In this document: positions 1 to 31,342 of the stretch, one piece after another
Numbering within the stretch: position 1 is the stretch's first letter
How the letters are laid out: each line of letters begins with the position of its first letter
Sequence record: NC_049385.1
Length of the DNA stretch: 31,342 bases
Direction: 5' to 3' (one strand)
Source of the DNA: Peduovirus P22H4
Position numbers and translations under genes: made by a program
The notes under the pieces: generated by a model
The model's database searches: none
What the model was told of the DNA's origin: nothing
What the model saw: only the letters and a program-made list of their open reading frames with translations

Positions 1-30
1 CGTGGGCTCGGAGATGTGTATAAGAGACAG
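1..30. other. Sequencing adapter remnant (Nextera/Tn5 read-2 adapter tail ending in the mosaic end AGATGTGTATAAGAGACAG)
   Basis: Bases 1-30 read CGTGGGCTCGGAGATGTGTATAAGAGACAG, which I recognise as the 3' portion of the Nextera transposase adapter; phage sequence begins at 31. Confidence 0.85.
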
Positions 31-40
31 GGGAAAGCAC
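31..40. other. cos: cos site, distal 10 nt (GGGAAAGCAC) of the P2 19-nt cohesive end
   Basis: Joined to 31324-31332 (GGCGAGGCG) this gives GGCGAGGCGGGGAAAGCAC, the P2 cohesive-end sequence as I recall it. Confidence 0.75.
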
Positions 41-183
41 TGCGCGCTGGCGGTGGTGCTGATTTTATTTTTTCAGCGTCTGAGCGCGTCGTGACGGCGT
101 TTGGATTGTGCGCCGGGGGCGCTGGTGTGTCTGCGGGGTGTTTTGTGCGGTGGTGAGCGTGTGAGGGCGTGATGACGGGGTGT

Positions 184-205
184 AAAAAAGCCGCCCGCAG
201 GCGGC
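184..205 (-). terminator. Putative rho-independent terminator downstream of Q on the minus strand
   Basis: GCCGCC-CGCA-GGCGGC hairpin at 190-205 preceded on the plus strand by A6 (184-189), i.e. a T-run after the hairpin on the minus strand, directly after the Q stop codon. Confidence 0.6.
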
Positions 206-210
206 GATGT

Positions 211-1245
211 TCAGCCGTTGTCAGTGTCCAGTGAGTAGTTTTTAAAGCGGATGACCTCCTGACCGAGCCAGCCGTTTATCTCGCGGATCCTGTCCTGTAA
301 CGGGATAAGCTCATTGCGGACAAAGACCTTTGCCACTTTCTCAATATCGCCCAGCGACCCGACGTTCTCCGGCTTGCCGCCCATCAACTGAAAGGGGATG
401 CGGTGCGCGTCCAGCAGGTCAGCGGCGCTGGCTTTTTTGATATTAAAAAAATCGTCCTTTGTTGCCACTTCACTGAGCGGGATAATTTTTATTCCATCTG
501 GTTTTCCCTGCGGTGCATAGAGAAACAGGTTTTTAAAGTTGTTGCGGCCTTTCGACTTCACCATGTTTTCGCGAAGCATTTCGATATCGTTGCGATCCTG
601 CACGGCATCGGTGACGTACATGATGTATCCGGCATGTGCGCCGTTTTCGTAATACTTTCGGCGGAACAGCGTGGCCGACTCATTCAGCCAGGCAGAGTTA
701 AGGGCGCTGAGGTATTCCGGCAGGCCGTACAGCTCCTGATTAATATCCGGCTCCAGCAGGTGAAACACGGAGCCGGGCGTGAAGGCTGTCGGCTCGTTGA
801 AGGACGGCACCCACCAGTAAACATCCTCCTCCACGCCACGGCGGGTATATTTTGCCGGTGAGGTTTCCAGTCTGATGACCTTACCGGTGGTGCTGTAACG
901 CTTTTCCAGAAACGCATTACCGAACACCAGAAAATCCAGCACAAAGCGGCTGAAATCCTGCTGGGAAAGCCACGGATGCGGGATAAATGTCGAGGCCAGA
1001 ATATTGCGTTTGACGTAAATCGGCGAGCTGTGATGCACGGCAGCACGCAGGCTTTTCGCCAGACCGGTAAAGCTGACCGGCGGCTCATACCATATGCCGT
1101 TACTGATGCACTCGACGTAATCCAGAATGTCACGGCGGTCGAGTACCGGCACCGGTTCGCCAAAGGTGAATGCCTCCATTTTCGGGGCGCTGGCGGTGAT
1201 TGTTTTTGCCGCAGGTTGCGGTGTTTTCCCTTTTTTCTTGCTCAT
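211..1245 (-). CDS. Q: Portal protein (P2 gpQ)
   Basis: 344-aa ORF on the minus strand beside cos; length and sequence match my recollection of P2 gpQ; its start overlaps the stop of P. Confidence 0.9.
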   Translation of the reverse strand: MSKKKGKTPQPAAKTITASAPKMEAFTFGEPVPVLDRRDILDYVECISNGIWYEPPVSFTGLAKSLRAAVHHSSPIYVKRNILASTFIPHPWLSQQDFSRFVLDFLVFGNAFLEKRYSTTGKVIRLETSPAKYTRRGVEEDVYWWVPSFNEPTAFTPGSVFHLLEPDINQELYGLPEYLSALNSAWLNESATLFRRKYYENGAHAGYIMYVTDAVQDRNDIEMLRENMVKSKGRNNFKNLFLYAPQGKPDGIKIIPLSEVATKDDFFNIKKASAADLLDAHRIPFQLMGGKPENVGSLGDIEKVAKVFVRNELIPLQDRIREINGWLGQEVIRFKNYSLDTDNG

Positions 1246-3017
1246 CAGTAAAACTCCAGAATGGTGGATGTCAGCGGGGTGCTGATACCGGCGGTGAGTG
1301 GCTCATTTAACAGGGCGTGCATGGTCGCCCAGGCGAGGTCGGCGTGGCTGGCTTCCTCGCTGCGGCTGGCCTCATAGGTGGCGCTGCGTCCGCTGCTGGT
1401 CATGGTCTTGCGGATAGCCATAAACGAGCTGGTGATGTCGGTGGCGCTGACGTCATATTCCAGACAGCCACGACGGATAACGTCTTTTGCCTTGAGCACC
1501 ATTGCGGTTTTCATTTCCGGTGTGTAGCGGATATCGCGCGCGGCGGGATAGAACGAGCGCACGAGCTGGAACACGCCGACACCGAGGCCGGTGGCATCAA
1601 TACCGATGTATTCGACGTTATATTTTTCGGTGAGTTTTCGGATGGATTCAGCCTGGGTGGCAAAGTCCATGCCTTTCCACTGGTGACGCTCAAGTATTCT
1701 GAATTTGCCTCCGGCCACCACCGGCGGTGCCAGTACCACGCATCCGGCGCTGTCGCCACGGTGTGACGGGTCGTAACCAATCCATACCGGGCGGGAGCCG
1801 AACGGATTGGCGGCAAAGGGTGCATAGTCTTCCCATTCTTCCAGCGTGTCGACCATGCAGCGTTGCAGCTCCTCGAACGGGAACACCGATGCCTTGTCGT
1901 CAACAAATTCACACATGAACAGGTTTTTAAAATCGTCGGCGCTGTTTTCGCGTTTAAGCTGCTCAATGTCGAACAGCGTGCAGCCACCTTTCAGGGCATC
2001 CTCAATGGTGACAATCTGCCGCCACTGGCCGTCCGCACAGAGAAGACCTCCGGCAAGGGCGTTATGACTGACGTCGATTTCCACGCGTTCGGCGGCGCTG
2101 GCGCGTCCCCGGTTGAACAGTTCACCCGACCAGAACGGGTAGGCGTCGTGCGCCAGCGTGGACGGGGTGGAGAAATAGGTCGAGCGCAGGTGACTCTGTG
2201 AGGCCATACCTGATGCCACCTTACGCAGTACCTGAAAATTCGGGATCCAGAAAATCTCGTCGACGTACAGGTCGCCGTTATGGCTCTGCGCGGTGTTGGA
2301 GTTGGTGCCGAGAAAAATCAGTTTTGCGCCGTTATTGCCCAGGACAATCGGGTCACCGGTCAGGTCAACGTCAACCAGACGGGCAAAGGCGATGATGTAT
2401 TCGCGGAACACATACGCCTGCGTTTTACTGGCCGACAGAAAAATCTGGTTATGACCTGTTTTCAGGGCGCGCAGCAGCGCCTCGCGGGAAAAATAAAACG
2501 TCGCGCCAATCTGGCGGGATTTCAGGATATCGCGGATGCGGTGCTCAAGCCCGGCGCGATACCAGTGCAACTGATATTCGAAAGACTGCTCAAAGAAAAT
2601 CTGCTCCAGCTTTTCGATAGCCTCGTCGCTGAAAAAATTCTTTTTCGGTTTGCGACGCCCGCCTTTGTTGCGGTTAGCGACGTTCGGATTAAGGTCTGCC
2701 TCGTTGCCGGTCTGGCTGTAGCGGTTTACCCGTGCCAGTCGTTCAATCTGGCGTCCGAGCAGGTCAATTTCCTTGAAGTCACCGCCGGTTTTCTGCGGTT
2801 TGATAATGAGCTGGGTCAGCCGCGCTTCCAGACTCATTTCGACACGGCTGATGGGGGCAACGCTGTCCCAGCCGTCGCGCTGTTTCCAGCTCTGCACCGT
2901 CGGGCGTTTCATCTGCAACATGGCGGCAATCTGCGGCACGGAAAACCCCTGCCAGTACAGCAGCGCCGCCTGATGACGCGGGTCGTGCAAAAGAGTGGTG
3001 TCTGTGGTGATGGTCAT
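1245..3017 (-). CDS. P: Terminase large (ATPase) subunit (P2 gpP)
   Basis: ORF track gives 600 aa from 3047; the internal ATG at 3017 (MTITTD...) gives 590 aa, matching P2 gpP; divergent from O as in P2. Confidence 0.88.
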   Translation of the reverse strand: MTITTDTTLLHDPRHQAALLYWQGFSVPQIAAMLQMKRPTVQSWKQRDGWDSVAPISRVEMSLEARLTQLIIKPQKTGGDFKEIDLLGRQIERLARVNRYSQTGNEADLNPNVANRNKGGRRKPKKNFFSDEAIEKLEQIFFEQSFEYQLHWYRAGLEHRIRDILKSRQIGATFYFSREALLRALKTGHNQIFLSASKTQAYVFREYIIAFARLVDVDLTGDPIVLGNNGAKLIFLGTNSNTAQSHNGDLYVDEIFWIPNFQVLRKVASGMASQSHLRSTYFSTPSTLAHDAYPFWSGELFNRGRASAAERVEIDVSHNALAGGLLCADGQWRQIVTIEDALKGGCTLFDIEQLKRENSADDFKNLFMCEFVDDKASVFPFEELQRCMVDTLEEWEDYAPFAANPFGSRPVWIGYDPSHRGDSAGCVVLAPPVVAGGKFRILERHQWKGMDFATQAESIRKLTEKYNVEYIGIDATGLGVGVFQLVRSFYPAARDIRYTPEMKTAMVLKAKDVIRRGCLEYDVSATDITSSFMAIRKTMTSSGRSATYEASRSEEASHADLAWATMHALLNEPLTAGISTPLTSTILEFY

Positions 3018-3047
3018 GAATACCTCGCCGTGATGAATACACGGCAA

Positions 3048-3190
3048 GGCTACTGAGTCGCGCCCCGCGATTCGCTAAGGTGCTGTTGTGTCAGTGATAA
3101 GCCATCCGGGACTGATGGCGGAAGATGCGCATCGTCGGGAAACTGATGCCGACATGTGACTCCTCTAATCACTATTCAGGACTCCTGACA
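3048..3190. promoter_or_regulatory. Divergent late promoter region (P2 PP/PO equivalent), presumed Ogr-dependent
   Basis: Intergenic region between divergently transcribed P and O; assigned by position from P2 knowledge. I could not pick out a clean Ogr box by eye. Confidence 0.4.
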
Positions 3191-4045
3191 ATGGCAAAAA
3201 AAGTCTCAAAATTCTTTCGTATCGGCGTTGAGGGTGACACCTGTGACGGGCGTGTCATCAGTGCGCAGGATATTCAGGAAATGGCCGAAACCTTTGACCC
3301 GCGAGTCTATGGTTGCCGCATTAACCTGGAACATCTGCGCGGCATCCTGCCTGACGGTATTTTTAAGCGTTATGGCGATGTGGTCGAACTGAAGGCCGAA
3401 AAGATTGACGATGATTCGGCGCTGAAAGGCAAATGGGCGCTGTTTGCGAAAATCACCCCGACCGATGACCTTATCGCGATGAACAAGGCCGCGCAGAAGG
3501 TCTATACCTCAATGGAAATTCAGCCGAACTTTGCCAATACCGGCAAATGTTATCTGGTGGGTCTGGCCGTCACCGATGACCCGGCAAGCCTCGGCACGGA
3601 ATACCTGGAATTCTGCCGCACGGCAAAACACAACCCTCTGAACCGCTTCAAATTAAGCCCTGAAAACCTGATTTCAGTGGCAACGCCTGTTGAGCTGGAA
3701 TTTGAAGACCTGCCTGAAACCGTGTTCACAGCCCTGACCGAAAAGGTGAAATCCATTTTTGGCCGCAAACAGGCCAGCGATGACGCCCGTCTGAATGACG
3801 TGCATGAAGCGGTGACCGCTGTCGCTGAGCATGTGCAGGAAAAACTGAGCGCCACTGAGCAGCGCCTTGCTGAGATGGAAACCGCCTTTTCCGCACTTAA
3901 GCAGGATGTGACTGACAGGGCGGATGAAACCAGTCAGGCATTCACCCGCCTGAAAAACAGTCTCGACCACACCGAAAGTCTGACCCAGCAGCGCCGCAGC
4001 AAGGCCACCGGCGGTGGCGGTGACGCCCTGATGACGAACTGCTGA
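3191..4045 (+). CDS. O: Capsid scaffolding protein (P2 gpO)
   Basis: ATG at 3191 (MAKKVSKFF...) gives 284 aa, the P2 gpO length; the ORF track's longer form starts upstream. Confidence 0.88.
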   Translation: MAKKVSKFFRIGVEGDTCDGRVISAQDIQEMAETFDPRVYGCRINLEHLRGILPDGIFKRYGDVVELKAEKIDDDSALKGKWALFAKITPTDDLIAMNKAAQKVYTSMEIQPNFANTGKCYLVGLAVTDDPASLGTEYLEFCRTAKHNPLNRFKLSPENLISVATPVELEFEDLPETVFTALTEKVKSIFGRKQASDDARLNDVHEAVTAVAEHVQEKLSATEQRLAEMETAFSALKQDVTDRADETSQAFTRLKNSLDHTESLTQQRRSKATGGGGDALMTNC

Positions 4046-4103
4046 CCGGCGTCAGTCAGTCCGGGAAAACCTTCACGATTAACCCTTAATTTCAGGAAAA
4101 ACT

Positions 4104-5177
4104 ATGCGCCAGGAAACCCGCTTTAAATTTAATGCCTACCTGTCCCGTGTTGCCGAGCTGAACGGCATCGACGCCGGTGATGTGTCGAAAAAATTCACCG
4201 TTGAACCGTCGGTCACCCAGACCCTGATGAACACCATGCAGGAGTCCTCTGACTTTCTGACCCGCATCAATATTGTGCCGGTCAGCGAAATGAAAGGGGA
4301 AAAAATTGGCATCGGTGTCACCGGCTCCATCGCCAGCACCACCGACACCGCCGGTGGCACCGAGCGTCAGCCGAAGGACTTCTCGAAGCTGGCGTCAAAC
4401 AAGTACGAATGCGACCAGATTAACTTCGATTTTTATATCCGCTACAAAACGCTTGACCTGTGGGCGCGTTATCAGGATTTCCAGCTCCGTATCCGTAACG
4501 CCATTATCAAACGCCAGTCCCTTGATTTCATCATGGCCGGTTTTAACGGCGTGAAGCGTGCCGAAACCTCTGACCGCAACAGCAATCCGATGCTGCAGGA
4601 TGTGGCGGTCGGCTGGCTGCAGAAATACCGCAATGAAGCCCCGGCGCGCGTGATGAGCAAGGTCACTGACGAGGAAGGGCACACCACCTCTGAGGTCATC
4701 CGCGTGGGTAAGGGCGGTGATTATGCCAGCCTCGATGCACTGGTGATGGATGCGACCAACAACCTGATTGAACCGTGGTATCAGGAAGACCCTGACCTTG
4801 TGGTGATTGTGGGACGTCAGCTACTGGCGGACAAGTATTTCCCCATCGTTAACAAGGAACAGGACAACAGCGAAATGCTGGCCGCTGACGTCATCATCAG
4901 CCAGAAACGCATCGGTAACCTGCCGGCAGTGCGCGTCCCGTACTTCCCGGCAGATGCGATGCTCATCACGAAGCTGGAAAACCTGTCCATCTACTACATG
5001 GATGACAGCCATCGCCGCGTGATTGAGGAAAATCCGAAACTCGACCGCGTGGAGAACTACGAGTCAATGAATATTGATTACGTGGTGGAAGACTACGCCG
5101 CCGGTTGCCTGGTGGAAAAAATTAAGGTCGGTGATTTCTCCACACCGGCCAGGGCGACCGCAGAGCCGGGAGCGTAA
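4104..5177 (+). CDS. N: Major capsid protein (P2 gpN)
   Basis: 357-aa ORF, matching P2 gpN in length and synteny (O-N-M). Confidence 0.9.
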   Translation: MRQETRFKFNAYLSRVAELNGIDAGDVSKKFTVEPSVTQTLMNTMQESSDFLTRINIVPVSEMKGEKIGIGVTGSIASTTDTAGGTERQPKDFSKLASNKYECDQINFDFYIRYKTLDLWARYQDFQLRIRNAIIKRQSLDFIMAGFNGVKRAETSDRNSNPMLQDVAVGWLQKYRNEAPARVMSKVTDEEGHTTSEVIRVGKGGDYASLDALVMDATNNLIEPWYQEDPDLVVIVGRQLLADKYFPIVNKEQDNSEMLAADVIISQKRIGNLPAVRVPYFPADAMLITKLENLSIYYMDDSHRRVIEENPKLDRVENYESMNIDYVVEDYAAGCLVEKIKVGDFSTPARATAEPGA

Positions 5178-5180
5178 CCG

Positions 5181-5924
5181 ATGACGAGTCCCGCACAGCG
5201 CCACATGATGCGGGTCTCGGCAGCGATGACCGCGCAGCGGGAAGCCGCCCCGCTGCGACATGCAACTGTCTATGAGCAGATGCTGGTTAAGCTCGCCGCA
5301 GACCAGCGCACACTGAAAGCGATTTATTCAAAAGAGCTTAAGGCCGCGAAAAAGCGCGAACTGCTGCCGTTCTGGTTGCCGTGGGTGAACGGTGTGCTGG
5401 AGCAGGGCAAAGGTGCACAGGATGACATTCTGATGACGGTCATGCTGTGGCGTCTGGATACCGGCGATATTGCCGGTGCGCTGGAGATTGCCCGTTATGC
5501 CCTGAAATACGGTCTGACCATGCCGGGTAAACACCGCCGTACCCCGCCGTACATGTTCACCGAGGAGGTGGCGCTCGCGGCCATGCGCGCTCACGCTGCC
5601 GGTGAGTCTGTGGATACCCGCCTGCTGACGGACACCCTCGAACTGACCGCCACGGCTGACATGCCTGATGAAGTGCGCGCAAAGCTGCACAAAATCACCG
5701 GTCTGTTTCTGCGTGACGCTGGTGATGCCGCCGGTGCGCTGGCTCACCTGCAACGTGCGACACAGCTCGACTGTCAGGCAGGCGTCAAAAAAGAGATTGA
5801 ACGACTGGAGCGGGAGCTGAAACCGAAGCCGGAGCCGCAGCCCAAAGCGGCCACCCGTGCCACGCGTAAGACCCGGAGCGTGACACCGGCAAAACGTGGA
5901 CGCCCGAAAAAGAAAGCCAGTTAA
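5181..5924 (+). CDS. M: Terminase small (endonuclease) subunit (P2 gpM)
   Basis: 247-aa ORF immediately after N; basic Lys/Arg/Pro-rich C-terminal tail; P2 gpM length and position. Confidence 0.88.
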   Translation: MTSPAQRHMMRVSAAMTAQREAAPLRHATVYEQMLVKLAADQRTLKAIYSKELKAAKKRELLPFWLPWVNGVLEQGKGAQDDILMTVMLWRLDTGDIAGALEIARYALKYGLTMPGKHRRTPPYMFTEEVALAAMRAHAAGESVDTRLLTDTLELTATADMPDEVRAKLHKITGLFLRDAGDAAGALAHLQRATQLDCQAGVKKEIERLERELKPKPEPQPKAATRATRKTRSVTPAKRGRPKKKAS

Positions 5925-6023
5925 CAACCGAATGCGCCCCGCGCCAGGGCGGCACGCCGGTCAGTGAGGGTGAATCACCTGACACTGCACCGGCGTCCAC
6001 CGCCCGACTTTTCAGAGGTAGTC

Positions 6024-6533
6024 ATGATGACGCTGATTATTCCGCGAAAGGAGGCTCCCGTGTCCGGTGAGGGTACGGTGGTCATCCCGCAACCGGCAGG
6101 CGACGAGCCGGTGATTAAAAACACGTTCTTTTTTCCCGATATCGACCCGAAGCGCGTCCGGGAACGTATGCGCCTTGAGCAGACCGTCGCCCCCGCCCGT
6201 CTGCGTGAGGCCATCAAGTCAGGCATGGCGGAGACGAATGCGGAGCTGTACGAGTACCGCGAACAGAAAATTGCCGCCGGTTTTACGCGTCTGGCGGACG
6301 TTCCGGCGGACGACATCGACGGTGAAAGCATCAAAGTTTTTTACTACGAGCGCGCCGTGTGTGCGATGGCGACCGCGTCGCTTTATGAGCGTTACCGCGG
6401 CGTGGATGCCAGTGCCAAGGGCGACAAGAAGGCCGACAGCATTGACAGCACCATTGATGAGCTGTGGCGGGATATGCGCTGGGCGGTGGCGCGTATCCAG
6501 GACAAGCCGCGCTGCATCGTGAGTCAAATCTGA
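6024..6533 (+). CDS. L: Head completion/stabilisation protein (P2 gpL)
   Basis: ATG at 6024 (MMTLIIPRKE...) gives 169 aa, the P2 gpL length; the stop overlaps the X start (ATGA). Confidence 0.85.
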   Translation: MMTLIIPRKEAPVSGEGTVVIPQPAGDEPVIKNTFFFPDIDPKRVRERMRLEQTVAPARLREAIKSGMAETNAELYEYREQKIAAGFTRLADVPADDIDGESIKVFYYERAVCAMATASLYERYRGVDASAKGDKKADSIDSTIDELWRDMRWAVARIQDKPRCIVSQI

Positions 6534-6736
6534 TGAAGACCTTTGCGCTACAGGGCGACACGCTCGACGCCATTTGTGTCCGGTATTACGGGCGCACTGA
6601 GGGCGTGGTTGAGACCGTGCTCGCCGCAAATCCGGGACTGGCTGAACTGGGCGCGGTGCTGCCGCACGGCACCGCCGTCGAACTGCCCGACGTTCAGACC
6701 GCGCCCGTGGCTGAAACTGTCAATCTGTGGGAGTAA
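6533..6736 (+). CDS. X: Tail protein X (P2 gpX, small LysM-like protein)
   Basis: ATG at 6533 (MKTFALQGDTLD...) gives 67 aa; the ORF track's 90-aa form begins upstream inside L. Confidence 0.85.
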   Translation: MKTFALQGDTLDAICVRYYGRTEGVVETVLAANPGLAELGAVLPHGTAVELPDVQTAPVAETVNLWE

Positions 6737-6739
6737 CGC

Positions 6740-7021
6740 ATGACAGCAGAAGAAAAAAGCGTCCTGTCGCTTTTCATGATTGGGGTGCTGATTGTTGTCG
6801 GTAAGGTGCTTGCCGGTGGTGAACCCATCACCCCGCGTCTGTTTATCGGGCGCATGTTGCTCGGTGGTTTTGTCTCGATGGTTGCCGGTGTTGTTCTGGT
6901 GCAGTTTCCTGACCTGTCACTGCCTGCGGTGTGCGGTATCGGCTCCATGCTGGGTATCGCCGGTTATCAGGTGATTGAGATTGCCATTCAGCGCCGCTTT
7001 AAGGGCAGGGGGAAACCGTAA
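6740..7021 (+). CDS. Y: Holin (P2 gpY)
   Basis: 93-aa ORF with hydrophobic helices and a charged C-terminus (RRFKGRGKP); lies directly upstream of the endolysin. Confidence 0.88.
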   Translation: MTAEEKSVLSLFMIGVLIVVGKVLAGGEPITPRLFIGRMLLGGFVSMVAGVVLVQFPDLSLPAVCGIGSMLGIAGYQVIEIAIQRRFKGRGKP

Positions 7022-7518
7022 TGCCGGTTATTAACACGCATCAGAATATCGCCGCCTTTCTCGACATGCTGGCCGTGTCCGAAGGGACGGCAAACCATCC
7101 GCTGACGAAAAACCGGGGCTATGACGTGATAGTCACCGGACTGGACGGGAAGCCGGAAATTTTCACCGACTACAGTGACCACCCGTTCGCACATGGCCGA
7201 CCGGCGAAGGTGTTTAACCGTCGCGGTGAAAAATCCACGGCCTCCGGTCGCTATCAGCAGCTTTACCTGTTCTGGCCGCATTACCGCAAACAGCTTGCCC
7301 TGCCGGATTTCAGTCCGTTGTCACAGGACAGACTTGCCATTCAGTTGATCCGCGAACGCGGTGCGCTGGATGACATCCGGGCGGGACGCATTGAGCGCGC
7401 CATTTCACGCTGTCGCAATATCTGGGCGTCCCTGCCGGGTGCCGGTTACGGTCAGCGTGAGCATTCACTGGAAAAACTGGTCACCGTCTGGCGTACCGCT
7501 GGCGGCGTACCGGCTTAA
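7021..7518 (+). CDS. K: Endolysin / lysozyme (P2 gpK)
   Basis: 165-aa ORF, the P2 K length, in the Y-K-lysA-lysB order. Confidence 0.88.
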   Translation: MPVINTHQNIAAFLDMLAVSEGTANHPLTKNRGYDVIVTGLDGKPEIFTDYSDHPFAHGRPAKVFNRRGEKSTASGRYQQLYLFWPHYRKQLALPDFSPLSQDRLAIQLIRERGALDDIRAGRIERAISRCRNIWASLPGAGYGQREHSLEKLVTVWRTAGGVPA

Positions 7519-7532
7519 ACGGAGTAAACACC

Positions 7533-7958
7533 ATGAAGAAATTATCCCTTTCACTGATGCTGAACGTGTCGCTGGCGCTGATGCTGGCACTGTCCCTGAT
7601 TTACCCGCAGAGCGTGGCCGTCAGTTTTGTCGCCACCTGGGCGATTCTGGCGACGGTTATCTGTGTGGTTGCCGGTGGTGTCGGCGTGTATGCCACTGAG
7701 TATGTGCTGGAACGCTACGGGCGGGAGCTGCCGCCGGAATCGCTGGCCGTGAAGATTGTCACGTCGCTGTTTTTGCAGCCGGTGCGGTGGCGCAGACGGG
7801 CGGCGGCTCTGGTGGTGATGGTGGCGACGTTTATCGCGCTGGTCGCTGCCGGGTGGATTTTTACCGCGCTGATTTATCTTGTGGCGTCGGTGTTCTTCCG
7901 GCTGATACGTAAAGCCTGCCGTCAGCGTTTTGAGGGGCGGGAACCATGTCAAAGCTGA
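7533..7958 (+). CDS. lysA: Lysis timing membrane protein LysA
   Basis: 141-aa strongly hydrophobic multi-helix ORF between K and lysB. Confidence 0.8.
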   Translation: MKKLSLSLMLNVSLALMLALSLIYPQSVAVSFVATWAILATVICVVAGGVGVYATEYVLERYGRELPPESLAVKIVTSLFLQPVRWRRRAAALVVMVATFIALVAAGWIFTALIYLVASVFFRLIRKACRQRFEGREPCQS

Positions 7959-8389
7959 TGATTGTGCTGGTCGTGTTGTTATCGCTGGCGGTGGCGGGGC
8001 TGTTTCTGGCGAAGCATGAAAACGCCAGCCTGCGCGCCTCGCTGGACAGGGCGAACAACGTCGCCAGTGAACAGCAGACGACCATCACCATGCTGAAAAA
8101 CCAGCTTCATGTTGCCCTTACCAGGGCAGACAAAAACGAGCTGGCGCAGGTGGCACTGCGTCAGGAGCTGGAGAACGCCGCGAAACGTGAAGCACAGCGC
8201 GAGAAAACCATCACGAGGTTACTGAATGAAAACGAAGATTTTCGCCGCTGGTACGGCGCTGACCTGCCTGATGCTGTGCGCCGGTTGCACCAGCGCCCCG
8301 CCTGCACCGATGCCAGTGATTGTCCACAACGCCTGCCCGAAAGTGAGTCTTTGCCCGATGCCGGGCAGCGACCCGCAGACGAACGGTGA
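7946..8389 (+). CDS. lysB: Rz-like inner-membrane spanin LysB
   Basis: 147-aa ORF with an N-terminal membrane anchor (IVLVVLLSLAVAGLFLA) followed by a charged helical region; contains the lysC start in another frame. Confidence 0.8.
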   Translation: MSKLMIVLVVLLSLAVAGLFLAKHENASLRASLDRANNVASEQQTTITMLKNQLHVALTRADKNELAQVALRQELENAAKREAQREKTITRLLNENEDFRRWYGADLPDAVRRLHQRPACTDASDCPQRLPESESLPDAGQRPADER

Positions 8390-8516
8390 TTTAAGTGCCG
8401 ATATCCGGCAGCTTGAGAACGCGCTGGCGCGCTGTGCCAGCCAGGTAAAAATGATTAAACACTGTCAGGACGAAAACGATGCTCAAACCCGACAGCCTGC
8501 GCAGGGCGCTGACTGA
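8226..8516 (+). CDS. lysC: Rz1-like outer-membrane lipoprotein spanin LysC
   Basis: 96-aa ORF in the +1 frame, starting inside lysB and running past its stop; lipoprotein-type signal (LTCLMLCAGC) and a Pro-rich mature part. Confidence 0.75.
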   Translation: MKTKIFAAGTALTCLMLCAGCTSAPPAPMPVIVHNACPKVSLCPMPGSDPQTNGDLSADIRQLENALARCASQVKMIKHCQDENDAQTRQPAQGAD

Positions 8517-8946
8517 TGCCGTCACGGTGCTGAAAACTAACCCCGATATGCTGCGGATATTCGTGGATAACGGGAGTATTGCCTCCACACTGGCGACGTC
8601 GCTGTCATTCGAAAAGCGTTACACGCTCAATGTCATTGTGACCGACTTTACCGGTGATTTTGACCTGCTCATCGTGCCGGTGCTGGCGTGGCTGCGGGAA
8701 AATCAGCCCGACATCATGACCACCGACGCAGGCCAGAAAAAGGGCTTCACGTTTTATGCAGACATCAACAATGACAGCAGCTTTGATATCAGTATCAGCC
8801 TGATGCTGACCGAGCGCACGCTGGTCAGTGAGGTTGACGGTGCGCTGCATGTGAAGAATATCCCGGAACCCACGCCGCCGGAGCCGGTCACCCGCCCGAT
8901 GGAGCTTTATATCAATGGCGAACTGGTGAGCAAGTGGGATGAATGA
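8479..8946 (+). CDS. R: Tail completion protein (P2 gpR)
   Basis: 155-aa ORF, P2 gpR length and position. Confidence 0.85.
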   Translation: MLKPDSLRRALTDAVTVLKTNPDMLRIFVDNGSIASTLATSLSFEKRYTLNVIVTDFTGDFDLLIVPVLAWLRENQPDIMTTDAGQKKGFTFYADINNDSSFDISISLMLTERTLVSEVDGALHVKNIPEPTPPEPVTRPMELYINGELVSKWDE

Positions 8947-9391
8947 GTTTAAGCGTTTTGAAGACCGGCTGACCGGACTGGTTGAATCGCTGTCACCGTC
9001 AGGGCGTCGGCGACTGAGCGCCGAACTGGCAAAACGTCTGCGGCAGAGTCAGCAGCGTCGGGTGATGGCACAGAAAGCCCCGGACGGCACACCCTACGCG
9101 CCACGCCAGCAGCAGAGCGCCAGAAAAAAGACCGGTCGCGTTAAGCGAAAAATGTTTGCGAAACTTATCACCAGTCGTTTTTTGCATATCCGCGCCAGCC
9201 CGGAACAGGCATCAATGGAATTTTACGGCGGGAAGTCACCGAAAATCGCCAGCGTGCATCAGTTTGGTCTGTCGGAAGAAACCCGGAAAGACGGTAAGAA
9301 AATTGATTATCCGGCGCGTCCTTTGCTCGGCTTTACCGGTAAGGATGTGCAGATGATTGAAGAGATTATCCTGTCTCACCTCGACCGTTAG
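8939..9391 (+). CDS. S: Tail completion protein (P2 gpS)
   Basis: 150-aa ORF, P2 gpS length and position; start overlaps the end of R. Confidence 0.85.
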   Translation: MNEFKRFEDRLTGLVESLSPSGRRRLSAELAKRLRQSQQRRVMAQKAPDGTPYAPRQQQSARKKTGRVKRKMFAKLITSRFLHIRASPEQASMEFYGGKSPKIASVHQFGLSEETRKDGKKIDYPARPLLGFTGKDVQMIEEIILSHLDR

Positions 9392-9457
9392 TTGTGCCAT
9401 TCCCGACACCTCATCGTCACATTGCCGCCGGTATGACCCGGCGGCATCCTTCCCGTT
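9392..9457 (+). promoter_or_regulatory. Putative late promoter upstream of V (P2 PV equivalent)
   Basis: 66-bp intergenic gap before the V-W-J-I-H-G operon; assigned by position from P2 knowledge only. Confidence 0.35.
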
Positions 9458-10093
9458 ATGAACACTCTCGCAAATATTCAGGAACTCGCGCGCGCACTGC
9501 GCAACATGATCCGCACCGGCGTTATCGTCGAAACCGACCTTAACGCCGGTCGCTGCCGTGTGCAGACCGGCGGCATGTGCACCGACTGGCTTCAGTGGCT
9601 GACCCATCGCGCAGGACGTTCGCGCACATGGTGGGCACCTTCCGTGGGGGAACAGGTGCTGATTCTGTCCGTGGGCGGTGAACTCGACACGGCGTTCGTT
9701 CTGCCGGGGATTTATTCCGGCGATAACCCTGCGCCGTCTGCGTCGTCTGATGCCCTGCATATCCGTTTCCCTGACGGGGCGGTGATTGAGTATGAACCTG
9801 AAACCAGTGCACTGACGGTAAGCGGAATTAAAACGGCCAGCGTGACGGCTTCTGATTCTGTTACCGCCACGGTGCCGGTGGTCATGGTGAAAGCGTCAAC
9901 CCGCATCACCCTGGACACCCCGGAGGTGGTCTGCACCAACAGACTGATTACCGGCACGCTGGAAGTACAGAAGGGCGGGACGATGCGCGGCAACATTGAA
10001 CACACCGGCGGTGAACTCTCATCAAACGGTAAGGTACTGCATACCCACAAACACCCCGGCGACAGCGGCGGCACAACCGGGAGTCCTTTATGA
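9458..10093 (+). CDS. V: Baseplate spike protein (P2 gpV)
   Basis: 211-aa ORF, P2 gpV length, in V-W-J-I synteny. Confidence 0.88.
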   Translation: MNTLANIQELARALRNMIRTGVIVETDLNAGRCRVQTGGMCTDWLQWLTHRAGRSRTWWAPSVGEQVLILSVGGELDTAFVLPGIYSGDNPAPSASSDALHIRFPDGAVIEYEPETSALTVSGIKTASVTASDSVTATVPVVMVKASTRITLDTPEVVCTNRLITGTLEVQKGGTMRGNIEHTGGELSSNGKVLHTHKHPGDSGGTTGSPL

Positions 10094-10437
10094 CAGCGCG
10101 TTATCTCGGAATGAATCGCAGTAATGGCCTGACTGTCACTGACCTTGAGCATATCAGCCAGAGTATCGGCGATATCCTGCGCACGCCGGTCGGCTCACGG
10201 GTGATGCGTCGTGATTACGGCTCGTTGCTGGCATCAATGATTGACCAGCCGCAGACCCCGGCGCTTGAGTTGCAGATTAAGGTCGCCTGTTACATGGCAG
10301 TGCTGAAATGGGAACCCCGCGTCACCCTGTCATCCGTCACCACGGCGCGCAGCTTTGACGGGCGAATGACGGTCACGTTGACCGGCCAGCACAACGACAC
10401 CGGCCAGCCACTTTCGTTAACCATCCCTGTGAGTTGA
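10090..10437 (+). CDS. W: Baseplate wedge protein (P2 gpW)
   Basis: 115-aa ORF, P2 gpW length; start overlaps the V stop. Confidence 0.88.
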   Translation: MTARYLGMNRSNGLTVTDLEHISQSIGDILRTPVGSRVMRRDYGSLLASMIDQPQTPALELQIKVACYMAVLKWEPRVTLSSVTTARSFDGRMTVTLTGQHNDTGQPLSLTIPVS

Positions 10438-10441
10438 AACC

Positions 10442-11350
10442 ATGCCGATTATCGACCTGAACCAGCTACCCGCACCGGATGTGGTCGAGGAGCTGGACTT
10501 TGAAACCATTCTTGCCGAACGCAAGGCGACACTGATTTCCCTTTACCCGGAAGACCAGCAGGAGGCGGTCGCCCGTACCCTGACGCTGGAATCCGAGCCT
10601 CTCGTCAAACTGCTGGAGGAAAATGCTTATCGTGAGCTTATCTGGCGTCAGCGTGTGAATGAGGCTGCACGGGCGGTGATGCTGGCCTGTGCAGCCGGTA
10701 ATGACCTTGATGTGATTGGTGCCAATTACAACACCACGCGCCTGACTATCACCCCGGCAGATGATTCGACCATTCCGCCGACACCGGCAGTGATGGAGTC
10801 TGACACCGATTATCGTCTGCGTATTCAGCAGGCGTTTGAGGGCTTAAGCGTCGCCGGGTCGGTGGGTGCCTATCAGTATCATGGTCGCAGTGCCGACGGG
10901 CGTGTCGCGGATATCTCTGTCACCAGTCCGTCTCCGGCCTGCGTCACCATCTCTGTGCTGTCACGTGAAAATAACGGTGTTGCATCCGAAGACCTGCTGG
11001 CCGTGGTGCGTAACGCCCTTAATGGTGAGGACGTCAGGCCGGTGGCCGACCGCGTGACCGTGCAGTCTGCCGCCATCGTTGAATACCAGATAAACGCCAC
11101 GCTTTACCTTTACCCTGGTCCCGAAAGCGAACCCATCCGCGCTGCCGCCGTGAAAAAACTGGAAGCGTATATCACGGCACAGCACCGGCTGGGGCGCGAC
11201 ATCCGTCTGTCTGCCATTTATGCCGCTTTGCATGTGGAAGGTGTGCAGCGTGTCGAACTGGCAGCACCACTGGCCGACATCGTGCTCAACAGTACGCAGG
11301 CGTCTTTCTGTACCGAATACCGCGTCGTGACCGGAGGCTCGGATGAGTGA
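10442..11350 (+). CDS. J: Baseplate assembly protein (P2 gpJ)
   Basis: 302-aa ORF, P2 gpJ length and position. Confidence 0.88.
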   Translation: MPIIDLNQLPAPDVVEELDFETILAERKATLISLYPEDQQEAVARTLTLESEPLVKLLEENAYRELIWRQRVNEAARAVMLACAAGNDLDVIGANYNTTRLTITPADDSTIPPTPAVMESDTDYRLRIQQAFEGLSVAGSVGAYQYHGRSADGRVADISVTSPSPACVTISVLSRENNGVASEDLLAVVRNALNGEDVRPVADRVTVQSAAIVEYQINATLYLYPGPESEPIRAAAVKKLEAYITAQHRLGRDIRLSAIYAALHVEGVQRVELAAPLADIVLNSTQASFCTEYRVVTGGSDE

Positions 11351-11873
11351 TTCGCGACTGCTGCCGACCGGCTCATCACCGCTTGAGGTCGCCGCCGCAA
11401 AAGCCTGTGCGGAAATTGAAAAAACGCCGGTCAGTATTCGTGAGCTGTGGAACCCGGACACCTGTCCGGCAAATCTGCTGCCGTGGCTGGCGTGGGCGTT
11501 TTCGGTCGACAGGTGGGATGAAAAGTGGCCGGAAGCGACAAAACGCGCCGTTATCCGCGATGCCTATTTCATCCACTGTCATAAAGGCACTATAGGTGCA
11601 ATCCGGCGTGTGGTGGAGCCGCTCGGCTATCTCATCAACGTGACGGAGTGGTGGGAAACCAGTGACCCGCCGGGCACCTTCCGGCTTGATATTGGTGTAC
11701 TGGAAAGTGGCATCACAGAGGCAATGTATCAGGAAATGGAACGGCTGATTGCTGATGCCAAACCTGCAAGTCGCCACCTTATTGGCCTGAACATTACCCG
11801 GGACATTCCCGGCTACCTGTTCGCCGGTTGTGTGGCTTACGACGGCGATGTAATTACGGTTTACCCCGGATAA
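11343..11873 (+). CDS. I: Baseplate/tail protein (P2 gpI)
   Basis: 176-aa ORF, P2 gpI length; start overlaps the end of J. Confidence 0.88.
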   Translation: MSDSRLLPTGSSPLEVAAAKACAEIEKTPVSIRELWNPDTCPANLLPWLAWAFSVDRWDEKWPEATKRAVIRDAYFIHCHKGTIGAIRRVVEPLGYLINVTEWWETSDPPGTFRLDIGVLESGITEAMYQEMERLIADAKPASRHLIGLNITRDIPGYLFAGCVAYDGDVITVYPG

Positions 11874-11883
11874 GTGAGGAATA

Positions 11884-14130
11884 ATGAGCACAAAATTCAG
11901 AACCGTTATCACCACTGCCGGTGCAGCAAAGCTGGCAGCGGCAACCGCGCCGGGAGGGCGGAAGGTCAACATTACCACGATGGCCGTCGGGGATGGCGGT
12001 GGTAAATTGCCTGTCCCGGATGCCGGACAGACCGGGCTTATCCACGAAGTCTGGCGACATGCGCTGAACAAAATCAGCCAGGACAAACGAAACAGTAATT
12101 ATATTATCGCAGAGCTGGTTATTCCGCCGGAGGTGGGCGGTTTCTGGATGCGTGAGCTTGGCCTGTACGATGATGCGGGAACGTTAATTGCCGTGGCGAA
12201 CATGGCCGAAAGTTATAAGCCTGCCCTTGCCGAAGGCTCAGGGCGTTCGCAGACCTGCCGTATGGTCATCATCGTCAGCAGTGTGGCCTCAGTGGAGCTG
12301 ACCATTGACACCACAACGGTGATGGCAACGCAGGATTATGTTGATGACAAAATTGCAGAACATGAACAGTCACGACGTCACCCGGACGCCTCGCTGACCG
12401 CCAAAGGTTTTACTCAGTTAAGCAGTGCGACCAACAGCACGTCTGAAACACTCGCCGCAACACCAAAAGCGGTAAAAGCAGCATATGACCTTGCTAACGG
12501 AAAATATACCGCTCAGGACGCCAGCACGGGGCGAAAAGGTCTTGTCCAGCTCAGTAGTGCCACCAACAGCACGTCTGAAACGCTCGCCGCAACACCAAAA
12601 GCGGTAAAAGCAGCATATGACCTTGCTAACGGGAAATACACTGCACAGGATGCCACCACCGCGCGAAAAGGCCTTGTTCAGCTCAGTAGTGCCACCAACA
12701 GCGATTCTGAAACGCTGGCCGCAACGCCAAAGGCGGTTAAGACAGCGTATGACCTTGCTAACGGGAAATACACTGCACAGGATGCCACCACAGCGCGAAA
12801 AGGTCTTGTCCAGCTAAGTAGCGCCACCAACAGTGATTCTGAAACGCTGGCCGCAACACCAAAAGCGGTGAAGTCTGCCAATGACAATGCTGAAAAACGT
12901 CTTCAGAAAGATCAGAACGGTGCGGATATTCCTGATAAAGAACGCTTCCTGAGTAACATTAATGTTTACAGCAAAGGTGAAGTGGATAAGAAAAAGGGAA
13001 TGCGAAAGTATTCGTTTGCAGCCCCTGCAAATGTCGTTGCCGGGAAGTGGTATCCCGTTATCTTTCGCCGTGCTGCCAGCCTTTCAGGAGAAATGGCATC
13101 CCGCGTCGTTATTTCCACTGGTTGTTATAACGGCGATTATGTAATGAATAACTGCGAGTTTAATGGCATGGTTATGCCCGGAGGATGGACTGATCGTGGT
13201 TCATATGCGGCAGGTTATTTCTGGACGTATCAGACCAATGAGCGTTCAATCCATTCCATTGTTACAAGCCTGAAAGATGATGATGTATGTAGTGTTTTTT
13301 ATGTTGAAGCCAGAGCTTTCCCTGTGCAAATTCTTGCAGAGGAAGGGCTAACGGTTATTGTTCCGACAGAGGATTATGTCGTCGGTCAAACGACATATAA
13401 GTGGGGGGCAACTAATCCCGCTACAGAAAGCACGAACGCACAGGCTATTCTGGATTTTAAAAATGGGCGCGGTTATTACTGCTCACATCCATTTATTTCT
13501 AACCTTTCAGGAAATGCTGCAACAGCCTCAAAACTCGAAACACCGAGGAAAATAGCAGGTGTTGCCTTTGATGGTTCTGGAGATATTACCCTTAATGCCA
13601 GAAATGTCGGTGCATTTGCACTTCGGCAGACAGGTAATACGGTTAATGGTGATACAGCCGTTGGATGGAATTGGGACAGTGGCGCATACAACGCTCTGAT
13701 TGGGGGAGCATCTGCATTAATTCTTCACTTTAATATAAATGCTGGTAGCTGCCCGGCTGTACAGTTTCGTGTGAATTATAAAAATGGCGGTATATCTTAC
13801 AGGTCAGCCCGTGATGGTTATGGTTTTGAATCTGGCTGGTCTGATTTCTATACCACAACACGAAAACCCTCAGCGGGAGATGTTGGTGCATACACCAAAG
13901 CTGAGTCAGATTCACGTTATGTGAGAGACATGCGGCTGGGCGGTGCATCTACATATAAACCAGCAAATAATGGTACTGCATGGACGCATCAGGCTCCGTC
14001 AGGTTGCGTATATACCGGCATTATTGTTCAGGATACCGGCTCAAACTCTGCCGATAACATTGGTGGCGTATATTACAGACCAGTGCAGAAATACATTAAC
14101 GGGACATGGTATAACGTGGCGCAGGTATAA
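11884..14130 (+). CDS. H: Tail fibre protein (P2 gpH-like) with expanded internal repeats and a divergent distal half
   Basis: 748-aa ORF, longer than the ~669 aa I recall for P2 H; N-terminal region is GC-rich and P2-like; contains 44-aa tandem repeats; the C-terminal half is lower in GC. Confidence 0.85.
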   Translation: MSTKFRTVITTAGAAKLAAATAPGGRKVNITTMAVGDGGGKLPVPDAGQTGLIHEVWRHALNKISQDKRNSNYIIAELVIPPEVGGFWMRELGLYDDAGTLIAVANMAESYKPALAEGSGRSQTCRMVIIVSSVASVELTIDTTTVMATQDYVDDKIAEHEQSRRHPDASLTAKGFTQLSSATNSTSETLAATPKAVKAAYDLANGKYTAQDASTGRKGLVQLSSATNSTSETLAATPKAVKAAYDLANGKYTAQDATTARKGLVQLSSATNSDSETLAATPKAVKTAYDLANGKYTAQDATTARKGLVQLSSATNSDSETLAATPKAVKSANDNAEKRLQKDQNGADIPDKERFLSNINVYSKGEVDKKKGMRKYSFAAPANVVAGKWYPVIFRRAASLSGEMASRVVISTGCYNGDYVMNNCEFNGMVMPGGWTDRGSYAAGYFWTYQTNERSIHSIVTSLKDDDVCSVFYVEARAFPVQILAEEGLTVIVPTEDYVVGQTTYKWGATNPATESTNAQAILDFKNGRGYYCSHPFISNLSGNAATASKLETPRKIAGVAFDGSGDITLNARNVGAFALRQTGNTVNGDTAVGWNWDSGAYNALIGGASALILHFNINAGSCPAVQFRVNYKNGGISYRSARDGYGFESGWSDFYTTTRKPSAGDVGAYTKAESDSRYVRDMRLGGASTYKPANNGTAWTHQAPSGCVYTGIIVQDTGSNSADNIGGVYYRPVQKYINGTWYNVAQV
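12406..12873 (+). repeat. Coding tandem repeat, 132-bp period, about 3.5 copies (44-aa tail-fibre repeat)
   Basis: Three full near-identical 132-bp units begin at 12406, 12538 and 12670, with a partial fourth from 12802; each encodes G(L/F)xQLSSATNS(T/D)SETLAATPKAVK(A/T)AYDLANGKYTAQDA. Confidence 0.9.
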
Positions 14131-14133
14131 TTT

Positions 14134-14661
14134 ATGCAGCATTTAAAAAATATTACGGCGGGTAATCCAAAAACGGTTGAACAATATCAATTGACAAAGG
14201 ACTTTGATGTTGTCTGGTTTTTTTCAGAAGATGGTAAGAACTGGTACGAACAACAAAAGTATTTTGCTGATGACACGATAAAAATAGCGTACGACAAAGA
14301 TAATATTATCCGCTATGTGGAAAAGGATGTGACAGCTATCAGACCGGATGGATTAAGTGTGGTTGAAGTGGCGGATATTACTGCTAATCGGCGGGCGGAC
14401 ATTTCAGGGAACTGGATGTTTAAGGACGGCAAAGTGATTAAACGCATTTATACGGAAGAGGAATTACAGCAGCAGGCAGAAATTCGGAAAGCCAGACTTC
14501 TTGCAGATGCTGAATCCGTGATTTTGCCGCTGGAGCGCGCGGTCAGACTGAACATGGCAACAGATGAGGAGCGTAGCCGACTGGATGCATGGGAGCGTTA
14601 CAGCGTTCTGGTCAGTCGTGTGGATCCTGCAAATCCTGAATGGCCGGAAATGCCGCAATAA
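14134..14661 (+). CDS. G: Tail fibre assembly chaperone (P2 gpG-like)
   Basis: 175-aa ORF immediately after H; AT-rich like the distal part of H. Confidence 0.8.
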
Positions 14662-14853
14662 GTTGTATGAGCTCTGGTGTGAGCTTACATATCTATGGCA
14701 CAGAGTAAAGACTAATCTGACAGTCCGCTCTGTGCCAAAAACGGGCAGAGTGAATGGCTAAGTCTAGCTCATTAGAAATGTTCGCTTCATGAAAATGGCT
14801 GCAGCAAGGATCTATCTCACTGCGGCCTCTTTACAATAACGAAATTTTGCGAG

Positions 14854-15609
14854 CTATTCCTTGGCCTCTTTATTTTTCTCGCCATCGCCAATGTAAAGAA
14901 GATAATCGTTTAAGGATATCCTTCCGGAGGGGCCGGTCCATGTTATCCATCCGTTCTCACGAAGATTAAATAATGCTTCCATGAACTCATTATCGTTAAA
15001 AGAATGATCCTCTGAGAACAGAATGTTCATTTTTCTCAATAGTTCTTCCACTTTAATCTTTTCATATCGCCTTATCAGACTTAGTGCTTTACGACGCATT
15101 AAGATTGTAGGTACTGCTTGTGAACGAATGGTTTTTTGTATTCCACTATCAAGAACTTTCTTGATCTTACTCTCTAACTCTTTGATTTTAGTTTCATTAT
15201 CTCCATTGGACTTAAGCTTTTCATCAACGATGCAAATAATTTCCTGACTAATGCTGTTCTTGAGGTTGTTTATTTTTTCTTCATTGTTGAGAATCTCATC
15301 AGAGCTTCCTGCATGGGGTTTTTTCCATATGTGCTGACGCATATCCGTTACCGTATCTCTCATCATAGAGAATGTATCTGAATATAACTTGTCAAATATT
15401 TTTTCCAGTCGTTCGACACTTGCCTGGATGTCTTTTGCTGCTTTAGTTGTCTCTTTAGAAGCCTCATTCGACATTTTATAAAAAACAAAAGAAAGCCAAA
15501 TAGCCCCAATGGCGAGTACTAATGAGGCTATTGTGGCAATAAAACCTATTATTGTTATTGCTGTATCTAATGTACCTGCTGCATCTGTGACTACTGTTTC
15601 TGCTGCCAT
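14854..15609 (-). CDS. Hypothetical membrane-anchored protein; AT-rich cargo gene at the P2 Z/fun hotspot, candidate exclusion or defence function
   Basis: 251-aa ORF on the opposite strand to the flanking late operons; ATG start with an AGGA-type RBS; one predicted N-terminal TM helix (ITIIGFIATIASLVLAIGAIWLSFVFY) then a Lys/Glu-rich helical region; about 33% GC on the line I counted. Confidence 0.7.
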   Translation of the reverse strand: MAAETVVTDAAGTLDTAITIIGFIATIASLVLAIGAIWLSFVFYKMSNEASKETTKAAKDIQASVERLEKIFDKLYSDTFSMMRDTVTDMRQHIWKKPHAGSSDEILNNEEKINNLKNSISQEIICIVDEKLKSNGDNETKIKELESKIKKVLDSGIQKTIRSQAVPTILMRRKALSLIRRYEKIKVEELLRKMNILFSEDHSFNDNEFMEALFNLRENGWITWTGPSGRISLNDYLLYIGDGEKNKEAKE

Positions 15610-16119
15610 ATATCCTCAATATTTAACCATACAGGGTAGCGTGTTTTAACCGCGGGGAAGTCGGGGTGGTGACACCCTAGCCTTACCCCGATTCCAGAGT
15701 ATTTATTTATCATACCATTGAAACTATTTAATTTTATCGAAAATTTTGTCAGAGCGTGACTGAAAAGTCTTCAGCACGTCAAGCATATCGTCGCCGTTCA
15801 ATTAACACTGAGCCTTTTCTTAGAGGGGTGGGCTGCGCAGTTGCGAGGTTATGCCCCAGTTCCTAGTTCCTCACTACATTCTAATTAAGCCGGCCAACTA
15901 AATGTCCGCTTTTCGCTCAAAGCAGACTGTCAGATTTGATAGCGTTTGGGCTATGTAAATTGTCAGTTGGAAAATGAGTGAGTACAAATCAGGATAGGCT
16001 GGCGGATTACCCGCCTTTTCTTTGTCTGTTGTTTCATCCCCTGACCAGCCAGGTCAAATAGCGTCTCATGCTCTGCACAACAGAAAATAGTTGCACCCAT
16101 TAACCACGGAGTTAAACGG
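15610..16119. promoter_or_regulatory. Long intergenic region holding the presumed cargo-gene promoter and the late promoter for FI (P2 PF equivalent)
   Basis: 510 bp with no ORF of 60 aa or more in the track; divergent layout between the minus-strand cargo gene and FI. Confidence 0.4.
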
Positions 16120-17310
16120 ATGAGTGACTATCATCACGGCGTGCAGGTGCTGGAGATTAACGACGGCACCCGCGTCATTTCCACTGTATCCACTGCCATT
16201 GTCGGCATGGTCTGCACGGCCAGCGATGCGGATGCGGAAACCTTCCCCCTCAATAAACCTGTGCTGATTACCAATGTGCAGAGCGCAATTGCAAAGGCCG
16301 GTAAAAAAGGCACGCTGGCGGCGTCGCTGCAGGCCATCGCTGACCAGTCAAAACCGGTCACCGTTGTCGTGCGTGTGGAAGACGGCACCGGCGACGACGA
16401 AGAAACGAAACTCGCGCAGACCGTTTCCAATATCATCGGCACCACCGACGAAAACGGTCAGTACACCGGACTGAAAGCCCTGATGGGCGCTGAGTCGGTT
16501 ACCGGCGTTAAACCGCGTATTCTCGGCGTGCCGGGACTGGACACCAAAGAGGTCGCCGTCGCACTGGCATCGGTATGCCAGGAACTGAATGCATTCGGGT
16601 ATATCAGCGCATGGGGCTGTAAGACCATTTCCGAGGCAAAAGCCTACCGTCAGAATTTCAGCCAGCGTGAGCTGATGGTCATCTGGCCGGATTTCCTCGC
16701 ATGGGATACGGTTACCAGTACCACCGCCACCGCGTATGCCACCGCCCGTGCGCTGGGTCTGCGCGCTAAAATCGACCAGGAGCAGGGCTGGCATAAAACG
16801 CTGTCCAACGTCGGGGTGAACGGTGTTACCGGCATCAGTGCATCCGTCTTCTGGGATTTGCAGAAGCCGGGCACTGATGCTGACCTGCTTAACGAGTCAG
16901 GCGTCACTACGCTGATTCGCCGCGACGGTTTCCGCTTCTGGGGTAACCGTACCTGCTCTGATGATCCGCTGTTCCTCTTTGAAAGTTACACCCGCACCGC
17001 GCAGGTACTGGCCGACACGATGGCTGAGGCGCACATGTGGGCTATTGATAAGCCCATCACCGCAACGCTGATTCGCGACATCATTGACGGCATCAATGCC
17101 AAATTCCGTGAACTGAAAAACAACGGTTATATCGTGGATGGTACATGCTGGTTCAGCGAAGAGTCCAACGATGCGGAAACCCTCAAGGCCGGCAAACTGT
17201 ATATCGACTACGACTATACCCCGGTGCCTCCTCTTGAAAATCTGACCCTGCGCCAGCGTATTACCGATAAATACCTGGCAAATCTGGTCACCTCGGTTAA
17301 CAGCAATTAA
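16120..17310 (+). CDS. FI: Tail sheath protein (P2 gpFI)
   Basis: 396-aa ORF, P2 FI length; followed by FII. Confidence 0.9.
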   Translation: MSDYHHGVQVLEINDGTRVISTVSTAIVGMVCTASDADAETFPLNKPVLITNVQSAIAKAGKKGTLAASLQAIADQSKPVTVVVRVEDGTGDDEETKLAQTVSNIIGTTDENGQYTGLKALMGAESVTGVKPRILGVPGLDTKEVAVALASVCQELNAFGYISAWGCKTISEAKAYRQNFSQRELMVIWPDFLAWDTVTSTTATAYATARALGLRAKIDQEQGWHKTLSNVGVNGVTGISASVFWDLQKPGTDADLLNESGVTTLIRRDGFRFWGNRTCSDDPLFLFESYTRTAQVLADTMAEAHMWAIDKPITATLIRDIIDGINAKFRELKNNGYIVDGTCWFSEESNDAETLKAGKLYIDYDYTPVPPLENLTLRQRITDKYLANLVTSVNSN

Positions 17311-17322
17311 GGAGCCTGACCG

Positions 17323-17841
17323 ATGGCAATGCCGCGCAAACTCAAGTTAATGAACGTCTTTCTGAACGGCTACAGCTATCAGGGCGTTGCAAAGTCCGTC
17401 ACGCTGCCAAAACTGACCCGTAAGCTCGAAAACTATCGCGGTGCGGGGATGAACGGCAGCGCACCGGTAGACCTCGGCCTTGATGATGATGCGCTGTCAA
17501 TGGAGTGGTCGCTCGGTGGCTTCCCGGATTCGGTTATCTGGGAGCTTTACGCCGCAACCGGTGTGGATGCCGTACCGATTCGTTTTGCAGGCTCTTACCA
17601 GCGTGACGATACCGGCGAAACGGTGGCCGTCGAGGTGGTCATGCGTGGACGTCAGAAAGAAATCGACACCGGCGAGGGTAAACAGGGAGAAGACACCGAG
17701 TCGAAAATCTCCGTGGTCTGCACCTATTTCCGGCTGACGATGGACGGTAAGGAGCTGGTCGAAATCGACACCATCAACATGATTGAGAAGGTGAACGGCG
17801 TCGACCGGCTGGAGCAACACCGCCGCAATATCGGCCTGTAA
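17323..17841 (+). CDS. FII: Tail tube protein (P2 gpFII)
   Basis: 172-aa ORF, P2 FII length; an AGGAG RBS precedes the ATG. Confidence 0.9.
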   Translation: MAMPRKLKLMNVFLNGYSYQGVAKSVTLPKLTRKLENYRGAGMNGSAPVDLGLDDDALSMEWSLGGFPDSVIWELYAATGVDAVPIRFAGSYQRDDTGETVAVEVVMRGRQKEIDTGEGKQGEDTESKISVVCTYFRLTMDGKELVEIDTINMIEKVNGVDRLEQHRRNIGL

Positions 17842-17897
17842 TTGTCATCCGGTCAGCCTGGCTGACCGGTTAACCCCGATTCAGAAGTGAGAAAACC

Positions 17898-18173
17898 ATG
17901 AACAAAGAAAACGTCATTACCCTGGACAATCCGGTCAAACGTGGTGAGCAGGTTATCGAACAGGTCACGCTGATGAAACCTAACGCCGGGACGCTGCGCG
18001 GTGTCAGTCTGGCTGCGGTCGCGAACTCCGAAGTCGATGCACTGATTAAGGTGCTGCCGCGCATGACTGCACCGATGCTGACCGAGCAGGAAGTCGCCGC
18101 ACTGGAACTGCCTGACCTTGTGGCGCTGGCCGGTAAGGTGGTCGGTTTTTTGTCGCCGAACTCGGTGCAGTGA
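17898..18173 (+). CDS. E: Tail assembly chaperone (P2 gpE)
   Basis: 91-aa ORF between FII and T; contains the slippery heptamer TTTTTTG near its 3' end. Confidence 0.85.
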   Translation: MNKENVITLDNPVKRGEQVIEQVTLMKPNAGTLRGVSLAAVANSEVDALIKVLPRMTAPMLTEQEVAALELPDLVALAGKVVGFLSPNSVQ

Positions 18174-18325
18174 CGTTTCCGAAAAATCTCTCGGTCGATG
18201 ACCTGATGGCGGATGTGGCAGTGATATTTCACTGGCCGCCATCAGAACTGTATCCCATGAGCCTGACCGAACTCATCACATGGCGCGAAAAGGCGCTCCG
18301 GCGAAGCGGAAACACGAATGAGTAA
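17898..18325 (+). CDS. E': Tail assembly chaperone frameshift product (P2 gpE+E'), made by -1 programmed ribosomal frameshifting
   Basis: T6G slippery run at 18146-18152 inside E; the -1 frame is open from there to TAA at 18323-18325 and encodes ...VAELGAVTFPKNLSVDDLMADVAVIFHWPPSELYPMSLTELITWREKALRRSGNTNE. Confidence 0.7.
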
Positions 18326-20765
18326 CAATGTAAAATTACAGGTATTGCTCAGGGCTGTTGACCAGGCATCCCGCCCGTTTAAATCCATCCGCACAGCGAG
18401 TAAGTCGCTGTCGGGGGATATCCGGGAAACACAAAAATCACTGCGCGAGCTGAACGGTCAGGCATCCCGTATTGAGGGATTCCGCAAGACCAGCGCACAG
18501 CTCGCCGTGACTGGTCATGCACTTGAAAAGGCACGGCAGGAAGCCGAAGCCCTTGCCACACAGTTTAAAAACACCGAACGTCCGACCCGTGCTCAGGCGA
18601 AAGTGCTGGAATCCGCAAAGCGAGCGGCGGAGGACTTACAGGCGAAATATAACCGCCTGACGGATTCCGTTAAACGCCAGCAGCGGGAACTGGCCGCTGT
18701 GGGAATTAATACCCGCAATCTTGCACATGATGAGCAGGGACTGAAAAACCGTATCAGTGAAACCACCGCACAGCTTAACCGACAGCGTGACGCGCTGGCG
18801 CGTGTCAGTGCACAACAGGCAAAACTTAACGCAGTAAAACAGCGTTATCAGGCCGGAAAGGAGCTGGCCGGAAATATGGCCTCAGTGGGCGCTGCCGGTG
18901 TGGGGATTGCTGCTGCGGGAACGATGGCCGGAGTTAAGCTGCTGATGCCCGGTTATGAGTTTGCGCAGAAAAACTCAGAATTGCAGGCCGTGCTCGGAGT
19001 GGCAAAAGACTCCGCCGAAATGACCGCACTACGCAAACAGGCGCGCCAGCTCGGCGATAATACCGCCGCCTCGGCGGATGATGCGGCCGGTGCACAGATA
19101 ATCATCGCGAAAGCGGGTGGGGATGTTGATGCCATTCAGGCGGCAACGCCGGTCACGCTGAATATGGCGCTGGCGAACCGCCGCACGATGGAAGAAAACG
19201 CCGCCCTGCTGATGGGGATGAAATCCGCCTTTCAGCTTTCAAACGATAAGGTCGCTCATATCGGGGATGTTCTCTCCATGACGATGAACAAAACCGCCGC
19301 CGATTTTGACGGCATGAGCGATGCGCTGACCTATGCCGCACCTGTGGCAAAAAATGCCGGTGTCAGCATTGAAGAAACCGCCGCAATGGTCGGGGCACTG
19401 CATGATGCAAAAATTACCGGTTCAATGGCGGGGACGGGAAGCCGTGCCGTGTTAAGCCGTCTGCAGGCACCGACGGGAAAAGCATGGGATGCACTCAAAG
19501 AGCTTGGTGTGAAAACCTCAGACAGCAAGGGAAACACCCGGCCAGTATTTACCATTCTGAAAGAAATGCAGGCCAGTTTTGAGAAAAACCGGCTCGGTAC
19601 TGCCCAGCAGGCTGAATACATGAAAACTATTTTCGGGGAGGAGGCCAGCTCAGCCGCCGCCGTGCTGATGACTGCCGCCTCAACCGGAAAGCTGGACAAA
19701 CTGACCGCTGCGTTTAAAGCCTCAGACGGGAAGACTGCCGAGCTGGTAAATATCATGCAGGACAACCTCGGCGGTGACTTTAAGGAGTTTCAGTCCGCTT
19801 ATGAGGCGGTAGGGACAGACCTGTTTGACCAGCAGGAAGGCGCACTGCGTAAGCTCACACAGACGGCCACAAAGTATGTGTTAAAACTCGACGGCTGGAT
19901 ACAGAAAAACAAATCACTGGCGTCAACCATTGGCATCATTGCCGGTGGCGCGCTGGCGCTTATTGGCATCATCGGTGCAATTGGTCTTGTAGCCTGGCCG
20001 GTTATCACCGGCATCAATGCCATCATCGCGGCAGCAGGCGCAATGGGTGCAATCTTCACGACGGTTGGCAGTGCTGTTATGACTGCTATCGGGGTGATTA
20101 GCTGGCCGGTTGTGGCAGTGGTGGCCGCCATTGTCGCCGGGGCGTTGCTTATCCGTAAATACTGGGAGCCTGTCAGCGCATTCTTTGGCGGTGTGGTGGA
20201 AGGGCTGAAAGCGGCATTTGCGCCGGTGGGAGAACTGTTCACGCCACTGAAGCCGGTGTTTGACTGGCTGGGGGAAAAGTTACAGGCTGCGTGGCAGTGG
20301 TTTAAAAACCTGATTGCACCGGTCAAAGCCACCCGGGACACCCTGAACCGTTGCCGTGACACGGGCGTCATGTTCGGGCAGGCACTGGCTGACGCGCTGA
20401 TGCTGCCGCTTAATGCGTTCAACAAATTACGCAGCGGCATTGACTGGGTACTGGAAAAGCTCGGGGTCATCAACAAAGAGTCAGACACACTTGACCAGAC
20501 CGCCGCCAGAACTCATGCCGCCACGTATGGCACCGGTGGTTATATTCCGGCGGCCAGCTCTTATGCAGGCTATCAGGCTTATCAGCCGGTCACGGCACCG
20601 GCTGGCCGCTCTTATGTGGACCAGAGTAAAAACGAATATCACATCAGCCTGACGGGTGGTACTGCACCGGGGACACAGCTTGACCGCCAGTTACAGGATG
20701 CGCTCGAAAAATACGAGCGGGATAAACGTGCGCGCGCCCGTGCCAGCATGATGCATGACGGTTAA
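18318..20765 (+). CDS. T: Tail tape measure protein (P2 gpT)
   Basis: 815-aa ORF, P2 gpT length; coiled-coil N-terminus and Gly/Ala-rich hydrophobic central segment. Confidence 0.9.
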   Translation: MSNNVKLQVLLRAVDQASRPFKSIRTASKSLSGDIRETQKSLRELNGQASRIEGFRKTSAQLAVTGHALEKARQEAEALATQFKNTERPTRAQAKVLESAKRAAEDLQAKYNRLTDSVKRQQRELAAVGINTRNLAHDEQGLKNRISETTAQLNRQRDALARVSAQQAKLNAVKQRYQAGKELAGNMASVGAAGVGIAAAGTMAGVKLLMPGYEFAQKNSELQAVLGVAKDSAEMTALRKQARQLGDNTAASADDAAGAQIIIAKAGGDVDAIQAATPVTLNMALANRRTMEENAALLMGMKSAFQLSNDKVAHIGDVLSMTMNKTAADFDGMSDALTYAAPVAKNAGVSIEETAAMVGALHDAKITGSMAGTGSRAVLSRLQAPTGKAWDALKELGVKTSDSKGNTRPVFTILKEMQASFEKNRLGTAQQAEYMKTIFGEEASSAAAVLMTAASTGKLDKLTAAFKASDGKTAELVNIMQDNLGGDFKEFQSAYEAVGTDLFDQQEGALRKLTQTATKYVLKLDGWIQKNKSLASTIGIIAGGALALIGIIGAIGLVAWPVITGINAIIAAAGAMGAIFTTVGSAVMTAIGVISWPVVAVVAAIVAGALLIRKYWEPVSAFFGGVVEGLKAAFAPVGELFTPLKPVFDWLGEKLQAAWQWFKNLIAPVKATRDTLNRCRDTGVMFGQALADALMLPLNAFNKLRSGIDWVLEKLGVINKESDTLDQTAARTHAATYGTGGYIPAASSYAGYQAYQPVTAPAGRSYVDQSKNEYHISLTGGTAPGTQLDRQLQDALEKYERDKRARARASMMHDG

Positions 20766-20779
20766 GGAGGTGACGAAAA

Positions 20780-21259
20780 ATGATGCTCGCGTTAGGTATG
20801 TTTGTTTTTATGCGCCAGACGCTGCCACACCAGACCATGCAGCGTGAATCAGATTATCGCTGGCCGTCAAATTCCCGTATCGGTAAACGGGATGCCTTTC
20901 AGTTTCTCGGTGTGGGTGAGGAAAACATCACGCTTGCCGGTGTGCTTTATCCCGAACTGACCGGCGGCAAGCTGACGATGACCACGCTCAGACTGATGGC
21001 AGAGGAAGGCCGGGCGTGGCCGTTGCTGGATGGCACCGGCATGATTTACGGCATGTATGTCATCGGCAGGGTGAGTGAAACAGGGAGTATTTTCTTTGCA
21101 GACGGCACACCACGGAAAATTGATTTTACGCTGTCGCTCACCCGCGTTGATGAGTCACTGGCCGCGCTTTATGGCGATATCGGTAAACAGGCAGAATCGC
21201 TCATCGGTAAGGCTGGCAGTATGGCGACTAAATTCACGGGTATGACGGGGGCGGGATAA
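20780..21259 (+). CDS. U: Tail protein (P2 gpU)
   Basis: 159-aa ORF after T, P2 gpU position and size. Confidence 0.88.
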   Translation: MMLALGMFVFMRQTLPHQTMQRESDYRWPSNSRIGKRDAFQFLGVGEENITLAGVLYPELTGGKLTMTTLRLMAEEGRAWPLLDGTGMIYGMYVIGRVSETGSIFFADGTPRKIDFTLSLTRVDESLAALYGDIGKQAESLIGKAGSMATKFTGMTGAG

Positions 21260-22422
21260 TGCTGGATGCGCTGACATTTGATGCAGGCAGTACGCTGACG
21301 CCGGATTACATGCTGATGCTCGACAGCAGGGATATTACCGGCAATATCAGCGACCGTCTGATGAGCATGACCCTGACGGATAACCGGGGCTTTGAGGCTG
21401 ACCAGCTTGATATTGAACTGAACGATGCCGACGGGCAGGTCGGGCTGCCGGTTCGTGGCGCTGTCCTGACGGTGTATATCGGCTGGAAAGGTTTTGCCCT
21501 GGTATGCAAGGGGAAATTTACCGTTGATGAGGTTGAACACCGGGGCGCGCCAGATGTGGTCACCATCCGCGCCCGGAGTGCAGATTTTCGCGGGACGCTC
21601 AATTCCCGCCGGGAAGGCTCCTGGCATGACACCACGCTCGGTGCGATTGTTGAGGCGATAGCCTCCCGTAACAGGCTGGAAGCCAGTGTTGCTCCGTCAC
21701 TGGCCGGAATAAAAATTCCACACATCGACCAGTCGCAGGAGTCCGATGCGAAATTTCTGACCCGTCTTGCAGAACGCAACGGCGGTGAGGTGTCGGTAAA
21801 AATGGGAAAACTGCTGTTTCTCAAAGCGGGGCAGGGGGTGACGGCCAGCGGTAAAAAAATCCCGCAGGTCACCATAACCCGCAGCGACGGCGACCGCCAC
21901 CATTTTGCGATTGCTGACCGTGGAGCCTATACCGGCGTAACGGCAAAGTGGCTTCACACCAAAGACCCGAAGCCGCAAAAGCAGAAGGTAAAACTGAAAC
22001 GCAAAAAGAAAGAAAAACACCTGCGCGCACTGGAGCACCCGAAAGCAAAACCGGTCACGCAGAAGAAAGCGCCAAAAGTACCGGAAACGCGCGAAGGTGA
22101 ATACATGGCCGGTGAGGCTGACAACGTTTTTGCCCTGACCACGGTATATGCCACAAAAGCGCAGGCCATGCGCGCCGCTCAGGCGAAGTGGGATAAATTG
22201 CAACGGGGTGTTGCGGAGTTCTCCATCAGCCTGGCTACTGGTCGGGCTGATATTTACACGGAAACACCGGTTAAAGTGTCAGGCTTTAAGCGCGTCATAG
22301 ACGAGCAGGACTGGACAATCACTAAGGTGACACATTTTCTGAATAATAGCGGCTTCACGACGTCCCTGGAGCTTGAGGTCAGGCTTTCTGATGTGGAGTA
22401 CGAAACAGAAGATGATGAGTGA
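21259..22422 (+). CDS. D: Tail protein / late control protein (P2 gpD)
   Basis: 387-aa ORF, P2 gpD length; start overlaps the U stop. Confidence 0.88.
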   Translation: MLDALTFDAGSTLTPDYMLMLDSRDITGNISDRLMSMTLTDNRGFEADQLDIELNDADGQVGLPVRGAVLTVYIGWKGFALVCKGKFTVDEVEHRGAPDVVTIRARSADFRGTLNSRREGSWHDTTLGAIVEAIASRNRLEASVAPSLAGIKIPHIDQSQESDAKFLTRLAERNGGEVSVKMGKLLFLKAGQGVTASGKKIPQVTITRSDGDRHHFAIADRGAYTGVTAKWLHTKDPKPQKQKVKLKRKKKEKHLRALEHPKAKPVTQKKAPKVPETREGEYMAGEADNVFALTTVYATKAQAMRAAQAKWDKLQRGVAEFSISLATGRADIYTETPVKVSGFKRVIDEQDWTITKVTHFLNNSGFTTSLELEVRLSDVEYETEDDE

Positions 22423-22503
22423 TGTTTTTATTTTATCTATTTGTTTTATAAGGATAAATTAACTAAAATGGCACCATCAACAAAACCGGAAGAGGTGCTC
22501 GCG

Positions 22504-22722
22504 ATGTTTCATTGTCCTTTATGCCAGCATGCCGCACATGCGCGTACAAGCCGCTATATCACTGACACGACAAAAGAGCGTTATCACCAGTGTCAGAACG
22601 TGAATTGCAGCGCCACGTTCATCACTTATGAGTCGGTACAGCGATACATCGTAAAGCCGGGAGAAGTCCACGCCGTAAGGCCGCACCCGTTACCGTCAGG
22701 GCAGCAAATTATGTGGATGTAA
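22504..22722 (+). CDS. ogr: Late-gene transcriptional activator Ogr (C4 zinc finger)
   Basis: ATG at 22504 gives 72 aa (MFHCPLCQHAAHARTSRYITDTTKERYHQCQNVNCSATF...) with Cys-X2-Cys-X22-Cys-X4-Cys; the ORF track's 93-aa form uses an upstream TTG. Confidence 0.9.
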   Translation: MFHCPLCQHAAHARTSRYITDTTKERYHQCQNVNCSATFITYESVQRYIVKPGEVHAVRPHPLPSGQQIMWM

Positions 22723-22733
22723 TTACAAACAGA

Positions 22734-22760
22734 AAGCCCCTCAGTCGAGGGGCTTTTTTT
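22734..22760 (+). terminator. Rho-independent terminator after ogr
   Basis: GCCCCTC-AGTC-GAGGGGC hairpin followed by T7 (22754-22760). Confidence 0.8.
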
Positions 22761-22824
22761 GTCGATGTGGTCAATGTGTGGACGTGACCAGAAATAAATC
22801 CTTTTATTTCATTGAATTACGCGT

Positions 22825-22851
22825 AAAAAATAAGCCCGTGTAAGGGAGATT
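22825..22851. other. attP: attP core (P2 27-bp att core AAAAAATAAGCCCGTGTAAGGGAGATT)
   Basis: Exact 27-bp string present between ogr and int; matches the P2 att core as I recall it. Confidence 0.7.
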
Positions 22852-22930
22852 TAGGGTGTCACCAGTAGGGGCTTTCAACGGTACAATGCGGGTTTGAGCG
22901 GCATAAATTACCACTGAAAGCCCTTAAACG

Positions 22931-23944
22931 TTACTCTACTGTGGACACTGTGTGGACACTCTCGGCCTCAGTACCACCTCTTAGCGGATTAAGAGAAATG
23001 GCGTCCTGAAGGTACTCTGGCGCAAAATGAGCGTAAACCATAGTTTGCTCAATCCGCGTGTGACCTAGTATCCGTTGTAGCGTGATAATACTTCCTCCAT
23101 TAATCATGAAATGAGTGGCAAAGCTGTGCCTTAGTGCATGTGTGGCTTGCCCCATTGGCAAATCCGGTTTTATTGCTTTCATTGTTCGTCTGAAGCGAGG
23201 GTAATCAGCATCAGGGAATAAAAAACCTCGTTTGTTATCCGCGATCATTTTGGCAACAGCCTCTGAGATCGGGACGGTGCGTGGTTTGTTTGTTTTCGTT
23301 TTAACAAACGTGACGCGGTTATGGATGATATTTTCTGCTTTCAAACGAGCTGCTTCTCCCCAACGTGCTCCAGTACTCAGGCAAAGAATCGCAATCTTTT
23401 TGTTGTCGCCGTCAAGAGCAGCAAGCAGTAAGGCAATTTCTTCCTGCGTGAGATAGCCTGTGTCTGGTTTTTCCTCCTTAAGCCTTTTTGTCCCTCTGAT
23501 AGGGTGCTCACCAAAGAATAACTCCGCTTCAATCAGGGCTGTAAACATGCCGCTAATACATGTTAAATCACGATTGATACTCGAAGGTTTAATACCCTGA
23601 CTTCTTCGGGTGGCGCAGTACTGGCTGATAAGCGATTTCGTAATTTGAAATGCGCATGGGTCATTCGTTATTTTTGTGAAGATTTCAATTTTTCCAAGAT
23701 TAGATTTCCCATGCTCTTCGTGTTTACCCTTTAAATCCCACCAGATCTGTGTCAGCTCCGACAGACGTCGCTTGTCTGTTGGTTTTGATAGCCATTCTTT
23801 ATTGTGGTGGTTGTACAACGTGTATTTCTCGAAAGCGACAGCTTCGCTTTTCTTATCAAACTTCCTACGGATGCGTTTTCCATTACGTCCAGTAGGGCGG
23901 ATGTCCACTTCATATCGACCATCATCGAGTTTTTTGATTGCCAT
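22931..23944 (-). CDS. int: Tyrosine integrase (P2 Int)
   Basis: 337-aa ORF, P2 Int length; contains tyrosine-recombinase catalytic region (HALRHSFATH... and LGHTRIEQTMVYAH); adjacent to attP. Confidence 0.9.
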   Translation of the reverse strand: MAIKKLDDGRYEVDIRPTGRNGKRIRRKFDKKSEAVAFEKYTLYNHHNKEWLSKPTDKRRLSELTQIWWDLKGKHEEHGKSNLGKIEIFTKITNDPCAFQITKSLISQYCATRRSQGIKPSSINRDLTCISGMFTALIEAELFFGEHPIRGTKRLKEEKPDTGYLTQEEIALLLAALDGDNKKIAILCLSTGARWGEAARLKAENIIHNRVTFVKTKTNKPRTVPISEAVAKMIADNKRGFLFPDADYPRFRRTMKAIKPDLPMGQATHALRHSFATHFMINGGSIITLQRILGHTRIEQTMVYAHFAPEYLQDAISLNPLRGGTEAESVHTVSTVE

Positions 23945-24059
23945 CAGAAAACCCTCCGAGTGGTGTGTTTTTTTGCGACTACTAATCGCTTTTTTCGTGG
24001 TGGCTGAAATTTAGCCACCAATAGTAGGCACTTGTGATGAATATATTCACGATGAATTG

Positions 24060-24359
24060 TTAACCAGTCTTTTGACCGGAGTGGGGCGACGTTGTTTCGT
24101 TTTGCCCAAAGTGTGCGAGAGCGGGCGCAATTTGCCCGGACTCAGGAGCGATCTGATTGGTCATGAACCATAAAGTGTATTTGGTGAATTGTGGGGTCTG
24201 CAGGATGTTCATCATGACATCTGTTGGAGGTGTTGAACGACCACTTTCATAGTAACTCAGCGTGCCATACGGAACCCCTGTTAAATCAGCAAGTTGTTGT
24301 CTGCTCAAATACTCTGATTTTCGCATTAAGACTATCTTCTCGCTTATCGTGTTTGACAT
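24060..24359 (-). CDS. C: Immunity repressor C
   Basis: 99-aa ORF, P2 C length, with a helix-turn-helix-like segment (LSRQQLADLTGVPYGTLSYYESG); divergent from cox. Confidence 0.88.
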   Translation of the reverse strand: MSNTISEKIVLMRKSEYLSRQQLADLTGVPYGTLSYYESGRSTPPTDVMMNILQTPQFTKYTLWFMTNQIAPESGQIAPALAHFGQNETTSPHSGQKTG

Positions 24360-24473
24360 GGTGTTTAGATCTCAATAGTATCTAGTTTAGATGTAGATTG
24401 TTTAGTGCTTGGATGTGGGCACTAAAAGGCATTATAAGACATTAAACGCAATTCATGAGGGCTAGAGGACGAC
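24360..24473. promoter_or_regulatory. C/cox developmental switch region (Pe/Pc face-to-face promoters) with C-repressor operator direct repeats
   Basis: 8-bp direct repeats GTTTAGAT at 24363-24370 and 24385-24392, 22 bp apart, with a partial third copy GTTTAG at 24400-24405; P2 C binds direct repeats of this kind flanking Pe. Confidence 0.7.
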
Positions 24474-24749
24474 ATGAGCAAGCAAGTAACACTCATGACT
24501 GATGCGATTCCTTATCAGGAGTTCGCAAAACTAATAGGAAAATCGACAGGAGCGGTTCGTCGGATGATCGATAAAGGAAAGCTGCCTGTAATTGATATGA
24601 CCGATCCACAATCAGCTTCAGGTCGTGCAGGTGAATATTGGGTATACCTTCCGGCATGGAATAACGGACTAAAACTGGCTTATGAAAGCCGCCCTAAAGA
24701 GATTCGTGACGGCTGGTTGATGTGGTTAGGTCTCGGTGAACCACGTTAA
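24474..24749 (+). CDS. cox: Cox (excisionase / repressor of Pc)
   Basis: 91-aa ORF, P2 Cox length, first gene of the rightward early operon. Confidence 0.88.
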   Translation: MSKQVTLMTDAIPYQEFAKLIGKSTGAVRRMIDKGKLPVIDMTDPQSASGRAGEYWVYLPAWNNGLKLAYESRPKEIRDGWLMWLGLGEPR

Positions 24750-24759
24750 GGAGAACCGT

Positions 24760-24930
24760 ATGAATGAGCCTCGTTGTATTGCTCAGTTACTGCGTAACGA
24801 AAGCCCCAGGGCGATTGACTTCACCATCACCCACGGTAAGGGGCGTAAGGGAATCATTATCCGCACCAAAAAACAGAGTCCGTTAAAAAAGGCTCTGACC
24901 TTTCTGAAAAGCCGGAGGGCCTGGAAATGA
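24760..24930 (+). CDS. Small early protein (P2 orf78-like), function unknown
   Basis: ATG at 24760 preceded by AAGGAG; 56 aa, basic; position between cox and B. Confidence 0.6.
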   Translation: MNEPRCIAQLLRNESPRAIDFTITHGKGRKGIIIRTKKQSPLKKALTFLKSRRAWK

Positions 24931-25427
24931 CAGTGATGACGCTCAATCTCGTTGAAAAACAGCCAGCAGCTATGCGCCGGATAATTGGTAAGCATCTTGC
25001 CGTTCCTCGCTGGCAGGATACATGTGATTATTATAATCAGATGATGGAGCGCGAACGGCTAACAGTTTGCTTTCATGCGCAGTTAAAACAACGTCACGCA
25101 ACGATGCGTTTTGAAGAAATGAACGACGTCGAACGTGAACGGCTGGTTTGTGCAATTGATGAATTGCGTGGCGCATTCTCAAAACGCCGTCAGGTTGGCG
25201 CAAGTGAGTATGCATATATTAGTTTTTTAACAGTCAGTCAGCGTCGCACTTTATTTATGCACGCACGACTGACTGAAAAAGAATTCAACCAGCCATACTG
25301 GCGAATTAATGAAGAATCATGTTACTGGCGTGATGCTTTGTTCCGTGCATTACGTGAATTATTCAGCCTGTTTGAGTATGCACCGACAATTCTGACGTCG
25401 GTAAAACCAGAGCAATATCTGCATTAA
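24927..25427 (+). CDS. B: Replication protein B (helicase-loader-like)
   Basis: 166-aa ORF, P2 B length, after cox and orf78. Confidence 0.85.
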   Translation: MTVMTLNLVEKQPAAMRRIIGKHLAVPRWQDTCDYYNQMMERERLTVCFHAQLKQRHATMRFEEMNDVERERLVCAIDELRGAFSKRRQVGASEYAYISFLTVSQRRTLFMHARLTEKEFNQPYWRINEESCYWRDALFRALRELFSLFEYAPTILTSVKPEQYLH

Positions 25428-25490
25428 ATAATTAACCAGAGTTTTTAACGCACTTAATCGTGCGGGGCTTCTTTTTGCCTGGAGAAAGTC

Positions 25491-25715
25491 ATGCATACAG
25501 TTTCTGAAAATCAGTGCGGTATATACGCATTAATGCTGCAACAGGCCAGAACCGAAGCACAGGCCGACGCTGCGACGCGCTTTTCTTCTCATCTTGACGC
25601 CATGATTCGCCACATCACAAAGGCGGAGTTATCCCGCGTGGAGATAGTCGAGCTGCTCAGTCAGGAGTCGGAAAAATTTCACAATATCGGATTGTCTCGC
25701 GGGGAGGTGCTTTGA
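25491..25715 (+). CDS. Hypothetical early protein (P2 orf80-like)
   Basis: 74-aa ORF with ATG start, in the early operon. Confidence 0.6.
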
Positions 25716-26017
25716 TGTCCTGTTCTCGTTCAGTTGTATTACTGAATAACGCCCTAAAAATCGCCGTTATGAAAAATGGCGATTTGTCTCTTATTCAACT
25801 TGGTCTTGATAAAGAAAAACGCGAAATAACTGAGTCTGTTATCGCGATTTATCAGAACGAATTAAATCTCCTGTCTGATGTGGTCAATTTACTTGTTAAA
25901 CGCGCTGTATTTCACAAGCAAATCTCCTCCGTGGATGAACTGACGAAATTAACGACAGAAATTGCCAGTTATTGCGCTGATGAATTTAAAAACCTTAACG
26001 ACAAAAGGAACTGGTAA
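25715..26017 (+). CDS. Hypothetical early protein (P2 orf81-like)
   Basis: ATG at 25715 overlapping the orf80 stop, about 100 aa; the ORF track form begins at an upstream TTG. Confidence 0.6.
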   Translation: MSCSRSVVLLNNALKIAVMKNGDLSLIQLGLDKEKREITESVIAIYQNELNLLSDVVNLLVKRAVFHKQISSVDELTKLTTEIASYCADEFKNLNDKRNW

Positions 26018-26241
26018 TGCCGGACAACGTAGATTTTATTCAGGAACAACAGGCTGAATTACTGGAGCGCCAGATTAACGCGGCAAGGGTAAAACATTGC
26101 GGTGCTTCTGCGCTGGTTTGCGAAGAGTGTGACGCGCCAATACCTGCTGCCCGTCGTGCGGCTTATCCGTCAGCCACGCGTTGTGTTTCCTGTCAGTCAG
26201 TCTTTGAAGCAAAAAACAAACATTACCGGAGAATGGCATGA
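26017..26241 (+). CDS. DksA/TraR-family C4 zinc-finger protein (P2 orf82-like)
   Basis: 74-aa ORF with CEEC-X17-CVSC, the Cys4 spacing typical of TraR/DksA C-terminal zinc fingers. Confidence 0.7.
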   Translation: MPDNVDFIQEQQAELLERQINAARVKHCGASALVCEECDAPIPAARRAAYPSATRCVSCQSVFEAKNKHYRRMA

Positions 26242-26513
26242 GTATTCGTATCGAAATTGGCGAACGTTATGTCGTTACCAGTGACAGCTTTCAGTTTATT
26301 CTCCACGAGAAAAAGAGAGCGGAAAGCGGTAAAAACGCCGGTCAGGAATGGCTGTCGGTGGTTGGTTATTACCCGAAATTAAGCCAGCTCGTTTCCGGCC
26401 TGATGCATCACGATATTCTGACCGGAAGCGCAAAGTCTTTTGCTGATTTAAACGCGCAGGTTGAGCAACTCAGCAAGCGTTGTTCAGAGGCTTTTGGCTC
26501 ATATGGCCGTTAA
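26238..26513 (+). CDS. Hypothetical early protein (P2 orf83-like)
   Basis: 91-aa ORF; its end overlaps the start of A. Confidence 0.6.
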   Translation: MSIRIEIGERYVVTSDSFQFILHEKKRAESGKNAGQEWLSVVGYYPKLSQLVSGLMHHDILTGSAKSFADLNAQVEQLSKRCSEAFGSYGR

Positions 26514-28788
26514 AGCCTCCGGGCGTTTTGTCCCTCCGTCAGCATTTGCCGCAGGCACCGGTAAGGCGTTTACCGGTGCTTATGCATGGAACGCGCCACG
26601 CGAGGCCGTCGGGCGCGAAAGACCCCTTACACGTGACGAGATGCGTCAGGTGCAAGGTGTTTTATCCACGATTAACCGCCTGCCTTACTTTTTGCGCTCG
26701 CTGTTTACTTCACGCTATGACTACATCCGGCGCAATAAAAGCCCGGTGCACGGGTTTTATTTTCTCACATCCACTTTTCAGCGTCGTTTATGGCCGCGCA
26801 TTGAGCGTGTGAATCAGCGCCATGAAATGAACACCGACGCGTCGTTGCTGTTTCTGGCAGAGCGTGACCATTATGCGCGTCTGCCGGGGATGAATGACAA
26901 GGAGCTGAAAAAGTTTGCCGCCCGTATCTCATCGCAGCTTTTCATGATGTATGAGGAACTCTGCGATGCCTGGGTGGATGCGCATGGCGAGAAAGAATCG
27001 CTGTTTACGGATGAGGCACAGGCTCACCTGTATGGTCATGTTGCTGGCGCTGCACGAGCTTTCAATATTTCCCCTCTCTACTGGAAAAAATACCGTAAAG
27101 GGCAGATGACCACGAGGCAGGCATATTCTGCCATTGCCCGTCTGTTTAACGATGAGTGGTGGATTAGTCAGCTTAAAGGCCAGCGTATGCGCTGGCATGA
27201 GGCGTTACTGATTGCTGTCGGGGAGGTCAATAAAGACCGTTCTCCTTATGCCAGTAAACATGCCATTCGTGATGTGCGTGCACGCCGCCAGGCAAATCTG
27301 GAATTTCTTAAATCGTGTGATCTCGAAAACAGGGAAACCGGCGAGCGCATCGACCTTATCAGTAAGGTGATGGGCAGTATTTCTAATCCTGAAATTCGCC
27401 GGATGGAGCTGATGAACACCATTGCCGGTATTGAGCGTTACGCCGCAGCAGAGGGTGATGTGGGGATGTTTATCACGCTGACCGCGCCGTCAAAGTATCA
27501 CCCGACACGTCAGGTTGGAAAAGGCGAAAGTAAAACCGTCCAGCTAAATCACGGCTGGAACGATGAGGCATTTAATCCAAAGGATGCGCAGCGTTATCTC
27601 TGCCGTATCTGGAGCCTGATGCGCACGGCATTCAAGGATAATGATTTACAGGTCTACGGTTTGCGTGTCGTCGAGCCACACCACGACGGAACGCCGCACT
27701 GGCATATGATGCTTTTTTGTAATCCGCGCCAGCGTAACCAGATTATCGAAATCATGCGTCGCTATGCGCTCAAAGAGGATGGCGACGAAAGAGGAGCCGC
27801 GCGAAACCGTTTTCAGGCAAAACACCTTAATCGGGGCGGTGCTGCGGGGTATATCGCGAAATACATCTCAAAAAACATCGACGGCTATGCACTGGATGGT
27901 CAGCTCGATAATGATACCGGTAGGCCGCTGAAAGACACAGCTGCTGCTGTTACCGCATGGGCGTCAACGTGGCGCATTCCGCAATTTAAAACGGTTGGTC
28001 TGCCGACAATGGGGGCTTACCGTGAACTACGCAAATTGCCTCGCGGCGTCAGCATTGCTGATGAGTTTGACGAGCGCGTCGAGGCTGCACGCGCCGCCGC
28101 AGACAGTGGTGATTTTGCGTTGTATATCAGCGCGCAGGGTGGGGCAAATGTTCCGCGCGATTGTCAGACTGTCAGAGTCGCCCGTAGCCCGTCGGATGAC
28201 GTTAACGAGTACGAGGAAGAGGTCGAGAGAGTGGTCGGCATTTACGCGCCGCATCTCGGCGCGCGTCATATTCATATCACCAGAACGACGGACTGGCGCA
28301 TTGTGCCGAAAGTGCCGGTCGTTGAGCCTTTGACGTTAAAAAGCGGCATCGCCGCGCCTCGGAGTCCTGTCAATAACTGTGGAAAGCTCACCGGTGGTGA
28401 TACTTCGTCACCGGCTCCCACGCCTTCTGAACACGCCGCAGCAGTGCTTAATCTGGTTGATGATGGTGTTATCGAATGGAATGACCCGGAGGTCGTGAGG
28501 GCGCTCAGGGGTGCATTAAAACACGACCTGAGAACGCCAAACCGTCAACAAAGAAACGGAAGCCCGTTAAAACCACATGAAATTGCACCATCGGCCAGAC
28601 TGACCCGGTCGGAAAGAATGCAAATTACCCGTATCCGCGTTGACCTTGCTCAGAACGGTATCAGGCCGCAGCGATGGGAGCTTGAGGCGCAGGCGCGTGG
28701 CGCGACCGTAAATTATGACGGGAAAAAATTCACGTATCCGGTCGCTGATGAGTGGCCGGGATTCTCAACAGTAATGGAGTGGAAATGA
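26503..28788 (+). CDS. A: Rolling-circle replication initiator (P2 gpA, HUH endonuclease)
   Basis: ATG at 26503 gives 761 aa, the P2 A length; HUH motif HWH at codons 399-401 (nt 27697-27705); tyrosine pair YIAKY with Y at codons 450 and 454 (nt 27850-27864). Confidence 0.9.
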   Translation: MAVKASGRFVPPSAFAAGTGKAFTGAYAWNAPREAVGRERPLTRDEMRQVQGVLSTINRLPYFLRSLFTSRYDYIRRNKSPVHGFYFLTSTFQRRLWPRIERVNQRHEMNTDASLLFLAERDHYARLPGMNDKELKKFAARISSQLFMMYEELCDAWVDAHGEKESLFTDEAQAHLYGHVAGAARAFNISPLYWKKYRKGQMTTRQAYSAIARLFNDEWWISQLKGQRMRWHEALLIAVGEVNKDRSPYASKHAIRDVRARRQANLEFLKSCDLENRETGERIDLISKVMGSISNPEIRRMELMNTIAGIERYAAAEGDVGMFITLTAPSKYHPTRQVGKGESKTVQLNHGWNDEAFNPKDAQRYLCRIWSLMRTAFKDNDLQVYGLRVVEPHHDGTPHWHMMLFCNPRQRNQIIEIMRRYALKEDGDERGAARNRFQAKHLNRGGAAGYIAKYISKNIDGYALDGQLDNDTGRPLKDTAAAVTAWASTWRIPQFKTVGLPTMGAYRELRKLPRGVSIADEFDERVEAARAAADSGDFALYISAQGGANVPRDCQTVRVARSPSDDVNEYEEEVERVVGIYAPHLGARHIHITRTTDWRIVPKVPVVEPLTLKSGIAAPRSPVNNCGKLTGGDTSSPAPTPSEHAAAVLNLVDDGVIEWNDPEVVRALRGALKHDLRTPNRQQRNGSPLKPHEIAPSARLTRSERMQITRIRVDLAQNGIRPQRWELEAQARGATVNYDGKKFTYPVADEWPGFSTVMEWK

Positions 28789-29240
28789 TGGCAAAAATTC
28801 ACGAGGTAAAGCTGCACGCAAAATATTTTGACCTTGTGCTGGAAGGAAAGAAACGCGCAGAGTTTCGGAAAAATGACCGTAATTATGAGCGCGGGGACAC
28901 GTTGATTTTGCATGAATGGGGGCAGGGTGTGTTTACGGGGCGAAAGGTTGAAGCCCGGATAACAGATGTTACTGACCTGTCAGACTGGCTGGAAGACTAT
29001 GTCTTGCTAAGTATTGAGCTGCTTAATACAGGCGCATATGAGATTGTGAACTGGAAAGAACTTAGTGAGCGTGGCCTGGTATTCAGAATTAATCATGAAA
29101 TTATGCATCAGCTCGGCCTTGCTGTTATGTATGAACCAGAGACGGGGATGTCTGGCGGGGCAATGGTCGCCACGGATGGAGCATGGAACTATTCAGATGA
29201 ACAGATGGAGCGTGCACAGCAAAACGGGTGGCTTGGATAA
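28785..29240 (+). CDS. Hypothetical protein (P2 orf91-like) with an ASCH/DUF3850-like N-terminal domain
   Basis: ATG at 28785 overlapping the A stop, 151 aa; N-terminus IHEVKLHAKYFDLVLEGKKRAEFRKNDRNYERGDTLILHEW resembles the DUF3850/ASCH pattern as I recall it. Confidence 0.6.
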   Translation: MMAKIHEVKLHAKYFDLVLEGKKRAEFRKNDRNYERGDTLILHEWGQGVFTGRKVEARITDVTDLSDWLEDYVLLSIELLNTGAYEIVNWKELSERGLVFRINHEIMHQLGLAVMYEPETGMSGGAMVATDGAWNYSDEQMERAQQNGWLG

Positions 29241-29446
29241 TGCACAGAATACCAGGCGAGATACCGCACCATAAAACTAAAAATATCAAGCTGATGGCTA
29301 TTGTTCAGCGTTTACAGCGGATTATGGTCAACGAAAATCTGACGCCCGATGAGCTGGTCGGGTGTGCCGAAATAGTACGGGATAATTACGGGCGGCTTAA
29401 CTATATCGGTCAGTCCAGAGTTGCGCCACCACCACGCAGACGATAG
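29240..29446 (+). CDS. Small hypothetical protein
   Basis: ATG at 29240 overlapping the preceding stop; 68 aa, basic C-terminus; backbone-like GC. Confidence 0.45.
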   Translation: MHRIPGEIPHHKTKNIKLMAIVQRLQRIMVNENLTPDELVGCAEIVRDNYGRLNYIGQSRVAPPPRRR

Positions 29447-29669
29447 AGAACACCGCCAGTCGTGAAACTTGTTTTCAGGGCTGGCGGGGTTGAACAACGA
29501 GCGAAGCGAGACGTTAGTTGACAGACATATTTTTACTACGTTGGTGCTGGTTTTTGACGGTTGAAAGGAGTTAGGTTGGAGAGCTAACAACTTACAAATA
29601 TTCAAAAGTAAGCATCCTGTTGCTAACATGAGGTTGATTTTTTATGTGGATGATGCAAAAAGGATAGCT

Positions 29670-30401
29670 ATGGATACTATAATCGCTTTTCTATCACTCG
29701 CTTTTTTCGTTGCTTTCTTCATCGGGTTAATCAAGCCATCACTGGTGCGAATGCCAAACCGCAAACGTGCAAGTGCGGTTTATCTCGGAGGAGGTTTTGT
29801 ATTGAGCATAATTGGTTCAATACTCTATCCAACAGAAAAAAGCCAGCCAGTTGCTAAAACTGAAACATCAACCGTTGCAGAACACAAAGTCCAAAAAACA
29901 TTCGAATATGGTGAAAAAACACTCAAGGAATATCGGAACGAGTCAAAGAAAACACGACACGATATTGTGAATAGTTACATTGATTTTAAGGAAGTTCCAG
30001 CCACCGCGTCAGATGCGTTTTATGCCTGCATGAGTGAGTATACATTTACCAAAGATGATGAGTTGAAACTCGGTGATGTTCTTGGGTGGTGCTTTAATGA
30101 TTATGAAAATGACCCGAGTTCACTAAACAATAAAATCAATCTTGATACATTTCAGAGTAATTTTAGTGGTTGGGATGGTTCTTATCGTCCATTGGAAAAA
30201 CTAATTAAAGATAATATGAACGATGATTCATCTTATAAACATGTGTCAACGGTATATCATCTGGTTTTGAATAAAGACCCGCATGCCATTGTGAAAACCA
30301 CGTTTCGCGGAACTAATGCTTATGGCGGAGTGGTGAAACAGACGATTGCTGCGCGTGTCAATGTAGAAACAGGTGAGGTTGTATCAATTATAAGTGAGTG
30401 A
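29670..30401 (+). CDS. Hypothetical membrane protein (two predicted N-terminal TM helices); cargo gene 1 at the P2 tin/old hotspot
   Basis: ATG at 29670 preceded by AAAAAGGA; 243 aa; TM segments IIAFLSLAFFVAFFIGLI and AVYLGGGFVLSIIGSILY, then a soluble domain; AT-rich; no Walker A motif. Confidence 0.65.
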   Translation: MDTIIAFLSLAFFVAFFIGLIKPSLVRMPNRKRASAVYLGGGFVLSIIGSILYPTEKSQPVAKTETSTVAEHKVQKTFEYGEKTLKEYRNESKKTRHDIVNSYIDFKEVPATASDAFYACMSEYTFTKDDELKLGDVLGWCFNDYENDPSSLNNKINLDTFQSNFSGWDGSYRPLEKLIKDNMNDDSSYKHVSTVYHLVLNKDPHAIVKTTFRGTNAYGGVVKQTIAARVNVETGEVVSIISE

Positions 30402-30499
30402 ACTGTGCCAGAATGATAAAGATGCCAGCATTTATGCTGGCAATCATAAAAATAGTGACTAGCAAAAATTGGTGTCTGGTTTTAATGTGAGATTAGAAA

Positions 30500-31198
30500 A
30501 TGAATAGATGTAAATATATTTTAAGAGGTTTGTTGCTGAAGTTTAAAAGTATAAGTTCTATGCATTTGTTATTTGTTTTAATAACGGCTTGTCTATTCTT
30601 TTTTATAGGGTGTTACGTGGGTTATAGTGGTATTGGTTTGAATGGTGACACTAAATACCAATTAATTACAATACCTTTTTTGACCATGTTGGGTACTTGG
30701 GTTTCTGGGGTGGGAGCATTTTCTGCTGTTGCGACATCATTGTTGTTGGCACACCGTTCGCTAAAGGAAAATTCAGAAGAAATTGCTATTCGATATAGCA
30801 TGGTGTTAATGCCATCAATGTACTTACCTAGCACTACAGATACAGCAATATCAATAACCATAACAAACAAAAGAAAAGTAAGGAGTAATATTCAATCGGT
30901 TGTTTTGCAATTTTCTAATAATAAAGCAATGAATATATTGGTAAACCCCGGGACGCTTATCTCTGGCAAGTTACCGCATGTTTTAGAAGACTATGGTGAT
31001 ATATTGACGCTTATAATTCCAGAGAGCATTATCGCATCAGTAACTGATGAGGGGTTCGTAAAAGAATGTCAGGGGAATACTCTTGGAGAAGGTAGTGTCG
31101 TAGTTCACACAACGACAAAAACATTTGTAAAAAAATTAACATTACCTCAAATTAAGCCATTTAATGATAAATTTAAGTCTGTATTGACGAAACCGTAA
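30500..31198 (+). CDS. Hypothetical membrane protein (two predicted TM helices); cargo gene 2 at the P2 tin/old hotspot
   Basis: 232-aa ORF; TM segments LLFVLITACLFFFIGCYVGY and LITIPFLTMLGTWVSGVGAFSAVATSLLL, then a Ser/Thr/Val-rich domain; about 25% GC on the line counted; start uncertain (ATG 30500 has a weak RBS, alternative ATG at 30560). Confidence 0.6.
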   Translation: MNRCKYILRGLLLKFKSISSMHLLFVLITACLFFFIGCYVGYSGIGLNGDTKYQLITIPFLTMLGTWVSGVGAFSAVATSLLLAHRSLKENSEEIAIRYSMVLMPSMYLPSTTDTAISITITNKRKVRSNIQSVVLQFSNNKAMNILVNPGTLISGKLPHVLEDYGDILTLIIPESIIASVTDEGFVKECQGNTLGEGSVVVHTTTKTFVKKLTLPQIKPFNDKFKSVLTKP

Positions 31199-31323
31199 GA
31201 GGTGCGTTGCGTTGCATTTTTTTGCATCTTCAAGGATTAATTTCTGCATCTTTATTTTGCCAGTACTGATGTGCTTTTAATGGACTCATGCAACTGCATT
31301 AAAACCGCCCCATGAAGCGGGCG

Positions 31324-31332
31324 GGCGAGGCG
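31324..31332. other. cos: cos site, proximal 9 nt (GGCGAGGCG) of the P2 19-nt cohesive end
   Basis: Last phage bases before the terminal adapter; completes the cos 19-mer with bases 31-40. Confidence 0.75.
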
Positions 31333-31342
31333 CTGTCTCTTA
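31333..31342. other. Sequencing adapter remnant (start of CTGTCTCTTATACACATCT, the reverse-complement Tn5 mosaic end)
   Basis: Terminal CTGTCTCTTA matches the first 10 nt of the Nextera read-through adapter. Confidence 0.75.

Follow-up and report, generated by a model that had tools for sequence, protein, structure and literature searches.

Gene H and its setting in the window

The stretch of DNA analysed here (hereafter the window) comprises 31,342 nucleotides of Peduovirus P22H4, record NC_049385.1. Over its first 25 kb it matches Escherichia phage 9W (OM475431.1) with 100% identity; to phage P2 and other Peduoviruses, identity is approximately 96-97%. Tail-fibre gene H is an ORF of 748 aa at 11884-14130 on the + strand, and its product is 100% identical to the annotated GpH (tail fibre) of phage 9W. 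It lies within the gene order V-W-J-I-H-G, with ORF starts at 9458, 10090, 10442, 11343, 11884 and 14134, and these baseplate and fibre ORFs carry the GpV to GpG annotation in the identical 9W record.

An N-terminal tail-collar fibre domain (aa 1-151, 11884-12336, +) is the conserved part of H and matches Pfam PF12571 over profile positions 1-150 of 150 (E 1.3e-58). At the other end of the protein we found a putative distal receptor-binding tip of the Mu S' type (aa 572-746, 13597-14121, +), matched by phmmer to residues 318-486 of PDB 8ju3, the Mu tail fibre S/S' (E 2.5e-59). A weak Pfam gp37_C match also lies near the C-terminus, at aa 592-676. H is followed by gene G (14134-14661, +), a predicted tail-fibre assembly chaperone with a match to Pfam PF02413 Caudo_TAP (E 6.7e-34) and a GpG annotation in 9W. 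The PF12571 domain at the N-terminus, the place of the gene in the V-W-J-I-H-G order and the Caudo_TAP chaperone that comes next identify the product of H as a P2-type gpH. A further ORF of 251 aa lies downstream, for which no PADLOC match was found and all Pfam matches were sub-threshold.

A tandem array of tail-fibre repeats within H

Between these two ends, H carries one tandem array, reported by TRF at 12424-12869 with a period of 132, 3.4 copies, 90% matches, 0% indels and a score of 682. A repeat search of the window returned 225-nt copies starting at 12403, 12535 and 12667, spaced by 132 nt. When 12403-12891 was compared with itself, identity was 0.877 at an offset of 132 and 0.813 at an offset of 264, against a mean of 0.26 (sd 0.036, maximum 0.347) at the remaining offsets. 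The periodicity is therefore beyond chance, and the self-alignment that the sequence-only reading had named as a check bears it out.

In frame with H, the array resolves into three full 44-aa units (12403-12798) and a truncated fourth (12799-12891), which begin at aa 174, 218, 262 and 306 with no spacers between them. Unit 1 (aa 174-217, 12403-12534, +, KGFTQLSSATNSTSETLAATPKAVKAAYDLANGKYTAQDASTGR) corresponds to the best-matching Pfam stretch described below and is closest to the first units of other phages. Unit 2 (aa 218-261, 12535-12666, +) shares 87.1% DNA identity with unit 1, and is most closely related to the second unit of P37 and of four-unit alleles. Unit 3 (aa 262-305, 12667-12798, +) shares 90.2% DNA identity with unit 2 and 79.5% with unit 1. 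Unit 4 (aa 306-336, 12799-12891, +, KGLVQLSSATNSDSETLAATPKAVK...) is repeat-like over its first ~26-31 aa only, and the HMM of the units matches it at positions 1-31. Compared over 132 nt, its DNA is 61-65% identical to units 1-3, and over the first 78 nt it is 87% identical to unit 3. Unit 4 is the junction to the variable distal part, and it is followed by a Mu S-like linker (aa 337-362, 12892-12969, +, ...KRLQKDQNGADIPDKERFLSNIN...) that falls within a match of aa 288-362 to Mu S. On this layout, the array sits between the conserved N-terminal domain and what appears to be a swappable distal half, here with a Mu S'-type tip.

The sequence-only reading had described these repeats as near-identical at the DNA level. 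Its periodicity, position, copy number, coding of the repeats and protein length all stand, but at 79.5-90% DNA identity the units are too different to be called near-identical. It was right to regard them as tail-fibre repeat modules, since Pfam PF03406 (Phage_fiber_2) matches H in four stretches with 264.7 bits against a cut-off of 22 (E 1.8e-80), the best stretch being aa 170-210 on profile positions 1-41 of 42. H thus scores above the curated cut-off of the family and has its tandem units of ~40 residues in a tail-fibre protein, gpH. Taking the evidence as a whole, we consider it very probable that the array is made up of three complete copies of the known phage tail fibre repeat and a truncated fourth, located in the shaft of a P2-like gpH. 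The repeat family, its occurrence in P2 gpH and the mosaicism of tail fibres are already established, and this feature is an ordinary one. It also has little discovery value in itself, as the exact sequence is already in GenBank as the GpH of phage 9W.

The array also accounts for the length of H. P2 gpH has 669 aa, with one full and one truncated unit, and the part after the repeats is 417 aa in the H of the window versus 426 aa in P2. Two extra units add 88 aa and the post-repeat part is 9 aa shorter, giving 748 aa versus 669 aa, which agrees with the earlier suggestion that the repeats lengthen H relative to P2. Annotators can take the length difference from P2 as accounted for, and not as an error.

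Age and divergence of the units

At the protein level, identity is 91% between units 1 and 2, 95.5% between units 2 and 3 and 86% between units 1 and 3, and the longest exact tract common to two units is 50 bp (at 12451 and 12583), followed by one of 44 bp. Differences between units are mostly synonymous, with dS values of 0.44 (units 1 and 2), 0.36 (units 2 and 3) and 0.94 (units 1 and 3), dN values of 0.063, 0.036 and 0.102 for the same pairs, and a dN/dS of ~0.1. The nearest relatives of the units in the window are units at the same position in other phages, and not the neighbouring units. For unit 3 these relatives are the third unit of four-unit alleles and the second of the three-unit fiAA91-ss, and for unit 4 they are the final units of arrays everywhere; units 3 and 4 are both 100% identical to their counterparts in the Escherichia coli NCTC9088 prophage. 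Synonymous divergence of 0.36-0.94, together with the positional counterparts in other phages, indicates that the array is old and that there was no recent duplication in this isolate. The units are paralogues of long standing, in which purifying selection has preserved the protein sequence and synonymous sites are well diverged.

When informative sites were painted across the units, we observed patchy sharing of variants between unit positions of different phages, a noisy pattern that fits occasional gene conversion.

Reliability of the assembled copy number

Tandem repeats can mislead assemblers, and the sequence-only reading had raised the concern that short-read assembly might have collapsed or expanded the units here, so that the copy number would be an error. 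Some observations in the wider family point that way, as two of the 80 IMG/VR contigs end within the array (L059 and L072) and many database homologues are labelled "partial". However, the units of the window are 10-20% diverged and share no exact match longer than 50 bp, a length that ordinary reads exceed, so that such reads, and k-mers above 50, can tell the units apart. In addition, this allele is present in 17 complete E. coli chromosomes, in each as a single ungapped match of 2247 nt with 97.5-98.4% identity, two IMG/VR loci encode an H of 748 aa, and the complete identity of units 3 and 4 to those of NCTC9088 also speaks against an error. Among the best 60 complete-genome matches, 59 are in register through all four units, the exception being SWHEFF_58 with three. 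Since the 9W record, although identical, is probably the same sequence as the window, it was not counted as independent support. We regard an assembly error in the copy number of the window as highly improbable, and the concern does not hold for this locus; the hazard of mis-assembly elsewhere in the family is not zero. The four-unit array is a stable, widely shared allele, and is neither a recent expansion nor an assembly artefact.

Copy number among relatives

The number of units varies among relatives from one to eight, as the sequence-only reading had anticipated when it proposed a comparison of H across related phages. Among named phages, we counted one unit in OU784549 (a P2-labelled record), two in P2, Wphi, pro147 and P2_AC1, three in P37 and fiAA91-ss, and four in 9W, vB_YpM_46 and vB_EcoM-12474II. 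The best 120 database proteins, among the matches listed, had two units (3 proteins), three (26), four (52), five (36) or six (4); this set was retrieved with a 349-aa query, contains matches up to ~611 aa and is biased to short or partial proteins, and so it shows variation only. The IMG/VR loci with complete ORFs had three units (9 loci), four (44), five (7) or eight (one, L082), in a set made up of the 80 loci most like a four-unit query and hence biased towards four units. Across 5426 complete E. coli genomes, the repeat region was matched in 1638 and at least 80% covered in 427. Some of the E. coli matches fall short of the query span by 132 or 264 nt, which points to three- and two-unit alleles.

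The number of units is not tied to the remainder of H. We aligned six allele pairs as DNA, and each differed by a single exact gap of 132 or 264 bp within the array in a background of ~98% identity, which shows that copy number moves by whole units, in frame, in alleles that are otherwise conserved. The three-unit fiAA91-ss and the four-unit locus L044, for example, encode N- and C-terminal protein parts that are 100% identical. Clusters of C-termini with at least 90% identity include alleles with three, four and eight units, with three, four and five, or with three and four, and alleles of the same tip cluster have three, four, five or eight units. The four-unit array is in turn joined to many distinct tip clusters. 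Two three-unit arrangements were seen, namely units 1, 2 and 4 in P37 and units 1, 3 and 4 in fiAA91-ss and SWHEFF_58, and units have therefore been lost or gained more than once. In L082, three adjacent units have 100% identical DNA, which may reflect a recent expansion unless that contig contains an assembly error. L067, a three-unit relative with the tip type of the window, has a frameshift at ...TPKAVK. Our literature search found no papers specifically on the copy number of tail-fibre repeats. Copy number is a simple means of telling apart H alleles that are otherwise near-identical.

How units may be gained and lost

The most plausible mechanism is that 132-bp units would be gained or lost by unequal homologous recombination or replication slippage, for which the identical tracts of 20-50 bp common to the units could serve as the substrate. 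The indel pattern would fit RecA-dependent unequal crossing-over, replication slippage or recombination between alleles alike. As 132 nt is a multiple of three, changes in copy number keep the reading frame.

Exact tracts of 44-50 bp between units suffice for homologous recombination, and the identical units of L082 suggest that the array has expanded recently somewhere in the family. Both points could be taken as signs of a contingency locus, fast and reversible, or of an array newly expanded in this isolate, through which fibre properties would be switched within a phage population. We find this most improbable, however, because the synonymous divergence between units and their counterparts in other phages mark the array as old, and because almost all of the best complete-genome matches are in register through the four units. 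Changes that stay in frame provide no on/off switch, and we found neither an invertible segment nor an inverted copy of H in 11500-16500.

Two known classes of variable locus were considered in this connection and set aside. A phase-variable contingency repeat locus does not describe an array with units 79.5-90% identical, an allele conserved in 17 complete genomes and changes that are in frame. An invertible tail-fibre segment of the Mu G or P1 C type, an idea raised by the Mu-like tip, was not found either, there being no inverted H sequence in 11500-16500. Inverted repeats of at least 20 nt numbered two in this interval, namely a pair of 34 nt on either side of the downstream cargo ORF and a pair of 20 nt at chance level.

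Probable role of the repeats in the fibre shaft

According to a cryo-EM preprint of 2026, the gpH trimer of P2 forms a fibre of ~54 nm, in which an N-terminal adaptor that contacts the baseplate protein gpI is followed by "two repeat domains", an extension, an anchor, a knob and a Mu-like tip (10.64898/2026.09.14.750843). PF03406 was listed in 2021 among the repeat families without known structure (PMC8078820). On the P2 fibre model, each unit in the trimeric fibre would most likely correspond to a single small "repeat domain" in the proximal part of the shaft, and the array would act as a modular spacer. By analogy, the fibre encoded in the window would have four repeat domains in its proximal shaft where the P2 model has two, and it is a reasonable inference that more units would make a longer fibre. 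An AlphaFold2 monomer of aa 150-350, built on an alignment of 20 sequences, gave an unusable model (mean pLDDT 37.5, pTM 0.25), which suggests no more than a short helix in each unit, at TPKAVKAAYDLA.

The occurrence of one tip with three, four, five or eight units, in clean steps of 132 bp, raises the idea that unit number might be an adaptive dial of fibre length, by which P2-like phages, gaining and losing whole units through unequal recombination, could tune the reach of an unchanged tip to the host surface, for example to the depth of O-antigen or capsule. We put this forward as a speculative proposal and think it rather unlikely to be correct. If it were true, the synonymous divergence between units would keep a favoured copy number stable. 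Compensation of tip length by unit number would point to a fibre of constant total length; the Spearman correlation of the two was -0.28 to -0.38 (p 0.06-0.11) in what is a biased sample. For practical purposes, natural alleles tolerate one to eight units, and the unit boundaries and the ...TPKAVK junction may offer natural in-frame splice points for the engineering of P2-type fibres or retargeted tailocins.

The array as a mosaic joint

Haggard-Ljungquist, Halling and Calendar reportedly proposed in 1992 that parts of tail fibres have been exchanged horizontally among P2, Mu, P1, lambda and T-even phages. In our comparison, the homology of H to its P2 counterpart breaks off within unit 2, at nt 719 of the gene and directly after the codons for ...TPKAVK, and several unrelated distal sequences come after ...TPKAVK, among them ...SAYDNAEKRLQKDQNGADIP..., ...TVMDETNKKAPLNSPALTG... 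and ...ANDNANGRVP... The conserved first ~26 codons of a unit also mark the join of different distal modules.

It is possible that the repeats matter mainly as DNA, with the first ~78 nt of a unit serving as a homology patch for tip swaps and changes in copy number arising as a by-product, an explanation that is compatible with a spacer role and to which we give some, though tentative, credence. On this view, the patch would be common to the tail-fibre genes of unrelated phages (P2 H, Mu S, lambda-type Stf and P1-like plasmids), and recombination within it would exchange the receptor-binding tips. The position at which the P2 homology ends and the onset of different distal sequences right after ...TPKAVK are in line with a role of this kind, as is the combination of one N-terminal part and four-unit array with many tip clusters. 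Mu S has one unit and the same linker, and the repeat region also matches lambda-type genes for a "prophage tail fiber N-terminal domain" and ~110-kb plasmids of E. coli. In phage L-413C, the similarity of gpH to P2 H reportedly ends at aa 207, inside the first unit (PMC7460101). On the other hand, a role in DNA alone would not need several copies, and it would not predict a dN/dS of ~0.1 over whole units in which synonymous change is saturating and the protein is conserved. The reading of the array as copies of a known protein repeat in the fibre shaft remains the one that we favour.

Comparison with other tail-fibre systems

The closest known system is P2 gpH itself. The N-terminal 173 aa are of the same type in both, the first 719 nt of the gene are 95.4% identical, and the two also have in common the sequence of the unit, the V-W-J-I-H-G order and the downstream chaperone G. 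They differ in that P2 has one full and one truncated unit where the window has three and one, and in that the distal half is of P2 type in P2 and of Mu S' type in the window. Within the family PF03406 / IPR005068, "Phage tail fibre repeat", all four units of the window match and there is no difference in kind, so that the array is one more example. The family was first noted in lambda Stf and occurs in lambda-type prophage tail fibres, including the collagen-like fibres of EHEC prophages (PMC3368898).

Mu resembles the window in two places (PDB 5yvq and 8ju3). Residues 99-173 of Mu S match aa 288-362 of H, which cover the last unit and the linker (E 7e-16), and the Mu S' tip matches the distal end of H as described above. 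Unlike the array in the window, however, Mu S showed a single unit aligned in the PDB search, and Mu switches its tips by inversion of the G segment (PMC11915804), whereas no invertible segment was found in 11500-16500 of the window.

The EHEC prophage fibres, with their collagen and coiled-coil segments, are similar to the array in being built of modular, trimer-compatible repeats with whole-repeat steps between alleles. The shaft repeats of T4 gp12 and gp34 may be a further case of modular, trimer-compatible repeats of variable number. Lengths of the EHEC prophage fibres differ by multiples of 3 and 7 residues (PMC3368898), and the RBPseg paper remarks that its domain D19 resembles part of the T4 short tail fibre. 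The repeats of the EHEC and T4 fibres are, however, of another sequence and size, whereas the unit in the window is one of 44 aa.

Mosaic structure of the tail fibre

The P2-type tail-fibre gene H (11884-14130, + strand; 748 aa) ends in a distal tip of the Mu S' type (13597-14121, aa 572-746), which was matched to PDB entry 8ju3 with an E-value of 2.5e-59. The last repeat and the linker that follows it (12745-12969, aa 288-362) also have a counterpart in Mu, namely residues 99-173 of Mu S. Together, these two matches on a P2-type fibre make H a mosaic of P2 and Mu. The intervening segment, aa 363-571, had no match among solved structures in the PDB search.

The DNA of the 132-bp repeat unit (44 aa, PF03406) is also found in other fibre genes. 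In complete E. coli genomes, lambda-type genes annotated as “prophage tail fiber N-terminal domain” share repeat DNA that is 82-90% identical over 60-190 nt, as do ~110-kb plasmids that may be P1-like phage-plasmids (matches H158-H171). Up to 11 matching places were found per E. coli genome. The unit is thus common to unrelated fibre genes inside single genomes.

Arrays in related IMG/VR loci

The H ORF of the IMG/VR locus L082 (IMGVR_UViG_2609459857_000006) is 961 aa long, and its array counts eight units. Units 4 to 6 show 100% DNA identity to one another, forming a perfect tandem repeat of 396 bp; either the array expanded recently or the contig was misassembled here. Among other IMG/VR loci, L067 combines the tip type of the window with three units and has a frameshift at the conserved unit motif ...TPKAVK, L060 breaks off after ...ERFLSNI, where unrelated sequence follows, and the H frame of L049 starts within the array. 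For L059 and L072, the contig itself stops inside the array. These five loci represent either pseudogenes or errors of sequencing or assembly that fall within the array or close to it.

A variable cargo slot between G and FI

A 251-aa ORF (14854-15609, - strand) lies between the chaperone gene G and the tail-sheath gene FI (flanks 14662-15950). Within the phage collection, the insert carrying it was found in Escherichia phage 9W alone. Its N-terminal segment, read by eye, suggests a hydrophobic stretch; a PADLOC search gave no match, and a Pfam search gave sub-threshold matches only. The ORF is flanked on both sides by a 34-nt inverted repeat (arms 14714-14747 and 15903-15936, 82% complementary), whose right arm overlaps a terminator-like stem-loop (15927-15904, - strand). 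The variable slot may have its conserved edges at this inverted repeat. Relatives have other cargo at this position: fun(Z) in P2 and a Shedu nuclease in the prophage of E. coli NCTC9088. One possibility is that the ORF is an accessory or defence gene, so far uncharacterised, in a known variable P2 slot.

Follow-up and report, generated by a model that had tools for sequence, protein, structure and literature searches.

The gene at 14854..15609 on the minus strand of Peduovirus P22H4 (NC_049385.1) is a genuine gene, carried on a cassette that is mobile across phage types and that contains no partner gene, and selection on its product is graded, strongest at the N-terminal end and weakest in the C-terminal domain. 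From this context and from the predicted architecture of the protein we infer an anti-phage role and a mechanism: with somewhat less than even confidence, we propose that the product is a stand-alone, lysogen-expressed, membrane-tethered sensor/effector directed against incoming phages.

At this locus, the window (the whole 31,342 nucleotides that were analysed) matches Escherichia phage 9W (OM475431.1) with 100% identity. In this Peduovirus (P2-like phage), the gene is annotated as coding for a hypothetical protein (ULG01000.1). The ORF check of the window returns an ATG-started frame of 251 aa (the coordinates include the stop codon). According to the 9W annotation, it is flanked on the left by the tail fibre assembly gene gpG (14134-14661, +) and on the right by the sheath gene FI (16120-17310, +). 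An earlier note on this DNA, written from the letters of the sequence, had described a 251-aa opposite-strand gene between the tail-fibre and sheath operons, and the frame, the strand and the flanks are indeed as it said. The note had also given the GC content of this cargo as about 33%, against about 50% or more in the backbone; the dip is there but it is milder than claimed, the coding sequence having 37.1% GC (34.5-37.5% in 400-nt windows) and the rest of the window 52.7%. The GC content at third codon positions (GC3) is 0.34, versus 0.67-0.69 for FI and FII. Such a deviant base composition is what is seen in moron or cargo cassettes.

The protein matches PHROG 36054 end to end (1-251 of 251, E = 2.8e-176), a family that carries no functional annotation. 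When 1.84 billion representative proteins are searched with a profile, 699 homolog clusters are retrieved at E <= 1e-3 and 270 at E <= 1e-30, nearly all of which consist of proteins of 200-260 aa with a common architecture. That there are about 700 homolog clusters, and that dN/dS is well below 1 among close relatives, shows that the gene is real and not a chance ORF. With the patterns used, a scan of 185,579 species genomes (one per species) detects a homolog in 36 species, which span the Gamma-, Beta-, Alpha- and Deltaproteobacteria, the Bacteroidota, Ignavibacteriota, Chloroflexota, Acidobacteriota and Actinomycetota, and Methanoregula.

The statement of the earlier note that the protein could be assigned to no known family still holds, PHROG 36054 apart: nothing significant is found in Pfam or in NCBIfam. 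The search with a defence-system finder that the note had called for does not favour its suggestion of a defence protein, since no model of PADLOC-DB v2.0.0 gives a significant match, the only hit being PDC-M49B at E = 0.42. Weak matches to DHC_N1, to the polyomavirus large T antigen and to apolipoproteins reflect coiled-coil composition and were discarded. When 50,697 phage records, P2 included, are searched by tblastn, only phage 9W is retrieved, and a literature search on the accessions, the PHROG identifier, the conserved motif and phage 9W found no paper that mentions them. The locus and its swappable Z/fun cargo are already known, while the protein family was not found described and is in none of the defence catalogues that were searched.

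The assignment of the gene to the Z/fun accessory hotspot, which had been proposed from the sequence and which corresponds to a hotspot documented in the literature, is borne out by the comparison of genomes. Of 5426 complete E. coli genomes, 1013 have the P2 flanks and only ten have the focal cargo, which in seven of the ten is in the Z/fun slot. The edges of the cargo are marked by a 34-nt inverted repeat whose left (14714..14747) and right (15903..15936) arms are 82% complementary; its counterpart in the Z-region record of P2-EC67 bears the annotation "left/right inverted repeat". Backbone homology with P2 and P2-EC67 stops at 14740-14744, and homology with P2 restarts at 15904-15905, so that the swapped cargo extends from about 14745 to 15903. 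The backbone is thus interrupted at a fixed site, with the presence/absence polymorphism that defines moron or hotspot cargo. The right arm includes a small hairpin of the GTCCGC...GCGGAC type, which is also found in a copy of the cassette carried by a lambdoid prophage. As a matter of fact, this lambdoid copy (locus L061, 8941-10183) keeps both boundary hairpins, which are the inner parts of the inverted repeat (regions 14696-14747 and 15903-15936), without the outer, P2-specific AATCTGACAGTC arms; this suggests that the cassette is recombined or captured with the hairpins as its boundaries. The search for the hairpin motif elsewhere in the window was uninformative.

In P2, the same slot is occupied by Fun(Z), the lysogenic conversion gene responsible for T5 exclusion and sensitivity to FUdR. 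The two loci resemble each other: both genes are non-essential cargo, lie between gpG and FI with an orientation opposed to that of the late operons, and have the same conserved backbone repeats at their edges. The earlier note had considered that the gene might be Fun/Z itself, and the shared locus and the opposite-strand orientation in P2 speak for this idea. However, direct comparison refutes it at the sequence level: the P2 protein (NP_046777.1) has 528 aa instead of 251, the two are unrelated with no detectable similarity, and the best BLASTP alignment has E = 8.7 over 12 residues. The probability that the gene codes for Fun(Z), or for a protein homologous to Fun(Z) but diverged, is practically nil, and the shared position characterises the locus rather than the protein family.

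The cassette seems to bring its own expression signals. The Shine-Dalgarno motif GAGGA (15613..15617, -), 4 nt 5' of the ATG, is kept in all aligned copies. Consensus matches and conservation designate 15705..15752 (-) as the candidate promoter of the gene: it contains an extended -10-like element, TGGTATGAT (15709-15717, -), which is kept even in the most diverged aligned copy, and also a weaker CTGACA-18 nt-AATAGT match. A palindrome, GGTGTCACC (15668..15676, -), located within the 5' leader of about 95 nt and likewise kept in the most diverged aligned copy, is a possible operator. We note that TGGTATGAT and GGTGTCACC are both kept in the upstream region (about 290 nt) of copies whose identity is otherwise no more than about 60-80%, which hints at a regulated expression of the gene. 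On the other side, 27 nt past the stop codon, a GC-rich hairpin followed by AUUUUCAU (about 14789..14827, -; z = -2.4) is a candidate intrinsic terminator, which a simple terminator scan had overlooked. We also considered that the long upstream region may contain a known RNA element, and rejected this idea: no Rfam family matches the upstream or the terminator region, and the leader is not significantly structured. With a predicted promoter, a Shine-Dalgarno motif and a predicted terminator, the gene would be an autonomous unit laid out like a classical moron, its transcription being opposed to that of the late operons. This orientation makes expression in the lysogen probable.

The same cassette is found in unrelated elements, as is expected of moron cargo. 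In three pig isolates it lies in a lambdoid prophage (99.3% identity by megablast, 97.6% by blastn over positions 14696-15928 of the window), between replisome-organiser/DUF977 genes and hokD and on the opposite strand. It is the only part shared with a viral contig that has a different lambdoid backbone, and the copies in lambdoid prophages are 96-99% identical at the nucleotide level. Genes of a lambdoid early region are also present at the locus of the Serratia oryzae homolog. A Hafnia-type P2-like prophage (IMG/VR UViG_2772190620_000003; locus L057, 8001-8753) carries a homolog with 84% amino acid identity upstream of the gpV/W/J baseplate genes, and its gpG-FI slot is empty (144 bp), so the cassette uses two different slots in P2-like phages. 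In a prophage of Serratia marcescens, a diverged homolog is inserted between the terminase subunit genes, in a siphovirus-type context. Last, a homolog is found at the replication/regulatory edge of five independent filamentous (inovirus) prophages, from Alcaligenes, Pectobacterium, Citrobacter freundii, E. coli and Providencia, a sign that accessory genes pass between tailed phages and filamentous ones. These inovirus homologs (L008, L012, L014, L066 and L068) often adjoin small HTH or antitoxin-like genes. One diverged homolog adjoins hipBA, and one is found in a region of a Klebsiella genome that is rich in transposons and toxin-antitoxin (TA) genes.

The context on which a defence reading is based is therefore stronger than it was in the earlier note, since the cassette recurs in four unrelated types of prophage. 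The hotspots of P2, including the one located among the tail genes, are rich in defence systems according to the published record, and two of ten hypothetical inovirus accessory genes that were tested exclude unrelated phages.

No partner gene is conserved. When the four neighbours on each side of the gene are clustered, no family is common to more than three of about 40 loci, and the few families that are shared, by at most three loci, are secretin and ABC-type proteins. It follows that the gene acts alone. This bears on the hypothesis that the gene is selfish and codes for a membrane toxin or an addiction module by which its carrier element is stabilised. A single small membrane protein borne by mobile elements could be just that, all the more so as TA genes are often found next to it (hokD, HipBA, Xre/ParS-type, HI1420-type antitoxin, TacAT, MazE/PIN). 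However, neither a conserved antitoxin partner, in about 40 loci, nor an antisense RNA, in the Rfam search, was detected; the gene persists, intact and solitary, in many chromosomes; and a simple toxin has no need of a winged-helix tip that resembles a sensor. We consider an addiction module to be highly improbable.

The foreign character of the gene is general. In 35 of 37 loci its AT content exceeds that of the flanks (mean difference of 11 points), and the AT-rich island is confined to the gene. We examined whether the low GC content is a by-product of a composition rich in Lys, Ile and Asn, and the GC3 control rejects this explanation: the GC3 of the homolog is the lowest of its locus in 18 of the 37 loci, so that AT-richness is not just a matter of amino acid composition.

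The contexts of the distant homologs are different. The two neighbours on either side of these genes (146 proteins) are mostly housekeeping proteins, such as transporters and metabolic enzymes; only two are integrases, a handful match defence models, and no clear association with defence islands is seen around these genes. Hidden inovirus genes, which were searched for in distant loci using phmmer with Zot, secretin, Rep and G5P seeds, appear only in loci already recognised as such. Guilt by association is thus confined to the Enterobacterales and Alcaligenes, and it is strong only where prophages are recognisable. In two species of Psychrobacter (L029 and L032), we observed that the homolog lies in the same syntenic chromosomal neighbourhood, which suggests stable vertical inheritance within the genus, and that it bears a foreign GC3 signature (z = -2.8 and -8.1).

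These housekeeping contexts and the Psychrobacter synteny, together with the absence of a match in PADLOC or in an annotated PHROG, count against a defence role. They suit an accessory membrane factor that has nothing to do with phage resistance and is of another benefit to the host or the prophage: it might tether a regulator or a nucleic acid to the membrane, modulate a universal membrane machine through its invariant juxtamembrane helix, or adjust the induction of the prophage or the stress physiology of the host. It is also the case that hotspot cargo is sometimes non-defensive, as shown by partition systems and the cytolethal distending toxin. On the contrary, the sparse and patchy distribution of the gene (36 matches in 185,579 species genomes, with the patterns used), its foreign appearance nearly everywhere and its repeated capture, on the opposite strand of accessory slots, by at least four unrelated types of prophage fit a gene involved in conflicts better than such a factor. 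We come back to this alternative below, because the pattern of selection bears on it too.

The protein is predicted to be anchored in the inner membrane by its N-terminus, as the earlier note had proposed from a single N-terminal transmembrane (TM) helix. The only hydrophobic segment, aa 17-44 (15478..15561, -), has Kyte-Doolittle values up to 2.4, and its assignment as a TM helix is supported by hydropathy, by the distribution of charges, by invariant columns and by the helix seen in the model. The N-tail (aa 1-16) contains no Lys or Arg and has a net charge of -3, and four Lys are found at most 16 residues past the TM helix. This distribution indicates an N-out/C-in topology: one segment of at least 19 residues with the positive charge on its C-terminal side is what is expected of single-pass inner-membrane proteins so oriented. 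The N-tail is thus predicted to be periplasmic and nearly all of the protein cytoplasmic. The TM helix has a conserved face of small residues (A25, S29, A33, G35/A36, S40), and W38 and F43 are invariant.

It is followed by a juxtamembrane helix, aa 45-96 (15322..15477, -), which is the most conserved part of the family, with the motif RLExxFDKLYSDTFSMMxDTVxDMRxHxW, and whose hydrophobic residues have a heptad-like spacing. Then comes a variable helical linker, aa 97-165 (15115..15321, -), made of two Lys/Glu-rich helices (10% K, 9% E), and a cytoplasmic winged-helix (WH) domain, aa 166-240 (14890..15114, -). AlphaFold models based on the family alignment predict one long helix from aa 7 to 95, which includes the TM helix and its extension, then the linker helices (aa 108-132 and 139-163) with low to moderate confidence, and last the C-terminal domain (166-240, pLDDT of about 90); the Lys/Glu-rich helical middle and the compact C-terminal domain announced from the sequence are recognisable in them. 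The topology and the fold of the protein are predictions with good support.

Conservation decreases along this architecture. Across phyla, the mean pairwise identity is 56% in the TM helix and 66% in the juxtamembrane helix, and it is 23% in the middle helices and 22% in the WH domain. Among close relatives, dN/dS is 0.01-0.07 in the N-terminal part (aa 2-96), about 0.1-0.15 in the middle helices and 0.26-0.63 in the WH domain. The Serratia and Hafnia variants of the WH domain are 60-71% identical. In a 50-sequence alignment, 27 columns are invariant, including those of the juxtamembrane motif and S29, A36, W38 and F43; R67, E69, D73, Y76, D78, D89, R91, H93 and W95 are the invariant juxtamembrane residues of interest. 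This conservation is not the result of recent transfer, because the fourfold-degenerate sites in identical codons are saturated (27.8% third-base identity). A slowly evolving membrane module joined to a fast-evolving tip is the pattern that is expected of an effector coupled to a sensor engaged in an arms race. It may also be that the faster evolution of the WH domain, whose dN/dS is below 1, reflects a weaker constraint.

The very strong and long-lasting purifying selection on the N-terminal module, which extends to surface residues, suggests a conserved cellular partner: the invariant polar residues of the juxtamembrane helix that face outwards are explained as readily by binding to a universal partner in the cell as by a pore, if not more so. 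This polar surface and the housekeeping contexts of the distant homologs are the best arguments for a non-defence role exerted through a universal membrane-proximal partner, which we regard as a serious alternative even if it is on the unlikely side.

The C-terminal domain, and it alone, has the topology of the winged-helix superfamily (H1-S1-H2-H3-S2-W-S3, a three-helix core with a beta-hairpin wing), its secondary structure elements being in the order H-beta-H-H-beta-beta. It resembles the WHB domain of cullin/Cdc53, the C-terminal WH domain of RPA32, Stn1, the MCM WHD and the wHTH domains of PadR and MarR, but only at the level of the fold, with 9-17% identity, so that no function can be transferred from these proteins, none of which has its WH domain fused to an N-terminal TM helix and a stalk. 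It is not recognised as a DNA-binding wHTH of the PadR, MarR or similar types, as no Pfam HTH family matches significantly and there is no basic recognition helix: the third helix, EFMEALFNLREN, is acidic and hydrophobic, and the net charge of the domain is zero. Since this helix is unlike a classical DNA-recognition helix, the ligand of the domain may be a protein. In two members of the family (P0084 and P0088) the entire core is extended at its C-terminus by an OST-HTH/LOTUS domain (E about 1e-10), a hint that ligands are bound at the cytoplasmic tip. There are also copies reduced to the N-terminal module (66-173 aa) or split in two ORFs (L020, 7980-8651; L049, 7977-8231; P0267, P0270 and P0274), which could be decaying genes or short functional variants. 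When the first 100 aa were used as a query to look for N-terminal modules paired with other C-terminal domains, only 17 short or truncated proteins were found, which is uninformative.

These features of the tip and of the anchor help to evaluate a different anti-phage mechanism, in which the cell is left unharmed: the tethered WH domain would capture, at the inner membrane, either the DNA that comes in or a phage protein that is ejected or made early, and block genome entry or establishment, and the N-terminal module would only anchor and oligomerise the protein. The evidence from prophage and hotspot contexts is the same as for a sensor/effector, the predicted location at the cytoplasmic face of the inner membrane is the point of arrival of injected genomes, and inovirus accessory genes can confer exclusion. 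Known prophage exclusion proteins are small inner-membrane proteins. However, a mere anchor does not require polar residues that are nearly invariant across phyla, a domain with zero net charge and an acidic/hydrophobic third helix is atypical of a DNA binder, and no similar protein other than that of 9W is present in the 50,697 phage records. Such a non-abortive exclusion or sequestration seems distinctly unlikely to us, and an abortive effect on the membrane somewhat likelier than a pure block of entry or sequestration.

We consider an anti-phage (or anti-mobile-element) sensor/effector the most likely function, because the gene has been captured repeatedly by unrelated temperate phages in accessory positions, has putative expression signals of its own and combines a conserved module with a faster-evolving tip. 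The mechanism could be as follows. A one-gene "moron" cassette of about 1.16 kb, with its candidate promoter, strong ribosome-binding site and candidate terminator, moves horizontally among unrelated temperate phages and into chromosomes. Its product would be a single-pass inner-membrane protein with about 16 residues in the periplasm. The TM helix, with its small-residue packing face, and the near-invariant heptad helix that prolongs it would probably form a parallel homo-oligomer, and the variable helical stalk would place the fast-evolving WH domain in the cytoplasm, just below the membrane. At the membrane, this winged-helix tip would recognise some protein or nucleic-acid complex that belongs to a phage, or to another mobile element, on its way into the cell. 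The response would then come from the conserved membrane module, which would most probably perturb the membrane (abortive infection) or, failing that, keep the genome from entering.

In its proposed role, the protein is similar in outline to T4 Imm, P22 SieA and HK97 gp15, as a small accessory inner-membrane protein encoded by a single gene. These phage- or prophage-borne inner-membrane proteins protect the cell from other phages; none of them is known to have a cytoplasmic winged-helix domain. The focal protein has no sequence similarity to anything in the 50,697 phage records beyond phage 9W, nor to any annotated PHROG. The proposed combination of a TM effector and a cytoplasmic ligand-sensing domain is also reminiscent of the TM effectors of CBASS, Pycsar and type III CRISPR systems, and of RexB-type abortive systems. 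Effectors of these kinds need an enzyme as partner or a second messenger, whereas here there is no conserved partner gene and no PADLOC match, and the proposed sensing domain is a winged helix.

A bolder version of this hypothesis would see in the family a new class of single-protein immune devices, present from Proteobacteria to Actinomycetota and methanogenic archaea, in which a TM and juxtamembrane effector would self-assemble to disrupt or gate the membrane, a diversifying WH domain would sense phages directly, and the cassette would be traded among P2-like, lambdoid, siphovirus-type and filamentous prophages. We consider this version rather unlikely.

Several observations concern other parts of the window. 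A second AT-rich cargo block (29600-31342, GC 0.34-0.39) lies downstream of a gpA-like ORF, at the position of the classical old/tin hotspot. It contains two ORFs, 29628-30401 (+) and 30500-31198 (+), of 257 and 232 aa, for which there is no significant match in Pfam (one sub-threshold match to EpuA, E = 0.003) and none in PADLOC; kinship between them and the focal protein was looked for and not found. They are preceded by an ORF (28752-29240, +) that codes for an ASCH/DUF3850 plus DUF7415 protein of 162 aa. Next to the focal locus, gpH (11884-14130) contains 3.4 copies of a 132-bp tandem repeat (12424-12869, 90% matches), which gives a repeated 44-aa motif, and the GC content of its C-terminal half and of gpG (0.44-0.47) is below that of the backbone, which is consistent with a swapping of the receptor-binding module beside the hotspot. 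A 45-aa ORF (15963-16100, -), annotated as a hypothetical protein in 9W, is inside a conserved backbone segment that contains, in P2, the Ogr-type activator site and the transcript start of the F operon; this ORF is probably not a gene.

Phage hotspots carry mostly unannotated cargo, and no systems are easier to test or to reuse than those made of a single gene. The cassette described here stands out in that it has been captured by at least four unrelated types of prophage, and in that its family, whose membrane module is unusually invariant, extends across bacterial phyla into archaea. The association with filamentous prophages ties the traffic of accessory genes of tailed phages to inoviruses. 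If the protein is defensive, it would have a compact membrane-tethered sensor-effector architecture that has no relative among known systems, and the family would offer a natural collection of WH variants with which to map the targets of such sensors. If the protein has another role, its invariant juxtamembrane helix suggests contact with some universal component of the cell close to the membrane.

What the first reader, a model, noticed from the sequence alone, without database searches (positions are those of the whole stretch)
18143..18325. Programmed -1 frameshift site giving the E+E' tail chaperone fusion
A G-GTT-TTT-TG slippery run (T6 at 18146-18151) sits 7 codons before the E stop. The -1 frame is open from there to TAA at 18323-18325, overlapping the T start, and would add a 58-aa extension ending ...LITWREKALRRSGNTNE. 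This mirrors the conserved E/E' (lambda G/GT-like) recoding upstream of the tape-measure gene. It is real biology that standard ORF callers miss.
Basis: partly seen in the sequence, partly recalled or inferred. Interest (0 to 1): 0.45.

Follow-up and report, generated by a model that had tools for sequence, protein, structure and literature searches.

The report
P2 phage E/E+E' tail frameshift
This is the well-known programmed -1 ribosomal frameshift that lets P2-type phages make two tail-assembly chaperones (E and the longer E+E') from one start codon; here it is base-for-base identical to the site tested experimentally in phage P2, so it is real but ordinary.

Summary
It is already known biology.

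- **Source:** the window is a P2-like phage genome, 100% identical to Escherichia phage 9W over the stretch compared.
- **Anatomy:** gene E (17898-18173, 91 aa) carries an in-phase T_TTT_TTG heptamer (18146-18152) inside the only 34-nt zone where the 0 and -1 frames are both open. The -1 frame then runs to TAA 18323-18325 and overlaps the tape-measure (T) start, ATG 18318.
- **Product:** the predicted fusion is 142 aa. Pfam PF10109 matches the E part and PF06528 (Phage_P2_GpE) matches the -1 extension.
- **Identity to P2:** window 18102-18340 matches reference P2 (NC_001895) at every base. That record annotates a joined E+E' CDS with a -1 frameshift at this point.
- **Relatives:** in 18 diverse relatives, E' is always in the -1 frame and an in-phase X_XXY_YYZ heptamer is always present (T_TTT_TTG in 14). 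Codon choice at the site runs against normal usage. In 12 of 18 the E' frame has no start codon before its conserved core.
- **Stimulators:** I found no conserved stimulatory RNA structure.
- **Annotation gap:** the 9W GenBank record miscalls E' as a separate GTG-started hypothetical protein, so ORF callers do miss the fusion.

Small open points are the junction residue (Leu or Phe) and a possible Shine-Dalgarno-like stimulator.

The parts
17323..17841 (+). FII, tail tube protein gene (upstream neighbour that defines the conserved context)
   Evidence: 172-aa ORF; annotated 'major tail tube protein GpFII' in the 100%-identical 9W record.
17898..18173 (+). Gene E: 0-frame product gpE, 91 aa, tail assembly chaperone
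   Evidence: ORF; Pfam PF10109 Phage_TAC_7 at 47 bits against a cut-off of 25; annotated E in P2 NC_001895.
18137..18170 (+). Overlap zone: the only 34 nt in which both the 0 frame (E) and the -1 frame (E') are open, so any shift that yields E+E' must happen here
   Evidence: The -1 frame is closed by TAA 18134-18136 and the 0 frame by TGA 18171-18173.
18146..18152 (+). Slippery heptamer T_TTT_TTG (X_XXY_YYZ in 0-frame phase); P-site codon TTT (Phe84), A-site codon TTG (Leu85)
   Evidence: Sequence; identical in P2; homologous in-phase heptamer in 18/18 relatives, TTTTTTG in 14; T6 invariant in 79/79 near-identical IMG/VR loci; published as the P2 shift site (PMC3091744).
18152..18325 (+). E' coding segment in the -1 frame (57 codons plus TAA); translated only as the C-terminal extension of E. 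The full CDS is join(17898..18152,18152..18325), 142 aa
   Evidence: Frame analysis; Pfam PF06528 Phage_P2_GpE at 78.7 bits; phrog_1756 covers fusion residues 82-142; 142-aa gpE+E' proteins at 98-99% identity in public databases.
18170..18172 (+). GTG that ORF callers use as a false start for E'
   Evidence: No SD-like sequence upstream. In 21 of 79 close relatives the E stop is TAA/TAG, so this codon becomes GTA/ATA while E' stays intact.
18318..20765 (+). Gene T, tail tape-measure protein; its ATG overlaps the E' stop (ATGAGTAA)
   Evidence: 815-aa ORF; annotated GpT in 9W and T in P2.

Best explanation
This is the programmed -1 ribosomal frameshift of the P2-type tail chaperone genes E and E+E'.

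Most ribosomes translate E from ATG 17898 to TGA 18171 and make the 91-aa gpE. A minority slip back one base on T_TTT_TTG (18146-18152). At that moment tRNA-Phe sits on TTT in the P site and tRNA-Leu on TTG in the A site. Those ribosomes continue in the -1 frame to TAA 18323 and make a 142-aa protein: the first 85 residues of E plus a 57-residue E' domain.

Shown here: the sequence anatomy, base-for-base identity to the P2 site, family membership of both halves, and conservation of the heptamer and of the frame relationship.

Taken from the literature on P2, which has an identical sequence: the fusion is actually made, at a few-fold higher rate than lambda's G-T (about 1 in 30).

Inferred by analogy with lambda G/GT: the shared E part binds the tape-measure protein T, the E' part recruits the tail tube protein FII, and the fixed E:E+E' ratio set by slip efficiency is what tail assembly needs.

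Inferred from the conserved TTG: both tRNAs slip together, which puts Leu at the junction.
For: 1. Anatomy: the heptamer is in phase and lies inside the only 34-nt zone where both frames are open; the E' stop overlaps the T start.
2. Identity: window 18102-18340 is 100% identical to P2 NC_001895. That record carries a joined E+E' CDS and a misc_feature 'site of -1 translational frameshift' at the homologous position.
3. Families: PF10109 on E and PF06528 on the -1 extension, both well above their cut-offs. PHROG tail families agree.
4. tblastn of the fusion finds 416 phage records; in 399 both halves lie adjacent as two pieces.
5. In 18 relatives with 43% mean nucleotide identity, E' is in the -1 frame in 18/18 and an in-phase X_XXY_YYZ is present in 18/18. 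The heptamer is T_TTT_TTG in 14; the others are T_TTT_TTT, T_TTT_TTC, A_AAT_TTT and G_GGA_AAG.
6. Nucleotide-level selection: elsewhere in E/E' only 6% of Leu codons are TTG and 15% of third positions are T, yet NNT-TTT-TTG is kept even in phages with 60-67% GC.
7. E' cannot start on its own in most relatives: 12/18 have no start codon before the conserved core.
8. Literature: P2 shifts at TTTTTTG to give a 91-aa E and a 142-aa E+E' (PMC3091744). The shift is conserved among long-tailed phages and is 2- to 3-fold more efficient in P2 than in lambda (PMC5009743).
9. Public databases hold 142-aa gpE+E' proteins 98-99% identical to the predicted fusion.
Against: - Nothing in the sequence argues against it.
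- No conserved stimulatory RNA structure was found. The 60 nt 3' of the site fold no better than shuffles (z = -0.01). The hairpin at 18203-18245 is not conserved. The upstream terminator-like hairpin is neither significant nor conserved. Published statements say the same for P2 (PMC3091744).
- Protein production, efficiency and essentiality were not and cannot be measured here.
- The primary paper (Christie et al. 2002) could not be opened, so it is cited second-hand.
- The junction residue is not settled. Database entries model it as either GFL|V or GFF|V.
Confidence: 0.94

Rival explanations
1. Transcriptional slippage. RNA polymerase adds one extra U on the T6 run in a fraction of transcripts, and normal translation of those mRNAs gives the same fusion with Phe at the junction (G-F-F-V).
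For: The site is a homopolymer run. Some database entries model the junction as GFF|V (P0001, P0003). Natural T-run length variants exist: T4 in L021-L024, which fuses the frames, and P0014 (GFFV) implies T7. So the run can change length at the DNA level.
Against: - Six T's is shorter than the runs usually associated with efficient polymerase slippage (general knowledge).
- Relatives without a homopolymer still keep a canonical ribosomal X_XXY_YYZ motif: A_AAT_TTT in P88_4B11 and G_GGA_AAG in PHL101.
- The terminal G and the rare TTG codon are conserved against codon bias. That fits A-site tRNA slippage and is irrelevant to a polymerase.
- The literature treats P2 as ribosomal frameshifting.
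Confidence: 0.03
2. E' is an independent small gene translated from GTG 18170 as a 51-aa protein, as annotated in the phage 9W GenBank record. No fusion is made.
For: An ORF caller finds GTG 18170 to TAA 18325. Several GenBank records list it as a separate CDS.
Against: - No SD-like sequence precedes GTG 18170.
- 12 of 18 relatives have no ATG/GTG/TTG in the E' frame before the conserved PF06528 core.
- In 21 of 79 near-identical loci the codon is GTA/ATA while E' stays intact.
- phrog_1756 aligns to fusion residues 82-142, which start upstream of the GTG codon.
- P2's curated annotation joins E and E'.
Confidence: 0.02
3. Chance overlap or a decayed gene. The T-run and the open -1 frame are coincidental or reflect a frameshift mutation in a once-continuous gene, with no functional recoding.
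For: In-phase heptamers are common in this window (41 in 11,915 codons). Some contigs carry fused versions with T4.
Against: The two-frame arrangement, the heptamer and its phase are conserved across Peduoviridae-like phages of many host genera and in 79/79 close relatives. A mutational accident would not be maintained like this.
Confidence: 0.01

Closest known systems
Bacteriophage P2 genes E and E+E' (FETUD tail operon; Christie, Temple, Bartlett and Goodwin 2002, J Bacteriol 184:6522, cited through PMC3091744 and PMC5009743; RefSeq NC_001895 P2p25/P2p26)
   Same: Same gene order (FII, E, E', T); same T_TTT_TTG heptamer; same 91-aa and 142-aa products. Nucleotides are 100% identical from window 18102 to 18340, which includes the slip site and all of E'.
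   Different: Only a few substitutions in the 5' part of E, 11 nucleotide differences in the 461-nt alignment. They include Asn29 here where some P2-group entries have Ser. No functional difference is expected.
Phage lambda G / G-T tail assembly chaperones with a programmed -1 frameshift (Levin et al. 1993; Xu, Hendrix and Duda 2004, cited through PMC5009743 and PMC3091744)
   Same: Two overlapping ORFs lie between the major tail/tube gene and the tape-measure gene. An in-phase X_XXY_YYZ heptamer sits 5-6 codons before the first stop. The second ORF's stop overlaps the tape-measure start. The fusion shares its N-terminus with the short product.
   Different: - The heptamer is G_GGA_AAG in lambda and T_TTT_TTG here.
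- The lambda extension is 144 aa (fusion 279 aa); here it is 57 aa (fusion 142 aa).
- There is no detectable sequence similarity.
- Lambda has a non-contractile tail and P2 a contractile one.
- Reported efficiency is 2- to 3-fold higher in P2 (PMC5009743).
Solved tail assembly chaperone structures: HK97 TAC (PDB 2ob9) and B. subtilis prophage protein YqbN (PDB 3klu)

Membership tests
P2-type E / E+E' tail chaperone pair (Peduoviridae) | The 0-frame product belongs to Pfam PF10109 (Phage_TAC_7: tail assembly chaperone E/41/14) | tested here: met
   47 bits against a gathering cut-off of 25, residues 7-85.
P2-type E / E+E' tail chaperone pair (Peduoviridae) | The -1 frame extension belongs to Pfam PF06528 (Phage_P2_GpE) | tested here: met
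   78.7 bits against a cut-off of 23 on the 57-aa extension; 76.3 bits on the fusion, residues 104-139.
P2-type E / E+E' tail chaperone pair (Peduoviridae) | In-phase T_TTT_TTG slippery heptamer inside the E/E' overlap | tested here: met
   18146-18152, in phase, inside the 34-nt overlap zone. Identical to P2. Published as the P2 shift sequence (PMC3091744).
P2-type E / E+E' tail chaperone pair (Peduoviridae) | Position between the tail tube gene FII and the tape-measure gene T in the F-E-T-U-D operon | tested here: met
   Order FI 16120-17310, FII 17323-17841, E 17898-18173, E' to 18325, T 18318-20765, U 20780-21259, D 21259-22422.
P2-type E / E+E' tail chaperone pair (Peduoviridae) | The fusion protein is actually produced at a set fraction and is essential for tail assembly | not testable with these tools
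   Reported for P2, whose site is identical in sequence (PMC3091744; PMC5009743). The primary paper could not be opened.
Conserved G/GT-type tail chaperone frameshift of long-tailed dsDNA phages (Xu, Hendrix, Duda 2004) | Two overlapping ORFs directly upstream of the tape-measure gene, the second in another frame and without its own translation start | tested here: met
   E' is in the -1 frame in 18/18 relatives. There is no start codon before the conserved core in 12/18 and no SD-like sequence in any. GTG 18170 is lost in 21/79 close relatives.
Conserved G/GT-type tail chaperone frameshift of long-tailed dsDNA phages (Xu, Hendrix, Duda 2004) | Canonical slippery sequence X_XXY_YYZ in the overlap | tested here: met
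   Present and in phase in 18/18 relatives. Lambda's own G_GGA_AAG shows the same placement.
Conserved G/GT-type tail chaperone frameshift of long-tailed dsDNA phages (Xu, Hendrix, Duda 2004) | Sequence homology to lambda G and T proteins | tested here: not met
   BLASTP of the two fusions gives no alignment with E <= 100. This class is defined by arrangement, not sequence, so the result lowers 'homologue of lambda G/GT' but not 'works like it'.
Conserved G/GT-type tail chaperone frameshift of long-tailed dsDNA phages (Xu, Hendrix, Duda 2004) | Tail-assembly-chaperone fold of the N-terminal product | tested here: inconclusive
Conserved G/GT-type tail chaperone frameshift of long-tailed dsDNA phages (Xu, Hendrix, Duda 2004) | The short product binds the tape measure and the extension binds the tail tube protein; neither is in the virion | not testable with these tools
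   Known for lambda (PMC5009743). Inferred by analogy for gpE and gpE+E'.

The most novel reading that the evidence does not exclude
The least ordinary reading still open concerns how the shift is tuned, not whether it exists. Two elements are in play.

1. The Shine-Dalgarno-like TAAGGTGGT at 18133-18141 (AGGTG lies 6 nt 5' of the heptamer) may pair with 16S rRNA. That pairing could be the unrecognised stimulator behind P2's 2- to 3-fold higher efficiency relative to lambda.
2. A share of the product may carry Phe rather than Leu at the junction, through P-site-only slippage or polymerase slippage.

Related (A/G)AGGTG or GGAGGT strings occur at the same place in roughly half to two-thirds of the 18 relatives. 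They also encode a conserved Lys/Glu-Val, so coding constraint explains them equally well.
Probability: 0.12. Interest if true: 0.3.

Novelty: already known. Interest (0 to 1): 0.08.

Why it matters
For biology it adds nothing new. The P2 E/E+E' frameshift was demonstrated in 2002 and is a textbook member of the conserved tail-chaperone recoding class.

Its practical value is for annotation. The public record identical to this window (phage 9W), and many other Peduoviridae records, list E' as a separate hypothetical protein or omit it. The correct feature is join(17898..18152,18152..18325) with ribosomal_slippage.

The comparative table is a small by-product for anyone building recoding-aware annotators. 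It lists five heptamer types across the family, all in phase and all in the -1 frame.

Tried and rejected
- **Downstream stimulatory structure.** The 60 nt and 45 nt after the site fold no better than shuffles (z = -0.01 and -0.09). A strong hairpin at 18203-18245 (z = -3.3 in the 100-nt fold) lies 50 nt away. Across 18 relatives it is paired in only 61% of cells against 58.7% for shuffles. I rejected it as a by-product of the conserved MAD and WPP coding motifs.
- **Upstream terminator-like hairpin plus T-run (18125-18146).** Three such hits were found against 1.4 +/- 1.3 expected. Folding the 36 nt upstream in all 18 relatives gave z between -1.9 and +1.5 and no common hairpin. Rejected.
- **Rfam.** No family near threshold over 17700-18500.
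- **Sequence search of the PDB.** No hit with E <= 1. Foldseek against the PDB gave nothing significant.
- **Broadening with IMG/VR.** It returned only near-identical loci (93-100%), so it added no diversity. It was still useful for T-run stability and for the loss of GTG 18170.
- **Primary paper.** Christie et al. 2002 is not held under its DOI or PMC id, so I used secondary citations.
- **Cargo ORFs.** Pfam and PADLOC scans of three low-GC ORFs gave no hit above the cut-offs.

Full report
**What is there.**

The window is a P2-like myophage genome. The stretch 17323-18400 is 100% identical to Escherichia phage 9W (OM475431) and about 98% identical to some 70 other Peduovirus genomes. Gene order around the finding is FI (16120-17310), FII (17323-17841), E (17898-18173), T (18318-20765), U and D.

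- The T6 run is at 18146-18151.
- E ends at TGA 18171-18173.
- The -1 frame is open to TAA 18323-18325.
- That stop overlaps the ATG of T at 18318.

In the 0 frame the codons are GGT TTT TTG, so the canonical slippery heptamer is T_TTT_TTG at 18146-18152. The -1 frame is closed by TAA at 18134-18136. A shift that joins E to the downstream frame can therefore only happen within 18137-18170, and the heptamer is the only slippery motif in that zone. Slipping after Leu85 gives a 142-aa protein: 85 residues of E plus 57 new residues.

**Is it more than chance?**

A heptamer alone is weak evidence. In-phase X_XXY_YYZ motifs occur 41 times in 11,915 codons of long ORFs in this window. One inside the 11-codon overlap zone has a chance probability of about 0.04. 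The case rests on homology and conservation:
- Pfam PF10109 (tail assembly chaperone E/41/14) matches E, and PF06528 (Phage_P2_GpE) matches the -1 extension at 78.7 bits against a cut-off of 23. PHROG tail families agree.
- Reference P2 (NC_001895) annotates a joined E+E' CDS, 'shares amino terminus with gpE; -1 frameshift', with a frameshift-site feature at the homologous base.
- The window is identical to P2 at every base from 18102 to 18340.

**Comparative test.**

tblastn with the predicted fusion finds 416 phage records. In 399 of them both halves lie side by side as two pieces. I took 18 genomes spanning hosts from Escherichia to Burkholderia, Ralstonia, Pseudomonas, Vibrio, Shewanella and Mannheimia, with 43% mean nucleotide identity.

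| Feature | Result |
|---|---|
| E' in the -1 frame relative to E | 18 of 18 |
| In-phase X_XXY_YYZ in the overlap | 18 of 18 |
| T_TTT_TTG | 14 |
| T_TTT_TTT | 1 (Smp131) |
| T_TTT_TTC | 1 (Vibrio MAR) |
| A_AAT_TTT | 1 (P88_4B11) |
| G_GGA_AAG, at a different position | 1 (PHL101) |

Codon usage shows selection on the nucleotides themselves. Elsewhere in E/E', TTG is 14 of 250 Leu codons and T is 15% of third positions. Yet NNT-TTT-TTG is kept even in phages with 60-67% GC. In 79 near-identical IMG/VR loci the T6 run never varies.

**Rivals.**

*Independent translation of E' from GTG 18170.* This is how the 9W record and several others annotate it. It fails on four counts:
- No Shine-Dalgarno-like sequence precedes the GTG.
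- 12 of 18 relatives have no start codon at all in the E' frame before the conserved core.
- 21 of 79 close relatives have TAA or TAG as the E stop, which turns this GTG into GTA/ATA without harming E'.
- The PHROG profile aligns from fusion residue 82, upstream of the GTG.

*Transcriptional slippage on the T-run.* It cannot be excluded by sequence alone, but it is disfavoured. The run is short. The non-homopolymer variants in relatives keep the ribosomal X_XXY_YYZ pattern. The conserved rare TTG codon makes sense only for A-site tRNA slippage.

**Stimulators.**

I found none. The sequence just 3' of the site folds no better than shuffles. A strong hairpin 50 nt downstream is not conserved. 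A terminator-like hairpin abutting the T-run is neither significant nor conserved. Rfam has no match. This agrees with the published statement that P2-type sites lack downstream structure (PMC3091744).

A Shine-Dalgarno-like TAAGGTGGT sits at 18133-18141, 6 nt upstream. I could not separate it from coding constraint, because it encodes Lys-Val.

**Mechanism and function.**

Shown here:
- the anatomy of the site;
- its identity to P2;
- family membership of both halves;
- conservation of the heptamer and the frame relationship.

From the literature:
- P2 shifts at TTTTTTG to make a 91-aa E and a 142-aa E+E' (PMC3091744).
- This kind of shift is conserved among long-tailed phages.
- It is 2- to 3-fold more efficient in P2 than lambda's roughly 1:30 (PMC5009743).

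Inferred by analogy with lambda G/GT:
- The E part binds the tape measure.
- The E' part recruits the tube protein.
- The slip rate fixes their ratio.

Lambda's own locus shows the same layout: G_GGA_AAG five codons before the G stop, and a T stop that overlaps the H start. There is no sequence similarity.

**Verdict.**

The feature is already known and here is identical to the experimentally studied P2 site. Interest is low.

The residual questions are the junction residue, since databases model both GFL|V and GFF|V, and whether the upstream Shine-Dalgarno-like string tunes efficiency.

Noticed in passing
L021-L024 (Logan contigs of SRR23384534-SRR23384632), locus positions about 1750-1765: A P2-like E/E' homologue (P0022, 144 aa, 66% identical by BLASTP) has GGTTTTGTC, a T4 run where this window has T6. 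E and E' are fused into one ORF, no free E can be made, and no frameshift is needed. It is seen on 11 contigs of one run series, so probably one lineage. Other database proteins show the same G-F|V junction (P0007, P0009, P0017, P0020) or G-F-F-V, which implies T7 (P0014). These could be decayed prophages, real variants or assembly errors.
   Followed up: partly
window 18146-18152 (junction of the fusion): Public databases disagree on the junction residue. The phage Wphi gpE+E' entry reads ...GFL|VAEL, while NCBI E. coli 'GpE family phage tail protein' entries read ...GFF|VAEL. No evidence seen here decides between them.
   Followed up: partly
window 18133-18141: A Shine-Dalgarno-like TAAGGTGGT (AGGTG core at 18135-18139) lies 6 nt 5' of the slippery heptamer and overlaps the TAA that closes the -1 frame. 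Similar (A/G)AGGTG or GGAGGT strings occur at the same place in roughly half to two-thirds of the 18 relatives. It also encodes a conserved Lys/Glu-Val, so a stimulatory role is untested.
   Followed up: partly
window 18203-18245: A strong hairpin lies inside E' (CTGATGGCGG...CCGCCATCAG with an inner CAGTGA/TCACTG stem). The 100-nt fold has z = -3.3. It is poorly conserved in relatives (61% of cells paired against 58.7% in shuffles), so it is probably a by-product of the conserved DDLMAD and HWPPSE motifs.
   Followed up: yes
L016 (P88_4B11), L019 (Mannheimia PHL101), L017 (Vibrio MAR), L009 (Smp131): Relatives use other slippery heptamers in the same gene pair: A_AAT_TTT (shifted 3 nt), G_GGA_AAG (lambda-type, further downstream), T_TTT_TTC and T_TTT_TTT. 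All are in phase and all lead to the -1 frame.
   Followed up: partly
window 18170-18325: The GenBank record identical to the window (OM475431, phage 9W), and several other Peduoviridae records, annotate E' as a separate 'hypothetical protein / P2 GpE family protein', or do not annotate it at all, in place of a joined E+E' CDS.
   Followed up: yes
window 24060-24359 (- strand): A 99-aa ORF lies between the integrase and cox genes, where P2 has its immunity repressor gene C (gene order from my own knowledge of P2). It is not annotated in the 9W record. I ran no family scan or comparison on it.
   Followed up: no
window 14854-15609 (- strand); 29670-30401 and 30500-31198 (+ strand): Three ORFs of 232-251 aa lie in low-GC islands (0.36-0.39 against about 0.56 in the morphogenesis genes). 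They occupy the two positions where P2 carries its exclusion genes: Z/fun between G and FI, and old/tin at the right end. None has a Pfam hit above the cut-offs or any PADLOC hit. They are candidate uncharacterised cargo or defence genes.
   Followed up: partly
L078 and L081 (IMGVR_UViG_2695420821_000010): One viral contig carries two matches about 6 kb apart: a full E/E' copy and a second match covering only residues 1-105. This may be a tandem or partly duplicated prophage. I did not examine it.
   Followed up: no

Follow-up and report, generated by a model that had tools for sequence, protein, structure and literature searches.

The P2-type attachment site between ogr and int of Peduovirus P22H4 and its host target at cyaR

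Genes and features between ogr and int

The window analysed here is the whole of sequence record NC_049385.1 (Peduovirus P22H4), a stretch of 31,342 nucleotides. Its attachment region lies in the gene order ogr-attP-int-C-cox, as read from the list of open reading frames and the map of phage P2, with ogr as the last gene before attP and the position-for-position equivalent of P2 ogr. The interval from the stop of ogr (22722) to that of int (22931) has no open reading frame of at least 40 amino acids. Coordinates were transferred from the P2 record AF063097 to the window with an offset of 1531 (1532 to the left of one extra T), and this offset is confirmed by the int stop, which lies at 24462 in P2 and maps to 22931. 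The features of the region are the following.

22504-22722, + strand: ogr, late-gene activator of 72 aa, by homology to P2 ogr (24036-24254); Pfam Ogr_Delta, E = 1e-21
22733-22760, + strand: Rho-independent terminator of ogr and the F operon; hairpin at 22733-22756, then seven T
22733-22757: ogr/F-operon terminator of P2 (24265-24288), transferred with the offset of 1532 that applies left of the extra T
22762-22789, + strand: P arm, Int-binding region by transfer; P2 protein_bind 'Int, P arm' 24293-24320, 100% identical
22766-22773, + strand: arm-type repeat TGTGGTCA, from a TGTGGWCR motif search
22777-22784, + strand: arm-type repeat TGTGGACG, from the same motif search
22793-22826, + strand: IHF-binding region, by transfer; P2 protein_bind 'IHF' 24324-24357
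22825-22851, + strand: attP core, 27 bp identical to attB, crossover region; P2 24356-24382
22825-22852: Int, attP core feature of the P2 record (24356-24383), transferred with offset 1531
22868-22941, + strand: Cox-binding region between the core and the P' arm, by transfer; P2 'Cox' 24399-24472, 100% identical
22931-23944, - strand: int, tyrosine integrase of 337 aa; Pfam Int_N and Phage_integrase
22939-22965, + strand: P' arm, Int-binding region by transfer; P2 protein_bind 'Int, P' arm' 24470-24496, 100% identical
22940-22947 and 22951-22958, + strand: arm-type repeats TGTGGACA, from the TGTGGWCR motif search
24474-24749, + strand: cox, recombination directionality factor, also Pc repressor; Pfam Phage_Cox, E = 5e-48

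The core of the site, the 27-mer AAAAAATAAGCCCGTGTAAGGGAGATT, occurs as a single exact copy on the + strand when the whole window is searched, with no second site at up to three mismatches anywhere in the window and no match in shuffled sequences. The initial annotation had matched this string to the att core of P2, and the identification is correct: the 27-mer is identical to the misc_feature 'attP' (24356-24382) of AF063097, and the core of P2 attP and of attB at locI, printed letter for letter in PMC3931495, is the same. Read as its reverse complement, the core forms the final 27 nt of the sRNA gene cyaR, which comprise the terminator's loop, the 3' half of its stem and the U tail.

The four arm-type repeats lie on the same strand, and the spacing within either pair is exactly 11 bp. 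Both arms also share an 18-nt double-repeat block in the same orientation (22766-22783 and 22940-22957, 89% identical). In 1000 first-order Markov simulations of the window, neither four same-strand copies of TGTGGWC within 200 bp nor two TGTGGWC pairs at 11-bp spacing were produced (0/1000 in each case), and not a single such pair arose. Three of the four repeat positions given earlier stand as they were, and the fourth was displaced by one nucleotide, the motif search placing TGTGGACG at 22777-22784 and not at 22778-22785. The accompanying proposal that the repeats are arm-binding sites of the integrase agrees with the P2 record, whose Int P-arm and P'-arm features, once transferred, cover both repeat pairs in sequence that is 100% identical. 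The int-side pair had also been placed inside the 3' coding end of int, which is where it lies: it falls within the open reading frame at 22931-23944 on the minus strand and encodes the C-terminal ...SVHTVSTVE*. The repeats of the window agree with the arm-site consensus tgTGGaCa published across P2-like phages (PMC3448106), and the N-terminal domain of Int has been reported to read the arm sites and its core-binding domain the core (Nilsson et al.). The P arm is 100% conserved in Peduovirus P24A7b despite the different core and int of that phage.

The proteins encoded around the site are those of P2 almost to the residue. Int is identical to P2 Int at 336 of its 337 positions, the single change being E161D, and Cox at all 91 of its 91; Pfam also finds the HTH repressor, as expected. 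Scanning with the Cox-box consensus, which we take to be TTAAASNCA, gave nothing better than matches with two mismatches, and the Cox region was therefore assigned by its identity to the Cox feature of P2. An imperfect 18-nt inverted repeat in this region (22866-22883 / 22909-22926) fits the description of Berntsson et al. 2013 (PMC3936717), in which attP carries six cox boxes in two orientations between the core and the arm Int sites; the same work places the action of Cox during excision at attL.

The hairpin of the ogr terminator is a perfect 10-bp inverted repeat that was also picked up by a terminator scan, and its T run (22754-22760) has seven T, as in P24A7b and 9W, against six in P2. 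Scanning 22400-23200 with Rfam at E <= 10 returned only sub-threshold matches and no CyaR; with just the final 27 nt of cyaR present in attP, none was to be expected. The sub-threshold candidates (Phe_leader, Yfr10, isrJ and others) were rejected as chance terminator look-alikes, all of them lying on the ogr terminator hairpin.

The segment from ogr to int is 98.6% identical to P2 and 100% identical to Escherichia phage 9W (OM475431.1), and positions 30-31332 of the window are 100% identical to 9W, the whole attP included. Alignment of 22723-22960 to P2 attP, which had been proposed as a check, leaves the two apart by one extra T and six substitutions. The same differences, with the extra T in the terminator T run, are the only ones across 22700-23000. 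The substitutions are at 22812, 22814, 22815, 22819, 22820 and 22821 (CATTGAATTACGCGT here, CAATTTATTGTACGT in P2), and all six fall inside the annotated IHF site of P2, just left of the core. Around them the position and the A/T-rich context of the IHF region are conserved. The best match to WATCAANNNNTTR has one mismatch in P2 (TTTCAATTTATTG) and two in the window, where a second match with two mismatches lies on the other strand. Binding of IHF at the allele of the window is assumed here.

Host target and natural junctions

For this core the attB locus is locI of P2, which lies between yegR and yegQ at the 3' end of cyaR; this is the outcome of the search of host genomes that the initial annotation had suggested as a means of predicting the target. 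E. coli ESY001 has an unoccupied site, in which the 27-mer is intergenic between yegR and yegQ; a full-length CyaR_RyeE match (100.7 bits, Rfam) reaches into the 27-mer with its 3' end. The order in K-12 is D'-ogrK-P arm-core-cyaR, with cyaR intact (the CyaR_RyeE match overlaps the core), and in APEC E19025 it is yegR-B-core-P'-int-C-cox. Since the core supplies the last 27 nt of the gene and cyaR is intact in K-12, integration regenerates cyaR at attR. Earlier reports have described locI of K-12 as occupied by a P2 remnant (PMC3931495) and, in the genome paper of E. coli W, have listed cyaR among the insertion sites of P2 prophages (PMC3032704).

With one genome taken per species, the exact core is found in Escherichia, Shigella, Kluyvera and some Enterobacter hormaechei. 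Among a total of 149 core occurrences, nearly all from genome and IMG/VR contigs, the largest groups are 51 in which the P arm is joined to cyaR (attR) and 55 in which a host arm is joined to P' (attL). Both phage arms are present in only three of the 149, namely the window, 9W and P2. The abundance of natural junctions, both attL and attR, that carry the same arms provides indirect evidence, from sequence comparison, that the site is in use. Three E. coli chromosomes matched at least 80% of the attP query and were considered as candidates for a chromosomal attP; the one inspected, that of APEC E19025, has an ordinary attL, and the candidate was rejected. The host arm of this attL is an unusually long relic of the P arm.

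Relics of this kind are also seen at "empty" attB sites. When compared with positions 22760-22824 of the window, the yegR side of such sites in Escherichia and Shigella carries a decayed copy of the P arm (ATCGATGTGGTCAATGGAAGACGGTGACC...GGGCTTAYGCRT; loci L003:1440-1535, L016, L027 and L030), in which a single arm-type Int site, TGTGGTCA, has remained intact. Just upstream, AAGGGAGATT repeats the right end of the core over 10 nt. The relic is longer in some strains (APEC E19025, Escherichia sp. MOD1), and none was found at the cyaR sites of Kluyvera and Enterobacter. It looks like the scar left by the ancient loss of a P2-like prophage. Several Kluyvera species (loci L013, L017, L022 and L024) carry the exact 27-mer at cyaR with the 3' end of what appears to be a conserved coding sequence to the left of the core; this sequence is unrelated to the P2 arms and may belong to another element integrated at the cyaR site.

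The flank immediately left of the core (22812-22824) exists as three alleles among P2, the phage of the window and P24A7b. Throughout the P arm the three phages do not differ, and their sequences part at one and the same base, 13 nt left of the core; the divergence of P24A7b at this very base marks it as a mosaic boundary. At the natural attR junctions the allele family of the window, CATTG(A/T)ATTACGCGT, is the commonest, with 28 of the 51 (23 + 5), and the P2-type family accounts for 15 (11 + 4), which argues that the flank found here is an ordinary working allele. Together with the core, the TTACGCGT of this flank makes up 35 bp that recur unbroken at the attB sites of a minority of E. coli, such as ESY001, and the same 35-bp stretch is shared by some attL junctions. 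Host B arms mostly carry TTATGCAT or TTATGCATA at the position of TTACGCGT, TTATGCAT being the commonest.

Form of the genome and its variable regions

The phage DNA of the window spans 31-31332, starting with GGGAAAGCAC and ending with GGCGAGGCG. Parts of cos lie at 31-40 and 31324-31332, and when joined they make up GGCGAGGCGGGGAAAGCAC, which the P2 record annotates at either end as the 19-nt cohesive end and which is sealed and duplicated at both ends of the 9W record. The window thus holds one cos-to-cos genome unit of 31,302 bp, without host DNA. The earlier view that ogr and int flank an intact attP, and that the sequence is the excised or virion form and not an integrated prophage, had named host sequence between the two genes as the finding that would speak against it. 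None was found there; both arms are phage DNA, cos is present at both ends and the genome is colinear with P2. With cos parts at both ends, phage arms on both sides of the core and no host DNA, the non-integrated reading is supported, and the contig is confirmed as a complete, non-integrated phage genome. The first 30 bases (1-30, CGTGGGCTCGGAGATGTGTATAAGAGACAG) and the last 10 (31333-31342, CTGTCTCTTA) are not phage DNA and represent untrimmed adapter remnants, presumably the Nextera transposase adapter and the reverse complement of its mosaic end, respectively; they should be masked.

Colinearity with P2 extends over the whole length of the window, interrupted only by four segments that have been replaced. 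In place of the Z/fun region of P2 there is another segment of 1.16 kb (14745-15904), at a position that we take to be a variable hot spot for cargo and defence genes in P2-like phages. The tin-old region adjoining cos (29009-31332), which together with Z/fun makes up the two classical variable regions of P2, is replaced by two open reading frames with hydrophobic N-termini. The cargo open reading frames in these regions are as follows, and none of the three gave a significant match in Pfam or PADLOC.

14854-15609, - strand: cargo ORF of 251 aa with a hydrophobic N-terminus, in the Z/fun position
29628-30401, + strand: cargo ORF of 257 aa, in the tin-old region
30500-31198, + strand: cargo ORF of 232 aa, in the tin-old region

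The orf30 of P2 is absent, about 65 bp standing in its place (9394-9457). Between 12603 and 14085, the C-terminal part of the tail-fibre gene H together with gene G is either unalignable to P2 or only 78% identical to it, and the divergence of these parts suggests a different receptor specificity.

Interpretation and comparison with known systems

The interval 22762-22965 is almost certainly the attP of a P2-type phage, essentially Escherichia phage 9W, and one that works as the P2 site does, since a site nearly identical to that of P2 should function as P2 attP. None of the observations speaks against this reading. The identity of the site and of its proteins to P2, the host target, the intact cyaR at the attR junction and the non-integrated form of the genome were observed directly. 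The binding of proteins, the bending of DNA and the exchange of strands would follow the course known from published work on P2 and from the P2 record. Int, as a tyrosine recombinase with two DNA-binding specificities, would bind the paired repeats of the P arm (ogr side) and of the P' arm (int side) through its N-terminal domain and the 27-bp core through its core-binding and catalytic domains. Between the P arm and the core, IHF would bend the DNA, allowing Int to bridge arm and core; the phage would then be inserted by strand exchange between the core and its 27-bp counterpart, identical in sequence, at the cyaR 3' end. The products would be attL (B-core-P'-int...) and attR (...ogr-P-core-cyaR), with cyaR rebuilt intact at the latter, as the final 27 nt of the gene come from the core. 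Cox, bound between the core and the P' arm, in the region that ends up in attL, would block integration and be needed for excision.

The arms and the form of the genome could in principle be read otherwise. The int-side TGTGGACA repeats might be a by-product of the coding of int and the ogr-side pair a coincidence, with the core alone being of importance, and the P' pair does sit in the codons for ...VHTVSTVE*. This is very improbable: both pairs lie under Int protein_bind features of the P2 record, the 18-nt block recurs on both arms in one orientation and with the 11-bp spacing that appeared in 0/1000 simulations, the repeats are kept in P24A7b though its integrase C-terminus and core differ, and an arm consensus has been published across P2-like phages (PMC3448106). 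Another alternative would read the sequence as an attL or attR, either a prophage junction or a hybrid site, or the window as a chromosomal segment with host DNA between ogr and int. In its favour, the 8 nt left of the core (TTACGCGT) recur on the host flank of some attB sites in E. coli. In the host, however, TTACGCGT sits within the decayed copy of the phage P arm, so that the transfer looks to have run from phage to host and not the reverse. Moreover, the core has on either side a phage arm with the same sequence as in P2, the window has a cos part at each boundary, is colinear with P2 and is free of host genes, and real attL and attR junctions look different from it, which leaves this alternative with next to no probability.

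A further alternative concerns the flank, and holds that the site is a functionally altered variant of attP in which 22812-22821 changes the binding of IHF or lengthens the identity with attB (35 bp as against 27-28 bp), so that, relative to P2, the phage could integrate with another efficiency, prefer other host alleles or cross over at another position. The clustering of the substitutions in the annotated IHF site of P2, with a weaker match to the consensus, points in this direction, as do the 35-bp identity with some empty E. coli sites and some attL junctions and the fact that the stretch starts where phages with other cores also diverge. Nevertheless, the allele family of the window is the more frequent one at natural attR junctions (28/51 against 15 of P2 type), and most host B arms carry TTATGCAT, which limits the 35-bp identity to a minority of hosts. 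In addition, P2 Int has been reported to tolerate core mismatches of up to 37% (PMC3931495), and for this reason some additional matches beside the core would probably have little effect. An altered variant is therefore unlikely, and comparison of the alleles suggests that a functional consequence of the flank is unlikely as well. A related and rather doubtful idea is that 22812-22824 forms a separately exchangeable piece of attP. Should this flank alter the binding of IHF or permit exchange beyond the 27-bp core, it could decide in which host alleles a particular P2-like phage integrates with the greatest efficiency, and could explain the creation and renewal of P-arm relics at cyaR.

The preferred reading, that of an attP working as in P2, is the correct recognition of a well-characterised attachment site that was already known. 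Its value lies in direct transfer from P2, by which attP, the protein-binding sites and the integration target can be annotated for a phage whose closest record, that of 9W, has no att annotation. The allelic 13-nt flank and the P-arm relics at "empty" attB sites are modest leads in the evolution of prophage sites, not discoveries.

The closest characterised system is P2 itself (AF063097 / NC_001895, 24293-24496), which has the same core, the same P-arm and P'-arm Int sites and the same Cox region in the same order (ogr-terminator-P-IHF-core-Cox-P'-int), and the same host target at the 3' end of cyaR (locI). The window differs from it at the site in the IHF-site substitutions (22812-22821) and the one extra T of the terminator, and elsewhere in the other cargo that replaces orf30, Z/fun and tin-old and in the end of the tail fibre. 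The 9W record (OM475431.1, Peduovirus) is a redundant, circularly overlapping assembly with cos sealed at both ends, whereas the window is broken inside cos and has adapter remnants attached; no paper citing OM475431 was found in the literature. Peduovirus P24A7b has the same ogr terminator and P arm as the window up to 13 nt left of the core, and an arm-type pair (TATGGACG, TATGGACA) at 11-bp spacing in the same position in the 3' end of int. However, its core, its core-to-P' region and its integrase are all different, and its host target therefore differs. More distantly, the attP sites of phages 186 and lambda follow the same logic: a core flanked left and right by arm-type sites, DNA bending by a host protein and, as here, a small directionality factor (Apl or Xis) that binds in the interval from the core to one of the arms. 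The arm consensus of 186, tgccGCCActt (PMC3448106), differs from the P2-type consensus, and the cores, targets (a tRNA gene for 186) and proteins of 186 and lambda differ from those of the window, so that the likeness is one of arrangement between unrelated sequences.

Follow-up and report, generated by a model that had tools for sequence, protein, structure and literature searches.

The window is a stretch of 31,342 nucleotides from Peduovirus P22H4 (sequence record NC_049385.1). It is a cos-to-cos genome, and in the region studied its sequence is the same as that of Escherichia phage 9W. The gene order at its right end is gpA, a DUF3850/orf91-like gene, a 72-aa ORF, two genes that are called gene 1 and gene 2 here, and then, directly, cosR. 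The features of this end are as follows.

29228-29446, + strand: 72-aa backbone ORF, the final conserved gene to the left of the variable region (ORF list).
29449-29518, + strand: boundary element E of the hotspot's left edge, in which a GC-rich stem-loop precedes a GGTTGAACAACGAG...GCGAGACGTTAG tail (RNA fold).
29601-29629, + strand: putative promoter-like sequence TTCAAA-N17-TAACAT, which matches 8 of 12 consensus positions and falls under the scan threshold.
29670-30401, + strand: gene 1, homologue of phage 186 Orf97, 243 aa (tblastn and PHROG match).
29673-29831, + strand: predicted membrane hairpin of gene 1, TM1 aa 2-21, basic loop aa 22-33, TM2 aa 34-54 (hydropathy and AF2 helices).
29901-30398, + strand: predicted periplasmic domain of gene 1, aa 78-243, a helical subdomain and a 4-stranded sheet, with the Cys120/Cys141 pair.
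30423-30442, no strand assigned: intergenic palindrome TGCCAGCATTTATGCTGGCA, 8-bp stem, -14.2 kcal/mol, z -4.5.
30500-31198, + strand: gene 2, 232 aa, a two-TM protein with an Ig-like domain whose family is uncharacterised (clusters, alignment A2, PHROG matches).
30557-30751, + strand: predicted membrane hairpin of gene 2, TM1 aa 20-44, short loop, TM2 aa 51-84 (AF2 helices 20-44 and 51-90).
30782-31189, + strand: predicted beta-sandwich domain of gene 2, aa 95-212, and C-terminal helix, aa 215-230; the variable part of the protein.
31305-31332, + strand: hairpin next to cosR, with the first 9 nt of the P2-type cohesive end (GGCGAGGCG, 31324-31332), by comparison with P2 cosR (GGCGAGGCGGGGAAAGCAC) and the 9W record.

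An earlier note on this DNA had proposed that the two genes form a novel two-gene cassette. Its description of the locus has largely been borne out. Both + strand ORFs are present, and in each protein two hydrophobic helices at the N-terminus precede a soluble domain (hydropathy, AF2). They lie after the orf91-like gene and the 72-aa ORF and before cosR, which is the cos-proximal hotspot of P2. The GC content is indeed low (38.9% in gene 1 and 34.3% in gene 2, versus 53% in the backbone), although the range of 25-35% given for it did not hold. The 72-aa ORF matches phrog_11386 (E 4e-39), and its homologues occupy the same place in Enterobacter prophages. In P2 this hotspot, which the orf91-type gene and cos flank, holds tin and old. 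These are on the strand opposite to that of gene 1 and gene 2, so the orientation here is unlike that of P2. The exact 9W-type pair appears in Table S5A as 'DUF3850/ASCH + hypothetical + hypothetical' (Rousset et al. 2022, PMC9122126). Natural E. coli lysogens are the subject of a PNAS 2023 paper, which gave no link to phage 9W.

Gene 1 shares 77.6% amino acid identity with 186 Orf97 (NP_052294) over 241 of its 243 aa (tblastn, E 1e-117), and it matches phrog_3403 over positions 1-242 of 243 (E 8e-146). The longest ORF begins at 29628. However, all 35 of the 35 aligned homologues begin at the MDT... methionine, which is the start at 29670, and an AAGGA sequence lies 5 nt before this ATG (29660-29664). 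The family comprises 159 clusters in the Enterobacterales, where it is common among P2/186-type prophages. Among 5426 complete E. coli genomes, 84 have gene 1; a match to this region is present in about 807 E. coli genomes. Orf97 itself is also 243 aa long, has two TM helices and a C-terminal domain, and its gene lies 3' of gene A, close to the right cos end.

What kind of protein is this? The family shows a pair of TM helices at the N-terminus, a basic loop and a conserved C-terminal domain, along with two invariant cysteines (A1, AF2). TM2 spans approximately aa 31-54 and the folded domain aa 78-243. In 36 homologues the loop has on average 4.6 K/R and 0.03 D/E, and the N-terminal tail is acidic. 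By the positive-inside rule the basic loop would therefore be cytoplasmic and both termini periplasmic, giving a predicted inner-membrane anchor with a predicted periplasmic domain. Cys120 and Cys141 are invariant in alignment A1 (36 sequences) and probably form a disulfide. The best fold match is to HdeA/HdeB, which are periplasmic stress chaperones. The sequence identity is 5-16% and the resemblance is one of fold only, gene 1 having a beta-sheet and a membrane anchor in addition.

The 186 record (NC_001317) carries a database note on orf97 which reads 'expression from plasmid blocks 186 infection'. This note is the only functional evidence on Orf97, and a membrane protein that is over-expressed can give a non-specific block to infection. 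According to the same record, orf97 is co-transcribed with tum in the LexA-repressed p95 operon, in which it is the distal gene. Because the operon is LexA-repressed and SOS-responsive, orf97 would be off in a stable 186 lysogen. Being SOS-induced and without expression from the prophage, orf97 of 186 is a better fit to a role in lytic growth than to classical exclusion expressed by a lysogen. The literature on orf97 function yielded a restatement that tum and orf97 make up the 186 SOS operon, and no mechanism was found. The arrangement in 9W differs. A search of 29200-29700 for a tum/DinI gene and a CTGT-N8-ACAG LexA box (at most 1 mismatch) came back empty, and the same search recovers the 186 box. 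LexA/SOS control of the 9W copy was rejected on this ground. The SOS operon with tum is a trait of the 186 context and not of the Orf97 protein family. As for a promoter of its own, the promoter-like sequence named in the earlier note does exist upstream of gene 1, but its call as a promoter is weak; a + strand scan of 29447-29670 reported no site. The counterpart stretch in 186, flanked by the partial terminator t95a and by orf97, has no annotated promoter.

Gene 2 belongs to a different family of proteins of about 200 aa, with 44 clusters (at 50% identity) showing full-length matches. It matches phrog_23429 and phrog_16957, both of function unknown. It is a real gene, since it is under purifying selection (dN/dS 0.31 versus the USDA5905 allele). 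Conservation in the family peaks in the membrane hairpin, where an MLGxWVSGxGAxxAV...SL motif is found. The invariant columns of alignment A2 are only Trp67, Ala76 and Gly166, and most of the near-invariant ones lie in the TM helices (e.g., Gly37, Gly41, Gly65). Charge counts lean weakly to an N-in/C-in topology, and the Ig-like domain is probably cytoplasmic. Its fold matches are generic. The layout is like that of Kir-type proteins, with two TM helices and a cytoplasmic Ig-like domain, but the TM helices of gene 2 are not joined by a pore loop or a selectivity filter. By architecture it can also be likened to the single-protein TM effectors with a sensor domain of abortive-infection systems. 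The family is mobile and rapidly diversifying, and occupies the last and most variable slot before cos.

Nothing passed the curated cut-offs of Pfam, NCBIfam or PADLOC, either for gene 1 with 36 family members or for gene 2 with 39, and profile searches of PDB sequences gave nothing significant for either. The PADLOC check proposed in the earlier note also came back empty for both window proteins (PADLOC-DB v2.0.0). Among family members PADLOC gave scattered hits with E values of at least 0.0007, each to 1-2 of 36-39 sequences, and its '2TM effector' was hit by one of the 39 gene-2 family members (E 0.035). The earlier note was correct that neither gene is Old or Tin. There is no Walker A in either protein, and identity with Old was rejected on this together with the lack of a Pfam hit and of a PADLOC Old hit. 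Identity with Tin was rejected because the hhalign probability against P2 Tin is below 1% for both (0.05% for A1, gene 1; 0.9% for A2, gene 2). P22 SieA, T4 Imm and Sp, and HK97 gp15 are superinfection-exclusion proteins of the inner membrane or periplasm, small phage envelope proteins that stop the entry of DNA from related phages. They are functional analogues of gene 1, which shares with them its location and, via its 186 homologue, a phenotype; Imm, Sp and gp15 are likened to it by description. A relationship with P22 SieA was rejected (hhalign probability 0.1% and 0.3% for the two families). Gene 2 showed no homology to gene 1, Tin or SieA by hhalign.

Do the two genes belong together? 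Some observations suggest that they might. Every E. coli genome with a member of the gene-2 family has gene 1 directly upstream (42 of 42), gene 2 alone being found in none, and this extends across three subtypes of the family that lie 3' of gene 1 and share 23-31% identity with one another. Gene 1 has some downstream partner in all 9 of the Peduovirus-type loci sampled, and both homologues are present in Salmonella phage PHB48. Moreover, the genes are co-oriented and encode predicted inner-membrane proteins with soluble domains predicted on opposite faces. The one-way association could be a sign of cooperation, although many of the 42 E. coli genomes are closely related.

Other observations point to separate histories. 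A gene-2-family gene follows gene 1 in 42 of 84 E. coli genomes, and at the other half of the loci the partners are unrelated. Those sampled encode a C-tail-anchored protein of 260 aa and two soluble proteins of 224 and 429 aa, and these alternative downstream genes gave nothing over the curated cut-offs of Pfam, NCBIfam and PADLOC. In 186, Orf97 has no partner and its gene is the last before cos, whereas the 9W copy is followed by gene 2; the infection block was recorded for Orf97 alone. Orf97 is without a partner in several relatives too; Erwinia phage EtG and Yersinia phage MDG45 have approximately 266-298 bp left 3' of the orf97 homologue. Conversely, gene-2 relatives without gene 1 were found at six loci in other genera, from at least five prophage lineages. 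They lie at the same hotspot in Enterobacter, Serratia and Cronobacter prophages and, in a non-P2 prophage, within the cluster of head genes. Even in PHB48 a backbone ORF, the homologue of the 72-aa ORF, stands between the two. Between 9W and USDA5905, gene 1 has a dS of 0.006 and gene 2 one of 0.16, so the histories of the two genes differ. Finally, they are separated by a 98-bp gap that contains a hairpin, and translational coupling is therefore absent. The two-way co-occurrence of an obligate pair was not found, and neither was a tight operon with a shared history. Across prophages, a comparison that the earlier note had suggested, the pair is not obligate in either direction.

The families have been catalogued in the same separate manner. 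In Table S5B, entry 12 is the gene-1 family ('2 TM', 210 occurrences) and entry 30 is a subtype of 218 aa from the gene-2 family ('2 TM', 119 occurrences), each curated separately as a single-gene entry that was catalogued and not tested (Rousset et al. 2022, PMC9122126). The 232-aa subtype was not found as an entry of its own in the truncated part of the table that the search covered. Among the validated and additionally tested systems, peptides of both genes found no match (PMC9122126). The gene-1 family is not new, since the 186 record names it and later work has catalogued it, and the genes are separable both ways. The proposal of a novel two-gene cassette is not supported. The right end carries a pair of unrelated genes for predicted membrane proteins, and we do not read it as a new two-gene defence system.

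With gene 1 a relative of 186 Orf97 and gene 2 from another, fast-diversifying family, the locus reads as two stacked single-gene modules. On balance, we favour an account in which two independent accessory modules are stacked at the cos-proximal hotspot, gene 1 serving in exclusion and gene 2 representing a separate family. Gene 1 would be the P2-lineage counterpart of Orf97, with a two-helix inner-membrane anchor, a basic cytoplasmic loop and a periplasmic domain of about 165 aa, in which an HdeA/B-like helical bundle would carry the putative Cys120-Cys141 disulfide beside a small beta-sheet. By analogy with 186, its most likely function is superinfection exclusion. It may exclude superinfecting P2/186-type phages by acting, on the periplasmic side of the inner membrane, against the arriving tail tip or the transfer of DNA. 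Its expression probably comes from read-through from the early/replication operon or from its own weak promoter. Homology and the infection block recorded for the 186 homologue are the established parts of this account; we infer the topology, the disulfide bond and which step of infection is stopped. The exclusion role suggested in the earlier note is therefore supported for gene 1 through its 186 homologue, but for gene 2 it is a guess. Our best guess, held with low confidence, is that the gene 2 protein works by itself in exclusion or abortive infection, with an Ig-like domain that would give specificity and a TM hairpin that would act at the membrane. The hotspot as a whole would be built of modules with hairpin boundary elements between them. 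Gene 1 would adjoin gene 2 because of how the hotspot is built, neither gene needing the other.

For Orf97, which has an infection-block annotation, this gives a concrete, testable model of a predicted periplasmic, probably disulfide-bonded domain on a two-helix anchor. In addition, a second family has been defined, whose proteins pair two TM helices with an Ig-like domain and which turns over fast in the last slot before cos. These are leads for prophage-encoded exclusion and for the exchange of cargo at the hotspot, and not a new kind of system.

What if gene 2, and possibly gene 1, has no anti-phage function? The genes might instead serve in envelope stress or host fitness, in immunity to a membrane toxin, or in tuning the phage's own lysis or DNA exit. 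We regard this as rather unlikely. The best fold match of gene 1 is to stress chaperones, PADLOC hits are lacking for both proteins, and one gene-2 relative lies among the head genes of another, non-P2 prophage. Furthermore, the P2 hotspot also has non-defence cargo, such as partition systems and a cytolethal distending toxin, and protection was obtained from just 3 of 8 additional P2-hotspot systems tested (Rousset et al. 2022, PMC9122126). Nevertheless, an infection block is on record for the 186 homologue of gene 1. Low GC, allele turnover and a variable C-terminal domain in gene 2 are also typical of conflict genes, though none of these is specific to them.

Perhaps Orf97-type proteins serve the lytic cycle of the phage and not the defence of the lysogen. 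They would be produced upon induction or infection, shutting out further injections of the same phage type or altering the envelope in the manner of T4 Imm and Sp, with the plasmid phenotype a by-product of untimely expression. The distal position of 186 orf97 in an SOS operon is in line with this. So is the situation in 9W, where gene 1 has no convincing promoter or LexA box and lies in the same orientation as, and after, the early/replication genes. However, gene 1 sits in an accessory hotspot and is patchy in distribution (84 of approximately 807), which shows that it is dispensable for the lytic cycle. We consider this explanation unlikely; even so, it would still be exclusion, and mainly the timing differs from that of the preferred account of two independent modules.

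Another possibility, also unlikely, concerns gene 2. Its family could be a previously unrecognised single-protein membrane immunity module, with the conserved glycine-rich hairpin as effector and the fast-swapping Ig-like domain as phage sensor, that forms with Orf97 a two-layer barrier to DNA entry in E. coli, each protein on its own face of the inner membrane. Such a barrier would explain why the family is never seen without Orf97 in E. coli P2-like phages. Least probable is a truly cooperative system, in which Orf97 would be the conserved periplasm-facing part and the variable gene 2 a cytoplasmic specificity factor or effector, together blocking DNA entry or causing membrane Abi; the 42 E. 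coli genomes speak for it, and the partnerless Orf97 of 186, the exchanged partners, the free-standing gene-2 relatives, the discordant dS and the hairpin in the gap speak against it.

To return to the preferred reading of stacked modules, the hairpins of the region bear on where one module ends and another begins. Element E folds at -26.1 kcal/mol (z -4.8), and an Rfam scan of 28700-31342 gave no match, element E included. The TGCCAGCATTTATGCTGGCA palindrome between the genes has no T-run 3' of it on the + strand. In every related locus a strong hairpin lies directly 3' of gene 1, and in IHE3034 it is a canonical terminator. Element E lies 5' of gene 1 in 9W, IHE3034 and AR0372. In 186 it lies just 3' of orf97, and in the AR0372, HCM28C and DG343 prophages just 3' of gene 1, so that in AR0372-type prophages it is found on both sides of gene 1. 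The conserved hairpin element marks module boundaries at the hotspot, and its core is also present at the left edge of the hotspot in prophages without gene 1.

The window extends from cos to cos. The P2-type 19-nt cohesive end (GGCGAGGCG/GGGAAAGCAC) is represented by one half at each window end. Nextera adapter remnants at window 1-30 and 31333-31342 (cgtgggctcggAGATGTGTATAAGAGACAG and CTGTCTCTTA) abut both halves, so the contig comprises a complete linear virion genome whose adapter was left untrimmed. Escherichia phage 9W (OM475431, Peduovirus) is 100% identical to window 29447-31332. At the right end, gpA (replication) is followed by a DUF3850/DUF7415 'orf91-like' gene, a 72-aa ORF (phrog_11386), then gene 1 after a spacer of 223 bp, gene 2 after one of 98 bp, and finally cosR. 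The hotspot has been defined as gpA to the portal gene gpQ (Rousset et al., 2022; PMC9122126). P2 carries tin and old at the same hotspot, but on the opposite strand. The features discussed here are as follows.

29449-29518: element E, a hairpin-plus-tail boundary element of about 70 nt, with a GC-rich stem-loop (-26 kcal/mol, z -4.8) and then GGTTGAACAACGAG...GCGAGACGTTAG
29670-30401, + strand: gene 1, 243 aa
30500-31198, + strand: gene 2, 232 aa

Both ORFs are in the ORF list as the earlier note gave them. Each product has two N-terminal hydrophobic helices followed by a soluble C-terminal part, and neither protein has a Walker A motif. The GC content is indeed low: gene 1 has 38.9% and gene 2 has 34.3%, where the remainder of the genome has 53%. 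The 25-35% first proposed was nevertheless too low. The suggested promoter matches the consensus at only 8/12 positions and is absent from the promoter-scan output. Gene 1 starts at 29670 rather than at the upstream ATG at 29628: 35/35 aligned homologues begin MDT/MEL..., and an AAGGA precedes the 29670 start by 5 nt. For gene 2, a dN/dS of 0.31 shows purifying selection and hence a real gene.

Judged by homology, gene 1 adds a member to a known family with a phenotype already on record. Phage 186 Orf97 is 77.6% identical to its product over the whole length, and phrog_3403 matches it end to end. At 90% identity the family forms at least 159 clusters in Enterobacterales, and it has more distant relatives in Vibrio phages (e.g., VHML ORF47). 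According to the 186 RefSeq record, orf97 is the distal gene of the LexA-repressed p95 'SOS operon' (tum, partial terminator t95a, orf97, t95b), and a 2017 paper restates that the operon consists of tum and orf97. The phenotype rests on a note in the same record, 'expression from plasmid blocks 186 infection'. Unlike 186 orf97, the 9W copy has neither a tum gene nor a LexA box.

The predicted anatomy points to the periplasm. Averaged over 36 homologues, the inter-TM loop has 4.6 Lys/Arg and hardly any acidic residues; the N-tail, two residues long, is acidic. By the positive-inside rule this would place the loop in the cytoplasm and the C-terminal domain in the periplasm. The AlphaFold model (mean pLDDT 83, and above 90 over most of residues 80-243) folds into a helical subdomain and then a four-stranded sheet. 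C120 and C141, which are invariant in the alignment, occupy symmetrical positions on two antiparallel helices that follow one another in the model, an arrangement that would fit a periplasmic disulfide. Most likely gene 1 excludes P2/186-type phages at the DNA-entry step, a reading that combines the observed homology, and the block to infection noted for 186 Orf97, with a predicted topology, disulfide and point of blockage. The periplasmic domain would be anchored on the outer side of the inner membrane, where it might obstruct the tail tip or the channel that takes DNA across. Because orf97 is SOS-induced in 186 and no good promoter is visible for gene 1 in 9W, the protein may act mainly after induction or infection and not in the resting lysogen.

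Gene 2 is a member of a separate, DIVERSIFYING family; sequence comparison shows no relation to gene 1, Tin or SieA, and kinship to them was rejected. An exhaustive HMMER search yielded full-length matches in 44 clusters (50% identity), all of them about 190-230 aa long. There is no significant match in Pfam, NCBIfam, PADLOC or PDB sequences. From N- to C-terminus, the model (mean pLDDT 88) shows an amphipathic helix, two TM helices, a beta-sandwich and a last helix. Its fold matches are generic Ig-like domains, and the viral structure library returned unnamed proteins only. In the alignment TM2 is conserved and glycine-rich (MLGxWVSGxGAxxAV..SLWLA) with an invariant Trp67, whereas the beta-rich domain is far more variable and keeps few motifs (e.g., LPxxLxYGE, TT). 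Charge counts weakly favor an N-in/C-in topology with the Ig-like domain in the cytoplasm. A tentative best guess is that gene 2 is a self-contained membrane module, its variable Ig-like domain providing specificity and its conserved TM hairpin acting on the membrane or DNA entry. It might instead serve a role outside defense. Start-site annotation of the family is inconsistent between databases (193-, 212- and 232-aa versions). The E. coli H10 copy (L004 2671-3252) differs from window 30500-31198 by four substitutions and no frameshift, and PGAP calls it as 193 aa from an internal GTG, thereby dropping TM1.

Do the two genes form one system? Gene 1 is present in 84/5426 complete E. coli genomes. 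9W-type gene 2 occurs in six of these, always adjoining gene 1. With a combined query, a gene-2-family gene directly follows gene 1 in 42 of the 84 (9W type, 6 genomes; P24A7b type, 7; AR0372 type, 29); the subtypes are only 23-31% identical to each other. None of the 5426 genomes has any of these three subtypes without gene 1. These counts speak for a link. Against it, the other 42 gene-1 genomes have none of the three subtypes. In sampled loci among those, the slot holds unrelated genes with no family assignment:

L002 4067-4849: 260-aa C-tail-anchored protein after orf97
L007 3892-4566: 224-aa soluble protein after orf97
L010 3845-5134: 429-aa soluble protein after orf97

These three have a low GC content (34-39%) and no Pfam or PADLOC match, and represent more untested hotspot cargo.

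The association also fails in both directions elsewhere. No gene follows orf97 in 186, and only about 266-298 bp remain after it in Erwinia phage EtG and Yersinia phage MDG45. Conversely, the gene-2 family occupies the same hotspot with gene 1 nowhere in the locus in prophages of Enterobacter asburiae, the E. cloacae complex, E. hormaechei, Serratia and Cronobacter, and one member lies among the head genes of another prophage type. Salmonella phage PHB48 has tum, orf97, the 72-aa backbone ORF and the gene-2 homologue in that order, which puts a backbone gene between the two homologues. In the window itself, 98 bp and a stable hairpin separate the genes. Synonymous divergence between 9W and the USDA5905 prophage is 0.006 for gene 1 but 0.16 for gene 2, concentrated in the last third of gene 2, indicating different recombination histories. 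Rousset et al. (2022) parse the genes in the same way, as separate single-gene entries. In their Table S5B, entry 12 is the gene-1 family (210 occurrences, '2 TM') and entry 30 is the 218-aa gene-2 subtype (119 occurrences, '2 TM'); the exact 9W-type trio is in Table S5A, and neither protein is among their tested set. The evidence against a link is judged the stronger, and the paired architecture proposed in the earlier note is not borne out. Its claim of novelty also fails, given the known family and recorded phenotype of gene 1 and a gene 2 family that is uncharacterized but already catalogued. Its observations hold except for the GC values and the promoter, and it was right about the P2-type hotspot, the lack of Old and Tin, the membrane proteins and, for gene 1, exclusion.

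Element E lies directly after orf97 in 186 and directly after gene 1 in AR0372-, HCM28C- and DG343-type prophages. It also precedes gene 1 in 9W, IHE3034 and AR0372, so two copies bracket gene 1 in AR0372-type prophages. Prophages without gene 1 also carry its core, GTTGAACAACGAG, at the hotspot's left edge, and many P2-like phages conserve the opening 73 nt of the region marked out in the earlier note (29447-31260). Copies in related loci are located as follows.

L012 3240-3310: element E
L008 2775-2850 and 3745-3815: element E, two copies
L014 ~3589: element E
L017 ~3606: element E
L024 ~3220: element E
L013 ~3325: element E

Element E has no Rfam match. It is a conserved candidate marker for the borders between modules on the left side of the P2/186 hotspot, and might be a terminator, an RNA element or a recombination linker. 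Homology breakpoints between gene-1 loci fall in the last 60 nt of the gene (positions 674, 689/690, 707-713, 719 and 723 of 732). From the placement of element E, the distribution of its core and these breakpoints we infer that the hotspot is built of exchangeable single-gene modules with hairpin boundaries, and that the cos-adjoining slot turns over fastest.

In Enterobacter P2-like prophages an 85-86-aa soluble protein replaces orf97 directly upstream of gene-2-family alleles:

L014 3684-3944: 85-86-aa protein
L017 3697-3954: 85-86-aa protein
L026 3198-3455: 85-86-aa protein

The one copy scanned had no family match. This protein is 67-89% identical between loci whereas the adjoining alleles are only 33-42% identical, mirroring the E. 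coli arrangement of a conserved left gene beside a variable right gene. Finally, some prophages have IS5, IS1 or IS3 insertions between orf97 and the downstream gene (L009 3945-4913, in E. coli E94; also E. coli strains E1 and bR_120_Kylling). In its E94 annotation the downstream gene lacks 15 N-terminal codons of the intact allele, pointing to decay of the slot after orf97 in some lineages.

Follow-up and report, generated by a model that had tools for sequence, protein, structure and literature searches.

A small intercistronic stem-loop at a cassette joint downstream of an orf97 homolog in Peduovirus P22H4, and a boundary module with a covarying plus-strand stem

What, if anything, does a small perfect stem-loop do between two accessory genes of a P2-like prophage? 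Here, we address this question for HP1, a hairpin in the spacer between the two cargo genes of Peduovirus P22H4 (NC_049385.1), using the whole stretch of 31,342 nucleotides, which is referred to as the window; the features under discussion are collected in Table 1. We find that HP1, although new, is an ordinary hairpin of the known intercistronic and cassette-boundary class, i.e., an ordinary small stem-loop at a cassette joint with at most a modest tuning effect on a shared transcript. Our preference, which is tentative and falls well short of even confidence, is for a reading in which HP1 acts on the sense strand, as a barrier to mRNA decay or as a weak pause site.

Table 1. Features at and around HP1, in window coordinates
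Feature	Position	Strand	Description
BM	29445..29521	+	Long hairpin at 29450-29490 with apex GUGAAACUUGUUUUCAG, then GGGGTTGAACAACGAGC..GCGAGaCGTTAG; 95.5 bits
Gene 1	29670..30401	+	Homolog of coliphage 186 orf97; N-terminal TM segment; phrog_3403
Candidate bridging ORF	30398..30490	+	30 codons; GTG overlaps the gene 1 stop (GAGTGA); contains HP1
T-rich tail of HP1	30410..30422	-	TCTTTATCATTCT in the window (-3.64); TTTTTATTATT in the 85% lineage (-5.34)
Extended HP1	30413..30447	+	Outer helix AUGAU (30413-17)/AUCAU (30443-47), 5-nt bulge; window and 90% lineages only
HP1	30423..30442	+	8-bp perfect stem TGCCAGCA/TGCTGGCA, loop TTTA
HP2	30475..30497	+	10-bp stem UCUGGUUUUA/UGAGAUUAGA with 4 G.U pairs, over the weak SD of gene 2
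Gene 2	30500..31198	+	232 aa, predicted two-TM protein; family usually found directly after a BM
Promoter-like site	30518..30547	-	TTTAAA-18-TAAAAT, 9/12 matches; possible start of an antisense RNA of ~100 nt that would end at HP1

The DNA around HP1 is a 100% match to Escherichia phage 9W (OM475431, Peduovirus), and the window encodes the P2 replication protein GpA. Gene 1 is 78% identical to Orf97 of 186 (E = 7e-149), and gene 2 is unrelated to gene 1. For the cargo proteins, no informative family was found in Pfam, PADLOC or NCBIfam, and the matches in PHROGs were to unnamed families only. More is on record for the 186 homolog. In 186, the LexA-controlled p95 SOS operon is annotated in NC_001317 as p95, tum, t95a ("partial termination"), orf97 and t95b ("p95 transcript terminator"), with orf97 as its second gene. 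For orf97, the same record carries the remark "expression from plasmid blocks 186 infection". PMC5322425 credits the definition of this operon to Brumby et al. 1996.

The gene after orf97 varies among related prophages, with at least 10 different, unrelated genes at this place, and genes of the gene 2 family are also found where orf97 is not the immediate upstream neighbor (L068 and L071). Orf97 and gene 2 are, thus, independently exchangeable cassettes and not a fixed pair. The GC content falls from ~48-52% in the core to ~39% in orf97 and ~30% in the spacer and at the start of gene 2. Of the 42 other variants listed, 41 have an Orf97 that ends in ...(I/L)(D/E/N)N*, the exception being L065 with ...IIK*; in the window type, the ending is ...ISE*. 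The window-type ending places the recombination joint within the last two codons of gene 1, and the spacer, together with HP1, thus arrived as part of the gene 2 cassette.

The hairpin itself is real and slightly larger than first described. The sequence-only reading had reported a 7-bp perfect stem-loop in a gap of 98 bp. We located GCCAGCATTTATGCTGGC at 30424-30441, where the 7-bp stem gains one pair to become an 8-bp stem, and the spacer from the gene 1 stop codon (30401) to the gene 2 ATG (30500) is indeed 98 nt long. HP1 begins 21 nt past the gene 1 stop codon and ends 57 nt ahead of the gene 2 ATG. On folding of the spacer, HP1 forms with an energy of -12.5 kcal/mol, which is the same for both strands; the stem contains five G-C pairs and is closed by a 4-nt loop. 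In the window lineage, the outer helix lowers the energy of the fold to -15.2 kcal/mol. In shuffles of the 98-nt intergenic region, a perfect hairpin arises with P ~0.03 for 7 bp and ~0.01 for 8 bp, and the 111-nt region around HP1 folds with z = -3.19 on the plus strand and -2.69 on the minus strand relative to shuffles. Over the whole window, there are 29 perfect 7-bp hairpins, nested ones included, versus 14 +/- 5 in simulated Markov-1 sequences with the dinucleotide transitions of the window, so that about half of such hairpins are background. Altogether, the non-randomness of HP1 is moderate, not strong.

Both genes flanking HP1 are on the plus strand. On this strand, HP1 has the stem and the loop of an intrinsic terminator and lacks the U-rich 3' tract. 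The tail after HP1, ATCATAAAAATAGTG, has a TransTermHP-style score of -2.11, close to the random mean (-2.06), and canonical terminators at this locus have tail scores of -4.3 to -5.4. The earlier statement that no T-run follows the hairpin, and that it is not a canonical terminator, thus holds for the plus strand with its near-random tail; on the minus strand, a T-rich tail, TCTTTATCATTCT (-3.64), had been overlooked. A promoter scan found no sigma70-like site between HP1 and gene 2 (30443-30499). Without a sense U-tract and without a promoter-like site downstream, RNA polymerase is likely to read through HP1, and sense transcripts from gene 1 probably run through it. Because the scan found no promoter-like site downstream of HP1, gene 2 would most simply be expressed from a transcript that also carries orf97. 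In structure and position, HP1 is a stable stem-loop without a terminator tail between cistrons, as is expected of a decay barrier.

HP1 occupies a junction at which hairpins are the rule. In a survey of 44 distinct sequence variants, the best hairpin within 90 nt after orf97 had a mean energy of -23.2 kcal/mol versus -11.6 +/- 4.2 for shuffles, and 70% of the variants were beyond the 5th percentile of the null. A hairpin follows orf97 in nearly every variant. In most cases it is a boundary module (BM), sometimes it is a canonical terminator (a hairpin followed by T8 in L003 and by T6 in L008, with tail scores of -5.2 and -5.4), and still other variants have different hairpins without a U-tract. 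Within this set, HP1 is a rare and weak occupant, among the weakest of the junction hairpins.

The BM is ~69-77 nt long and has a 16-bp stem, a consensus apex CUGAAAC...UUUCAG and a 3' box GUUGAACAACGAGC..GCGAGGCGUUAG, in which GGGGUUGAACAACGAGC...GCGAGGCGUUAG is conserved. The window contains exactly one, between a 72-codon ORF and orf97, upstream of gene 1. Two tests on the alignment show that the BM is a selected plus-strand structure. First, 97.8% of the cells in the stem are paired and nine pairs have double changes; 0 of 500 shuffles reach the observed values, and only 30-55% of cells are paired when the structure is slid along the alignment. Second, the stem contains 63 G.U cells and 3 A.C cells, which assigns the structure to the plus strand, with the reservations that these cells come from related sequences and are not independent, and that the test treats RNA and plus-strand single-stranded DNA alike. 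Of 5426 E. coli genomes, 508 contain the BM; so do 54 phage records, among them 186, PSP3 and relatives with hosts in Yersinia, Salmonella, Klebsiella and Erwinia. The BM has no match in Rfam at E <= 10 and is unannotated in 186 and in the P2-type records examined.

What is known of 186 bears on how such a structure could work. There, the BM lies between the orf97 stop codon and t95b, and the annotated p95 transcript ends at t95b, past the BM; therefore, the BM is not itself the terminator. Moreover, the 3' end of the BM supplies the Shine-Dalgarno sequence (SD) of the next gene in some relatives (GAGGCGUUAGGAUG), and in L007 and L042 the SD and ATG of the next gene lie 3-7 nt after the junction hairpin. 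Such an arrangement, with the SD and ATG of the next gene right after the junction hairpin, requires read-through. Scores of the BM model at the junction are graded (43.6, 18.5, 16.8, 14.3 and 12.5 bits), and the module thus evidently decays and is replaced.

In contrast to the BM, HP1 is known from three close lineages only (100%, 90% and 85%). The 111-nt HP1 region is present in 6 of 5426 complete E. coli genomes, at one place each and always between orf97 and gene 2, and the spacer is also found in 9W and in a few metagenomic contigs, in the same context of orf97 and a 232-aa gene 2. Dispersed host copies were not found, and with one place in each of six genomes a REP/BIME-type repeat was rejected. 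Searches for further variants with exact 20-mers in viral contigs and with the conserved 3' flank in metagenomes returned only the three known lineages and chance matches, and a search for the gene 2 family in species-representative genomes, which gave three distant matches, and in a large protein database returned no new variant of HP1.

HP1 has the same sequence in the 100% lineage as in the 90% lineage. In the 85% lineage (L073-75 and L081), 14 of the 98 spacer positions differ from the window, and one of these 14 substitutions falls in HP1, which makes up 20 of the 98 nt (P = 0.17, not significant). This substitution, 30429 C>T, gives a U.G pair on the plus strand (-10.5 kcal/mol) and a C.A mismatch on the minus strand (-8.1 kcal/mol). 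Two others, 30415 G>A and 30421 G>A, break the outer helix on the plus strand and turn the minus-strand tail into TTTTTATT (-5.34). As judged from the 85% lineage, the strand of HP1 is ambiguous: the change in the stem favors the plus strand and the changes in the tail favor the minus strand. Nine of the 14 substitutions are GC>AT, and given this predominance the changes in stem and tail may all be drift. Between the window and the 90% lineage, divergence is 1.0% in the spacer, 0.8% in orf97 and 6.9% in gene 2. Extra conservation of the intergenic region was rejected on the comparison of 1.0% with the 0.8% of gene 1, and the low divergence of the spacer reflects recombination history and not selection on the spacer. 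We found no evidence of selection on HP1 in the three close lineages, in which the intergenic region is no more conserved than gene 1. Finally, in Salmonella phage PHB48, a 50%-identical homolog of gene 2 has a full BM upstream, together with a longer AT-rich leader, and no HP1; the lack of conservation in related cassettes, which would speak against a role for HP1, is thus seen in part.

These data raise the question of whether HP1 does anything at all. It could be a by-product of the recombination between the two cassettes, e.g., a collapsed or diverged BM-type hairpin, or a chance palindrome carried along with gene 2. HP1 is rare and young and has no excess conservation, it is absent upstream of the PHB48 homolog, and about half of the hairpins of its kind in the window are expected by chance. 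The decaying BM scores at the junction indicate that hairpin decay happens, and by inspection the stem of HP1 has short strings in common with some BMs (GCCAG...TGCTGGC) and with the decayed BM of L009 (GATGCCA...TGGCA). On the other hand, an 8-bp perfect hairpin has a probability of only ~0.01 in this intergenic region, and a hairpin is the rule at the junction across unrelated sequences, which suggests a requirement rather than an accident. For an origin from a BM in particular, the BM covariance model has no match in 30402-30499 at E <= 10 with filters off, and local alignments of the spacer to BM-plus-leader sequences are not significant; HP1 as a degraded BM is therefore undemonstrable. 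HP1 also has a 3' flank in common with L004 (p ~0.02, uncorrected). The strings that HP1 has in common with other junction hairpins are a lead, not evidence of descent. We regard a hairpin without function as a doubtful but serious possibility.

The same comparisons bear on the proposal of the sequence-only reading that the palindrome binds a protein. As in an operator for a dimeric regulator that would control gene 2, HP1 consists of inverted arms of 8 bp, 4 bp apart, and lies ahead of this gene. However, the window contains no second copy or related half-site at <= 3 mismatches, no promoter overlaps the palindrome, and no gene or domain of a regulator was found in the cassette or among the neighboring proteins. 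Moreover, one arm is mutated in the 85% lineage and the palindrome is absent from the PHB48 homolog. Nothing supports this proposal beyond the palindrome itself, and we consider it hardly credible.

The T-rich tail on the opposite strand calls for closer attention. Read from the minus strand, HP1 could be an intrinsic terminator, which would end either a ~100-nt cis-antisense RNA or stray transcription from the convergent late (portal/terminase) operon. The geometry of stem and loop is typical of such terminators, and the minus-strand tail TCTTTATC is 5/8 T with a score of -3.64 in the window, while TTTTTATT of the 85% lineage matches, at -5.34, the canonical terminators of the locus (-4.3 to -5.4). 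The composition-matched chance of these tails is 0.075 for the window and 0.002 for the 85% lineage, and a terminator scan calls HP1 terminator-like on the minus strand. In addition, the promoter-like site at 30547-30518 is at the right distance from HP1, and on the minus strand an A/U-rich stretch precedes the hairpin, as in Hfq-type sRNAs. Rfam 15 over 29200-31342 at E <= 10 gave sub-threshold matches only, which were driven by the hairpin and its tail; the best were rseX (27.4 bits, with a gathering threshold of 50) and RyhB (18.2 bits, with a threshold of 55), each on the minus strand and with E >= 1.

Several of these points lose force on inspection. There is no gene or known RNA on the minus strand at this place. 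The promoter match is at background in AT-rich DNA (10 sites versus 6.7 +/- 2.4 in shuffles), and its -10 element becomes CAAAAT in the 85% lineage. The substitution in the stem of that lineage gives the C.A mismatch on the minus strand, and the two changes that improve the tail are both G>A, in line with GC>AT drift. The Rfam matches are far below gathering, and the late operon already has a terminator at 31324-31305. The tails of BMs score -3.6 to -4.0 on the minus strand, and yet the BM is demonstrably a plus-strand structure; thus, the score of the minus-strand tail of HP1 is not diagnostic. Altogether, we consider a minus-strand terminator unlikely.

A more specific version, in which HP1 would end a ~100-nt cis-antisense RNA (~30511 to 30413, minus strand) that masks the ribosome-binding site and start of gene 2, is decidedly unlikely. 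Its model would be the SymR/SymE type of cis-antisense control, which is said to have been described by Kawano, Storz and colleagues in 2007. The SymR/SymE system resembles what the antisense reading predicts, with an RNA of ~100 nt that starts a few codons inside its target, covers the ribosome-binding site and ends in a hairpin with a U-tail. Unlike that system, the HP1 locus has a weak and non-conserved candidate antisense promoter, and the target would be a predicted membrane protein of 232 aa that is not known to be toxic. If the antisense reading were true, the two-TM protein would be a post-transcriptionally gated effector in the P2 tin/old-type accessory hotspot, and the better U-tail of the 85% lineage would compensate for its weakened stem.

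Closer to gene 2, a second structure, HP2, covers the weak SD of this gene, GAGA at 30489-92. HP2 folds with -6.0 kcal/mol on the plus strand and 0.0 kcal/mol on the minus strand and is, thus, a structure of the plus strand only. In the 85% lineage, its energy is -5.2 kcal/mol and 9 of the 10 pairs are kept despite five substitutions, three of which preserve pairing. This retention is weak evidence because the changes within the stem are all transitions and the stem is rich in A-U and G.U pairs. From the folding, HP2 is predicted to bury the SD and may, in this way, limit the output of gene 2 further.

The poor access to the SD also bears on the idea that the spacer is translated. In this scenario, the candidate bridging ORF, which contains HP1, would couple translation of gene 2 to that of orf97: ribosomes that have finished orf97 would restart at the GTG, unfold both HP1 and HP2 on their way and terminate 9 nt ahead of the start codon of gene 2. 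Alternatively, the ORF would be the leftover 3' end of a gene that lay ahead of gene 2 in the donor. The ORF is open in both lineages (30-32 codons) with the same overlapping GTG, it ends 9 or 3 nt short of the gene 2 ATG and in frame with it, and the SD of gene 2 is weak and buried in HP2; an analogous overlapping ORF of 29 codons runs through the junction hairpin of L009. However, an ORF of this kind has a chance of 0.08 in shuffled spacers and survives 14 random substitutions 55% of the time. By inspection, there is 1 synonymous versus 8 non-synonymous codon changes, which argues that there is no purifying selection on the bridging peptide. Moreover, no SD precedes the ORF, and tblastn finds no relatives in phages. 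A role of HP1 within a translated ORF is, in our view, very improbable.

We return to the preferred reading, in which HP1 functions on the sense strand. Three sets of observations argue for this strand. First, the flanking genes are on the plus strand, the plus-strand tail is random, and 30443-30499 lacks a sigma70-like site. Second, junction hairpins are the rule after orf97, and the BM is a selected plus-strand structure. Third, 30429 C>T keeps the pairing on the plus strand and not on the minus strand, and HP2 exists only on the plus strand. Furthermore, the p95 operon of 186, with its partial terminator t95a, makes graded expression along such an operon established biology. Against the sense strand, the minus strand has the better terminator signature, and the 85% lineage no longer forms the outer helix.

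We suggest the following scenario. HP1 would lie in the untranslated spacer of a probable bicistronic message of orf97 and gene 2, just downstream of the recombination joint, having arrived in the sequence that flanks gene 2 on the 5' side in its cassette. RNA polymerase would most likely read through HP1, which would at most pause or weakly attenuate transcription. Subsequently, the message may be cleaved in the A/U-rich single-stranded stretch at 30443-30474, upon which HP1 would block 3'-to-5' exonucleases and the orf97 part of the message would be stabilized relative to the gene 2 part. By sequestering the weak SD, HP2 would limit the output of gene 2 further. An argument against the decay barrier is that an 8-bp stem is a modest barrier to exonucleases. 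Thus, the proposal that HP1 is an RNA element setting the relative expression of the two genes is reasonable in view of the junction hairpins of relatives and of t95a in 186, and it is weakened by the lack of visible selection and by the PHB48 homolog, which does without HP1. The effect of HP1, if there is any, is probably small, and the element is young in evolutionary terms.

The partial terminator t95a, which lies between tum and orf97 in 186, resembles HP1 as a stem-loop on the sense strand between cistrons of an orf97-containing operon; only part of transcription gets past t95a to the distal gene. By contrast, the stem of t95a is followed by a U-rich tail (CCCCATG..CATGGGG TTGTTTTGT) and t95a precedes orf97, whereas HP1 comes after orf97 and has neither a sense U-tract nor any sequence in common with t95a. 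According to Newbury, Higgins and colleagues, REP stem-loops between malE and malF of E. coli reportedly stabilize mRNA (1987). The malE-malF REP hairpins resemble HP1 in that they lack a U-tract and lie between co-directional cistrons, and their proposed block to 3' exonucleases favors the upstream cistron; HP1 differs in that it is not a repeated host element and has a shorter and weaker stem, and its activity is putative. In relatives, the BM takes up the junction position of HP1, right after orf97 or right ahead of members of the gene 2 family; like HP1, the BM is on the sense strand, lacks a U-tract and has the letters GCCAG..CTGGC at the base of the stem. Unlike the BM, which has 69-77 nt, a covarying 16-bp stem, a conserved apex and a 3' box, HP1 comprises 20 nt and is below detection by the model. 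Finally, terminator stem-loops are said to bound the "morons" of temperate phages, as put forward by Juhala, Hendrix and colleagues in 2000. As in morons, the hairpin is at the 3' edge of an independently acquired prophage gene; in contrast to moron terminators, HP1 has no U-tract, and no separate promoter was found for the next gene.

HP1 itself is of little importance: it would merely add to the small stem-loops between cistrons that adjust the expression of prophage accessory genes, in this case two. Of more note, as a by-product of this analysis, is the BM, a covarying plus-strand structure that is not in Rfam. In the two hotspot papers covered here, Rousset 2022 and the 2026 NAR hotspot paper, hairpins, terminators and the BM are absent, and control of stacked cassettes by junction structures is likewise not treated. 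In the prophages considered here, orf97 is a free-standing cassette in the P2 accessory-gene hotspot that changes partners, and its joints almost always carry a sense-strand, RNA-type hairpin. If such junction structures set how much of the upstream transcription or message stability is passed on to each stacked cassette, they would contribute to the expression of swapped-in accessory or defense genes in P2-like prophages.

A conserved structured element, here called the boundary module (BM), sits both at the P2/186 accessory-gene hotspot edge and at the junctions between stacked cassettes. Of 5426 E. coli genomes, 508 carry it, as do 54 phage records. The BM consists of a covarying 16-bp stem, whose apex (CUGAAAC...UUUCAG) is conserved, and a 3' box that is likewise conserved. 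It is specific to the + strand, with 63 G.U cells versus 3 A.C cells. Rfam contains no match for the BM and the annotation of phage 186 does not mark it; Nilsson et al. 2004 may already have noted the element.

Features of the window and of related loci
Feature	Location	Strand	Description
P2 orf91-type gene	window 28752-29240	+	DUF3850/ASCH plus DUF7415 domains; two positions upstream of BM
BM	window 29445-29521	+	conserved module, ~69-77 nt
BM copy, phage 186 (L085)	2501-2569
BM copy, L068	2782-2858
Diverged BM copy	L008 4181-4257 and L011 4190-4257		47 bits
Near-repeat	window 29541-29554 and 30469-30483	+	one copy in each leader (gene 1, gene 2)
Gene 1	window 29670-30401	+	coliphage 186 orf97 homologue, 78% identical
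Small ORF	window 30398-30490; L073 2399-2497	+ (window)	30-32 codons; GTG start overlaps orf97 stop codon
Analogous overlapping ORF	L009 3458-3547		29 codons; crosses L009 junction hairpin
HP2, second spacer hairpin	window 30475-30497	+	four G.U pairs; sense strand only
Canonical terminator	window 31305-31324	-	CCGCCCGCTTCATGGGGCGG then TTTTAATGCA; tail score -4.28

The cassette gene next to the BM in the window, gene 1, has a counterpart in 186 annotated with "expression from plasmid blocks 186 infection". The LexA-controlled tum operon of 186-type phages includes orf97, with the BM lying downstream, and in phage 186 itself the p95 transcript has to traverse the BM to reach the terminator t95b. 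In E. coli P2-type phages, orf97 follows a BM and stands alone in the hotspot, as a cassette that lacks tum; in the window, no strong sigma70-like site was seen upstream of gene 1 in 29522-29669.

The spacer between gene 1 and the gene for a predicted two-TM protein, gene 2, holds two hairpins, HP1 and HP2. HP2 is predicted to sequester the weak SD of gene 2 (GAGA; AGGA in the 85% lineage of relatives). Pairing in HP2 is retained at 9 of 10 pairs despite five substitutions; however, because the in-stem changes are all transitions in an A-U/G.U-rich stem, support is weak. The 5' arm of HP2 is also the second copy of a near-repeat in the two gene leaders, TTGGTG-CTGGTTTT and TTGGTGTCTGGTTTT, which may be due to chance (local alignment p about 0.02, uncorrected). 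Both hairpins are spanned by a small ORF, which ends 9 or 3 nt 5' of gene 2 and shares its frame. The chance expectation for this ORF is ~0.08, and its peptide gave no sign of purifying selection.

An RNA-binding role is predicted for ASCH domains, and relatives carry the label "RNA-binding protein" in PHROGs; the location of the P2 orf91-type gene near a conserved structured RNA-type element, the BM, is suggestive. The minus-strand terminator adjoins the cos end; when the genome is circular or a prophage, it presumably terminates the convergent late operon (portal/terminase).

The BM occurs in several arrangements. First, the order of the units [ORF72-BM] and [orf97-BM] is interchangeable, as the E. 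coli P2 type and PHB48 illustrate. Second, orf97 is often enclosed by two BMs, one on each side, with second copies 3' of orf97 in loci L005-L007, L010, L024, L030 and L033-L037. Third, in L008 and L011 a diverged BM lies 3' of the second cargo gene, ahead of a reverse-strand FRG-domain gene; thus, BMs can also close the far side of a cassette array. The interchangeable order and the frequent enclosure of orf97 therefore suggest that the BM may provide a portable homology or structural signal for cassette exchange and/or may function as an RNA element in a 3'-UTR or a leader.

Follow-up and report, generated by a model that had tools for sequence, protein, structure and literature searches.

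The cos site of bacteriophage P2 has been characterised since the 1970s. P2 terminase, which consists of gpM and gpP, acts on cos in circular or concatemeric DNA: it recognises the site, introduces nicks that lie 19 nt apart on the two strands and packages the DNA into gpN/gpQ proheads. The resulting linear virion DNA has 5'-protruding GGCGAGGCGGGGAAAGCAC ends, which anneal after injection and are sealed into a circle by host ligase. The P2 cos site is also exploited by P4.

In the P2 record (NC_001895.1), the 19-mer is found at bases 1-19, annotated as "cosL; left cohesive end", and again at 33575-33593, annotated as "cosR". PMC3931495 gives the same sequence for the "19-nt 5'-extruding cohesive ends" of P2-related phages and cites Padmanabhan, Wu & Calendar 1974 for it. 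A core of ~55 bp around the cleavage sites is needed for packaging (Ziermann & Calendar 1990, as relayed in PMC3931495). Satellite P4 (NC_001609.1) and phage 186 (NC_001317.1) both possess 5'-protruding 19-nt cos sites. The 186 record places the top-strand cut at the 5' end of the 19-mer and the bottom-strand cut at its 3' end, and the overhangs are therefore 5'. The cos site of lambda likewise undergoes staggered nicking by terminase to yield 5' cohesive ends that are annealed and ligated after injection (PMC5557969, PhageTerm). However, the lambda overhang measures 12 nt rather than 19 nt, its sequence is unrelated and its terminase belongs to a different family, i.e., the likeness is confined to the kind of mechanism.

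The cos site formed by the joined ends

The window, by which we mean the whole stretch of DNA analysed (31,342 nucleotides), has one part of the P2 cohesive-end sequence near each of its ends (Table 1). The two parts, GGCGAGGCG and GGGAAAGCAC, each occur once in the window. When 31324-31332 was joined to 31-40, the product was GGCGAGGCGGGGAAAGCAC, identical to the annotated cosL and cosR of P2. The initial annotation had named this as the P2 cohesive-end sequence and had proposed that it was split across the window ends; the sequence agreed with NC_001895.1 and PMC3931495, and the coordinates and the split were as described. Given that a 19-mer would be matched exactly by chance with a probability of ~4^-19, and that the neighbouring conserved cos core also agrees, the match cannot be attributed to chance.

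The bases lying outside the two halves are not of phage origin. Positions 1-30 match the 3' end of the Nextera Read-2 adapter exactly (…CGTGGGCTCGGAGATGTGTATAAGAGACAG), this stretch being closed at 12-30 by the 19-nt Tn5 mosaic end AGATGTGTATAAGAGACAG. At the other extremity, the window finishes with the beginning of a reverse-complemented mosaic end. A string search for further mosaic-end fragments of at least 12 nt found none elsewhere in the window.

Table 1. Coordinates of features in the window, with the basis of each assignment or its counterpart in P2
Feature	Position	Strand	Basis or comparison
Last 30 nt of Nextera Read-2 adapter (non-phage sequencing artefact)	1..30		Exact string match
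Positions 10-19 of the 19-nt P2 cohesive-end sequence (GGGAAAGCAC)	31..40	+	Identical to P2 cosL bases 10-19
Right flank of cos core, conserved (TGCGCGC)	41..47	+	Alignment
Q, portal protein	211..1245	-	98.5% identical to P2 gpQ; PF04860 on identical protein
P, terminase large (ATPase) subunit	1245..3017	-	99.7% identical to P2 gpP; Terminase_6N/6C Pfam on identical protein
M, terminase small/endonuclease subunit	5181..5924	+	98.4% identical to P2 gpM
S-V intergenic locus, empty (66 nt between S and V)	about 9392..9457		P2 9370-10307 with orf30; about -874 bp
Tail-fibre gene H, C-terminal part	12609..14085	+	P2 13459-14698; about +237 bp; no full-length P2 counterpart
Z/fun accessory locus	14745..15904		P2 15357-17432; about -916 bp; fun(Z) replaced by 251-aa ORF
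attP core	22825..22852	+	28/28 identical to P2
Replication origin region around gpA nick site	28342..28381	+	40/40 identical to P2 29873-29912
Right-end accessory (tin/old) locus	29009..31294	+	P2 from 30540; about -720 bp; tin and old replaced
Left flank of cos core, conserved (TGCATTAAAACCGCCCCATGAAGCGGGCG), 29 nt	31295..31323	+	Alignments
Positions 1-9 of the 19-nt cohesive-end sequence (GGCGAGGCG)	31324..31332	+	Exact string match
CTGTCTCTTA, first 10 nt of reverse-complemented Tn5 mosaic end (sequencing artefact, adapter read-through)	31333..31342		Exact match

The joined window was compared by alignment with the same region, closed to a circle, of P2, satellite P4 and phage 186 and with that of a prophage of E. 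coli H10. All five share a largely conserved block, consisting of TGCATTAAAACCGCCCCnTGAAGCGGGCG, then the 19-mer, then TGCGCGC. In the window, this core of ~55 bp comprises 31295-31332 plus 31-47 and shows no indel relative to P2, P4 or 186. The last six bases of TGCGCGC are invariant in the window, P2, P4, 186 and the H10 prophage, with the first base being C in P4. To the left of the block, the aligned junctions carry unrelated accessory DNA. To the right, P2-type phages remain similar through the Q terminator and within Q itself, whereas similarity is partial in 186 and absent from P4. Comparison of the junction with the P2 reference cos region, a check that had been proposed with the initial annotation, thus showed an identical 19-mer within a flanking core that aligns.

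The two relatives with described 19-nt sites differ from the window to unequal degrees. The 19-mer of P4, which forms the first 19 nt of its genome, is identical to that of the window, whereas that of 186 (GGCGTGGCGGGGAAAGCAT) differs at two positions. Both share with the window the core TGCATTAAAACCG.CCC...AAG.GGGC. followed by the 19-mer and GCGCGC. Outside this core, the flanks of P4 are unrelated, and those of 186 have diverged but keep some similarity on the right side. A conserved hairpin just left of the nick (CCGCCC...GGGCGG) was considered and rejected, as its register is lost in 186 when the alignment is examined by eye.

The site is also placed as in P2 and in prophages, with the nonessential region of the right end on one side and the leftward Q-P packaging operon on the other. 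Q ends 180 nt to the right of the junction, and the last cargo gene ends 134 nt to its left. The cognate terminase subunits gpP and gpM are both encoded at full length in the same genome. At the level of sequence, every component of the P2 cos mechanism is present and essentially identical to its P2 equivalent, and the site is a P2-family (Peduoviridae) cos site both on the ~55-bp core and on all of the sequence features considered here.

As cos is internal in prophages, these elements and other assemblies provide an independent test of the adjacency of the window ends. The joined stretch of 314 nt, which includes cos and is bounded by the stop codons of the last cargo gene and of Q, was found, contiguous and 100% identical, in at least 10 independent assemblies (loci L004, L005 and L008-L015); the sources of these matches were four NCBI bacterial assemblies, three Logan contigs, an ENA human-gut metagenome contig and a JGI metagenome contig. 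A query of 800 nt, made by joining 400 bases from the right end of the phage sequence to 400 from its left end, aligned along its whole length and without interruption to the E. coli H10 chromosome, at 97% identity. The gene order of the H10 prophage is int-C-cox…A-orf91-cargo-cos-Q-P, and its 19-mer is intact.

The two window ends meet precisely, without loss or duplication of any base, since the joined junction is exact in independent contigs and the window, once trimmed of adapter, is as long as phage 9W without its redundancy (see below). The genome had been described in the initial annotation as complete and circularly closed. This description is supported, in that the window holds a complete unit genome with abutting ends, but the window is a linear, adapter-flanked contig rather than a circular assembly. 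Circular closure is deduced from the abutting ends, the window itself having no read-through. Moreover, the break lies in the middle of the 19-mer (9|10), away from the natural nick positions, so that the window ends are not the virion termini.

Gene content, accessory loci and relation to 9W

P2 has the same gene order as the window and ~97% nucleotide identity to it over ~25.6 kb, and nucleotide alignment showed the two to be fully collinear apart from four replaced blocks. The translations of 42 P2 genes served as queries against the window. Of these proteins, 38 were present without stops, at 94-100% identity except for the assembly protein G (74%), and the matches were full-length for all but H and orf91. 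The same search yielded no match in the window for orf30, fun(Z), tin or old, each of which is annotated as nonessential in the P2 record. C, cox and ogr were 100% identical to their P2 counterparts, and int 99.7%.

The initial annotation had placed Q and P directly inside the left end, cargo genes inside the right end and an entire phage genome of about 31.3 kb between them, roughly 2 kb shorter than P2 on account of different cargo at the accessory loci. All of this was borne out. Q and P are located as stated (Table 1), non-P2 cargo was found at the right end, and the phage part amounts to one exact unit genome of 31,302 bp. This is 2,272 bp less than the 33,574-bp P2 unit genome, a shortfall for which the four replaced blocks account. 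Since 31,302 bp falls between the genome of 186 (30,624 bp), a viable relative that is shorter still, and that of P2, the DNA should be packageable in the same type of capsid. Judged by its genes, by attP and ori, and by the representation of every base once, the genome is that of a complete Peduovirus.

Of the four replaced blocks, the S-V locus is simply empty in the window; the H10 prophage carries orf30 at this position, like P2 and unlike the window. The tail-fibre gene H (11884-14130) encodes 748 aa, as against 669 aa in P2, and its match to the P2 protein is limited to the first 251 residues. It contains a 132-nt (44-aa) tandem repeat present in 3.4 copies at 12424-12869, and within 12609-14085 only the repeat copies up to 12873 match P2, at ~86%. 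The divergence of H and G (region 11884-14661) suggests that receptor specificity may differ from that of P2.

In the Z/fun locus, the replacement ORF of 251 aa (14854-15609, minus strand) has a low GC content (~36%), an N-terminal hydrophobic segment and a charged, helical-looking remainder, and it matches phrog_36054, a family of unknown function. Because the same locus in P2 holds an anti-T5 gene, the 251-aa ORF is a candidate exclusion/defence gene.

GC also drops to ~36% across 29009-31198, at the right end. Here the orf91 homologue is extended to 151 aa, matches P2 over the first 75 of 109 residues and carries DUF3850/ASCH and DUF7415 domains. It is accompanied by a 68-aa ORF matching phrog_11386, by a 243-aa homologue of Orf97 (29670-30401) and by a 232-aa predicted membrane protein (30500-31198) that matches phrog_23429/16957, also of unknown function. 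The Orf97 homologue is 78% identical to Orf97 of 186, and the 186 record states that plasmid-expressed Orf97 blocks 186 infection. Searches of the cargo proteins against Pfam, NCBIfam and PADLOC returned no significant family other than DUF3850/ASCH/DUF7415 on the orf91 homologue, and PHROGs returned unknown-function families only.

The phage is already known, having been deposited as Escherichia phage 9W (Peduovirus; GenBank OM475431.1), a phage from E. coli lysogens. When the window was circularised and rotated to the same start, the two sequences differed at one base over the 31,302-bp unit genome and had the same cos and the same cargo genes. The sole difference, G at window position 13978 and A in 9W, results in A699 of H in the window and T699 in 9W, and could either stem from sequencing or assembly or reflect true variation in the part of H that binds the receptor. 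A look-up of the H protein of the window itself gave no record. The 9W record is 31,622 bp long, starts 189 nt before the window-end junction (180 nt before the cos 19-mer) and reads through cos; its last 320 bases repeat its first 320, i.e., it is terminally redundant, and it carries no adapter. The non-redundant length is hence 31,302 bp. Over the variable region 11884-16100, which includes the tail-fibre and Z/fun loci, 9W was the only phage record with a match of at least 80% coverage, at ~100% identity. A literature search by the 9W accession found no paper.

Several features of the 9W annotation were noted in passing. The record is labelled "partial genome" despite containing the full unit plus the 320-bp redundancy. 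A 48-aa "hypothetical protein" is annotated in it twice (169-315 and 31471-31617), each time spanning the cos 19-mer; this ORF is probably spurious and would be split in virion DNA. It also omits the immunity repressor C, which lies at 24060-24359 in the window and is 100% identical to C of P2.

Position of the contig ends

We are highly confident that the window represents the exact 31,302-bp unit genome of a P2-type temperate myovirus (Peduovirus), within one base of 9W, in the form of a linear contig that has both ends inside cos and is flanked by untrimmed Nextera adapter. Its breakpoints are proposed to stem from cos-cut virion DNA that had been tagmented. Were a 31,302-bp circle broken at random, the probability of a break inside the 19-mer would be ~6e-4, which ties the observed break to the physical ends of the DNA. 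Furthermore, the fusion of adapter to phage bases implies Tn5 strand transfer at those very phosphodiesters. The position of the break thus suggests that cos-cut virion DNA served as the template. A contig broken within the 19-mer, with adapter on either side, also lends indirect support to virion DNA ending at these positions in single strands of 19 nt that protrude at the 5' end.

The library would have been generated by Tn5 tagmentation of such DNA, either linear or merely hydrogen-bonded at its cohesive ends. No amplifiable fragment would then extend across the nicks, the extreme termini would be lost, and assembly would halt where the outermost strand transfers took place, 9 nt inward of the 5' terminus on the top strand and 10 nt inward of that on the bottom strand. 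As these distances add up to 19, each half of the cohesive end is represented once and the contig looks exactly closed. Nextera and other tagmentation libraries are reported to lose phage termini (PMC5557969; PMC8785237), which fits a contig that ends a few bases short of each terminus. The template need not have been purely linear, given that junction-spanning reads were obtainable for the 9W record.

Two Tn5 events are required by this geometry. A single insertion into closed cos was rejected as an explanation, since one event gives a 9-bp overlap (start p, end p+8) and the window ends, which abut, show none. In the coordinates of the 19-mer, the two events would be (p=10, m=18) and (p=1, m=9). 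In the latter, the partner site coincides with the natural top-strand nick, and in the former, it misses the bottom-strand nick by 1 nt. A nick-guided Tn5 geometry was likewise rejected, as it fits the right junction, 9 bp from the top-strand nick, to the base but is off by 1 nt at the left one; the 9/10 asymmetry is not predicted by simple geometry.

It was also considered whether the adapter junctions, at 9 and 10 nt from the 5' termini, might constitute a reproducible Tn5 footprint beside 5' cohesive ends, a proposal that we regard as rather unlikely. The same adapter-cos fusion, on either side, had 0 matches in public viral, metagenome and genome contigs, and a literature search on the minimum distance of Tn5 from DNA ends found nothing useful. 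If the footprint were true, cos termini, and even the length of the overhang, would be readable from the stops of Nextera assemblies, counter to the usual view that tagmentation data hold no information on termini. Even so, the phage and its cos site would still be entirely known.

We weighed the origin of the breakpoints in virion DNA against a contig assembled from circular, concatemeric or prophage DNA, which the assembler cut arbitrarily within cos and to which adapter tips became attached with no tie to the cohesive ends. The assembly of 9W through cos, with its redundancy, indicates that a covalently continuous template exists for this phage. In addition, the length of the left-end adapter, 30 nt, equals k-1 at k=31, pointing to graph mechanics as having shaped the ends; that the contig started at an adapter hub node of a k=31 de Bruijn graph is only an idea. 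Nevertheless, we consider an arbitrary cut improbable. It would have to hit one given 19-nt element of the circle by chance, adapter is joined on both ends at exactly one phosphodiester of that element, and the host flank that would be expected of a prophage-derived contig is absent.

The reported loss of phage termini from Nextera libraries also lends itself to the reading that tagmentation had removed terminal bases, such that the genome is incomplete and the 19-mer a fortuitous join that hides missing sequence. This is refuted by the contiguity of the joined 314 nt in the independent assemblies and in 9W, by the indel-free alignment of the core to P2, P4 and 186, and by the equality of the adapter-trimmed length with that of non-redundant 9W; we therefore give it hardly any credence. 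Just as little weight attaches to a defective or cryptic P2-like element that has kept an intact cos but is not a viable phage. The genome is indeed 2.3 kb below P2 in size and lacks four P2 genes. However, all four are nonessential according to the P2 record, the remaining P2 genes are free of stops, and attP, ori and cos are intact; its GenBank twin 9W was deposited as a phage obtained from lysogens, and 186 is viable though shorter. Tagmented, cos-cut virion DNA carrying one complete unit genome is thus the reading that we retain.

A different kind of stop near cos was seen in a P2-like prophage contig from Logan (L017, SRR5574004_145), which ends 3 nt to the left of the cos 19-mer and carries no adapter. 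This stop is likely a branch point in the assembly graph, with the sample containing more than one P2-like element and the conserved cos adjoining the variable cargo of each.

Curation and biological context

For deposited versions of the window, adapter trimming is needed at both ends. The value of the finding for curation is that a complete genome is obtained once the 40 nt of adapter have been trimmed and the sequence has been re-permuted to start at the cos 19-mer.

The cos site is a known element in a known phage and involves no new biology. P2-like prophages are frequent in E. coli, with matches in 3,094 of 5,426 complete genomes, 649 of which extended over at least 80% of a 25-kb query. 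With cos long known and the phage already in GenBank, the finding carries little biological weight; what distinguishes this phage from P2 sits at the accessory loci and not at cos.
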